Shown here piece by piece: positions 1 to 64,000 of a stretch of 64,000 nt of DNA. A model generated the notes under the pieces. The model saw nothing but the letters and a program-made list of their open reading frames with translations. It was not told where the DNA came from and made no database searches. The DNA is from Eledone cirrhosa. Lineage: Eukaryota. The number at the start of each line of letters is the position of its first letter. Within the stretch, counting starts at the first letter, position 1. The DNA lies in the NCBI GenBank assembly GCA_964016885.1, contig OZ024743.1, positions 239,568,001 to 239,632,000 on the forward strand, written 5' to 3'. Both the position numbers and the translations under genes were made by a program.

Positions 1-162
1 TGTGTAATACTGATGGTCAGAGCAAAAGCTTTAGACGCAGCAGGAAAATAGTCAGCTAAACATTTCCTCAAGTTTGCGGGCCACAAGTGCACAGTTGTCT
101 GCAGAGAGCAGGTTTCCATTATGGTCTTAGTTTCTCCCTTGAATGCATTTATGATTCTTCCC

Positions 163-225
<63 letters not shown>

Positions 226-255
226 CACACACACACACATACATACACATGTACA

Positions 256-291
<36 letters not shown>

Positions 292-947
292 GCGAAGGGT
301 AACCTGGAAGCAGGGCATGCAGTCCAATCGCCATGGCGGAAAGTGGGGCTGTGCAGCATTAACCCCCCCCCCCCCATTCCCTCTAAATGACCCACCCAGT
401 CAAAGCCTCATGTAGTGTTATCTAGTGTGTGTGAGTTATCTTTTTATGTGTCTACGATTTAGCAAGCCTCCAAAATTCTGCTTGCTTCAACCGACGCAAT
501 TGATCAACTCAAGATTCTATAACGCATGCACGCACCCTTCGCCCCCGATATATATATATATATTGTGTGTGCCTGTGAGTGTGTATACATGTGAAATTAT
601 GTGTAATAAAAAGGGAGACCATTATGTGTAATAAAAAGTAGAGTACCATTAGAAAAAGAACCATAGAGCAACATAATACGGAAAGATTAAGTGAGGGTAA
701 AGCAATGTAAAGGAGACGGAGAAAAATAATGGCATTGCTGGTGTTTATGTATACAGTAATAAATAGACATCTCATACATGTGTTGTTGAAGTTATGGATG
801 TAGTTCTTATGATCGTCATGGAAGTTATTGATACAGATAATACAGTGCTGTGTTTGACATTTAAACGCAATGACTGGAATATACATGTCTCACTGAATCT
901 GGTGCATTTATGTATATATATACATATAATGTTCACACATTTTTCAC

Positions 948-1002
<55 letters not shown>

Positions 1003-1113
1003 CTATGTATATATATATATATACATATATATGTATATATACAGGATACATACATACGTATGCATATTAATACGTACACACATATATACATGTACATATA
1101 CACAGACAGACAG

Positions 1114-1720
<607 letters not shown>

Positions 1721-1734
1721 TGTATGTATATATG

Positions 1735-2110
<376 letters not shown>

Positions 2111-2139
2111 CTAATATAGCTTCTCGTTACGATGGCAAC

Positions 2140-3045
2140 GGTCTGTGTGTCGCTGTTGTTGTTGGTGATAGTCCCAATGGGTGTGGGGGTGTAGTGGCGT
2201 TGGTGTTGGTGGGGGAGATAATGGCGGCGATGATTCTGGTGATGGTGTAGGTTGTGTCGTGGTGTTGATGGTGGAGGTAATGATGGTGAAGGTGTGAATT
2301 TTGATGTTGGTCGGCAACGTTTCTGGTGGTGGGGATGTTGGAAATAATGATAGCGATGATGTATATTTTGTTAGTGTGTGTAGGGTGAGTTAAGCCAGAG
2401 AACAGTGGTAATACGTTATAATGGTTCGAAGCACTGTAGGGGAGCTATTGTTACTGAAGGCTATAGATGATATTGTTCGGGTTAGTTTTGTTGTTTTTGT
2501 AATGGTGCTTGTGGTGGACATAATGATGGAGGTGCGTGCTGTTGTTGGTGGTGTTCTTAATAGTGTTGGTTGTTGTGGTGGATGTGGTGGTGGCGGTGAT
2601 AATGGCGGTTGTTGTTGTTGTGGTGGTGGTGGTGGTTTTGGTGATGATGATGGTTGTGGTGGTGGTGGTGGTGGTGGTGGTGGTGCTGATGATGGGGTGG
2701 TGGTGGTGGTGGTGTTGGCGGCGGCGACGTTGGTGGCGGTTGTTATGGTGGTGGTGGTGAGGATGATGGTGGTGGTGGTTGTTGTTGTGGTGGAGGTGAT
2801 GATGATAATGGTTGTGGTGGTTGTAGTGGTGGTAATGATGGTCGTTGAGCTGATGGCAGGGATAATGATAGTAGTGGGCTGAGGATTGTGGCTATGGTGT
2901 TGCCGATAATAAGTGAAATAATATTGATGGTGATATTGATATCATTATCATATACAATAATAACAACAACAATACCAAGAATAAGAACAGAAACGACTAC
3001 CATGACATCATCATCATCATCATTAGCAGCAGCAGCAACAATAGC
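2140..3045. repeat. (GGT/GTT/GAT)n low-complexity trinucleotide region
   Basis: Directly visible; source of the poly-V/G ORFs. Confidence 0.9.
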
Positions 3046-3074
3046 AAATTGACCTCAGTTGCTATCAATGATGA

Positions 3075-3260
3075 ATATTCGTTCATTTGAACTACCTGCT
3101 CATTGAATTAACCAATAAGTGGCTGTGTATTCCTCACATACGTGTAACCCTAACGTAATCTTCAGGCAGAATCAACGAAACATAATGGGTGACAAAGCTG
3201 GATATTTGAATTACAGGTACAATCTACAGACAGGATTCCACACAGTTTCCGTTTACACAA
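3075..3260 (-). mobile_element. Degenerate SINE body (second SINE family; related to 26790-27080 and 38980-39110)
   Basis: Shares the GACAAAGCTGG..TTTGAATTACAGGTACAA motif in reverse complement with AATTCAAAGGGTTAGCCTTG / TTCAAAAGGCCAGCCTTGTCAC. Confidence 0.5.
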
Positions 3261-3296
3261 TTATGTCACTGGGTCTGCGTCATTGTTGTCAGCGTG

Positions 3297-3367
<71 letters not shown>
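3297..3367. repeat. (TAG)n microsatellite
   Basis: Directly visible. Confidence 0.95.
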
Positions 3368-3368
<1 letters not shown>

Positions 3369-3418
3369 AAATCTACTGTACGATGGAACCAAAAAGGTTG
3401 GTGTCAATATATATATAG

Positions 3419-3531
3419 GTCTTTTAAAAGGTATATTTAGCACTATATAATCTAGTGTAGAATTTCACATCTTTATACGAAGTGAAATTCTACACTAGAT
3501 TTGTTGGTCCTAAATATACCTTTTAAAAGAC
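3419..3531. repeat. Short fold-back inverted repeat next to (TA)n
   Basis: GTCTTTTAAAAGGTATATTTAG/CTAAATATACCTTTTAAAAGAC and AATCTAGTGTAGAATTTCAC/GTGAAATTCTACACTAGATT. Confidence 0.85.
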
Positions 3532-4676
3532 GTGTTGGTAACGACTGAAATGTTTATAATCGAAGGTGTGCTTTGCTAAATTAAACCTGACCTGAAACTA
3601 AATCAAAAACCGTAACAACAAAAAAAATCATCGTCACTATCCTCATCACCATCAACAATTTTAGAAAATGTCGGCCAGTAAAGCAATTGAATGAACTTCA
3701 GTTATTGAAGATATGCATCAATGTAAAGAATAAGTACCATAATATAACTGTATTTTCCAGTTTAAAGGTCCATTATGAGAATACGGCCATTCAAAACAAG
3801 CACTCTTGGAACCTTTAAACGATTTATTGGATGGTGCCGTTTTTTTTATCCACACTTACGTTCCTTTCCAAATGGAACTTGAAGGAACTAATGAAAGCTT
3901 GTCCGAAGAGGAAAGAGTCAGTCTTCATTTTCTTTCGCCATGGTCACCACCCAATGTCTTTCACCATACAGATCAGACAGAGAAACAGTCTGTCTTTTCC
4001 GGCCAGAAAAAAATGATTGGGTACCCTTCACGAAGATTCGGTAGCTATGAGATGCCTCACACGCGACAAACAGCTGTCCGACAATTTCACAACTCAGTAA
4101 TGGTCGGACACAAAGTGCGTGCTGGTTGTTATTTCAATGTCGGTAAATTATAATTGATATAATGTTAGACATTATTTGGATGGAGTAGTATGGTAATTGT
4201 GGTCAATGTGTTTGTGGCGGCCATTTAGATGAATATTATGATTGACTTAGTGGGAGATTTGACAGAGAGGGAAGTAGAGTAGACTAAGTGTTGATGGATT
4301 GAGAGTAGAGTAAGCAAGATAAGTAATTTGCCGTATACATGCATGAATACATACAAATGAATATATATGTATACACACATGCAACAACACAGAATGTGTT
4401 GTTGCATGTGTGTACATAAAAAGACATATAAACAAATATACAAGAATATCGGATACTCTGGCTTAAGAAACTGAGGAAACGATTAATCAATGAATCCCAA
4501 TACATTCTTACAATGCAATGTTGATATATTTATTCAGAAAGGCACCTGAGGGTACTCTAAGTTGTAAACATTACACATGTCTTTGGAATACTCAACTGCT
4601 GAAACGTTAATATACACGCTGACCATTCAGTTGAGTGAACAACTAGATATTCAGTCCCGACACCGACTAAGAATCC

Positions 4677-4785
<109 letters not shown>

Positions 4786-4797
4786 GTGTGTGTGTGT

Positions 4798-5344
<547 letters not shown>

Positions 5345-5494
5345 AATATAGATCTCACAACATTATATATATATATAATGATGAATTTGTTTATATAAGG
5401 AACTTGTTCTTTGTTTTTATTTCATTGTTTTTATTAATTTATATATATATATATATATAGGGAATGTAATTATTATTAGTATATATATCAGGTT

Positions 5495-5681
5495 GGTGGA
5501 TTGGCAGTATCGGTAGAGGGTCGGACGCCATGCTTTGCAGCAAAGAGTTACGGCCCTTTGTGGTGTTAGTTCAAATACCGCCGGGGTTAACTTTGCCTTA
5601 CATCCTTACGGGGTCGATAAAATAATGTACCAGTAATACACTTGAATAATTGCTGGCCTTGTGCCAAAAGTAAAAAACAAT
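5495..5681 (+). mobile_element. tRNA-derived SINE, main family, near full length
   Basis: A-box-like TGGCAGTATCGG, B-box GTTCAAAT, central CCTT(T)CATCCTTACGGGGTCGATAAAATAA(A)GTACCAGT; over a dozen copies in the window. Confidence 0.85.
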
Positions 5682-6357
5682 CCTTATATATATATATATA
5701 TAGGGGTTGTAACTATTATCATATATATATATACACATGGTCGTGGTTACTAAGGAAAGAAAAGAGCATTCAGTACAGAACATACAAATTGGGTATTTAT
5801 ATTGATAAAGCGAATAGCGATTTTAATGCCTGAATAGCCACAGGCGTGATGAAAGCAGACGAATATAAATGTTGTAACTCCTTATTAATAGCTTTCCATT
5901 CGATCATTTCTATATTGTACAATGTAGGACAAACGCATTCGTCTCAATATATATTCAGTAAACGATCACATCTGTCCAGTGTGGTCTAATGCGGCGTTTG
6001 TTCCACTGAATATATTTTAAGACAACAGTGATTGTTTTCGTTAAGACATGGACGTAACGGAGAAGTAACAAAATTCTCAGCCTAATCCCTTGATCATCCT
6101 CAACTAATCAAACTATATCTTAAATAGTATGCCAGTTCTCTATTGTCCATCATGTGTGTGATATATGTATAAGTGTGAATCGTTTAATATAAGCGCTTAG
6201 ATAATCTGGCTCAAAAATGCAACCACACAATCATATGGGAAAATGTATGTGTGTATTTATTTTTGTCCCATGAAAGATGAAGGTATAATTTTTTTAGAAT
6301 GATAGATAAACGGATAGGCATCTGTATCGTGTGTTTGTGTTCATATATATATATATA

Positions 6358-7227
6358 CAATTACATTCAGAAGGACTCATGCCACCCTCCCACTATTTTT
6401 AGAAACTTCGTTATCAGTACTAGAATCTCTAACCTCTCCTCTAATGAGGCTATCTTTGACAGAGCGGCACCCTACTATAACACGGAGTTAGCTAACAGCG
6501 GCTTCTCGCAACCAATCACTTACTCTCCCACTAACAACAACAGCAATAAGAAAAGAAATCGTAACAATAGACAAACTATCTGGTTCTCTCGTCCCTTTTC
6601 ACTCAACGTTAAAACTAATGCAGGAAAAACATTTTTAGGCCTCTTAGATAGACACTTTCTCATAGGTCACAAATACTGCTCCATCTTTAACAGATACAGA
6701 GTAAAACTAGGGTACTCCTGCGCTAAGAATATAAAGGCCCACATCACCAACAGCCCTAAGAGCAGCACCCCACGAGGGTGCTCTTACCGAAAGCCTGAAG
6801 CTTGTCCCCTTCAACAGCAATGCAACACACACGCTGTAGTTTATGGAGCTGTGGTTACCTCCAACCGACCAAATCAACCACAAGAGGTCAAATCCTATGT
6901 GGGCATGGTGGAGGGCCGATTTAAGGAACGCTTCCTGAACCATCAGTCGACCTTTAGGTACCCGGACAAACGATCATCCACGAAACTCGCGAGCCACGTA
7001 TGGTCCCTCAAGGACTCAAGTATAGACTACTCCATTCAATGGAAAGCCATCACTAAGTCCAAGCCATACACAAGGGGTAATCCGCCTTGTGGACTGTGTA
7101 TTGATGAACGGATAAATATTCTAAGGAGATTATGTAATAACGATTGCCTAAACTCAAGAATGAAATTTTCACGCGTTGTCCACGTGTCTGGAAACACCTC
7201 TTACATAACTACAAAGCTCCGGATTAA
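6358..7227 (+). pseudogene. 5'-truncated Penelope-like element ORF: RT thumb end plus GIY-YIG endonuclease (resembles the Hydra-type C-terminal EN clade)
   Basis: SCHPP..RISNLSSNEAIF..YYNTELANSGF..IWFSRPFS.NVKTN.GK.FL; VVY..SYVG..FKERF.NH; CGLC..E; LNSR then a 1-nt frameshift to NEIFTRCPRVWKH..PD*. Starts directly after (TA)n. Confidence 0.9.
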
Positions 7228-7437
7228 ATAACAACAACATTCCTATTTCTTATCAACTCGAACTACTTTTCGGACTTTCACAGTTAACTCCCTTACACCC
7301 TTCGCCCGTGGCGTTGTCTCGCTTGGGTGAAGTGACCGTTTCTGCGCATGCGATTATTATTCCTATTCCGTATAACCATGACCAGTCGATGACTATTCCG
7401 TATAACCATGTCTATTCCGTATAACCATGACCAGTCC

Positions 7438-7473
7438 GAGCTGAAGATCTGCTAAGGTGAAACAATTGTTCTC
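7438..7473 (+). ncRNA. Minimal type I HHR in the 3' UTR of the PLE, followed by a 34-nt tail and (TA)n
   Basis: GAG-CTGAAGA-TCTGCTAAGGT-GAAA-CAATTGT-T-CTC; palindromic stem III ACAATTGT. Confidence 0.75.
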
Positions 7474-7521
7474 AGTATGGCGAACTAACTGTTGCGTTAC
7501 CACTTCTATATATATATATAA

Positions 7522-7944
7522 GCAAAAGGGATATTTAATTTGTTGGTAATTCAACAAATATATATATTTATAACTGATTCGATGCACTCGACAAGTCTTC
7601 TGGAGTATAATATCAATGATATTAATAAATGGAAACCATATTTATAAAACCATATTTATTCTATTATATATATTTCAATGGTACCAAAATTTGGTACGCC
7701 CTCATCAAATAAAATACAAAGTTTGTTTTGTAAATATTGACATATCCAGGAAGGAGATCTTAACTGTTCAAGTTTTTCCAGGAAAACTTGAACCGTTAAG
7801 ATCTCCTTCCTGGATATGTCAATAATTATAAAACAAACTTTGTATTTTATCTAATGAGGGCGTACCAAAATGTTGGTACCCTTGAAATATATATAATAGA
7901 ATAAATATGGTTTTATAAATATGGTTTCCATTTATTAATATCAT

Positions 7945-7950
<6 letters not shown>
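7522..7950. mobile_element. Family A head-to-head palindrome (arms 7610-7779 / 7781-7950) with an HHR in each arm
   Basis: HHRs at 7658-7715(-) with core TTGATGA and 7844-7902(+) with core CTAATGA; each has a different single core mutation, so the consensus is CTGATGA. Confidence 0.85.
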
Positions 7951-8011
<61 letters not shown>

Positions 8012-8586
8012 TACATAAGTCCAAAATTAACACGCAGGACAAACGATGGGTATACAAAAGTTGGAGAATACAGACACGTGGAGATTTCCCGATTAGCAGC
8101 TCTCTATTGAATGTATTTGTTCGTTATTGGAACATTAATTATTTGGTATTGTTTCATTAATTAAGTTTCAGATTCATCATGTATGATTTGGATTCATTAC
8201 GATCTACGGAATACACCTTCGTGTAATGCCAAGTGGTGCTATTAAGTTAGACATGGCCTGGGCCAATACTGGCCGAAATCAATCAGTTATCAACGTTATC
8301 AAAGTAACGAAACTTATGAAATACAATTTCACTTTCTTTTAATTAATAAAGAAATTTAGCAAATTACAAAACGTGCAATACAAAACACATTTTTATCTGT
8401 TAATTAATAAATATTTCTAACCACGTAAATTTGATAAAAAAAATCACAATTCAGGACAGATTCTCATCTCTATACTATTCATATGTTATAACAATATATT
8501 ATCGAGCTTATAGCTGGACTGCTAACGTCATGTTCCATTCTATAGCGAGTATATAAAATATAAACATTGTAATATTATTCTTTAAT

Positions 8587-8663
8587 TCCTGTCTGATGAC
8601 AACACATCAAATGATTATTATAAAAAGAATCACTTTGGTGCCATTGAAATGTGCATAACAGGA
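8587..8663 (+). ncRNA. Type I hammerhead ribozyme
   Basis: TCCTGT-CTGATGA-(imperfect stem II)-GAAA-TGTGCAT-A-ACAGGA; 6-bp stem I. Confidence 0.75.
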
Positions 8664-8837
8664 TGATATAATAAACAGAGAGTGTATACATAATGCCCAA
8701 TCCCTTCTTTTTTTTTATAAAACTGAGACTCCTTCTTACACTTTATGGGTAATACCTTGAGCGATCCACATCGTTGGGGGGCTTACGTCTGTTTACACTA
8801 CGGTCGATTGCTTGATCAACAAACGATTTTTACTTGG

Positions 8838-8910
<73 letters not shown>

Positions 8911-8959
8911 AAGGGCAATATATCTGCGTGTCTGGGCACATTGATATATTTGTCAACGA

Positions 8960-8996
<37 letters not shown>

Positions 8997-9025
8997 TAAA
9001 TTAGCGAGAATCGTATTTCGGCGTA

Positions 9026-9076
<51 letters not shown>

Positions 9077-9816
9077 ATATATATATACATATACATATAT
9101 CATATGAGAAATGGAGTGATCATGTGCTGAGTTGCAATAAAATACCTTATGAAATAGGGTAAATACCCTTAGAGGCGGCGGAAAAGGATGTTGACATTGG
9201 TAGCTATATATAGAATTTCTCCGTGTTTGGGTGAGATTCAGAAATAGATTAAGAATATTTATAATTTTTTTCGATTTCCATGCTTACGGGTTGAAAAATG
9301 TTCAGATAAAACTTATGAACGCAGTTATCAACGATAAAACAAATACCAATTATATAATAGGCACTCCTCAGCCATTTTACTGATGTCCTCTACTCTCTCA
9401 ATTCCCCTCTTCGCTTAATCAATTGATCAGTTGCTCCTTTTGTCTGACTATCAAATCAATATTTAGATTGCGTTAAAGAAAACAACAACAGCAAATTACA
9501 TGCAGTCGAAAATAACATTTGTTGCTGGATAAATATGTTTTAATGAATGTCGTTTAGTGTATGAGGAGCGAGGAAGACGGAAGAAGGGGAGTTAATTCAT
9601 AAATGTCAAACTCTTTGTTTGATGAATGAAAGTATATTACCATAAAAGAAGTAATCAATGGTTTGCTGTGGTGTGTGTGTTCTCTATTTTATGGATATTT
9701 TAAATTATATTTGTTTGTGCATGTATACACAAATATATATACATACATTTATATATATATATGTTTGCATACACACGCCCACGCACACACACACCTATAT
9801 ATATATAGCTATATAT

Positions 9817-9893
<77 letters not shown>

Positions 9894-9932
9894 TATGTAT
9901 GTATGTATATGTATATGTATATGTATGTATAT

Positions 9933-10397
9933 GTCGGGTCACTCTTGAGTGCTACTGGTAACTTGTAATCGAGTACAAACTATCGCATGGTCGGGTCTTC
10001 GGCGACTAAACTAGCAACCCTACCAAGTTTACTTGTTGAGGAGGGTGATTTTGGACACCCTGCGGGACAAAAAACAAAACCTGACAAAGGACGGAAGAAC
10101 TCATAAGAGTCAACGGCCATTCAAAAGTGTGTAAATATGTATATACACATGTACCACGCGGTTAAACCACTGGGAGTGAAGGACCCCTAGCCTTTGTCAG
10201 GGCATTCTTCTAGGAGAAGGCAACTCAGGAAACTGGGATAACTCCGATATAAAACCTGCGGCTCAGCAGTTACCGATCATGTTGATCTTTTCTTCCTTTC
10301 TGGTTATAGCTACTGTCGCTCAGAGTGTGGCATTGGCTCAGTGCACAGTCTTTCCTCACTTTAAAAAATATCTTCACGCACAGGCATTGCACGATAG
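9933..10397 (+). mobile_element. Possible RTE-clade LINE 5' UTR remnant
   Basis: GC-richer non-coding segment containing CTAGGAGAAGGCAACTC, reminiscent of RTE 5' UTRs (recalled, not verified). Confidence 0.35.
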
Positions 10398-10417
10398 AAT
10401 TAATTAATAATTATTAA

Positions 10418-10582
10418 TAATTGTTTCTACTTTAGGCACAAGGCCAGCAATTACCCAGTACATTACTGGTACTTTATTTTATCGACCCCGTAAGGATGAA
10501 AGGCAAAGTTAACCTCGGCGCGATTTGAACTCAGTCCGTAAAGGGACGTAACTGAGCTGCAAAGCATGCCGTCCGACCCTCT
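10418..10582 (-). mobile_element. SINE, main family
   Basis: Reverse complement of the 5495-5681 consensus. Confidence 0.85.
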
Positions 10583-10924
10583 AATAATGGTATATCGTGC
10601 AATGGCCATACTCTATAACGAGGGGACAGCCATCATATATATATATGTGTGGGGGGGCGGGGTAGTTATAGATCTTTTCATAGTATGAGAGATTGTGTAA
10701 ATAAGTGAAGTTAATAAGAATAGACAAACAGCAGCCGTCGCAGAGGGTGAGAGGAAGTAAGAAAGGGTATAGTGGAAATCGTAATTGTGAGATGTTATTT
10801 TCTTGCCTCTCATGATACCATTTATTCTTCTAGGTCAGTAAAATAAGTACTAGTCTTGTATTAGTCTATATAATCGACTGTTCAATGCAAAAAACATTTT
10901 CGCCTTCGTGCTTTTGTAAGAAAT

Positions 10925-11145
10925 AATGGGTTCTTATATAGGCACAAGGCCAGCAATTTTGAGAGGAGGGCAAAGTCGATTAAATCGACCCCAGTGCGTG
11001 ACTGGTACTTTATTATTTCGACCCTGTAAGGATGAAAGGCACATTTAACCTCGGCTGGATTTGAATTCAGATCATAAAGGGCCATAACTCAATGCTGCAA
11101 AGCATGGTGTCCGACCCTCTGCCGATACTGCCAATCCATTGCCCT
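10925..11145 (-). mobile_element. SINE, main family, longer tail variant
   Basis: Same core plus an extra GAGAGGAGGGCAAAGTCGATTAAATCGACC segment, also seen in reverse at 37605-37640. Confidence 0.85.
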
Positions 11146-12349
11146 GCTTTTGTAACAAATAATAAAATAGGCAATCTTAAGAAAATTGAATTAATGTGAT
11201 TTCAAATATAAATGTAAATGTAAGATAAAAGACGCAAGTGTTAGTATTAAGTGACTAAGTCAAATTATAGAATATATCAGAACGTAAACAAAAAATTTAC
11301 ATCGACTGTGAATGAAGCACCTAAATAAGATGAAGAGTAGAAAAATAAATAGGGAAGTAGAAAGAAATATCAGAGACTGGGGCATTGAGAAAGAGTGGTG
11401 TAAATGTAAGAAAGAATGGTATTAATATGACGGATAGAGTGACAATAGAAGGTAGAATAGTAAAACATTGATGCATGACTGTAGTGATAGCGAAAAAGCA
11501 GGTGATAGCTAAAGAGAAAAGAAAGTGTCCGATAACATACTAAAAAAAAAAAAAGATGAATAGCAACAGAGAATGAGATCTTATGTTGGAAGTTAGGGTT
11601 GAAGTATTATGGGAGCAGTGGATGGGTTATGCATTCGCACAAACACACACACACTGCATGTATGTATGTGATGGCTTTATATCTATATGTGCGTGTAAAT
11701 GTGCATTCGTATAATACAGACAGAAATATATGTACATAAATATATTTACTATTTGATAGAAGTTATAGTTAACTGCGGGAGCAATAGACTACAGTTAATA
11801 GAGCGTTATATGCTACAGGAAATTAGTACTCTTATTTTGTGCGTATGTACATTTGTATGTATGTATGTATGTATGTATGTATGTATGTATGTATGTATGT
11901 ATGTATGTATTTACGGACGTATATATGCAAATTTATATATTTATATATTTATATGTGTGTATGTGTATATATGTTTATGTATATGTATGTATATGTATAT
12001 GTGTGTGTGTATATATATATGTATATATACACATATATATATGTATATATATGTTTATGCATATATATATGCATGTGCATACATATATATATATATATAT
12101 GTGTGTATGTGTTATGTATATATTTATATATGTCTCTATGTATGTATATATGTATATATGTTTGTGTTGTGTATGAATATATGTGTATACGTATAAATAA
12201 TTTATTTACATGTTTATATGAATTTAAATAATTGTTTATAGTAAATATTTTGTGTAATGTATGTTACATAGTTGGACAGGAATTTCATAACAATATACTT
12301 TTTTCTATCATTTTTTATATTAATTAAAATTTTTTTTTTCTGTCGTCTA

Positions 12350-12640
12350 TGCTTTCAAAACAGTCGCAACAACACTGAAAACTATACCAACTATGTTACT
12401 GAAACATACAGCTTGTCACTTTCAAAACAACAACGGGATAAACAACAGACTACACTAACTAGGTAACTAAAGCTATCACCTTCAAAATAACAACAGCAAC
12501 ATTTTTTAAATATAACAGCTTCTTGACAAAAACGTACAACTTTTTTTGCTTTCAAGACAACAGCAACAACAATTTGAAAAATACACCAACTTTGTGACTT
12601 AAAGTTATTTTCACTTTCAAAACAACAGTAGCAGCACCAC

Positions 12641-12691
<51 letters not shown>

Positions 12692-12760
12692 ATGTGACTG
12701 AATTTAATTTTCACTTTTAATACAACTACAGCAAGAAAAATACTTTTTTTTAAATACACA
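12350..12760. repeat. Degenerate 60-70-bp tandem repeat (CACTTTCAAAACAACAGCAAC...)
   Basis: About 6 recurrences of (T)CACTTTCAAAACAAC-like words at roughly 60-100 bp spacing. Confidence 0.55.
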
Positions 12761-13296
12761 CCAGATGATTCAATGAAACGTACACCTTGCACAACATCGC
12801 ATTCCATCAACAATGCAAACTCACTCAAAATCACTCCCTGTTACAGTATATATAGCGTGGAATATATTGCTATTCTAGATGTTGGCTGGTGGGTTGATAG
12901 TTTGTTGTTGTTTAGCAAGCGTTTAACCCCCGGTCGAGCCTGACCCTCTCATCTATAATTAAAAGCGTTCAAAACATGATAACGCCACTTATCCTTTTCT
13001 TTCTGTTTTGATTAATTTTCTTCGATTTGTAGGACAGTGTGTTGTGTGCGTGCGGGTGTGTGTGTGTGTGCGTATGTGAAGTGTGTGTATGCATGTGTGT
13101 GGGGGGGAGGTACATTTTACTAATATCTGGTACGTTGAACTGAGTAGCCAGTTACAATTGGGGCGGGGGGGAGGGGCACAGTATCATACATTTGTATGCG
13201 CACGCGCATATCCGTGTATTAGAATGATGTATGTGTATATGTCAGGAAGTGTAGGTAAAGTGAAAGTGAAACTTATAAATTGTTTCAATGTACATA

Positions 13297-13355
<59 letters not shown>

Positions 13356-14322
13356 TGTGCACGTATGTGTGTGTCTGTATGTGTTTACATTTTAATACCT
13401 ATTTGGCATAATGTATATCATTTAGGATTTGAATATAATGTCTAATATATACAACTACTCTAATAACTTTTCACATTCCTCCATTCTTTCTTTGTTTCTT
13501 TCTATCTTTCGTTCTTTCGTTCTTTCTTTCTTCCCTTCTGCTTTTGCTTCTTTCTTTCTCTTCGTTTTTTCTTTTTCTCTTTTTTTTTGGCGTTTAATCA
13601 ATAAGTACAAATCAATATGCTAAGATACCTACCGATGGTGTTGTTGACATACATCGCATTCGATCCGAGTTTCTATAAGATGACGTGTATGGATGGTGGC
13701 TTGTGCTGAACGACGGCGATTGTTGAGACTGGGTTGTAAAATGAGAGAAATTCGGTTGAAAGATAACAGGACCCTGATATTGCTGCGTTGTTGTTCTTAT
13801 GCTATTCATAACTGTGTCTATGTGGTGTGGTGCGGTGTGATGTGATGTCGTATTGTGCAGTGTAATGTGTGATGTTGATTTGTGATGCGATGTGGTGGCT
13901 TATTGTATTGTTGTGATGTGTTGTGGTGTTGTTGTGTTATGATGTGGTGGTGTTGTGGTGTTGTGAGCGGCGGTGTAGGGATGTACTAGGGTGTAGTATT
14001 GTGTAGTTATCAGGTTAGCCATGATTGAGCAAACTCGTGGTATATCAGCCGTGACCACCCGCGATGTTTCTTAATTCGAGAAATCAACTTTTGTTTAAGG
14101 GAATTTCGTTGTTAGTTCTAGCATGTTAAATGAATACATAAATGCACTATTGTTATGATGTGGTGCATTACAGTATGAAGTATTACTGTGTATGTCAATG
14201 TGGCGTTGTTTGTTACACTGTGTTATCTATTTTATTTTAGTGAGGTGAAGTTTTGATAGTGATGTGATGTGGTGTAATATTGTGGGTTTCTGTTGTACAG
14301 TGGTATAATCCGAACAGATTAT

Positions 14323-14374
<52 letters not shown>

Positions 14375-14625
14375 GAAATACATGTATATTATTTAAATAT
14401 GTGTGTGTGCATGTGCATATATATATATATATATGTATACATATATAATGCATATACATACACGTGTGTGTTCTTGTATCAGAGCTATGTACGTTTTTGA
14501 GCATGTGTGTGCGTGTGTGTGTTGCTATGAACTGTAAATACGTATATAGAATGGACAGTCAGTTTGTCCAGTGACATAACTGTTTGTACATATACATATG
14601 CATATGAATTTATATATTTATATAT

Positions 14626-14781
<156 letters not shown>

Positions 14782-15905
14782 GGAACGGCAACAAAACAGA
14801 GAGGCAGTACGAACAAAGGTTTATTAGTTTCACGCTCTTGAGAGTGGGGGGGGACGTTTCGGGGATAAGTCCTTCTTCAGGCGAAAAGTGGGTGGGAAGA
14901 GAGTTCCGAGGGTGTGTAGGGGAGTGGAGAAGAGACATTTAGAAAAATGGGGGGTGGAAAGGGAGGAAAAACGGTGTAAGGGGTACAAATAAAAATTAAA
15001 AATAAAAAAAATATGAAGATAAACAAGTGGTGGAAGGGTGTGGGGGCGTATAGGAGTGGGGGCGGGTGGCGTGGGGAGAGGGAGGCGGGGTGTCCAAGCG
15101 GGGAGGGTAGAAGGTGGTGTATGTGTGTAGGTGTACGTGTGTATGTGCGTGTGTGTGTATGTGAATGTGAGAGTTGGGGGAAGAATGAGGTTCCATGTTC
15201 AGTAAAAGGTGTGAGGGTGGGGTGGGGTGTAGGTCGGGGTGGATGTACGTGTGGGTGGGGAGGGGTCAGAGGGGTTGGGAGGGGGAGAGTATTCCAGAGG
15301 CTATGTGTGTATATATGTGGGGGTATGCACGTGTGTGTGTTGTTTATACGTTTTGTGGATGTAGGTGGCGTGGTTCGAAAAAAAATGTTTGTGAATGTAT
15401 GTCCGTGGGTAAGTTCCTAAGGTAGTTCCGTAGACGGTGTGAAGGGGTGCCGGATATTTTCCTTGTGGTGGAGTAGATAGTGGGAACAATGGCCAATGGT
15501 GTGTAATTCGTGGTTGTGGTAGTCGGAAGAGGGGAGATGTGGGGTGCGCGCGCAACAGGAAGTGGTCAGAGGGTCAAGGCAGGATGAGGGTAGATGAGAA
15601 TGACAGGTGGAGAGGACTGTATGTCTGTGTGTGCGGAGAAGTTGTCAGAGGGTCAAGGCATAGCAGCAGTAGAGGAGAATGAGAGGTGGAGAAAGTCAGC
15701 GTGTCAGTGTGTGCGGAGATGCGGTGGACAGGGGAGAGGATGGGTGGGTGTAAAAGGTGGAGTGGGGAGGGGTTCATGCGGGGGGGATGGCGTGTGTATT
15801 AGTAGAGCTGTTAGTGGGATGTGTGTGTGTGTGTGTGTATGTGTGTGTGAAGGAGTGTGGGTGGAGCGGGGAGAGGGAGAGAAAAGGTGTGGGGGACAGA
15901 ACCAT
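14782..15905 (-). mobile_element. Decayed retroelement 3' region ending in a PLE-type HHR core (14853-14880)
   Basis: Minus strand CTGAAGAAGGACTTATCCCCGAAACGTC, a typical PLE minimal HHR core with stem I not pairing; G-rich on + strand; bounded by (TA)n. Confidence 0.55.
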
Positions 15906-16016
15906 ATGAGAATGTTACATACATACACATATATGTATACACACACACATACACACACATATATATATATATATGTATATATGTATATATATGTATATAT
16001 GTATATATATGTATAT

Positions 16017-16102
<86 letters not shown>

Positions 16103-16103
16103 G

Positions 16104-16137
<34 letters not shown>

Positions 16138-16314
16138 GTTTTAATATAGATGAGATTCTACAGGACGAGAACTGTTTCATTCATTAGAAATCATCTTCTA
16201 ATGAATGAAACAGTTCTAGTCCTGTAGAATCTCATCTATATTAAAACTGTTATACTCTGCTATGTATTGAGTACCTTACTTACTGTGGTTACCTCCGATT
16301 CAACCCGGAATAAC

Positions 16315-16316
<2 letters not shown>
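16138..16316. mobile_element. Family D head-to-head palindrome (HHR 3' half plus tail)
   Basis: Arms 16138-16189 / 16196-16248 around ATCATC, the reverse complement of the GATGAT core part. Confidence 0.85.
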
Positions 16317-16370
<54 letters not shown>

Positions 16371-16419
16371 TATATATACATATATATAAATATATATATA
16401 GATTCAGAATATATATATC

Positions 16420-16553
16420 CAGAATTAGCCGTCGAAACGGCTTGAGCTCAGCCGTCGGGGTCCTACTCGTTCCTATTACCCACTCTCCTACCTAAGTATT
16501 GAGTACTTTGGTGCGTTATGGTCCATCTGGTTCCTTACCACATTTCCTTCGTT
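16420..16553 (+). mobile_element. Family E PLE-type tail with the 3' half of an HHR
   Basis: GAAAC-GGCT-TGAGCTC-AGCC-GTC; copies at 24096-24160(+), 34177-34295(-) and 42905-42953(+). Confidence 0.7.
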
Positions 16554-16566
16554 ATATATATTCATA

Positions 16567-16762
<196 letters not shown>

Positions 16763-16793
16763 GAATATATTATATATATATATATATATATAA

Positions 16794-16825
<32 letters not shown>

Positions 16826-17121
16826 ATGTGTGTGTGTATACATATATGTGTATGTATGTGAAATTGAGTAATATTCTCATATGGTTCTGTCTATGTGATG
16901 TGTATCAATATATCTGGGTTCACATTTCAGTGTATTGATTCTGATATATCTAACATTATGTGAAGCTGTGTGTAAGTAACCGGGTATGAGAGTGTCTGTG
17001 CTTCAATTACGCGGGATTTGTCTGCATAATTATGTATATTCTCGTGTATTGCGAGAGAAGACACAAGATAGTGGACATGATCATTTTATATAAATATATA
17101 TGTACTACATTGTTAGATTAT

Positions 17122-17164
<43 letters not shown>

Positions 17165-17365
17165 TTTTGAACAATAAAGAAAGAATTAGGCCTCAGCTTA
17201 CGATCGTTTGAGCGTGCAAAACAAGTTAACCTTGAAAAGCAAATCCAATCTGCAGTCTGTTCCCAGAAACAATGATTTGAGATGTTTACTGTATAAATTT
17301 ATATATATATTAAAGAACATATCTCCTTGAATTTAAGGTAAAATGGTGGAATACATGTGAAAGTG

Positions 17366-17479
<114 letters not shown>

Positions 17480-18180
17480 TGCGAGTTAATTTCAGCAGGC
17501 TGCTGCATTAATTAGACAACTGGAATACCTATCATCGAAACAAGCGACAGTACCTGGCATCACATTGATTTACATATTTTTAATACCAATTTGACATAAA
17601 TATACATCAATATGCTTAGAATATGCAGCATCTAGATGATATTTCTATATTCTGTTAAACATACTTGACTTATGATCCCGATTAATTTCGTTTGATCGTC
17701 TTGTTGTGACATCAATAAGTGACAAACGGTACACAGTGGATGCGACCTTTAACGAAACGAACCTACCCTTCAGGATAAATATAACTTTTATAGAATCTCT
17801 TAAAATTTACTACTTCGCCTTTGGGGAAAGTCATTCACCGTCTTCTCTGTAGTTTATTAGGTCGGTACAAGCAAATTAATTGATACAAAAGAAAGACAAC
17901 AGTACAAACTACATAACCTACAGTCATGAAATAGTTTACATTGGATAATGCAGTCCAAGATAAATATTTAAGTGTTAAAATGCGAGATGATCATAGCTTG
18001 AATGTTTTATCATGTAAACTATCAGGGCCAACTACGTGCTATATAATAAAAACACCTTCTTCAGATGTGAGCAATAGGCGTATCACATGTTTTAACCTAC
18101 CCATAAATCAAGCGTAACCTTATTTCTGCCCTCTGGTTTATGATGAATGTATCATGATTGTTGAGGATTTGAAGCTGAAA

Positions 18181-18480
18181 TAATTGTTTCAATTTTAGCA
18201 CAAGGACAGCAGTTATCCCAGTGAATTACTGGTACTTTATTTTGTCGATCCCGTAAGGATGAAAGGCAAAGTTAACCTCGGAGGGATTTGAACAATAAGA
18301 ATAACAATTGTTTCTATGTTTGGCACAAGGCCAGCAATTATTCCAGTGCATTACTGGTACTTTATTTTGTTGACTCTGTAAGGATGAAAGGCAAAGTTAA
18401 CCTCGGCAGGATTTGAACTCAGACCGTAAAGGGACGTAACTCTATTCCGCAAAGCATGGCGTCCGACCCTCAACTGATAC
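18181..18480 (-). mobile_element. Two adjacent SINE copies, main family (18181-18292 partial, 18305-18480)
   Basis: Match to the SINE consensus. Confidence 0.85.
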
Positions 18481-18651
18481 TAAAGTTTTCAGTGGAGTAA
18501 ATATTATTTGGTACTTATAATGTTTTCTTCCAATCATTACACTCTCTTTTGAGGTGCGTCTAATGCAACGAAACACCTTATAAGCTGCGAAACATGGTAG
18601 TTGACATATGGTGTCCCATTTTCCTAAAAGGAACAGAAGAGGACCACAGCT

Positions 18652-18830
18652 AATGGCAGTATCGGTAGAGAGTCGGACACCATGCTTTGCAGCATAGTTA
18701 CGAACCTTTATGATCTGAGTTCAAATCACACTGAGGTTAACTTTGCCTATCATTTTACGGGGTCGATAAAATAAAGTACCAGTAATGCACTGGATAATTT
18801 CTGGTCTTGTGCCAAAGGTAGAAACAATTA
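18652..18830 (+). mobile_element. SINE, main family
   Basis: Match to the SINE consensus with A and B boxes. Confidence 0.85.
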
Positions 18831-18924
18831 TTAACTAGTTGATGATACAGCACGTGTGGAGAATCTTAATCTAATTCTTTCGACGTGTTAATGTAATCAG
18901 TTGATCAGTTATAAAATCCGTATC

Positions 18925-19923
18925 ATATTCTGTTCGTAAGGCCAGATGTCTCATTCGGAAAGCATGTAGTACATACAGTTCGACTGAGGAATAACTATCG
19001 AGACTCGAAATCAACCTCATTAAGAATTTTTACCTTTGTTTTTAATCAACTAACCCAGAAAATAATTATAATATTCGAATAAGGGTTATATAGTATATTA
19101 TATAAAAAAATACTTGATAGATTTTTCATATTTTGTACGCATCTACTTCTATTGTTTGTGGGTGTGAAGATAGGTAGATAATTAAATAGACAGATATATG
19201 TGTTTGTTTCTATGTGGGCATGTGTACGTGTATGAGTGTATTAAGTGAAATAAAGGACAGTTCCATCTATATAAAATACACACTACGCCTGTGTTGAGAT
19301 CTTTCTTCTAGGGGTACCTATAAGTGGTAATATGCATATATATACACACACATATATTTATATGTATAGATATATATACATAAACACATAAACATATGTA
19401 TGGGTGTGAATGTATGTGCGTGTGGACTTAACATATATATATGTGTGTGTGTGTCCGTGTTTATGTGTGTGTACGTGTGTACACACACACAAACACGGAC
19501 ACACACACACATATATATGCATATTACCACTTATAGGTACCCCTAGAAGAAAGATCTCAACACAGGCGTAGTGTGTATTTTATATAGATGGAACTGTCCT
19601 TTATTTCACTTAATACACTCATACACGTACAGATGCCCACATAGAAACAAACACATATATCTGTCTATTTAATTATCTACCTATCTTCACACCCACAAAC
19701 AATAGAAGTAGATGCGTACAAAATAAGAAAAATCTATCATGTATTTTTTTATATAATATACTATATAACCCTTATTCGAATATTATAATTGTTTTCTGGG
19801 TTAGTTGATTCAAACCAAAGGTAAAAATTCTTAATGAGGTTGATTTCGAGTCTCGTTAGGTATTCCTCAGTCGAACTGTATGTACTACATGCTTTCCGAA
19901 TGTATATATTACGAACAGAATAT
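18925..19923. repeat. About 1-kb inverted duplication (arms about 410 bp, microsatellite-rich spacer)
   Basis: 18925-19342 is the reverse complement of 19511-19923 with scattered mismatches. Confidence 0.9.
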
Positions 19924-19931
19924 ACACACGT

Positions 19932-20001
<70 letters not shown>

Positions 20002-20266
20002 GGGGAAAACAAAAAGGATTGGGAAGAGAGATTCAGCAAGAGTAATTGAGAGACAAACTTTACATCCGAAATGCTGAGATATTTGAAACGTATATTTTTT
20101 AGATAGTTTACTGTAAAAGCAGGTGAAAAATGTTAACCTGGGGCGATCAGACGAAAACGGCCAGTTGACAACAAATTCCTGTCAACAGTATGGGCATGCA
20201 ACACATTCCTATTGCTATACGTACACATACACATGCACGGACGTATATATACGTATATATATATAA

Positions 20267-20372
<106 letters not shown>

Positions 20373-20375
20373 TTT

Positions 20376-20475
20376 CTCCTTCAGCAATAGTGCAACACAC
20401 CCACTGTAACTTACGAAGCTGTAGTCACTTCTAACCGACCAAATCAACAACAAGAGGTCAACTTCTATGTAGGAT
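20376..20475 (+). mobile_element. Internal fragment of the same PLE family as 6358-7227 (EN VVY..YVG region)
   Basis: Aligns with about 6806-6905 (AACCGACCAAATCAAC..CAAGAGGTCAA..CTATGT). Confidence 0.8.
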
Positions 20476-21500
20476 TATAAGGTTCGGAGAGAGAAAGTTG
20501 GAAAAGGAACGTTGTAAGATTGGAAAAATCAGATTTAAGATGACTGAGGAGTATTGGTGAAACGTCAGGGAGACGGGGTGGGAGTAGAGCTGGAGTGTTC
20601 AGGTGTGCTGTGGGTGCTGTTTCGTGTGTGCGGATGGAGTGCATTTCCTGGGCTTTCAATATGTTTTGGTGTTATGTGTGTGATTTGTGTATCATTGATT
20701 GAATTGTGCGTGTGTATGTTTATATATGAGTGTGGGTATACATTTGTGTGTCTGAAGCTTTTGTTTTTTTGTGTGTGTGTGTGTTTCAACGTTGATGCGT
20801 GTGTATATACACGAGTGTGTTTGTGAGGTCTTTGTGTACTTTAATGTGTGCCTGTGTTTACACGTTTATATGTTTGGGTCAATTTATTCGGTTATTAGTT
20901 TGTGTATCTAAGTATGTTTATGCGTGTGTGTGCATAAGCTTGAATTACTGTAATCATGTGTGATATAATCTGGGACTGAAATCGAAGCATGCAGCAAGGA
21001 ATTGAGTGTAGCCATCAAAGCTAGACTATTTCAGGAAGTGGCGAGAGGGGGTGGGATGACTGTGTATAGCCCATTAAGAATGGAAGTCTTATGGGGTGAA
21101 GATATGGTGAAGTAGAATGAGAAAATAGGGTAGTTGTTACTAGGGACATTGTGGGGCGAACTATTTGTGGTGGTTTGGGTGGTGGACGTCGTATTAGAGT
21201 GTGCATGTGTGTGCGCGTACAGATAGTAAACTAGTGCAGTGTTAATGTTTAAGTTGACTGTGTAACATACTTGGCGTGTTAGTATGATTAGTTAGTTAAT
21301 TAGAAATGTTAGTAAAATTAAATGTGTATCTATGGTCGTGTTGGTGTAACTAATTAATTAGTTGTGTGACTGTGTGAGTGTTGTTTCGTACTTGTGTGTA
21401 TTAATGTGTCTATGAGTGTGCATATAAGTGGCTGTGTTATTGGTAGTTCACGCTTATTGGTGTGAGAGTGGATGGGAAGAGAGTGTTGGGAAAGGGCAGG

Positions 21501-21876
21501 CTAAAGGAAGAACGGTGTGGCATTTAGGCCGTGTCGGAAAAAAGTTTCGAGAGATGAAATAAGGTGCTGCTAAGTGCTAGCGCTCCTAAAGCGTGAGTCC
21601 GGTCTCTGGGGCTAGCAACGAGGTGGAACATTTTGAGGTGGGGGATGGAGAGTACGGTGGAGTGGAAATGATAGACAACTGGAGATTAGTTGCTGAACTG
21701 GATGTTTGGAAGACGCTCGTTGAATCTGCACGCTTATCGACGACCGGATTCTCCAATATAGATAGCCTCGCATAGAATGCAGCGGAGCCCGTATACAGGA
21801 ATGAAGGATGTGCTTCAGAAGAATTCTCTGACTTGGAAGGCCTGACCATTGAGGTCTGTGTAGGATGAGGTGCTGG
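21501..21876 (-). pseudogene. GIY-YIG endonuclease remnant of a Neptune-like Penelope element
   Basis: Minus frame absent from the ORF track: VREFF*STSFIPVYGLRCILCEAIYIGESGRR*ACRFNE..PVVYHF.. then frameshifted ..QHLISSLETF..HGLN; GT-rich 3' UTR extends toward about 20480. Confidence 0.85.
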
Positions 21877-21890
21877 TATATATATATATA

Positions 21891-22222
21891 AATTAATAAA
21901 AATAATGAAATAAAAACAAAGAACAAGTTCCTTCTATTAAAAAATGCATCATTTTACGATCGTTTCTGGGATGTATATGTGTGTTGGTATGTATATCATT
22001 TAGATCTATGTAAAAATATTACAAATTATCAGAATCATTTCTGAGGACGGCATGTATATGTGAAGGTATGTATATTTCCTGTGATAATTTGTAATATTTT
22101 TACATAGATCTATATGATATACATACCAACACACATATACATCCCAGAAACCATCGTAAAATGATGAATTTTTTAATATAAGGAACTTGCTCTTTGTTTT
22201 TATTTCATTGTTTTTATTAATC
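21891..22222. mobile_element. Family B head-to-head palindrome
   Basis: Arms 21891-22031 / 22082-22222; tail copy also at 5379-5440. Confidence 0.85.
22034..22165 (+). ncRNA. Type I HHR with long stem II (family B)
   Basis: ATCATTT-CTGAGGA-CGGCATGTATATGTG...CACATATACATCCCA-GAAA-CCATCGT-A-AAATGAT; the left arm gives palindromic stem III ACGATCGT. Confidence 0.75.
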
Positions 22223-22330
22223 TATATTGACTCTGTTTTCCTATGATTTTTATCGAAAATGTTTGAATGCATCTTCTCTTTTCATGATATTTGGATTACA
22301 TTGAGTTCTTCATACAGATTGGACACTACC

Positions 22331-22380
<50 letters not shown>

Positions 22381-22382
<2 letters not shown>

Positions 22383-22951
22383 CGTTTCTGAATTTGTTTA
22401 GCAAGATTCTTTATCTGAAATCGTGTGTTGAAACCGATATTGTTATACTTTGGGAGGGTCATGTTGCCAATAAGAAACACACGCACCAGTTGCTTTCACT
22501 TCAATTTATTACAATAAATTTATAATAAATTTATAAATTTATATATTTCTGGTTGGTTGGTTGGTTCCACAACCAGATAGTTGTTTATATATAGTCATAG
22601 TTCTTTCGTCACACACTCTGTGACCTCTTCAGTGACTGGGGATTCCTTTCTTTGTTTCTGTGCCTCTCCTTTGTTCTGTCCTACGCCATTTTGTTTCAGA
22701 AACAAAATGGCGTAGGACAGAACAAAGGAGAGAGACAGAAACAAAGAAAGGAATCCCCAGTCACTGAAGAGGTCACAGAGTGTGTGACGAAAGAACTATG
22801 ACAATACATAAACAACTATCTGGTTGTGGAACCAACCAACCAACCAGAAATTTATAAATTTATAAATTTATTATAAATTTATTGTAATAAATTGAAGTGA
22901 AAGCAACTGGTGCGTGTGTTTCTTGTTGGCAACATGACCTTCCCAAAGTAT

Positions 22952-22958
<7 letters not shown>
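22381..22958. mobile_element. Family C head-to-head palindrome (about 260-bp arms, apex 22698) = 3' UTR of the PLE at 61280-62320
   Basis: Near-perfect IR; HHR in each arm at 22593-22637(-) and 22760-22802(+): GTCA-CTGAAGA-G-GTCACA..TGTGAC-GAAA-GAACT-A-TGAC. Confidence 0.88.
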
Positions 22959-22999
<41 letters not shown>

Positions 23000-23715
23000 T
23001 CCGACATACCTGTAAATGACGAATATCTAATGATATGCGGTGTTTAATAAATAAACATTCGAAAGCGTAGCTATGAATATTGAAAGGCTGGCGGCAAGTA
23101 CCGACTAGCGGATTCCGGCAGAAACAGCAGGGGACAACTGTGTATGCATGTTCAGGCTCTGGCCATCATCAGGGCTGTGCTTCCCCCACTATCTGCTATT
23201 AACTTTAAACAAGCGAACATATATAGATTTTTTACCTGTGTAGATGGGCTGATTAGCCCATTTGCATGTGGAGTTGTGTAAGTTTGCTCAACTTCAAAGT
23301 AGAAATAAAAAAAACTATATAGATATGTGTGTGTGTGTGTGCATATATGTAAACATATATAACAGATATGTTTGTATACATGCATACATGCACACACACG
23401 CACGCACGCACACACGCACACACGCACACACGCATACACACACACGCATATATATATCTATACATATATCTATACACATATATATATATATATATGTTTA
23501 TACTGATATACTATATATTCATATGTGTCAGTGTATGTGTGTTAATACTGTCATTAGATGGCCATAAACTGTACTGTAGAAATGTCGCTTGCCATAGTTA
23601 CGTAGAATATGTTTATGTGTTATCATCTGATGTAAAGTTCAAATATACAAACACATCTAAATTGCTCCCCCACCCCCATACACTCAAGCAATCACTTTTA
23701 CACACATACACACTC

Positions 23716-23768
<53 letters not shown>

Positions 23769-23892
23769 ATATATATCAAACCGCAAAAGCCTATTTATGT
23801 TAGCAGCTTGACTGATGTATGCATCACTAACCAGTTTCGTAAACGTAAACACATCTTCTACATTGCTTAGTAATGCATATTTTTGCCTGTGT

Positions 23893-23923
<31 letters not shown>

Positions 23924-23969
23924 CATATATACATACATATATACATACATATATATATATACATACACA

Positions 23970-24052
<83 letters not shown>

Positions 24053-24354
24053 TGTATATATATAGAGAGAGATATATATATGTATATATATATATACCTT
24101 AAGTATTGAGTAATCTGGTGCGTTATGGTTCATCTGGTTCCTTACCACACCCCCTTCGTTATATATATATATATGTATATATGTATATATATAAACAAAT
24201 GTATATACGTATATATATATATAGATGTATATATATAAGAAATGTATATATGTATATATATAAAGAAAAACGAGGAAGTTTCGTTTAAATGTATCGGCCT
24301 ATTACGCTCGTTTCGCGGAGGATTCGCTCAAGGTCACTCATATGAATTATGGAG

Positions 24355-24720
24355 CCGACTCCATGCCGCATCCCAGCTAAAGGATTTACCACCTTTAAAG
24401 AGAAGAGAGTAATTCCGCCGTGACGCTCGCCGTCACTACGATCGAAGCCTACTGGCTCGAGTTGTGACGGGAAACTGGCTGAGTGGAGGCTCCTTCTCGT
24501 TATGTTATTGAGCGTGGCATCTCGAGGGAACCGGCCAGCTTTCCTGTGGCATGATAATCGGTACAGGCAGACCTCATCCTCGAGAGCCCAAAAACGGCAT
24601 TTATGTTGCTCACACGCGCGGGGGTTGAGGCGTGTTGGGCTACGCCGATGCGAGTGCATTCGTCATGAAGAAGGGTACCGGTTGATGGACACAGAATTAG
24701 CGTTATTTTACGGTGTAGGG
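24355..24720 (-). pseudogene. CRE-like non-LTR retrotransposon remnant (zinc knuckle plus restriction-like endonuclease)
   Basis: Frameshifted PSTGTLLHDECTRIGVA..RL..CEQHKCRF..LSCHRKAGRFPRDATLNNITRRSL.SA.FPSQLEPVGFDRSDGERHGGITLF, matching the known RH..LN..LEP.G..R.DG.RPDG.T pattern. Confidence 0.75.
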
Positions 24721-25259
24721 AATACATTTTGTATTCTGCTCTTGAGGATATCTGAACGTTTTCATCAATTCTATAGTTAGTATAGATTTAATTCATATAA
24801 TGCATTGGTGTGGATTGTGTATTTTGAAAAGATGTACTGTCTGATGTATTTGTTGTGTTGTATATCTTGTAATGTTCAATATTATTGTAATGTTCGTTAC
24901 AATGATCATTGATTAATGTTTGTTTCATTCTATGCATTTCTACATCTAATGCTTCAATCTCTTTGCACTTATCAGTAGCAATTTCACCACTGACATTTTG
25001 TATGTGGACATTTGCTATATCCATGTAGGTATATGTATCTATTTATCTGTTTACTGAAGACAGATATTATATGTATTTTATCTATTTGAAAGTTTATATC
25101 CACGCATTGTTTCTATGTATTACCGGTCATTTTATTTCAACTTTTCTTCTTCTTGAAATTTATTTCAGTTTAAATTTGATGTTTACATTCTACTTATATA
25201 TTGAGTATCTTACTGTAGTTACCTCCGATTGAACACGGGACTTATACATACACACACGC

Positions 25260-25369
<110 letters not shown>

Positions 25370-25391
25370 ATATATATATATATATGTGTAT

Positions 25392-25448
<57 letters not shown>

Positions 25449-25579
25449 CACACACATGAAGGATATACTTGATACAATAGATATATCGAAAGACGTCGAG
25501 AAATGATATAAGTGTGTGCGTGCGCGTATTTGCATACACACATATATGTATATATATATATAAGTGCCCTTGGTGTTAT

Positions 25580-25612
<33 letters not shown>

Positions 25613-25621
25613 CATATATAT

Positions 25622-25740
<119 letters not shown>

Positions 25741-25950
25741 GAATATATATATATATATATATATATATTCGTTTGAACTGCTGCTATTTCTAGTAGCAGG
25801 ACATTGACCTGTCCGCCCTGCCTTCTGTCTTTACACACGGCACTAGGCAAAATGCTTTCTTTCCTCATTCACTCTCATTCGGGAACAGTTTTGTATGGCG
25901 CCAGTTTGTGATTTGAACTCGGGAATTTTATATTCTCCGAGCGAGAAGAA

Positions 25951-26033
25951 CCTTCTGACGATAGTCCCTTTCTCAATGAAAAAACCGCTTGGATTATCTG
26001 TTTATTTTGGGATTTGAAACCGCCCGGTAAAGG
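25951..26033 (+). ncRNA. Type I hammerhead ribozyme in a PLE-type 3' end (about 25770-26108)
   Basis: CCTT-CTGACGA-TAGTCCC...GGGATTT-GAAA-CC GCCC GGT-A-AAGG. Confidence 0.8.
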
Positions 26034-26121
26034 CACATATAGTAAGTACAGCGAACCTTTTAAAATTCATTTTAAAACCTTTTCTTTATTTGCTAGACCT
26101 TGATTTTATATATATATATAT

Positions 26122-26160
<39 letters not shown>

Positions 26161-26214
26161 CAAGGTCTAGCAAATAGAGAAAAAGTTTTAAAATAAATTA
26201 AAGTGCTCTATGTG

Positions 26215-26316
<102 letters not shown>

Positions 26317-26789
26317 TGTGTTTGTGCTTTCGTAACACTGTTTCCTATTATGGCCAAATAAAACGATTCAAAATTGGCCCTTGATGAAGGAGCGCTGGGT
26401 GCTTTGATTGCTTATTCTATTTGCCAGGTGGACTGCAAAACCTACTTCTGGATTTTCAATACATCAATCATTTCTTTAGTATGTTAAAGGGTATCGTAGT
26501 CAGTTCGGTTCCTGGTTGTTTCTATACATTATTTATTACACACGCTATTGTTTCTCCTATTTGAAACCTGGTAAACAGAGAGAAGTTAGTTAAGTTCTTT
26601 TGTTTCTAACACCAGAACTTTGGAGAAGAGGGGTGTGCGTATGCTCTATCTATCGTTAGTTAGTTATACGAACTCTATGAACTCTTCAGCTGTCAATATA
26701 GCGTATCTCTCTGGTGTGTATTGTTTGATAATGATATCTGAGTGTTTTGTGTTTTCTGAGCTGGTGTATTTATTTGAACTTTGTAAAGG

Positions 26790-27080
26790 AGCCTGGCTTA
26801 GTGGATAGGATTTTCTGCTCACCACCTTAATGTTGTCAGTTTGATTCTCGGCTGAATTATGTGTCCTTCAGTAACATAATTCAATTCATGTTGTTTTAGT
26901 TATCTCAGCTGGAAAAAAAAGTATTTGCAGCTTTGATTCAAAAGGCCAGCCTTGTCACACTAAATATTCCAGAGATCTACGTTATGGTGAAATGTCACTG
27001 TGAAATACCCGTTAATTTCATGCACAGGTTGTTCCGTCGTTCAAAAAATGGAACACTCGTCATCAGAACCGATGGATGTC
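26790..27080 (+). mobile_element. Degenerate tRNA-derived SINE (second family)
   Basis: A box TGGCTTAGTGG, B-box-like GTTTGATTC; body shared with 3075-3260 and 38980-39110. Confidence 0.6.
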
Positions 27081-27772
27081 CAACACACAGACATTTATTG
27101 GAAATATTATGACTTGGAAAGGTTTGCTTTATATATTTTTAATGTTGGGTAGATATCAAAGGAGAACTCATTGCTGGATGAAGATTTAGAAAGTGCTTTT
27201 ACACAGTGTTTGGTTAAACAACTTATACGAGCTTTCTTATATGAATAGCAATATCCCTTGATCCTCCAGGGTTGAGGAGGGGTGTAAGCACCTGAGTAAA
27301 GCTCTATATTAGCGGAACAATAGAAGAAGTAGAATAGAAGAGGAAGCAAAGAAGATAAGATGTAAATTATATGTAGAAAGAAGAGAGAAATGAATTTTGA
27401 AGAAGACAAAATTGATACAAATTCACATAGAATTCTTTGTTGTATTTGACTTAGCCCTTCATGGTCTGTGTTCAAATTCCGCCAAGAGAAAGTGGTGCTA
27501 TTATTGGAAGTAGTGGTGATGGTGCCATTGATAGCAGTGGTGATGATAGTCGTGGCGGTGTTGGTGGTGGTGGTGGTGATGGTAGTGTTAGCGGGCGTAG
27601 TAGTGACGGTGGGAGTGGTGCTGATGATAGCAATGAGGGTAGAGCTAATGGTGGGTGCCGGTAGTGGTGGCAGTCATGATGAACCAGGCGTTGTTTTCTT
27701 TTGGGATTTTATGGCGTTTTTGTTTGTCTTCTTGTGTGAATGTGTGTGTCTGTGTGTGTGTATCTATATACG

Positions 27773-27884
<112 letters not shown>

Positions 27885-28841
27885 TATAGATATATATACA
27901 CGCATAGATACATTCCTGATTATTGCGAATTTGTGTGTCTTAGAAGAGACTGCGTATGTTTAAGAGAACTTCCACTTTTGCCAGATCAACGGTCGTTTAG
28001 TTACATCCATTATCAGCTGCCGGTCATTTACTGTCTGGACAATGGACACTTGCTTAAAACTGTCATAAGGCAGCAGGCTATGTTAGGTTTGGAGAGAGAG
28101 AGAAGGGTACGATTATATAAAAGCTATTAGCTTGTTTTGACAGTAACCAAACACCACGTGATTATAAATGGAAAATTTGATCGTTTCCATCTCATTTAGT
28201 GTTGTGATTGGGTACGTTCCAGGTTCAAATTTCCACCGGATTAGTGCTTTTCAAGCAAAGAAGATATTTGAGAGAATCGAAGGTCTACTTACAATTTAGT
28301 CAGTGAACATGCGTATCTGCCTGTCCTCTTGCTCTCTCCCTCTTCACTGTCACCCCTGCCTCTCTCTCACTGATCTCTCTCCCTGATCTCTCTCCCCTCC
28401 CTCTCTCTCTCTCTCTCTGATCCCTTTCTCTCTCTGATCCTCCCTCTCTCTCTCCCTTTCTCCCCCTCTGTGATCTCTCCAAACACTTCAAAGTTGTTCA
28501 CAGATTAATAAAAAATGGATGCACCTACATTTATCCAAAACAAATACACAGCAACTCCCATACACACTCGCGCACACGTTCTATCTATCTATATATATAT
28601 ATATATTGCCACATTCACTCACGTATAAAAACTCAAATAAACACAATCATTTTTAGACAATGTCCAAGAAAAGAAACAAAACAAAATAAAGTGTCCTCCT
28701 GTTAATCAAATCCTCATTCACCAACACAGTGATATTATTGGCTCTGGAAATATTCCGTTTCACTTCTACAATGTCATTGCTTTTCTACTACTCACTTTCT
28801 GTTTTCTGTCTACCTATCTCTCTCTTAACTGACACATGTAT

Positions 28842-28952
<111 letters not shown>

Positions 28953-29599
28953 GTATTTCTGCAAGTTTAAATATTTTTATCTCCAGTGGGTGGTAGGCTC
29001 TAAATTTTCCGTAGAGGTCCCGACACATTGCCTAGTTTAACACCACCAGCTGCCTGGTCATATGCCTCAAGCATCGAGACCAAGCTCTCTCGTTTTTTCT
29101 GCCAGCCCATGCTGTGCGTTCTGACATCGAACAGCAGATGTTCAAGCCGAACATAAATTACATCAATCTCACCAACCTGAGAGAACCTGGATATAATATG
29201 GTCATTCCTCCTTCCTTCAATGATTTACTAATGACTAACATCAAGGAGTATGTTTGCTTTCGGCATTGTAACAGTTACATGCAAGCAGATGAAGCTATTC
29301 CGATCAGATTTAATATTTTTAAACACTTTCTCGGAGAGGGAAGGACAGCGTTCACAATCTTTTATATTTTTACGGTCGCCATAACTGGGGGGGGGGGGGG
29401 GGGGGGGGGCATATTATTCCCAAACACTCTGTATGGTTATGGACAACTCGTAAGCTAGTAATGGCTTAGTTATGTCAGTTAAGAACCTCCCAAAATGAAG
29501 GGGTGAAATAGAAGATAGCTGAATCCCTCTATCTGGATATTAAAAGAGAAAGTGTCAACGCTTGTACTTTGAGGTCCACTGCAGAGAGTAGAAATGCTT

Positions 29600-29915
29600 G
29601 TAGACCTCGTGTCACATACACTGATAATGTAAAGCAGGACATTGGCCTAGAATCTAGCTAGAAACGGAAGATGGTAAAGATGGGCAGAGAATTGTGGTGA
29701 AAGTTATGTTACAGACACTGACAACCTGAAGCAGGATTCTGGCTTGGAATGTATCCAGGAACTGAAGATAGCAACGATGGACATAAAAGTGTTGTGGACG
29801 TCATGTCACAAACTTTTACAACCTGAAGGAGATTACTGGCCTGGAATATATCCAGGAACTGAAGATACCAATGATAGACAGAGAAGTGTAGAGAAGTAAA
29901 TGAGTTTCACTGGCC
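29600..29915 (+). mobile_element. RTE LINE C-terminal coding end in three degenerate tandem copies
   Basis: RPRVTYTDNVKQDIGLE / TDNLKQDSGLECIQELKIATMD / NLK..TGLEYIQELKIPMIDREV, similar to 51392-51565. Confidence 0.65.
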
Positions 29916-30884
29916 TGGATGTGGGGCATACTAAATAACTTAGTTCAATCTACCTATGAATATATGCATCATAGATATCATATGGTTATGGAGAACACGT
30001 TAACTTTAATCATTAGTAGTAGCACTATAATAATTACGAGTGATTTGTTAGCAAACAAACATCATTTTAACCACACTGAGATCAACTTCACAGAGTTCCT
30101 AACTGCATTTTTTACTGCTTAATCAGAACAGAACAGTTCCTATGGCCCATTATTTTCTGAAGGCCTCAACAATAGATGGGAGAAACGCAGGAACTTATCA
30201 CAGAAACTGGTGACATGGTCTGGTCTGGACGCTTGTCATATATTGGACTCCACCAGAGACAGCCAAGGACCGTGTAGCTGTCTTAAATCCGGCAATAGAT
30301 TACGTCTATCATGCATGAAACCCGAGGACATTGACATAGAAAAATATTGTTTTGTTTTTAAGTCTGTGTTTCATCACATTTCTATACGTTTGCCCTCGAA
30401 TCCCAAGAATCAACAGGTTTAGAAAGTTTAAATCTACCTCAAATCAAAACACCGCCAAATTTAAAAGTTGACATATCAATTAATCTAGACAAAGATTATT
30501 CAAAGTAATTTAGGTTATGGACCATAGGACTCCTTCAGGAGTTGAGGCCTCAAGGCAAAGAAAGACAAGATTTATTATGACTGAAAAAATGGGATGCTGG
30601 TATATTTCGATTATAGAGGATATTGACCTAAGCTGACCAATCGCTAAATAACAACAAAATTAGCAACAGTATTTCTGACCTTATGACAATTCTGTAGACC
30701 AATAATTAATCAGACAGAAGTAATTAAACAATCAGATATCAATTAAGCTCACACTATTATGTCTCACTATTTGTAATCAGTTATGTATGTGTGTTAGCGT
30801 AAATATATATATACATAAACAACCCCCCTCCATGTATATATATATATACTGTATATATATATATATATAATATATATATATATC

Positions 30885-31232
30885 CAGGGAGTGTATCTTG
30901 GAGTTACTGTAGGTCCACCTGGGAGAGCACTCGATGTTTAGGTTCACTTCAGTGTCGAGGTGTAGAGCTAGACAGAGTGTATTATAGTGAAATAAAATAA
31001 CAAGGATGATTGGTTACTCCTTCATTACGTTTATTCGTTGGTGACGCGCGTTTCGCCACTGATCAGCTCAAGGTTCGATTCGTATCGATCTGTAATCCGC
31101 GGTCTGACGAGCCGCGGAGTAGAGTAGAGTTAGATCGATACGGATCGAACCTTGAGCTGATCAGTGGCGAAACGCGCGTCACCAACCAATAAACGTAATG
31201 AAAGAGTAACCAATCATCCTTGTTATTTTATT

Positions 31233-31240
<8 letters not shown>
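30885..31240. mobile_element. Family F head-to-head palindrome (arms 30983-31091 / 31132-31240)
   Basis: Near-perfect IR between (TA)n tracts. Confidence 0.88.
31101..31183 (+). ncRNA. Type I hammerhead ribozyme, canonical core (family F)
   Basis: GGT-CTGACGA-GCCGC...GTGGC-GAAA-CGCGCGT-C-ACC; GUC triplet; palindromic stem III. Confidence 0.85.
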
Positions 31241-31327
<87 letters not shown>

Positions 31328-31329
31328 GT

Positions 31330-31610
31330 ATGGTTTCGTAACTCCTGATCAGGTCGTAAGGGCACTTAATGACATACGACATGTCTTGAGCGTTTTAAAC
31401 TTGAAGGAGCTCATTCCTCTACATATCTGAACACAGACGATTCCTTCCAGAGCAGTGAGAAAAAACATACAGCGGAAGAAGCGACGCCAGTACTGGACTG
31501 GTACTTCCTTTTTAAATCGACTCTGAAAGGATGAAACCCTAAAGGTGGTTTCGGTAGGAGACAACGTACTGAATATCGCTAGGATTTCTATCGACTCTGC
31601 TAATTCGCCG
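31330..31610 (-). mobile_element. Degenerate SINE with long tail (related copy at 56960-57208)
   Basis: SINE core CTGGTACTT..ATCGAC..AAAGGATGAAA plus a tail shared with 56960-57090 (GTAACTCCTGAT..TTTAAAC..TTCCAGA). Confidence 0.55.
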
Positions 31611-32296
31611 CCTATACATATAAACACACACACATACACACATACACAGACACACACACACATACACACACACACATACTCGTACACATACGCACACATA
31701 TATCTATATAGAGGGATAAATACTATTACATCCTGGTTAACTATACGGAATGACAAGTTTTATCCAGTGGTGAACCGCTAAACATAACTGAATAGATAGA
31801 TAAATATAGATAGATAGATAGATAGATAGATAAATAGATATATATATTTCTTTATTTGCCACAGGGGCGTACAAAGATAGGACATTACAAGACGTGACTT
31901 TTACATAAAAATCATATAACTTTAACAATAAACTATATATAATAAAATAACAATTGAAATCCCCAATAGGGGGGAACATTAGTGCAAGGTTATTTTACAC
32001 CCCGTGGATAGAACAACCCTCAACACCAGGAACCATGATAGATAGATAGACATATAGCTATACATACATATACACACGCACAAATACACCCCCCCACACA
32101 CACACATACCACAGTTCCTCTGCTATAGTTAGTCATTTCTCTTTCATTTGTAATCTACGTTTCTTCCTCTCAATCACTTTTTTAACATTACCCCTCTTCT
32201 ATATCTATATCTATCTCTGTCTCTTTTCCTAATTTGCTCACCTTTTGTCCCATAAACTCTTTCCCTCATCTCTCTCTCTCTCTCTCTCATCTCATC

Positions 32297-32340
<44 letters not shown>

Positions 32341-33060
32341 TCTCACAGATTGTATCCCTTCTTATTTCTACTTTTCCCTCCTTCCCTTCTCTCCCCCGAC
32401 CCAATCAATCATACATACTGTCTACCTCCTTCTCCCTCTCTATCCTTCTCCCTCTCCCTCTCACTTAGTTGCTATCACTACCTCCACTTTCTCTTTCTCT
32501 CACACAGTTTGTATCTTTTCTACACAAACTATCCCTACCTCTCTCTAACTCTTTCACCCCTACTCACACTCACACAGTTTCGATTACCTCTATCTTTCCT
32601 CTATTTAATCTATTTCTAACAAAGAAAAAAAAGGGGCAGTGTGTGTGTGTGGAAGTGAGGGAAGGGACAGATAGAACCATAGAGTGACACACCAACCCCA
32701 CCACAATCACCTCCATCACCACTTCCAACATAGGATTTATTAAGCAACACTCCTACCACTACTACCAGCGTCTCCTCCATTCTCTCCACCACCAGCGCCA
32801 CCGCCTTTACTATATAAAATACTATTTCAGTATTTCTATTCATATCGCCATACATTGTTGTTTCAATAGTGATTCTATACAGGACTTCACTCCTTCCTCC
32901 TTTCTCTTTCTATACAAACATACGGAATGGTATAACATACACACACACAATCACACTCTCGAATACACCCTCGAACACACGCACACACACACACATACAA
33001 TCACACATAGATATATGCATACATATATATATACATATAACAATAAACACACACACACAC

Positions 33061-33096
<36 letters not shown>

Positions 33097-33150
33097 TTAA
33101 TACATTAACAGAGAAAGCCTTAAGCGTTACTCTGACCAACTCTATCTCAA

Positions 33151-33309
<159 letters not shown>

Positions 33310-34143
33310 AGGAAAAGCGAAGTAGTTTCATATGTGTTCAAGTCCTTTAATAACAATGCTGTGATATATATTTCAGTGACGACACTGGCCATACTGTTCT
33401 GTGTGCGAGTGTCGTGTCATCATCAAGCAGCTTGTTACATAATAAGGTTATGTTTCCGAGGCAATCCAAATTGGATCGACATGGGAACGGATGAATTACG
33501 TGTTTTGGGGTTTTTCATCCGCTCCCTTGTGAGTACCAATTTACCCCGAATGAGCACTCGAGCTAATCGACAGTGAAACATATGTAATATGTAATTAAAT
33601 ATGTATATGATGCAACACTGATTCTTCCGCCCCTTTATGGTTAACTTTGCCTTTCATCCTTACGAGGTCGATAAAATAAAGTACCAGTAATGCACTGGGA
33701 TAATTGTTAGCCTTGTTCCAAAAGTAGAAATAACTTCACTTAATAATATTATCCTCCAATATAAAATTTTACAACCGAAGGTAAATAAAATATAAGAAAT
33801 TAACTTTCGAAGCATTATTCATGATAAACTACGCATTAAAATTCAATACAGAGATACAACACATATGAAATAAGCTATATTACTAACTAGGAAGTAACCT
33901 TCAAATGATTTGAAATGATTTCGTCAGTCATCTCAATATTTCCATGTAGTAGTGTTACAATACGCCGCAGCATGGTGCTTCCAAAAAGTGTTAATTGTAA
34001 ACCAATTTGGGAACGTTGTTGTTTCACAGGAAACAAATAATTGTTTCTACTTTAGGCACAAGGCCAGCAATTACCCAGTGCATTACTGGTATTTTATTTT
34101 ATCAACCCCGTAAGGATGAAAGGCAAAGTCAACCTCAACACAG

Positions 34144-34176
<33 letters not shown>

Positions 34177-34294
34177 ACAAAGAAAGTGTGGTAAGGAACC
34201 AGGTGGACCATAACGCACTAGAGTACTCGATACTTAGGGTAGTAGAGTGGGTAATAGGAAAAGAGTCAGGACCCCCGACGACAGAGCTCCGACC

Positions 34295-34324
<30 letters not shown>

Positions 34325-34327
<3 letters not shown>

Positions 34328-34847
34328 TTTGTTGGTTCACCACTGGATAGAACTGGTCCTTCCGTATAATCAACCTCGGGGTAATATTATGGAGAGCACT
34401 CGACGTAATGCAACTCACCCGTCTTCGTTTGTGTAGTTGGTGGTGCCGCCCTCATTTCTCTGATGTTCAGCCCCATAGATTTTGTCTATTATATTCTTTT
34501 GTTATATTTCGAATACCTGATGATGTCACCGGATCCATACTGAACCCGGTCATTGAAATGATCATAGTATAATAAACCTTTTAAGAAATTACAGCAGTCC
34601 AGCCTCCTGTTATTTTATAATAATTGTTTCTACCTTAGGCACAAGGCCAGCATTTATCCCAGTGCATTACTGGTACTTTATTTTATCGACCCCGTAAGGA
34701 TGAAAGGCAAAGAACTCGGTACTCGCACCACCAACAACACAAACGAAGACGGATGAGTTGCATTACGTTGAGTGGTCTCCAAAATATAACAACGAGGTTG
34801 ACTATACGAACTGACCAGTCCTATCCAGTGGTGAACCAACAAACCTA
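34325..34847. mobile_element. Family G head-to-head insert interrupted by a partial SINE (34620-34711)
   Basis: Arms 34325-34446 / 34725-34847; HHR in the sense arm; tail fragment also at about 31725-31785. Confidence 0.8.
34513..34570 (+). ncRNA. Type I hammerhead ribozyme (family G)
   Basis: ATAC-CTGATGA-TGTCACCGG..CCGGTCATT-GAAA-TGATCAT-A-GTAT. Confidence 0.8.
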
Positions 34848-35003
34848 AATATATATGTATATATTAGAAAGTGAGGTTTTTTTTACAAAATGAAAAATAA
34901 CCGAGGTGTCCTACACGAGTGAAAGTATAAAGAAAAAAAGATGAAATCGAAAATGCAACTGGAGTCTTATTTTTTTTTTAAATATATATATTTTATTTGG
35001 TTC

Positions 35004-35039
35004 CTTCACCGGTTTCGCAGTTCTTCTGCTTTTCAAAAG
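35004..35039 (-). ncRNA. Minimal HHR with U3-A8 core variant (family H; second copy at 58779-58814 +)
   Basis: CTT-TTGAAAA-GCAG AAGAA CTGC-GAAA-CCGGT-G-AAG; the other copy supplies GTA at the cleavage site but has a damaged GAAA. Confidence 0.6.
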
Positions 35040-35105
35040 TAGAGTTGAGATGGAGGGTCTGTGGTTTTTCTATATATACATACATACATGACCCTCCCCA
35101 AGTAT

Positions 35106-35167
<62 letters not shown>

Positions 35168-35170
35168 GCA

Positions 35171-35287
<117 letters not shown>

Positions 35288-35302
35288 GTATATATATATG
35301 TA

Positions 35303-35348
<46 letters not shown>

Positions 35349-35355
<7 letters not shown>

Positions 35356-35605
35356 ATACTTGGGGAGGGTCATATTTGTGTTGCCAGAATTAATAACAGA
35401 ATTAATAACAGTCAATGGCAATATTGAGGACCGAGTAAGCTAGATTACCGATAAAAAAGACCAGAAGCGAGAAGCGAAAACCAACAAAACGGTGAGTGTG
35501 TTCTGTTATTAATTCTGGCAATATTACACAAATATGACCCTCCCCAAGTATAACAATATTTGTTTCGACACACGATTTCATATAAAAAAACCTCGCAAAA
35601 CTAAT
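35349..35605. mobile_element. Family C tail palindrome
   Basis: TATTGTTATACTTGGGGAGGGTCATATTTGTG / CACAAATATGACCCTCCCCAAGTATAACAATA. Confidence 0.75.
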
Positions 35606-36139
35606 ATATATATATGTATATACATATATGTTTATTTCGTTAGTTATGTATGCATGTGTGTACATACATACATGTATATGTGCGTAGCTAAGTTTTAATT
35701 TATCATTGTATATATATATAAAGTATATTTGCATACATCCATAAAATGTATGTATATGAGTGTTCGCCCGTGTGTGTGTGTATGTGTGTATGCGCATATG
35801 TGTGGTGGGGGGATTTGTAGATACATATCAGGATTTAAACTGCACAATTTCGATCTTAGCCTTTTTTTATCCCTCCTATCTTTTTATTCTATTTCGCTGT
35901 CGACAGGATCGAACAAAGACGAAATTAATGTTCAGTTCACACCTCTCTACTACCGTGGCCTCTAGGCCACTCCATTTACTAAACGATGGCCACAGCATTC
36001 TTTTTCCTTGCAGTGTAAGATCAAATCTTTTACGATTATTGACATGATAACGAAATGAAGGACTTGCGATATCACACCCACCAATTCCCTAAATGATGCC
36101 GATATCAGCATAACTGAATATCAACAGACGTTCACGCAT

Positions 36140-36790
<651 letters not shown>

Positions 36791-37224
36791 TGTCAAAAGA
36801 ATCTGGGAGGGTGTGATAATGGGGCGAAGAGGGGACTGAAATACAGACCGGAGATAGATAGAGGGTGAGAGAGAAAGGGTGGAAGATAAAGAGACAAGCA
36901 GACAAACATAGTAATTTTTGCATTGGTGGACGTATGTTTAGCATTTCTTATAAATTGTGCCATTATCACAGTCTGATCTAAATGTTATACATATATTGCT
37001 CATATTCACAGGCAGGCCATTGGGGAAGAAGTACAATGTAGACACATTATTACAATAGTATATCTGTATGTGTGGGGCCGTGATATTTCAATCATTATCC
37101 TATCTACACACACACACACACGTATATATATATATATATATATATTGAGAGAGAGAGAGAGAGATAGAGAGAGAGAGAGATTGAAGAGAAAAGGAGATGG
37201 AGAGAGAATGTACACACACACATA

Positions 37225-37255
<31 letters not shown>

Positions 37256-37773
37256 GGAATGTGTACATAAAAGTTTGCCAGCTATTTTTTCTGCTACAGA
37301 CTTATATGTGAAGTATATGCGAATCTTCACTGACCCGGATGGTTGATATTATTGTTGTTGTTGTTGTTTAGCTTCTTCGTTAGCCATGTTCGTTTACGAT
37401 TGTCTTATCTCCTATTTACCATGACATTCTATAGCAATATGTACTCTTTTTCTCCTTTAACATATTATGTGATCTGTGGGATATAAGGCTGCTATTTCTA
37501 CCAGCTCATGAGAGGAAACCATTATAGTTTATTAACTATATCCCGCGTTGGTTAACTTTGCTTTTCATCCTTACGGGGTCGATAAAATAAAGGACCAGTC
37601 ACACACTGGGGTCGATTTAATCGACTTTCTCCTCCCCTAAAATTGCTGGCCTTGTGCCTATATGGGAAAGCATTATATTATTGCATGAAGTTCCAGTAAG
37701 AAGGTAACGTTATTGGAAATTTAACTGTTGTAAATCCCCTCGCCTCCACTTCTTCATATTATTATATGATATA

Positions 37774-37820
37774 CTTTCTGATGATTTCCTCCGAATGAAA
37801 CAGTTCTAGTCCTGTAGAAG
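37774..37820 (+). ncRNA. Type I HHR, intact (family D)
   Basis: CTTT-CTGATGA-TTTC CTCC GAAT-GAAA-CAG TTCTAGTC CTGT-A-GAAG. Confidence 0.75.
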
Positions 37821-38183
37821 CCATTTATATATATATATTTATATATATATATATATATATCAGGAAAAAAAGATGAGCTAATAATACAACTATATGAGTT
37901 AAAAACGTATTCAAAGCTCGAACGTGATTTTATTATTCTGAGTAAAATTGGCAAAGGACAGTTCAGAATTTAATCCAATTTGTAAATGTCTAGCCATAGT
38001 AGTTTTACAACACCACAGAGCATATATACAATGAATTTCAGAGACATGCAAGACATTTTGTATTATTTAACGATTCTGAAGAATTCAGTACAGAGGGGAA
38101 AAAATGCTACTTCCTTCTGTATTTGAACGAAACGCGTGTAAATCAATTACGTAATGTATTAAACCTTCGTTATTTATTTATTC

Positions 38184-38257
<74 letters not shown>

Positions 38258-38500
38258 TTTCTTCCCGATTCTCCTTCTCTGCCTCTCTGTGTCTCTCCCT
38301 CTCTCTCTCTCTTTATCTCTCTCTCTATATATATATATATGTATGTATCTGCTCTCTTCGAATCACTTAGCGTGTTCCACCCCCCTCACGTCAAACCAAC
38401 TTGTAGAATTTTGTAAATTCTATGTTCTTCTGAAGATTACTCACAAACATGCCACTATTTGGTCCATATAAAATCTACCAGTCTGAGAGAGAGAGAGAGA

Positions 38501-38580
<80 letters not shown>

Positions 38581-38582
38581 TT

Positions 38583-38762
<180 letters not shown>

Positions 38763-39279
38763 TATATATATATATAGAGAGAGAAGAGGAGAGAGGGGGG
38801 GGGCGGTTGACGCTGGTCTTCATAATCTATCGAGATTGAAGGTACAATATATTGCTAAGTAGGATCTGCCAATCATAAGCATAATCTTTGAGTATATGGA
38901 GTGTTACGAAAAGATTCAACGACATGTTCCTGTTTGATAATATTGTGAAGTGCTGTGCTTAGCTTGTTTCCCTTTGTTACAGGACCCTCAGCAAATGAGT
39001 TGTACTTGTAATTCAAAGGGTTAGCCTTGCCACACACTCCGTTATGTTGAATCCCCATGAGAACTGCCTACGTATCTCTGAAATGCTCAGCCACAGGTAC
39101 GTTTATTTTTCGCCAACGAGAGGAGTCCAATACATAACGAGTATTAGATACGGTTGTCAATCTCTCATGTCTTACCAGCTCTGCATGGATGTTTAAATGG
39201 AATAAATGTGACGTCTCAACTAATATATGTCTACGTGGTCATTGAATATGTTAGAAATGACAGCAAAATCGCCCGAAAC

Positions 39280-39508
39280 TATATCAGTTTGTCTGTCGTA
39301 TGTATGTATATCTGCCATTTAATGTCTAAATGTGTCTGTCTGCTGGTCAACCAAATCTTTATATCAGTCTGTTTATCTATTTGTATGTCTGTCTGTATTT
39401 ATACTTGTCCACTTGTCTCTTAGTTTGTAAGTCGGTCTGTCATTATATGTTTCTGTTGGTCAGAAAATCCATCAGTCTCAGTCTTTATCAGTCTTTCTCC
39501 AGCCCCCC

Positions 39509-39578
<70 letters not shown>

Positions 39579-40200
39579 CCCTCTCTCTCGCTCTCTCAAA
39601 TAGACACACATCAGTATTTCTGTTTTTCAGCCGTCTATCTCACACAGCATATCTTTCAGCTTATGTCTTATGTCTAACTCTCGTTGGATCTGTCAGTCTG
39701 TCAGTCAATCCGTCTCACAATCTGTCTATCCTTCAGTCAGTTAGACTGTCAGTCTGATAGTCTAACTGTCTAGCAGTCTCTCAGTCTCTCAGCATGTCTA
39801 TCTACCAGTCAATTTATAAGGCAGTCAGTATGTGTATCTGTCAGGCTGTCAGTTAGTCAGAATGTCTATCTATCAGTCTGTACATGTTTGTCTACCAGTC
39901 TATTTATAATTCAGTCGGTCTGACTACCTGTCTGGCTATCAGCCTCTACTTCTATAAGTCTGTCTACAAGTCTGTCCATGAGCTTGTCAGTCGGTTTAAC
40001 ACTCTGTCTGTCAGTCTGTCTTTTTATAAACCTGTCCATCAGCTAGTTCGTCTGTCTATCTGTCAGGCTGACAATTTAGCAGCCTCTCTGTTTATCTGTC
40101 TGTCTATTAGTCTATCAGTCTGTCACTCACTCAGTATGTCTGTCTATCACTCTTCTATCCATCAATCAGCCGGTCTGTCTATCTATCGAGCAATATACTC
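39280..40200. repeat. Degenerate (TCTG/TCAG/TCTA)n low-complexity region
   Basis: Directly visible; source of ORF 39884-40654. Confidence 0.8.
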
Positions 40201-40584
40201 TCCCTTGGGACTAGCTGTCAGATGTACAATTGGAACACACAGAAAGGTCATCAGGGAAAGGCACCCTTCATCTCGGAAATATCAAATGGTGTTGCCTTTT
40301 GGCGAGGGAGCGGGGGAAGCGATTATTGTTATTGCTTCTCTTGTAGTTGTTGTTGTTGATATTGTGGATATTGTTGTTGTTGTGGTGGTAGTAATTGATG
40401 TTATTGTTGATGTTATGGCTAATGTTGTTTCAGCCGTTGCATCAGTTGTGCAGGTTTCACTGGATTGTTTTCATGTTTTATACATCCATCAATCCACACA
40501 CAAACACATACACATCTATGTGTGTATATATATATACACACATTTGCGCATGTACGTGTATAGTCACACATACACACACACAGG

Positions 40585-40649
<65 letters not shown>

Positions 40650-40784
40650 AGTAGAGGTTATATTTAATTTGTTGGGATACAACAAGCAAAATATTTTTAT
40701 AACCGATATAAAGCACTCAACAAATTATTAGAGTAAATATACAATATGTTAACAAATGGAAACTATATTTATAAAACCATATTT

Positions 40785-40848
40785 ATTTCACTATACATAT
40801 TTCAAGGGCCACCAAGGCAGATTATGGTGCGCTTTCATCAGATAAAAT
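40785..40848 (-). ncRNA. Minimal type I HHR, intact (family A copy 40650-40895)
   Basis: ATTTTAT-CTGATGA-AAGCGCACCA..TGGTGGCCCTT-GAAA-TATGTAT-A-GTGAAAT; stem I is retained through G-U pairs. Confidence 0.78.
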
Positions 40849-40910
40849 ATAATATAGATTAGTTTTATAAATAAATATTGACATACCCTGAAAAAATGCA
40901 AACTTCACTG

Positions 40911-40974
<64 letters not shown>

Positions 40975-40976
<2 letters not shown>

Positions 40977-41188
40977 ATATAAGATTAAAAGAGGGTTAAA
41001 AGAGTTCCATGTATTTTATTATGCGCATTTCAAAAACAAATATCATCATGAGATGACATTTGCGTTTTCGTCAGATAAAATAGGGAGACGACGAAAACGC
41101 AAATGTCATCTCATGATGATATTTGTTTTTGAAATGCGTATAATAAAATACATGGAACTCTTTTAATCATCTTTTGATCTTATATTAT
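40975..41188. mobile_element. Family I head-to-head palindrome
   Basis: Arms 40975-41072 / 41090-41188. Confidence 0.88.
41013..41081 (-). ncRNA. Type I HHR, intact (family I)
   Basis: ATTTTAT-CTGACGA-AAACGCAAATGTCAT..ATGATATTTGTTTTT-GAAA-TGCGCAT-A-ATAAAAT. Confidence 0.82.
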
Positions 41189-41275
41189 TTATACTCCAGT
41201 CCCACAAACTGTAGAGTGCTACTTATCCGATATCTGCATTGCTTTATTGTACTACAATAAAACTCACCTCCTACG

Positions 41276-41311
<36 letters not shown>

Positions 41312-41375
41312 CAGATACACACACAGATATATATATGTGTGTGTGCGTGTGTATATACATATATATATATACATG

Positions 41376-41413
<38 letters not shown>

Positions 41414-41547
41414 TAATTGTCTTTATTTAAGTGTTTACTTAATTGTGGGTGCTGCGTCTGCACCATATCACTCCATATATTATGGTGTAATTATATCAAG
41501 CACTCCACATTTCACGTATATGTATAATAAAATATATATAATAATAT

Positions 41548-41721
41548 AATTGTTTATACGTTTGGCACAAGGCCAGCATTACTGGTACTTTATTTTATCG
41601 ACCCCGTAAGGATGAAAGGCAAAGTTAACCTCGACAGGATTTGAACTCAGATCGTAAAGGGACGTAACTATGCTGGAAAGCATGGCGTCCGACCTTCTAT
41701 CGATACTGCCAAATCACCGCC
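41548..41721 (-). mobile_element. SINE, main family
   Basis: Match to consensus. Confidence 0.85.
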
Positions 41722-41984
41722 ATATATATAATAATATAATATAATATATATATAATAAAATATATATAATATGTATAAAAAAATATATTTAATAAAAGTA
41801 TGTGTCCCTACATGTAATTAATACACACTGGGATACAGGTATAGTCCGACCATATGCCCTTGATTTTATATATATATATAAAAACATGAGAAGAATGAAT
41901 ACTGCGTGGTTGCACATGGGTTACATATGATAAAAATAGTCCTTCATCAGTGATTTTCCAACCTTCATTGGTATTTCATCGCTT

Positions 41985-42079
<95 letters not shown>

Positions 42080-42451
42080 ATATGTGTATATATATATATA
42101 TGTATATTTATTTATTTATTTATTTATGTATAAGTGTACAAGTATATATTGATATGTGTATATATATAAATATATATGTATGTATTATATATATGCAAGT
42201 ATGTATATATATTTTTATTTCATTTATTAACTATATATATATAATCCTTTTCTGGCCATAATTCGGCACTAATCGAACAGACATTCGATCCCTATAATTT
42301 CCGGCGTGATTATTAACTTCCATCCTACATACTTAATATACACGACTTCGACAGGATATGATTTTACTGGGATTTGGCTTCTAGTTTTAGCAAATTGTGT
42401 GAACGCATAGAGGGGACCCTCCTTGCTTTTTATAATGACACATTATTTTAT

Positions 42452-42630
42452 TGAATTGGCAGTATCGGTAGAAGGTCGGACATGCTTTCCAGCATAGTTA
42501 CGTCCCTTTACGATCTTAGTTCAAATCCCGCCGAGGTTAACTTTGCCTTTCATCCATCCAGGGGTCGATAAAATAAAGTACCAGTAATGTACTGGTGAAT
42601 TTCTGGCCTTGTGCCAAAAGTAGAAAGAAT
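42452..42630 (+). mobile_element. SINE, main family
   Basis: Match to consensus with B box GTTCAAATCC. Confidence 0.85.
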
Positions 42631-42984
42631 TAGCTCATAAGTGGTTGCGATATAAAAGTAACAGGCAACATAAACTATTATAGTTACGTATCACAGTTCC
42701 AATATTTGTATCATTTGCTAAAGTTATAATGCAGTTTTGGACACAGCATCTTATTCGTTATTGCCCATGTTCACCCAAATATCGTGGATCAGGAAACACC
42801 ACATGGTAAAGTAATATTTACCGAAACAGATCTAAGAGCCCATCCAGGGAAGAATAATTACTTCATCCAGTCAATGTTATAAAACCGATTGGAGGTTAAA
42901 CTAACTGTCAAAACGGCCGAGAGCTCAGCCGTCGGTGTCCTGACTCTTTTCCTATACATATATATACAAACCCCCCCCCCCCCC

Positions 42985-43021
<37 letters not shown>

Positions 43022-43398
43022 TCCTGCTGGGATGTTAAGAGCGTCGTAGTGACATGTTGCGATTCTTGGGAAATTTAAACCTGGCGGTTTCTGTTTTTTA
43101 GCCGTTTATCTCACACAGCATATCTTTCAGCTTACCTGTCTATCTCCCTTATGTCTAACTCTTACTGGATCTGTCAGTCTGTCAGTCAATATATGCAAGT
43201 GTTTATAGGATGAATGCGTTTATGTATGTGTGTGTGTGTGCGTGCATGTGTGTGTATGTGTCATGTTTCTTCATATTAACGTTTTCCCGTTTCGTTTGTC
43301 AATGACGTAAATTCTAAACACTCATATTCTATAAGTGTAACATAAATCGGTTAATATATGATTGCCTTCGAATATATAGCTCTATATGTGTGTGTATG

Positions 43399-43453
<55 letters not shown>

Positions 43454-43766
43454 GTTTATATATATGTTCGTAAGCAATCATATATATATATATAGATAGA
43501 TATAGATATAGATATATATAAACATACATGTATGTATATATATGTATGGGGGTCATTGACTTTTAAAAAGGCAATACGATATCTCACTGCATGTCTGAGC
43601 CACAGCAAGTATTGATATAATATCAGTATACTTTCTGAAATCCCACGGTAGTGTAAACTTAATGCCAACAGTGAAATATGTTTTTTAACAGCACTAGCTA
43701 CTCCTCACACCTCCACATGATAGCTCTAGATATTATACGATATGGCTGATTTATCTTAATAAGTAC

Positions 43767-43832
<66 letters not shown>

Positions 43833-43869
43833 AATTACCTATATGTACACACGCACACAAACACGCACA

Positions 43870-43932
<63 letters not shown>

Positions 43933-44404
43933 GTTTGTGTATTTGTGTTTGAGTGAGTGTGTGTCTGTCTGCCGCCCCCCGCCCCCTCTATCTATCTATC
44001 TACCCCCCTATCTCTCTCTCTCTCTCTCTCTCTGTGCTCATACATATCTAGATTCTAATATTTCTGGTTATATACCAGCTCATTTAGTGGGAAATTTTAA
44101 CAAATAAAACCAGCACACACTTACATTCATAAATGCATGCATACATGCATATGTACATAAATGGATGCATACATGCATATGTACATAAATGAATTCATAC
44201 ATGCGTATATACATAAATGCATACATAAATACACACATACATGCATACATGCCGGTCAAAAATGTACTCAAAATTAAGAGAAACATACATACATACATAC
44301 ATACAAACATATATACATACATACATACATACATGCGTACATACATACGTACGTGCATATATACATACATAGATACGTACATACATAAATACATACATAC
44401 ATGC

Positions 44405-44448
<44 letters not shown>

Positions 44449-44503
44449 GCGTACATACATACATACATACATACATACATACATACATACATACATACAT
44501 ACA

Positions 44504-44537
<34 letters not shown>

Positions 44538-44956
44538 CGTACGTACTTCTGTAAATAAATGTCTGAAGACGATTAGAGGAAAGACAAAGCGTACGAAGAT
44601 ATAAGAACTATAGACATATATAGCAGATTATGAACACATATGGTGATTGTATGCTGGAGCCTGAAACCTCAACTTAATTATAATGCCATGCATTGAGACT
44701 ATATTATTCTGTAATCACTCTATATATTCGCATTCCACGATACACATTCAGACATATGCCTACACCATGATACGGGAATTAACTTTTATTGTTTTACATG
44801 TCGCCACATTCTCTCATACATAGACACACACATACATACAGATACAAAATATGTCTTCCATTTTAAACATACACACCCAAACAGACACACATACAATCAC
44901 ACACACATACACTCACAAACACACAGACATAAACTCACACATAAACACACATAAAC

Positions 44957-45008
<52 letters not shown>

Positions 45009-45043
45009 ACAGCCACACAGACACACACACACACACACACACA

Positions 45044-45115
<72 letters not shown>

Positions 45116-45126
45116 TAAATGTGTCA

Positions 45127-45275
45127 ATCGGGGGTAACCATAGTAAGTAAGGTACTCAATACATAATAGTGTATATAATGTTTAATTCGAAGGAAATCAT
45201 CACCGCTCTCCTGATGATTTCCTTCAAATGAAACAGTTCTGGGCTTGTAGAAGCAATTTCTATATTAAACATTAT
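45127..45275. mobile_element. Family D head-to-head insert with HHR at 45205-45254(+)
   Basis: Antisense tail GGTAACCATAGTAAGTAAGGTACTCAATAC, then CTGATGA..GAAACAG..TTGTAGAAGC. Confidence 0.78.
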
Positions 45276-45467
45276 ATATAAATATATATATATATATATT
45301 TTAACTTTAATTATATCTCATAAAATAATACAACTGGCATTCCACAAAATACATATAGTTAGCACCCCAAACACTTAAATTGGGTTATACTAACATATAA
45401 CCTAATGTTTGTTGAGTGAGATGGTTACCAGTCGGAGTTTAGCGTTAAGCTATCTCTGTTATTGTAT

Positions 45468-45508
<41 letters not shown>

Positions 45509-45709
45509 TAATGACTCTATTTACCATAAACGTGCTTTTGCCTTTGCGTGTAATTGTTCTCACCGGTCCAGATAACGACGTATTATCTTCGCTTTTTTCC
45601 GTTTATTGCCAGGGAACGTCCACGAACCAAAGTATCGTCTTCCTGTTTTCCTTCAGTTGCAACGTTTTTCGAAATGTTTACTTCTGCGTTCACAGATAGA
45701 TTTTTCTTT

Positions 45710-45760
45710 AGTTTCTGAAGATCCCATTAAGGGTGAAAGCAGCGATTATTTGCTTAAACT
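45710..45760 (+). ncRNA. Type I HHR, intact, within PLE-type 3' end 45505-45870
   Basis: AGTTT-CTGAAGA-TCCC ATTAA GGGT-GAAA-GCAG CGATTAT TTGCT-T-AAACT. Confidence 0.78.
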
Positions 45761-45867
45761 TTAATCTGTTATTTTAATAAATATTTGCTCCAGGATTCTT
45801 ATATACTTGATGTATATTTATCCTTATCGAGCCCTGTTTGAATTTTAGTCTTCACATTTATTATTAT

Positions 45868-45928
<61 letters not shown>

Positions 45929-45945
45929 CATATATATATATATAC

Positions 45946-46203
<258 letters not shown>

Positions 46204-46217
46204 TACATATATATATA

Positions 46218-46420
<203 letters not shown>

Positions 46421-46470
46421 TTATATATATATATAGGTAAGTTATTCCGGGTTGAATCGGAGGTAACCAC

Positions 46471-46521
46471 AGATTCCTGATGATTTCTCGCGAATGAAAC
46501 AGTTCTAGTCCTGTAGAATCT
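46471..46521 (+). ncRNA. Type I HHR, intact (family D)
   Basis: AGATTC-CTGATGA-TTTC TCGC GAAT-GAAA-CAG TTCTAGTC CTGT-A-GAATCT; 6-bp stem I; GUA triplet. Confidence 0.82.
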
Positions 46522-46579
46522 CTATATTAAAACTATATATATATATACATATATACATACATATATATGTGTGTGAGTG

Positions 46580-46617
<38 letters not shown>

Positions 46618-46652
46618 CATACACAAACACACACACACATATACATATATAT

Positions 46653-46684
<32 letters not shown>

Positions 46685-46982
46685 GTATATATGTGTGTGT
46701 GCATCAATATCTACACATTCCGTAAGACCCAGACAAAAGTTGACAGACAGGAAGTGTAAGAGAAATGTCTCTATATATGTATATGTGTGCATGTGTATGT
46801 GTAAATGTGCACGTTTGCGTAATGCGTCTGCGTGTGTCTTGGACAGTTTTTGGAAAGTGGAGATGTACATGTTGCTGCACCGAGATTGCTGTCTCTAAAT
46901 ACTCAGAGTTTCAATAATAAAGATTAATCTCACAATTACTTGCCACCCTCTTTCTCTCTTTCTATATATATGTATATATAGA

Positions 46983-47069
<87 letters not shown>

Positions 47070-47133
47070 GCGTTTGTGTATGTCTCTATATCTATTTGAG
47101 ATTATGTCTAATATTTTCATGTATATGTAAGTA

Positions 47134-47176
<43 letters not shown>

Positions 47177-47247
47177 GTATGCGACTATATCTGTGTGTGT
47201 AGAGAGAGAGAGAAGGAGAGAGAGAGAGAGAGAGAGAGAGAAGAAAG

Positions 47248-47316
<69 letters not shown>

Positions 47317-47918
47317 AAACACACATACGCAACCTTTTATGCAATATCTCACTTTGAAAGCCATGAGTTGAGATGAGAGAAGCGTTAGTGATGTGGAGGT
47401 GTTGCTGGTGATGGGGTTGGTGATTCGGGCATTTTGTATTTGAAAGCGAGTAGGAACATAACGATAAGAGATCAATGCTTGTAAAAAGCCGTCTATTCAT
47501 GTGAAGACCATTGTCCAACAGTCAACAATAATTTCGGTCCCATGGGAGGATGAGAGCGACAGGCTTTTTAAAAGAAGCCTAGTTTTGATAAGAGCAAAGG
47601 GAGGAGAGCAAGGAAAAGAGTGAAGGAAAGAGCTGGTAATATTGTATGATTGAGAGTGATGTGGAGTGGAAGATGTAGTGAGAGGGACTTAGTGAATGTG
47701 AGGAATATATGTATATATATATTTATATATATAAAGAGAGAGAGACAGGGGGAGAGGTGAGAGAGGGAGAGAGAGTGACAGAGAGTGAGAGAGGAAAAGA
47801 GTGAGAGCTGAGAGATATGAGTTTTTCAAATGAGTTGTAATAATAATTGTGATAGCAGTAACGTTAGTAATGTTAGTGGTGTTGTGGGTTTGTAATTAAT
47901 CATGCCTAATTGCGAAAC

Positions 47919-47966
<48 letters not shown>

Positions 47967-47998
47967 TATATATATGTATATATGTATATATATATGTA

Positions 47999-48086
<88 letters not shown>

Positions 48087-48125
48087 AAGATAGAGAGAGA
48101 GAATGTGGTGTATATACACATACAA

Positions 48126-48161
<36 letters not shown>

Positions 48162-48188
48162 CTATATAAGTATATATATATATATAAG

Positions 48189-48221
<33 letters not shown>

Positions 48222-48554
48222 TTATATATATATATATATATATAGATAGATAGATAGATAGATAGATATAGTTATAGATATATATACATATATATGTCTC
48301 GGTGTATGTGTGTAGGTGTGGGGGCGTATGTGCGTTCGCGTAGTCTGTATGTTTGTGTATATCAACCGAAAAGATGATCTTAATGGAAACTAAAGTTGGC
48401 CACGCTGAGAGGATTTGAGGGCCGAATATTACTCAGGATTTTGTTAGAAAAGAGGAGAAAAGTATCGGATGATGGTCCTTTATCAGTTGGAGGAACGTTA
48501 AGAAAAAGAAATGGTTAGAAGAGATAAAAAGTTTTCATCAGGATGGGGGAGATG

Positions 48555-49297
48555 GGCGGGTAAGCAGTGTCGTGTGATGGGTGGGTAAACAGTCCGGTGT
48601 TGTGAGAGGGTAAGCAGTCCGGTGTGATGGGTGGGTAAGCAGTCCGGTGTTATGGGTGGGTAAGCAGTGTCGTGTGATGGGTGGGTAAGCAGTCCGGTGT
48701 TGTGAGAGGGTAAGCTGTCCGGTGTGATGGGTGGGTAAGCAGTCCTGTGTTGTGGGTGGGTAAGCAGTGTCGTGTGATGAGTGGGTAAGCAGTCCGGTGT
48801 TGTGAGAGGGTAAGCTGTCCGGTGTGATGGGTGGGTAAGCAGTCCTGTGTTGTGGGTGGGTAAGCAGTGTCGTGTGATGAGTGGGTAAGCAGTCCGGTGT
48901 TGTGAGAGGGTAAGCAGTCCGGTGCGATGGGCTGGTAAGCAGTCCGGTGTTATGGGTGGGTAAGCAGTCCTGTGTTACGGGTGGGTAAGCAGTCCGGTGT
49001 TATGGGTGGGTAAGCAGTCCGGTGTTATGTGTGGGTAAGCAGTCCAGTGCTATGGGTGGGTAAGCAGTGTCGTGTGAAGGGTGGGTAAGCAGTCTGGTGT
49101 TATGGGTGGGTAAGCAGGCCAGTGCGATGGGCTGGTAAGCAGTCCGGTGTGATGGGTGGGTAAGCAGTCCAGTGTTATGGGTGGGTAAGCAGTGTCGTGT
49201 CATGGGTGGGTAAGCAGTCCGGTGTTATGGGTGGGTAAGCAGGCCGGTGCGATGGGCTGGTAAACAGTCCGGTGTTATGGGTGGGTAAGCAGTCCGG
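48555..49297. repeat. G-rich 25-bp minisatellite, about 30 units
   Basis: Consensus GGGTGGGTAAGCAGTCCGGTGTTAT. Confidence 0.95.
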
Positions 49298-49617
49298 TGG
49301 TGGTGCGTCTGGATCTAACATCTGTACTGATATGTACATGTGGATTGTGTGTATTTTGTCAGTGTGCAATTTTTTTTCTTTTTGTTTGTTTAGTCATTTG
49401 TGTGTGTGTTTGATGGAGCGGAGTGTGTGTTTGGTGGAGTGGTGTGTGTCTTTGGTGGAGTGGTGTGTGCGTGTTTGATGGGGTGGTGTGTGTGTTTGAT
49501 GGGGTGGTGTGTGTTTGATGGGGTGGTGTGTATTTTGTTCGTGGTGTTGTGTATGTGGCTGGGAGCTCGATAGGAAGACAAATAATTAACCAGATAACTA
49601 AATAAAGAAACAGCAAA

Positions 49618-49717
<100 letters not shown>

Positions 49718-49781
49718 GGATAGAAGAATAGATAGTTCGTGGTTATCTAAATAGATAAATAGATAAATAAATATATACTTA

Positions 49782-49844
<63 letters not shown>

Positions 49845-49846
49845 AG

Positions 49847-49880
<34 letters not shown>

Positions 49881-50625
49881 GTACACACACACATATATAT
49901 ATAAAGAGTGAGAGAGAGAGGGGGTGGAGGGACAGCAGGATAGATAGACAGTAAAATAGATAGATAAAATAGATATAGAGAGATAACTTTCTTTTTATTT
50001 GCCACCAGGGCATCAAAAAGTGGGACAAGTACAATGGGGGGAGTTTACAAAACAAGGCGTCCTCAATAAGGAGGAGGCAATAACAAAATTTAAAAATATA
50101 AAAATATAAAATAGATAGATAGATGACTATACAATTAGATATACACACAGATAGATATGTTTCTTTATTCACACAGATAAATAGATAGATAAATAGATAG
50201 ATAGATCGTTAAATACTTTATATTTAAGTTACGGCAGATGTTGCCATTATATTTCATATTTATTGTTATTATAATTATTTTTATTATTATTTTATTATCA
50301 TTTTTCACTGATCGATATAAATATAAATAAAACTGAAATGAAAATAGCAACAACTAAATACATATAAAAGAAAATGGCACGGCGGTCGGGGGCTAGCTGC
50401 GGCAGAAATATGAAAGGAATTTTTTTTTTTTTTTAAAGAAACAATGGCTACTATAGACTTCGATGAACGGGTGTGGGGAGAGGGGGATAATATGATAATA
50501 TATTATACACAACACACATATATATATACCTATATATATATATATATACCTATATATATATGTATATACATATTTGCATATATTATATATACTTATATAT
50601 TTAAAAAATATATATATATATATAT

Positions 50626-50668
<43 letters not shown>

Positions 50669-50707
50669 CACATAAACAGACACAGGCACAGACACACACA
50701 CACACAG

Positions 50708-50760
<53 letters not shown>

Positions 50761-50889
50761 CATGCAAATATATATGTGATGAACATGCAGCTGCATTTAA
50801 GAGTATTACATCATGTGTTTCTTTCTCAACTGTTGATTTTAGATGGACCCTTTTGGCTGTATCAATGACATGAATGAATATATATATAA

Positions 50890-51380
50890 ATAATTGTTTC
50901 TACTTTAGGCACAAGGCCAGCAAATACCCACTACATTACTTGTACTTTATTTTATCGACCCCGTAAGGATGAAAGGCAAAGTTAACCTCGGCGGGATTTG
51001 AACTCAGACTGCCAATTCACCGCCCTTATATAATATATATATAAATAATTGTTTCTACGTAAGGTACAAGGCCAACATTTACCCAGTGTATTACTGGTAC
51101 TTTATTTTATCGACCCCGTAAGGATGAAAGGCAAAGTTAACCTCGGCGGGATTTGAACTCAGACTGCCAATTCACCGCCCTTATATAATATATATATAAA
51201 TAATTGTTTCTACGTAAGGTACAAGGCCAACATTTACCCAGTGTATTACTGGTACTTTATTTTATCGACCCCGTAAGGATGAAAGGCAAAGTTAACCTCG
51301 GCGGGATTTGAACTCAGAATGGCCGTAACTCTATGCGTCAAAGCATGGCGTCCGACCCTCTACCAATACTTCCAATCCAT
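50890..51380 (-). mobile_element. Three tandem SINE copies with 155-bp period
   Basis: GTTTCTAC starts at 50896, 51051 and 51206. Confidence 0.9.
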
Positions 51381-51391
51381 AAATAATGTAA

Positions 51392-51565
51392 CTTTGGGAG
51401 CCCCTACATGGACACACTAGAAGAGGAAGACCAAGGTTAACATATGTTGATGCCCTAAGGACAGACACTGGTCTGTTGGAGATGCAGGATATGGCAGCGA
51501 TAATGAGGGACAGAGACCGCTGGAGAGAACTCGTCCATGGATCTCGGGAATTTTACCCGCCTTAG
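51392..51565 (+). mobile_element. 3' terminal fragment of an RTE-clade LINE ORF
   Basis: LWEPLHGHTRRGRPRLTYVDALRTDTGLLEMQDMAAIMRDRDRWRELVHGSREFYPP*, the typical RTE GRP..DR..W C-terminus, followed by (TA)n. Confidence 0.85.
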
Positions 51566-51730
51566 ATATATATATATATATAATTGTTTCTACTTTTGGC
51601 ACAAGGCCAGCAAAATACGCAGTGTATTACTGGTACTTTATTTTATCGACACCGTAAGGATGAAAGGCAAAGTTAACCTCGGCGGGGTAACTTTATCATA
51701 TATATGATAAAGCTACATATATATATATAT

Positions 51731-51850
51731 AAATTGAAACAAAATGAAAACGAAATTTCATTTCTCACTCCTAGTATGGCACTTACTTAAATGTAAGTAT
51801 GCATGTATACGTACATACATATATGTATACAGACGTACAGTAGCATGCAC

Positions 51851-51881
<31 letters not shown>

Positions 51882-52176
51882 CATATACATATGCATACAG
51901 GTACACATACATATATGCACGTATCAGTTTAGCGGCGCTTATTATAACGTCGCTTTGTTCGTTTGTAAACAAACTAAACAGCCTGAATTTATGCCATACG
52001 GTGTTAAGGCAACCACGTCACCTTTTTGTTCAACACTGACACAGGAACGATATACTAGTTTCAAGCTTGTTAGCTATCATCAGCACCGTTTACCCATCTG
52101 CCAGAACAAAGCGACGTTATAATAAGCGCCGCTAAACTGATACGTGCATATATGTATGTGTACCTGTATGCATATG

Positions 52177-52207
<31 letters not shown>

Positions 52208-52742
52208 GTGCATGCTACTGTACGTCTGTATACATATATGTATGTACGTATACATGCATACTTACATTTAAGTAAGTGCCATACTAGGAGTGAGAAATGA
52301 AATTTCGTTTTCATTTTGTTTCAATTTATCGTTTTCGGTATGCCTGACCGATTTAACTCACTCAATATGCAAATTAGGCTGCTCAGCCGTTAATTTTCAT
52401 AAGGAAAGTATATACTTTCGAACGTTCAACTATCTGGCAGATGGGTAAACGGTGCTGATGATAGCTAACAAGCTTGAAACTAGTACATCGTTCCTGTGTC
52501 AGTGTTGAACAAAAAGGGGACGTGGTTGCCTTAACACCGTATGGCATAAATTCAGGCTGTTCAGTTTGTTTACAAACGAACAAAGCGACGTTATAATAAG
52601 CGCCGCTAAACTGATACGTGCATATATGTATGTGTACCTGTATGCATATGTATGTATATATGTATATATATATATATATGTGCATGCTACTGTACGTCTG
52701 TATACATATATGTATGTACGTATACATGCATACTTACATTTA
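51731..52742. mobile_element. Retrozyme-like insert J: antisense arm plus about 1.35 tandem copies of a 474-bp HHR unit
   Basis: GAACAAAGCGACG at 52104 and 52578; antisense arm 51731-52104. Confidence 0.75.
52448..52492 (+). ncRNA. Type I HHR, intact (second copy at 52046-52090 on minus)
   Basis: AACGGTG-CTGATGA-TAGCT AACA AGCTT-GAAA-CTAGT-A-CATCGTT. Confidence 0.85.
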
Positions 52743-52752
52743 TATATATATA

Positions 52753-52885
<133 letters not shown>

Positions 52886-52978
52886 ATAATAATAAAATTG
52901 AAGACTAAAATCCAAAGAGGGCTCGATAAGGAAAATATATATCAAATATATAAGAACCGTAGAGCAAATATTTTAATA

Positions 52979-53015
<37 letters not shown>

Positions 53016-53206
53016 ACAAAATAGGACAAAGACAATAAAATTACGGAAAATCAGACAGTTTCGATATATATATACATACACCCATACTCGCAGGACACAT
53101 ACTTAAATATATATGTGCATATATATAGATGTGCATGCATACATTCCCACATGTATACATATATGAACATACATGCTCACACACACACACACACACACAC
53201 ACACAG

Positions 53207-53237
<31 letters not shown>

Positions 53238-53654
53238 CATAAAATGAGCTGAAAGAACTATGACGAAGATTCACCCACCCTCACAAAATAAACGATGAGA
53301 AAAACAATAAAGAAAATACCCTCAATCGCCTGGCTGTCTTTCGCCATTTTACTTTAATCGCGGTTTATATGTACTTATTTTACATTATTATCATTATTTT
53401 ATTTATACTTTTTATTTATTTGTTCATTTATTTATTTATTTATTTATTAGTTGATTGTTTGTGTTGTAGTTAGTTCACTAGCCATCACTGTTGTTAGCAC
53501 ACTCACTGTCTTAACAGAATGGTCCCATGGGGTAATGTTGTCAGCTATTTAAGCTTGAACTTAAGTAAAGACTTTTAGTAAAAACCTTTTTTGTAAGTAC
53601 GTTGTCTGTAACCAAACGTCGTTGCATGTGCTTGTATCGTATGTTCATCAAGTA

Positions 53655-53697
<43 letters not shown>

Positions 53698-53824
53698 TTA
53701 TTATATATATGTGTGTGCGTGTTTGTGTGTGTGTATCTGCGTGTTTGTGTGTGAGTGTATGTATATGTGAGTGAGTATGTATGTGTGCATGCCTGGTTGT
53801 ATATATATATATATATATATATAT

Positions 53825-53868
<44 letters not shown>

Positions 53869-54569
53869 GTGTGTGTGTGTGTGTTTCTGTATATATATAT
53901 GGGTGTGTATGTGTATGTATACAGTTACTCTTGTCCGAGTCCAAGAAACAGTCTTTCAACTACTCAGGCTAATCTTTAAGTAACCCTAAAATAATTGACA
54001 GATTTTACTTTACTGGCTAACACAACAAACATAAATACAACAATCACCATCTTGGGGAGATTGCCAGCCCCAATCTTCTCCACCCTTATTCTCACTTTCT
54101 TTGCAATTTCTTTATTCGTTGTATATATTCTCTCTCATATTCTTGACTTTTCACACATATACACACACTTTCTCTCTCTCTCCCTCTCTCTCTCTATCTC
54201 CCTCTCTCCCTCTCTCTCTCTCTATATATATATATCTATCTCTTTATCTATTTAACTATCTATCTCTTTCTCTCTCTCTCTCTCAATTTCACCCCTTTAT
54301 TCTCTCTTTCTGTAAGTTTATGTTTGACAGCATTGCCCATCTCCCCCTATCTACACACTTCCCCCAAGTCGCAAACCCGTCTCTCCACACGCACACACAC
54401 ACGTCTCTCCATACACACACACACCCGTCTATCCACACACACACACACACACACGTCTCTCCACACAAACTCTCCAATTCATACACATCTCTCAGTATCT
54501 ATCTAATCATGAAATCATTACACGTTTCACATCATTGTGCACTATCTAAATGTTGCCTTGCCATAAAAT

Positions 54570-54830
54570 TGCCGAATGGTTAAGACGTTTGCTTCGCAAT
54601 CATAAAGTTCCAGATTCGATCCCAAATCGGTCAACTCGGACAAGTAGGATTTACCTTTGCTTTGAGTTAACCTAAGTTCTGTGAATGAAGTTGGGTAGAC
54701 AACATTGTTTGGATGGACTGTGGATAGATTGTACCTGTAACTCAGAGGTTCAGCTTTAGCGCACACACACAGCCACACCAAATCTTCATGAGAATTACCT
54801 TAGGAGTAAATGTCTGTATGGAATGTGCAT
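54570..54830 (+). mobile_element. Degenerate tRNA-derived SINE head and body
   Basis: TGCCGAATGGTTAAG (A box) ... GATTCGATCC (B box). Confidence 0.5.
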
Positions 54831-54863
54831 TTTCATTAGTATGCTGTATGTGTTTGTGCGGTG

Positions 54864-54903
<40 letters not shown>

Positions 54904-55014
54904 TAATTTAATATATCTACTAACATAAGCGCACAGATGTACGCCAATGCCAGCAAATACACAGGTTATGTCATAGTACCTAGGTGGTTCGATGCAGGAG
55001 AATGCAGAACAATA

Positions 55015-55163
55015 ATATAAAAGACGTAAAATAAGAAAATTTTTTTTAAAAAATTTTTAAAAAAAATTAACTTACTTACTTAAATTTTACTTACTTACTT
55101 AAATTTAAGTAAGTAAGTTAATTTTTTTTTTAAATTTTAAAAAAAAAATTTTCTTATTTTACG

Positions 55164-55222
<59 letters not shown>

Positions 55223-55375
55223 TGAAAAAAAGGAAATGAATTACTTCATTTGTAGTGTTAAATAATTTGATTTAATTTTATATTATAATATTCAAGTCAT
55301 AACATATTATAATATAAAATTAAATCAAATTATTTAACACTACAAGTGAAGTCATTCTTTTCCTTATTTTTTCAA
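55015..55375. repeat. Two AT-rich fold-back palindromes (55015-55173 and 55221-55376) separated by (TA)n
   Basis: AAAAGACGTAAAATAAGAAAATT/AATTTTCTTATTTTACGTCTTTT; TGTAGTGTTAAATAATTTGATTTAATTTTATATTATAATAT and its reverse complement. Confidence 0.85.
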
Positions 55376-55413
55376 ATATACCTAACTGTACCAAGGATCT
55401 CGCACATTTTCCA

Positions 55414-55494
<81 letters not shown>

Positions 55495-55499
<5 letters not shown>

Positions 55500-55614
55500 T
55501 AATATAGAAGTGGCTTCTACAGGAATAGAACCGTTTCATTCGAAGTAAATCATCAAGAAAGCTATGTATTGAGTATCTACTTACTATGGTAACCCCCCCG
55601 GTTGAACATGGGCT
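55495..55614. mobile_element. Family D head-to-head insert (HHR at 55514-55560 minus, core C3 to U)
   Basis: Antisense HHR joined directly to the sense tail CTATGTATTGAGTA..GGTAACC. Confidence 0.75.
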
Positions 55615-55631
55615 ACACACACACATATATG

Positions 55632-55662
<31 letters not shown>

Positions 55663-56224
55663 AAGCGTTTGTGTGTGTGTTACATGTATGCGTGTGTGAT
55701 GTATGTCAATGTATAAGGGTATGTGTTTGATTAGTGTATGTTGGTGTATATTTATATACATACAGCACACACTTTACACCAAACACTTTCTATTGAATTG
55801 CACACCAGTAGTACTGCATTCTCTCTACACACACTTCACACATACACCATACAATTATATCCAATAAAATAACACAATTCACATAACACATACGCCATGG
55901 AATTTTTACAAAAGTATATAATATAAAACATATTCTACAGAATCAACACCCAATAACACAAACACAGTTCTACATCCCGCAAACGACAGTACTGTATACA
56001 CCTTTGTAACACGCAGGTGCAAATGATGGTGCAGTAGAATCTGATATACAATTGTCGAAAAGCATATGATAAATTATAAATAGAATTAGAGAATGAGTGA
56101 GAGAGAGAGACTGAAAGAGAAAAGAAGAGTGAAAAGAGAGAAAGAGGGAATGGATGATAGAGGCAGTAGAAATTGACAAATTGTTTTATTATATAAACAT
56201 GTAAACACGCACTCACAATATGTG

Positions 56225-56319
<95 letters not shown>

Positions 56320-56414
56320 CTCTCTCTCTCTCTCCGTATATATAAATATATATATACATATACATACATATATGTATACACGTTGTATATATCATGGATA
56401 TATACATATGTATG

Positions 56415-56454
<40 letters not shown>

Positions 56455-57206
56455 ATTTGATAACAATATGATATCTGTCTTATCTTATAAGCGGATTAAT
56501 GATAATCTGATAAACAACATATTGTCGCTGAGTCCTGCATTAAAAGCGACTACAGATTAGTTGTAGTGGTTGTTGGAATGGTAAACTTAAGGAGACGGAA
56601 TTGTGATAAGAAGGCGGGAGGAGCAATAAAAAAATAAACAAGCGAAGCAGACGAAAATACATTAACAAACAAACAAAACAACCGATTTTGGTTGAAAGAA
56701 TGGAAAGATTAAATCAAGTGTCCCTCTGAGGGATTTAGATTTCAGTACTGTTATTTGATTTTAATTAATTTTTAAGATAATTATTCATGTTTTTTAATAA
56801 TTTTTCTATAATTAGAGCTTCATAGTCAAGAATGTTAATTGTTTTGTTGAAAGACAAAGGGCGACAACCTCACCCACCCTTTCTCAATTCAATTCTGCTG
56901 AGTTGTTATTTGAACACAAATACATGATGGTGCCACTTCTTCCCTCCGTATATATATACATATATATCTGGGACGAGTAACTCCTGATGGATTCATAGTG
57001 TCACCATCGTGTCTTTAAACATGTAGGGACCCATCATCTATTCTGGTCTGAGCATAGCCGAATTCTTCCAGAAAGTAAGAGAAAAGAACTGGGAAAGAAA
57101 TATATAGAAAGAATAGACTTGGAGTAGATGAAATGGTGAGGTGACCTCAGCTTGTTTTGAACTCAGAGCCCAGAGAGTCAGAATCAATACCGCAATACAT
57201 TCTTTC

Positions 57207-57280
<74 letters not shown>

Positions 57281-57704
57281 CTAATCCCTTAGAGGACAAA
57301 ATATGTCAAGGATAGAATTGGAGCTGGATTGTGTGTTATAGTTCCGACTGAAATAATCTTGTTACCTTAACGTGTATCTTTTAATATATGCGTTTATGTA
57401 CGTGTGTACATATGTGCTTGTGTAAGTATGTGGAATACTGGACTTGTTGAAAGCTGTATATTCCATACATTATCAAAATATGTAGAACTAATATTGGCCT
57501 CAGAGAATGTTTCATGGACGTAACATCTATACATTTTATGTAACCCCCCAGCAGGCTAATATTTTAAAAGCATTATATAATATTGTATTAGCATAAATAG
57601 ATATTATTTTATTAGAGTATTGCAAGGTTTCAATAAATGCCAGATAAATTACTGTATTTTACCAAATATTATAAACTCTGTTTGAGATTTATTCTATCGC
57701 TGCT

Positions 57705-57868
57705 GAATCAACCAATAGATATGTATGGAACGAAGCAAATAAATAACGGAATAAATAAAAACTGATTGGTTGCCAATGAGAGAGCGGCCTCGATCATAAA
57801 TATATTCATAGCAACCAGCCGACGGGTGTTCTTGCTGTAAGCGAACAAATATGGCGTCTATTGTAAGT
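57705..57868 (+). promoter_or_regulatory. Candidate promoter and first exon
   Basis: Repeat-free, locally CpG-richer; CCAAT boxes in both orientations (57712, 57765, 57773); AAATATGGCG (YY1-like/Kozak) then ATG GCG TCT ATT|GTAAGT. Confidence 0.4.
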
Positions 57869-58884
57869 CGTATATCGTCTGCCTCGAATATATTAAGAAA
57901 ACTAGCAAGCTACAGCCTTCTTCTTTGTTTGTCTTTATTAAGGGGTCGATCGGGAATTTTCGGAATAAAATAAAATTCCTGTCAGTACATGAAATGTTTA
58001 CAGAGGTGAATAGTTTCTCCTATTTCTAGTTTCTAGAGAGGTGGGAGGTGAATAGTTTCTCAGAACCACTAAACGTGGAAACAACCTGGAAAAAAAATGA
58101 ACGAATCATCGAATGTTTATTTATTTATTTCATTTTTTTTTTTTTTTTTTAATACTAGCAATGAAACGTTTAAAAGATTCATTTAATTTAAGTTGAAATA
58201 TATTACTAGAATAGTGAAAAAAACCTATAACGTAAAAGAACTGCCTAGAAAGGTCTGAAGATTCAGAACGTACTCCATTTTCTTGAAGTTGTTGATTTAC
58301 ATGTTTTAGCCATCGGCATTATGCCATTATTATCATTAGTAAATTAATATTAGGCTATGTTTAGGCACAATCAGTAACGAAAGAAAATTTTGTTAGATAT
58401 AGCTACGATTCTATACGTTTAGATATCTATTCCTTCTATGGGCTATTTTACGTTCATTCTTAAAGGATCGTAGAAATTATGTTCAGTCAATATGTTCACA
58501 CCAAACTTAACCGACAATGAGTTTCATGTACAACTTATATAAAACAACAGGCTTTACATATATTTCACCGTAACAGAGTGAAAGGGGTAATATTGAAATT
58601 CGGCACCAGGGCAGGACAGGGATGACATTAGTCGTCCACACGCATGCCAATTTGCACAACAATCATCAAAATGATGTATGTCTACACTCAGTTGGGAATA
58701 ACATATCAAATGCACACACATATATGTTTGTGAACATATATATGCGCGAAAAACCAGAAACACTCCATCTCAAATCTACTTTTGAAAAGCATAAGAACTG
58801 TCGAACCGGTAAAGGAAATAAATAAATATTCTTAAAAAGACTCCAGTTGCATTTTCGATTTCATTTTTCCCATATATATATATA

Positions 58885-59166
58885 TATAGTATAAAAAAAA
58901 CGAAAAATCAGTGATGCATCTGGACTCAGTTTATTGCGTGTTACAATTGTTTCGCCGGCAGATAGCTCGAGACATGATCACTGTATGGATATGGCTGATT
59001 CTACAGCTGCAGGTTGCTTCGGACGCGGGCAGTTCGTTCTGAGCAAATTTTCTCACAGCCAGATCCATACAGTGATCATGTCTCGAGCTACCTGCTGGCG
59101 AAACAATTGTAACACGCAATAAACTGAGTCCAGATGCATCACTGATTTTTCATTTTTTTATACTAT
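58885..59166. mobile_element. Family K head-to-head palindrome with the HHR 3' half in each arm
   Basis: About 110-bp arms; GAAA-CAATTGT-A at 59100-59111 and its mirror; CUGANGA half absent. Confidence 0.8.
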
Positions 59167-59248
59167 CCACACTCTGCTCTGTATGAATATTGAGTGCTAA
59201 TTTTGGCATACCGCTTATGGAAGCACCATAGCTACCATTATACACAAG

Positions 59249-59287
<39 letters not shown>

Positions 59288-59288
<1 letters not shown>

Positions 59289-59875
59289 ATTGAATATATG
59301 AGAGGGATGAACACCGATAAAAGTATACATGTGTTCGAATTGTAAATGACTATTTTGAGTTTCTAACTCAATCTATGATATTCTCGGCTCCATATGTAGA
59401 GCTAACTTTAGTCTCATAATACCGGCTGCTATTTTTAGGAGCATGAGTATGAGACGCGCTAGGCGCTGCAACGTGTGCTTTTATATCAACACATAGGTCA
59501 GTCTTCTTTGATCTTTTGAAGTGAAAGTTACGAATTTCCTGGATACCCGCAGAAGAGCACAGGAATGGTGGCTTTCACTTAATAATTCTTGTGAAACAGA
59601 TTTTAGATCTGTCCGGGTATCAAAGGCTATTGCCCGATATAGGTTTGTTATTGTTATTGATTTATTACTTTAAATCGAGACAGGCAAACCATATTGTTTT
59701 AAATTAGTATGTTTTCAACCTAGCTAACTTGGTCATTTGCAATTCGAAAACATGTATATTTGTATCTGTGTTCATCCTTCTCATATATTCAATTGTATTA
59801 CACGGCTCGGAAAGATTCCCTTCCTTGAGGTATTTAATTGTAAAAGACTATTTTGAGTTTCTAACTCAATCTATG

Positions 59876-59879
<4 letters not shown>
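59288..59879 (+). mobile_element. Retrozyme-like insert L: short antisense arm plus a 498-bp HHR unit with terminal redundancy
   Basis: 59338-59381 is repeated at 59836-59879; 59288-59350 is the reverse complement of 59732-59794. Confidence 0.7.
59542..59621 (+). ncRNA. Type I HHR with stable stems I and III; core CAGAAGA (U4A)
   Basis: GATACCCG-CAGAAGA-GCACAGGAAT..ATTCTTGT-GAAA-CAGAT TTTAG ATCTGT-C-CGGGTATC. Confidence 0.75.
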
Positions 59880-59918
<39 letters not shown>

Positions 59919-60184
59919 CAAACATATATATGATATTGATATCATATAGTTATGATATTGATATTTGACAGTGTTATACGATACGAGAACAGCCGGTCTG
60001 TTGGTGTTTAAGTTACTACGAACGTTGTTTATAATTACGTAGTATTGTTACATGGAATCAGTAAAGCAGATGGCATATTGTCTTTGGGATGGATAAACGG
60101 TAAGCGTTCACCTATGATGTAATAGATGTAATCATCGGACCTCTTGAGAGGGTTTATCCTATTTTCTGCCTCAGACTAGTGTTC

Positions 60185-60232
<48 letters not shown>

Positions 60233-60381
60233 GTGTGTACGTCAATACTCATCTTTTTCCATTTATCTGAGAGTTCTAAACCCCATTAACAGACTAAAAT
60301 GTCTTTAGTCAAAAAATAAGGTGAAAGCGATTCTATTTTCTAATTTCAAACCTGCTCACTGTTTCAAAACATATTTACTTA

Positions 60382-60412
<31 letters not shown>

Positions 60413-60807
60413 TTATTATTTATTTTGGTTTTGACCTGTTTAGCTTGTTTTGGTTTTTGGCTTGGGTGGTTAATGCTTTCTTGGCCACCTTTTCAGTTTT
60501 GTATGGCTTCTTAACACATTGTTTAGCTCTGGTTTTTAACTATTGAACCAGTATCATTTCTGATTTTTGCGTTTCGCTTCGCTTTTCCAGCCAGCCGAAA
60601 ATGCGATTATCGCTGAATCTTTATTTGTATATATATATATATATATAGAGGGAGAGAGAAGTACAGACATAGATATCACCTATGATTGAACACATATCTC
60701 TCTATGTGTACTTTTCTCTATATGCTGATTCATAAAGAACCTGGAATCATCTCCATGAGCTCATTAAATCATAAGGGATAAATGAGAGTCTTTCAGTCCG
60801 TTTTTTA

Positions 60808-60912
<105 letters not shown>

Positions 60913-61119
60913 AGAGGATTAAAGTTGTTGGCTATCAGTTTAGGTTTACGATAAAGTTACATTTGTATATATAACCAACAGAAGTAACAGAGACCGCAAA
61001 AATGTGTATATATAAATTTACACGTAAACATGTCAAATAAACGTATTTCCATGTAACAGAAAAAATTGATAGTCAACCTCATTATGTCTTCAGTCATATA
61101 TATATAAGTTTATCCTGAG

Positions 61120-61247
61120 GTCAATCGACGGTAACCACAGTAAGTAAGGTACTCAATACAAGGCAGAGTGTAAATATTTAATATAGAAACGGACTATGAT
61201 TTCTCCCGAATGAAACAGTTTTAGTCCTGTCGAAGCCTTTTCTATAT

Positions 61248-61250
<3 letters not shown>
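61120..61250. mobile_element. Family D head-to-head insert (decayed)
   Basis: Antisense tail then ATGATTTCTCCCGAATGAAACAGTTTTAGTCCTGT. Confidence 0.7.
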
Positions 61251-61279
<29 letters not shown>

Positions 61280-61713
61280 TTTCGTTTGTGAATTTTCTTA
61301 GCAAGATTCTTTATCTGAAAACGGGTGTTGAAACCGATATTGTCATGCTTTGGGAGGGTCATGTTGCCAATAAGAAACACACGCACCAGTTGCTTTCACT
61401 CCAATTTATTATATATTAAATTTATAAATTTCCGGTTGGTTGATTCCATAACCGGACGGTTGTTCATATATTGTCAAAGTTCTTTCGTCAGACATTATGT
61501 GACCCCTTCAGTGACTGGGGATTCTTTTCTTTGTTGTGTGCCTCTCCTTTGTTCTGTCCTACGCCATCTTGTTTTTGTGTGTGTTGTGTGCTTAGTTTGC
61601 TTATGTGTTACATCCGAGTGTCTGTGTGTGTTTTTATATGTTTATTTATTTGTTTATTTACATGTTACTTGTTGGTTGTTTGTTCTATGTGTGTGTGTGT
61701 TTTCATTTTGTCT
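61280..61713 (-). mobile_element. 3' UTR/pLTR of the adjacent PLE (family C) with decayed HHR at about 61473-61515
   Basis: Aligns with 22381-22690; core reads CTGAAGG. Confidence 0.85.
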
Positions 61714-62320
61714 TTAATTGTAAGTTGTGATGTTGCTGTTCCATTCATGTTTTCTATTTAATTTTGGTTGGAGTTAATTTATGTTTATTGCCTCTGTGAT
61801 TTGTCTAAACATTGCATCTTTTCTGTGTGTAGATTCTATTTTTATTTCTATGTTCTCTAATTTGCCCTTATGTTCTATTTTAGCATGTTGGTGAAGTACT
61901 GATGATTCTTTTTTATCTTGAAATTCTCGCCAGTGTTCATTTAACCGTGCTCCTATACTACGAGCTGTCTCACCTATGTACACTATATTCTTATCTTTAC
62001 ATTGTCCTTCAGTACATCTTATGCTATATACTACATTTCTAGTTTTACAGTTAAGATGGGGGCTTAGTTTACAGATTATGCATTTCTTATCTATATAGGG
62101 AGGTCTTTGAAAAGGGTATGTATTGCTAATACGTGTTTTTATGGAGGTACCTGGTCTTTCTACTATCTTAATATTAAGTTTATATTTATCTAGGGCCCTT
62201 CTAAATTTGTAAGCTAATTCACCTCTAGGGGTTGTATTGACGAACATTACACTCTGGTATTTATTGCTATCCTACCATGAGTTTATTCTATTAACCTTAT
62301 TTCTAGTTCTTTCTATTCTC
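61714..62320 (-). pseudogene. 5'-truncated Penelope-like element ORF: linker plus GIY-YIG endonuclease (tentatively Nematis-like)
   Basis: W*..SVMFVNTTPRGEL..KIVERPG..CIIC..C..NVVYSIRC..C..VYIGETARS..RLNEH..SVLHQH..H..RQITEAININ*LQPKLNRKHEW; two in-frame stops. Confidence 0.9.
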
Positions 62321-62400
62321 TATATATATAAAGGATAAACTTGAACCGTTAAGGTATCATTCCTGGCTATGTCAATATTTATAGAACAAACTTCGTATTT

Positions 62401-62453
62401 TTATCTGATGAGTGCGTACCAAAGTGTTGGTACCCTTGAAATATATATAATAG
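62401..62453 (+). ncRNA. Minimal type I HHR (family A copy 62335-62497)
   Basis: TTAT-CTGATGA-GTGCGTACCAA..TTGGTACCCTT-GAAA-TATATAT-A-ATAG. Confidence 0.7.
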
Positions 62454-62522
62454 TATAAATATGGTTTTATGAATATAGTTTCCATTTATTAGTATGATAT
62501 ATATATATATATATATATATAC

Positions 62523-62552
<30 letters not shown>

Positions 62553-62558
<6 letters not shown>

Positions 62559-62634
62559 CGTATTTAAGAAAGCCACAACAATGCAGAGGGAAATTTCCCT
62601 CTGCATTGTTGTGGCTTTCTTAAATACGTATTTT
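62553..62634. repeat. Perfect 82-bp palindrome in a (TA)n-flanked insert
   Basis: AAAATACGTATTTAAGAAAGCCACAACAATGCAGAGGGAAA|TTTCCCTCTGCATTGTTGTGGCTTTCTTAAATACGTATTTT. Confidence 0.92.
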
Positions 62635-62672
62635 ACACATTTCACAATGCTTCAAGCAAACTTTAACACCCT

Positions 62673-62705
<33 letters not shown>

Positions 62706-62712
<7 letters not shown>

Positions 62713-64000
62713 GAAACACACAGATACACGCGGACACACACATATATACATGAATGCATCCGCACCCAACTGTGAGTTAAGGGTGCCAACTTCACCGATG
62801 TTGCTCAATGAATAACCGGGACAGACCAATTCAGTTGAACTAGACTGAACCAGTATCAGAGTTAAAAATACATTATGAAGAGAGAAGAAACATTTAGATA
62901 TAATTAGTAATAAAATGTATCATACCTAAACTGCTCCTAAATTCCTCGACTACGTAGTTTCGTGGGGTAAACAAAAACAATATATCATAAAGATATAGAG
63001 TCCCTGCGAGGTCTGCCGACTTATCAAGAGGATGCCTCATTTTACTAGTCTCAAGAACGCGTCTACACGACGTGAAAAAGAATCCCAAAAGGCGGAGGGG
63101 GAGATAGTCACGCGATATAACGGTCGAGAAACAGAGCTAAGCCTCTTATAACCACGAAGAAAATACCACAGAGGCGAAGGGGGTATTCATATCGAGGCCG
63201 CAGAAGAGGTGGTGAAGAAGGCTAGAAGTATGAGTAATGGAAGCTTTCCAGTTGTCCCCACACCTCAAAGATTGCTCGACCAGAGGGAGTTATTAACAAT
63301 ATATTTAGAAACACACAGATACACGCGGACACACACATATATACATGAATGCATCCGCACCCAACTGTGAGTTAAGGGTGCCAACTTCACCGATGTTGCT
63401 CAATGAATAACCGGGACAGACCAATTCAGTTGAACTAGACTGAACCAGTATCAGAGTTAAAAATACATTATGAAGAGAGAAGAAACATTTAGATATAATT
63501 AGTAATAAAATGTATCATACCTAAACTGTTCCTAAATTCCTCGACTACGTAGTTTCGTGGCATAAACAAAAACAATATATCATAAAGATATAGAGTCCCT
63601 GCGAGGTCTGCCGACTTATCAAGAGGATACCTCATTTTACTAGTCTCAAGAACGCGTCATCGGTGAAGTTGGCACCCTTAACTCACAGTTGGGTGCGGAT
63701 GCATTCATGTATATATGTGTGTGTCCGCGTGTATCTGTGTGTTTCTAAATATATTGTTAATAACTCCCTCTGGTCGAGCAATCTTTGAGGTGTGGGGACA
63801 ACTGGAAAGCTTCCATTACTCATACTTCTAGCCTTCTTCACCACCTCTTCTGCGGCCTTGATATGAATACCCCCTCCGCCTCTGTGGTATTTTCTTCGTG
63901 GTTATAAGAGGCTTAGCTCTGTTTCTCGACCGTTATATCGCGTGACTATCTCCCCCTCCGCCTTTTGGGATTCTTTCTCACGTCGTGTAGACGCGTTCTT
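62706..64000. mobile_element. Retrozyme-like insert M: about 1.6 tandem copies of a 595-bp HHR unit (minus) joined head-to-head to a permuted plus-strand copy
   Basis: TAGAAACACACAGAT at 62711 and 63306; inversion junction at 63658; runs off the window. Confidence 0.8.
62943..63032 (-). ncRNA. Type I HHR with U3-A8 core (second copy at 63538-63627)
   Basis: TCCTC-TTGATAA-GTCGGCA...TGCCAC (copy 2)-GAAA-CTACGTAGT-C-GAGGA; GUC triplet; palindromic stem III. Confidence 0.78.

Follow-up and report, generated by a model that had tools for sequence, protein, structure and literature searches.

The insert at the end of the window (the whole 64,000-nt stretch of Eledone cirrhosa DNA analysed in the present study) is probably a protein-free retrozyme copy with one predicted hammerhead ribozyme per unit, pasted in by a Penelope-type reverse transcriptase (RT) that copied one small RNA circle from two start sites. 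Judged from its sequence by genomic criteria, the feature is a non-LTR retrozyme and ordinary in kind: it combines tandem hammerhead units, non-coding nature, dispersal at high copy number, co-occurrence with Penelope-like elements (PLEs) and a strongly self-paired monomer with a fold z of -5.65, and the layout of its loci has no LTR, PBS or PPT organisation. Its apparent variant features are a PLE-type ribozyme, inverted insertions that keep strictly to two ends and have a tail of 165 nt, and allele patterns indicating one circular template.

The window locus and its repeat family

A direct repeat of period 595 was found near the window end, with 355 of 359 overlapping bases identical, and comprises 1.6 unit copies on the minus strand followed by a strand switch at 63658 (Table 1; unit position 1 is the base after the predicted GUC cut). 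A sequence-only reading of the stretch had proposed this arrangement, namely about 1.6 near-identical tandem copies that begin at (TA)n and change strand at 63658, and it is borne out in all three respects; the left arm has its 3' end, the long end (+244), at 62704 in (TA)n, and the inverted arm is 99% complementary over 343 nt. A third hammerhead core had been expected on the plus strand at about 64026, and in the extended sequence the right arm carries it exactly at 64026, followed by the short end (+80) at 64185 and then (TA)n. The site at about 63745-63765, taken in the same reading for the unit junction, is instead one of two fixed insertion ends. Read as a circle, the unit has longest ATG frames of 48 and 46 aa, in agreement with the earlier statement that it holds no credible open reading frame. 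The middle, cut-to-cut unit shows 6 differences from the neighbouring units; the window locus is thus not the clean product of a single monomer, and a mixed template or gene conversion is needed here.

Table 1 Features of the retrozyme locus and other repeats in the window
Feature	Position	Strand	Description
(TA)n target tract	62676..62709	.	Left end of insert, seen in the sequence
Left arm	62704..63658	-	1.6 units in ribozyme sense; unit positions 480-595, 1-595, 1-244
Hammerhead motif 1	62943-63032	-	Type I, U3-A8 core; predicted cut between 62948 and 62947
Complete cut-to-cut monomer	62948..63542	-	595 nt; release by two self-cleavages predicted
Hammerhead motif 2	63538-63627	-	Family-typical sequence; predicted cut between 63543 and 63542
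Head-to-head junction of arms	63658	.	5' ends at unit positions 480 and 148; 1-nt overlap
Right arm (locus L021)	63658..64000	+	Unit positions 148-490 within the window
5'-truncated PLE	61280-62271	-	Old, very abundant family; ends in (TA)n near 61280
GIY-YIG endonuclease frame of this PLE	61774-62271
Hammerhead-like motif of this PLE	~61470-61520		In the 3' region
Minimal PLE-type hammerhead	~62400-62450	+	Palindromic stem III
Minimal PLE-type hammerheads	cores 4968, 40841, 41074	-	Palindromic stem III
Near-perfect 80-bp palindrome	62553-62633		Between (TA)n tracts
104-bp inverted pair	58894-59159
Minisatellite	48552-49299		25-bp unit, ~30 copies, 100-bp higher-order period

In the predicted hammerhead, stem I is 5 bp long, the core reads UUGAUAA/GAAA/UC and is of the U3-A8 type, and the cut site is GUC. 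Stem II carries a single bulged base and is extended to a great length, and the 10 nt of stem III form a perfect palindrome; in motif 1 a 2-base change weakens stem II. One type I motif per copy, of U3-A8 type and on the minus strand, is what the sequence-only reading had called, and both motifs were recovered. An Rfam search of the sequence gave no match at the gathering score and no hammerhead family at E<=10, and the isolated motif (90-111 nt) folds no better than shuffles (z of 0.12, -0.57 and -1.41), so that the prediction rests on core letters, pairing and conservation. In 17 distinct ribozyme copies from two families 95.4% of cells pair, versus 31-53% for slid partners; covariation among these copies does not exceed the shuffle control, because the ribozyme stems hardly vary. 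PLE ribozymes have been described as combining U3-A8 with a short helix I and with a helix II that is long and leaves one base of its stem unpaired (PMC4209133; here and below, cited papers are represented by the parts of their text that were available). A search for a relative of the ribozyme with a short stem II returned 0 matches. Among frog elements, cleavage was reported for only one of nine tested in one study (10.64898/2026.07.22.740005). The minimal PLE-type hammerheads of Table 1 belong to other abundant repeats, and that at ~62400-62450, seen by eye, recurs in locus L231. Other type I hammerheads lie in L231, L203 and L227/L228, two of them with a very long stem II and a palindromic stem III; L231 also holds a further tandem repeat of ~490-510 bp carrying a hammerhead, which is a possible additional retrozyme.

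A total of 7,197 exact matches to a 22-nt ribozyme motif were found in the 3.0-Gb genome (control, 0), along with 2,399 occurrences of the exact junction between the short end and (TA)n and at least 733 of the long-end junction, for which only a subset pattern was counted. These counts uphold the earlier suggestion of a tandem family dispersed genome-wide. The genome was sampled at 141 loci, comprising 30 loci among the best DNA matches (sample A), 48 consecutive ribozyme-anchored loci on contig 1 (sample B), and 63 loci anchored on the +80 end with no selection on the cut site (sample C). Two loci (L098, L367b) were left out as duplicates and one (L085) was re-called as simple, because its 'inverted' part belonged to a sister family. 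The full cut-to-cut unit is present in 82 of the 141 loci, and loci differ by 3.06% and 3.69%. On these sequence data the family is a young, dispersed, non-coding 595-nt repeat. Its unit, first thought to be larger than known metazoan units, falls within the reported size range of animal retrozymes of 51-972 bp (10.64898/2026.07.22.740005).

Insertion ends and the RNA template

The 3' ends of the arms lie at two sites inside (TA)n, at +80 (short) or +244..252 (long) counted from the predicted cut, and the 5' ends are scattered. The proposal that copies start at varying permutation points therefore holds for the 5' ends and fails for the 3' ends. Inverted insertions paired a short with a long end in 75 of 81 cases (17/20 in sample A, 23/25 in B and 35/36 in C), with no like pairs and six odd ends; in samples A and B all 40 two-site pairs were unlike, which has P ~1e-12 if ends were drawn independently at even odds. 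Simple insertions in sample B ended at +80 (12), at +244..247 (10) or elsewhere (1). Other TA-like spots within the unit were not used as regular ends. Head-to-head joints had a 0-7 bp overlap in 31 of 45 cases; one joint (L151:5706-5764) contains ~5 copies of an 11-bp unit stretch, as if a telomerase-like RT had copied it repeatedly. Copies adjoin (TA)n across the sampled loci, as expected beforehand, with (TA)n on both flanks in 26/30 and 41/49 loci, so that any target-site duplication is hidden.

Two fixed unlike ends, inversion and a (TA)n target amount to a PLE footprint. The two fixed ends with the inverted architecture are the Penelope two-site 'tail' signature, and mobilisation by a PLE is very highly probable. 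A tail at one end only and an inverted, 5'-truncated partner are hallmarks of PLEs (PMC8557442; PMC3846280), although the retrozyme tail of ~165 nt is far above the published 30-40 bp. Purified PLE protein cuts and extends both strands of AT-rich DNA and uses two internal RNA start sites downstream of the hammerhead in vitro, and a dimer is predicted (PMC11167929).

Divergence is 0.58% and 0.69% between the units of an arm, and 0.48% and 0.58% between the arms of one insertion. Rare alleles were found in a single unit (233), in all covering units of a locus (58) or in some units only (9); 35 of the 58 span both arms (17 loci), and this allele sharing shows that both arms usually derive from one template. 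In sample C all 120 crossings of the cut site were gap-free (111 exact, 9 with substitutions), and 2 of 99 arms stopped at the cut. Arms longer than one unit made up 104 of 222 (median arm 561 nt, longest 4,383 nt), each of them running back into the unit itself, and long arrays of different haplotypes are homogeneous. A single circle read repeatedly explains the one haplotype per insertion, the gap-free crossings and the multi-unit arms together. These genomic signs agree with the circular or multimeric template proposed in the sequence-only reading, and we consider a circular template likely. Alternating arrays were rejected as proof of a dimer circle: the alternation is clean in L363, and in L022 it is imperfect and broken at the first unit.

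A sister family and a candidate partner

A sister retrozyme family (L192-L220) has units of 580-590 nt that are, over their full length, 74% identical to the 595-nt unit, with the same ribozyme core, ends at +81 and ~+247, and 1,829 first-look candidates; intermediate subfamilies (85-92%) are represented by L123, L132, L157, L291 and L362. A query that favoured long ends returned 29 sister loci beyond its own, 25 of them distinct and 19 inverted, the latter with short and long ends in 15 cases, two long ends in two and odd ends in two. Identity between the families rises from 74% overall to 89% in the last 35 unit positions, which form the 3' half of the ribozyme. Whole units of both families fold strongly in the ribozyme sense only (z about -5.7 and -4.9, against -0.45 and -0.63 antisense). 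Among the pairs of family 1 that are changed in the sister, 41/65 still pair (null 27/73; 0/2000 shuffles), with 11 double changes (null 4.8, P 0.0045); the reciprocal test kept 40/54 pairs, with 7 double changes that were not significant (P 0.067). This conserved, strand-specific pairing is an RNA-level constraint.

As the source of the enzyme, PLE family A is our best, if tentative, candidate partner. It has a 5-kb tandem unit and, in L221, a 938-aa frame with RT and GIY-YIG relatives and a CX4CXXC linker, and this linker fits the description of the Neptune/Nematis type (PMC8557442). Its copies are 92-98% alike and give ~10,850 ribozyme matches. Family A ends at +78 and +143 past its own predicted cut, with long and short ends in 8 of 10 inverted pairs, in (TA)n. 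Both it and the retrozyme have a U3-A8 core and a stem III that is palindromic; their short ends carry a pyrimidine tract and their long ends TTTCTA. Its terminal region showed no similarity to the unit above chance (scores of 63 and 81, within shuffle maxima of 89.5 and 90), in a comparison with possible autonomous partners that took in only ~70 PLE-anchored loci. L124 (4620-4750) holds a head-to-head join between a retrozyme arm and an end of family A, and run X6 has a loose end of similar appearance. In L030 (4152-4370) and L333 the retrozyme is fused to members of two further PLE families, so that the chimeras involve three different coding families. The two head-to-head chimeras have two long ends, like two of the sister-family exceptions. 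Many family A copies match only query residues 19-180 in a 409-aa frame, which suggests a distinct sub-lineage or an L221-specific break.

Mechanism, rival explanations and known systems

The copying of an RNA circle by a PLE is a route long proposed for animal retrozymes, and for the 595-nt family it may have run as follows. A locus with two ribozymes would be transcribed; self-cleavage at GUC would free a monomer, which a host ligase would close into a circle, by analogy with other animal retrozymes (PMC7229834). A PLE RT/GIY-YIG complex, probably a dimer, would then cut both strands of the (TA)n, the target being observed and the enzyme putative. One DNA end would prime at +80 and the other at ~+245, the positions found at the loci, presumably through a few-base TA match. 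Both syntheses would pass the cut site of the putative circle, leaving the scar-free crossings and arrays of up to seven units seen in the sequence, and would stop variably. The two cDNA ends would finally join head to head, mostly via the 0-7 shared bases seen at the joints, or, if one end only were extended, a simple array would result. The second synthesis would have to displace the first cDNA; PLE RTs are not known to have RNase H.

In its fullest form, this mechanism would make the insertions fossils of two-headed rolling-circle reverse transcription: an RT dimer on one closed, ribozyme-made circle would prime at two structure-defined sites 165 nt apart, with both subunits circling, and the circle would have taken over this machinery through mimicry of the end motifs and the fold of its partner, of which it would not be a recognisable piece. 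We judge this fullest form evenly balanced between right and wrong. If true, it would be direct evidence, from a genome, that animal retrozymes transpose by way of viroid-like RNA circles. As to how animal retrozymes return to DNA, the family carries the footprint of the helper at thousands of young loci, and it provides precise start sites (+80, +245) together with a target and a candidate family for the enzyme, which makes the mobilisation model testable. Since the shared alleles trace both arms, in most cases, to a single template, it also bears on the reason why PLEs insert as inverted pairs that are tailed on one side only.

The same PLE machinery might instead have copied a linear template, either an uncut multimer transcribed from a donor array of uniform units or a cleaved monomer held together by stem I, so that the RT could jump from end to end; the ribozyme would then be secondary. 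Uncut RNA is indeed the main in vitro substrate of the anole PLE, for which the ribozyme is not needed (PMC11167929), a few loci have mixed units (the window locus, the imperfect alternation in L022 and the 9 partial alleles), and the chimeras suggest switches to other RNAs. Truncation of arms at the 5' end to a median of 561 nt should, however, shorten arrays on a linear template, yet arms reach the kilobase lengths given above; the homogeneity of long arrays in different haplotypes, the absence of gaps at every cut-site crossing of sample C and the conservation of the ribozyme across 26% divergence also argue against a linear template, which we regard as unlikely. Local tandem amplification of a stranded terminal repeat, the satellite model proposed in 10.64898/2026.07.22.740005, or misassembly is the least probable account and a very improbable origin of the family. 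DNA-level or assembly duplication does occur, as the alternation in L022 and two duplicated loci (L095/L098, L367) show. Against local amplification or misassembly, thousands of dispersed loci with differing flanks have this one pair of ends, the arms of inverted insertions agree in haplotype, and both types of (TA)n junction are also present as loose ends in the independent run X1. Since the fixed-end insertions are dispersed, local amplification is largely refuted as a general route, and it may lengthen a few arrays.

A further reading takes the unit for a mere terminal repeat (pLTR) of a coding PLE and the insert for an ordinary copy of its tail end, truncated as such copies are. The insert does resemble PLEs in its ends, its inversion, its target and its type of ribozyme, a PLE fragment with an endonuclease frame lies 430 bp from the retrozyme on the same strand (Table 1), and in L333 a PLE reading frame of 2.1 kb stands directly upstream of the array. 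The adjacent fragment was nevertheless rejected as parent: it belongs to an older family (33,258 candidates), is separated from the retrozyme by (TA)n and other repeats, and resembles the unit only in microsatellite-like bases. The sampled part of the genome yielded no coding parent for the unit, with no recurring coding continuation in the 141 loci, although a rare parent may exist; the absence of a regular link to a coding PLE agrees with the expectation of the sequence-only reading. An RT and GIY-YIG frame between terminal repeats is absent from the retrozyme loci, the sole and irregular chimera being L333, which joins mid-frame to mid-unit. Among 392 PLE-related proteins and frames the best match to the units had an E of 0.008 over 34 aa, and 50 GIY-YIG-anchored loci showed no real similarity to the unit, save for one independent retrozyme insertion. 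Every arm exceeding one unit re-enters the unit itself. The terminal-repeat reading is very improbable. The 80-bp palindrome and the 104-bp inverted pair listed in Table 1 are probably very short inverted PLE insertions.

Metazoan non-LTR retrozymes of coral, mussel and axolotl (PMC7229834) and of vertebrates (10.64898/2026.07.22.740005) are like the 595-nt family in having tandem units that do not code for protein and bear a single type I hammerhead, a GC content <50%, strong self-pairing, thousands of copies and co-occurrence with PLEs. The 595-nt family, with its putative RNA circle and its cephalopod host, differs in its PLE-type ribozyme (U3-A8, short stem I, bulged long stem II) and in its two fixed 3' ends, short and long inversion and (TA)n target, which are absent from the available text of those papers. 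Endonuclease-positive PLEs (Poseidon PAc, PMC11167929; Neptune/Nematis and Naiad, PMC8557442; rotifer Penelopes, PMC3846280) resemble it in the one-end tail, the inverted 5'-truncated partner and the AT-rich or microsatellite target. The first of the two initiation sites of Poseidon PAc lies, by subtraction, at ~+85 to +92, versus +80 in the 595-nt unit (PMC11167929), and the U3-A8 variant is known from Schistosoma PLEs (PMC4209133). The non-autonomous MRC1 of Chlamys is likewise a PLE derivative with multicopy head-to-tail insertions, but it shares its 3' sequence with an autonomous partner and belongs to a clade without canonical hammerheads, the 595-nt unit being the opposite on both counts (PMC8557442). 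Compared with PLEs, the unit has no reading frame, the whole element is the repeating unit, the tail is longer, and there is no sequence homology to any PLE family sampled. In L1 twin priming, head-to-head inversions arise from two priming events at one break; in the retrozyme, by contrast, both arms cover the same sequence, often for longer than a unit, and the position of the second site does not vary.

Among the top matches listed in literature searches that covered few subscription papers, none reported a retrozyme from a cephalopod or described paired ends of the PLE type on a retrozyme. The available text of the vertebrate survey does not mention a tail or molluscs (10.64898/2026.07.22.740005), and that of an octopus repeat annotation mentions no ribozyme or retrozyme (PMC13282606). 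According to a 2020 review, retrozyme repeats have no conserved motif pointing to a helper element (PMC7761336); the 2026 preprint offers co-occurrence, phylogeny and a local-amplification scenario (10.64898/2026.07.22.740005).

Part of the unit is present in 20 of 24 listed sequencing runs, from 17 organisms, with no RNA run on record among those holding it; run X12 covers the whole unit. Near-identical units occur in runs X4, X5, X6, X8 and X13 of other organisms, in X4 as a single 621-nt contig (591+30). Outside the source organism the examined runs show single or few unit contigs, and raw reads of organism D (X22, ~1 in 100 read) gave low-complexity matches only, while X6 of the same study has the unit. 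Because of these few contigs and the lack of the unit in X22, we do not claim horizontal transfer, and cross-contamination is probable.

Elsewhere in the genome, molluscan haemocyanin gene clusters with approximately seven functional units each were located at C1:173.74-173.91 Mb, at C26:21.93-22.02 Mb and on C27, and these genes make a cephalopod host likely. The best match of a single unit was to 1js8 (653 bits), ahead of 6r83 (563) and 3j32 (397), which we take to be octopus, squid and gastropod proteins, respectively, and seven functional units fit octopods.
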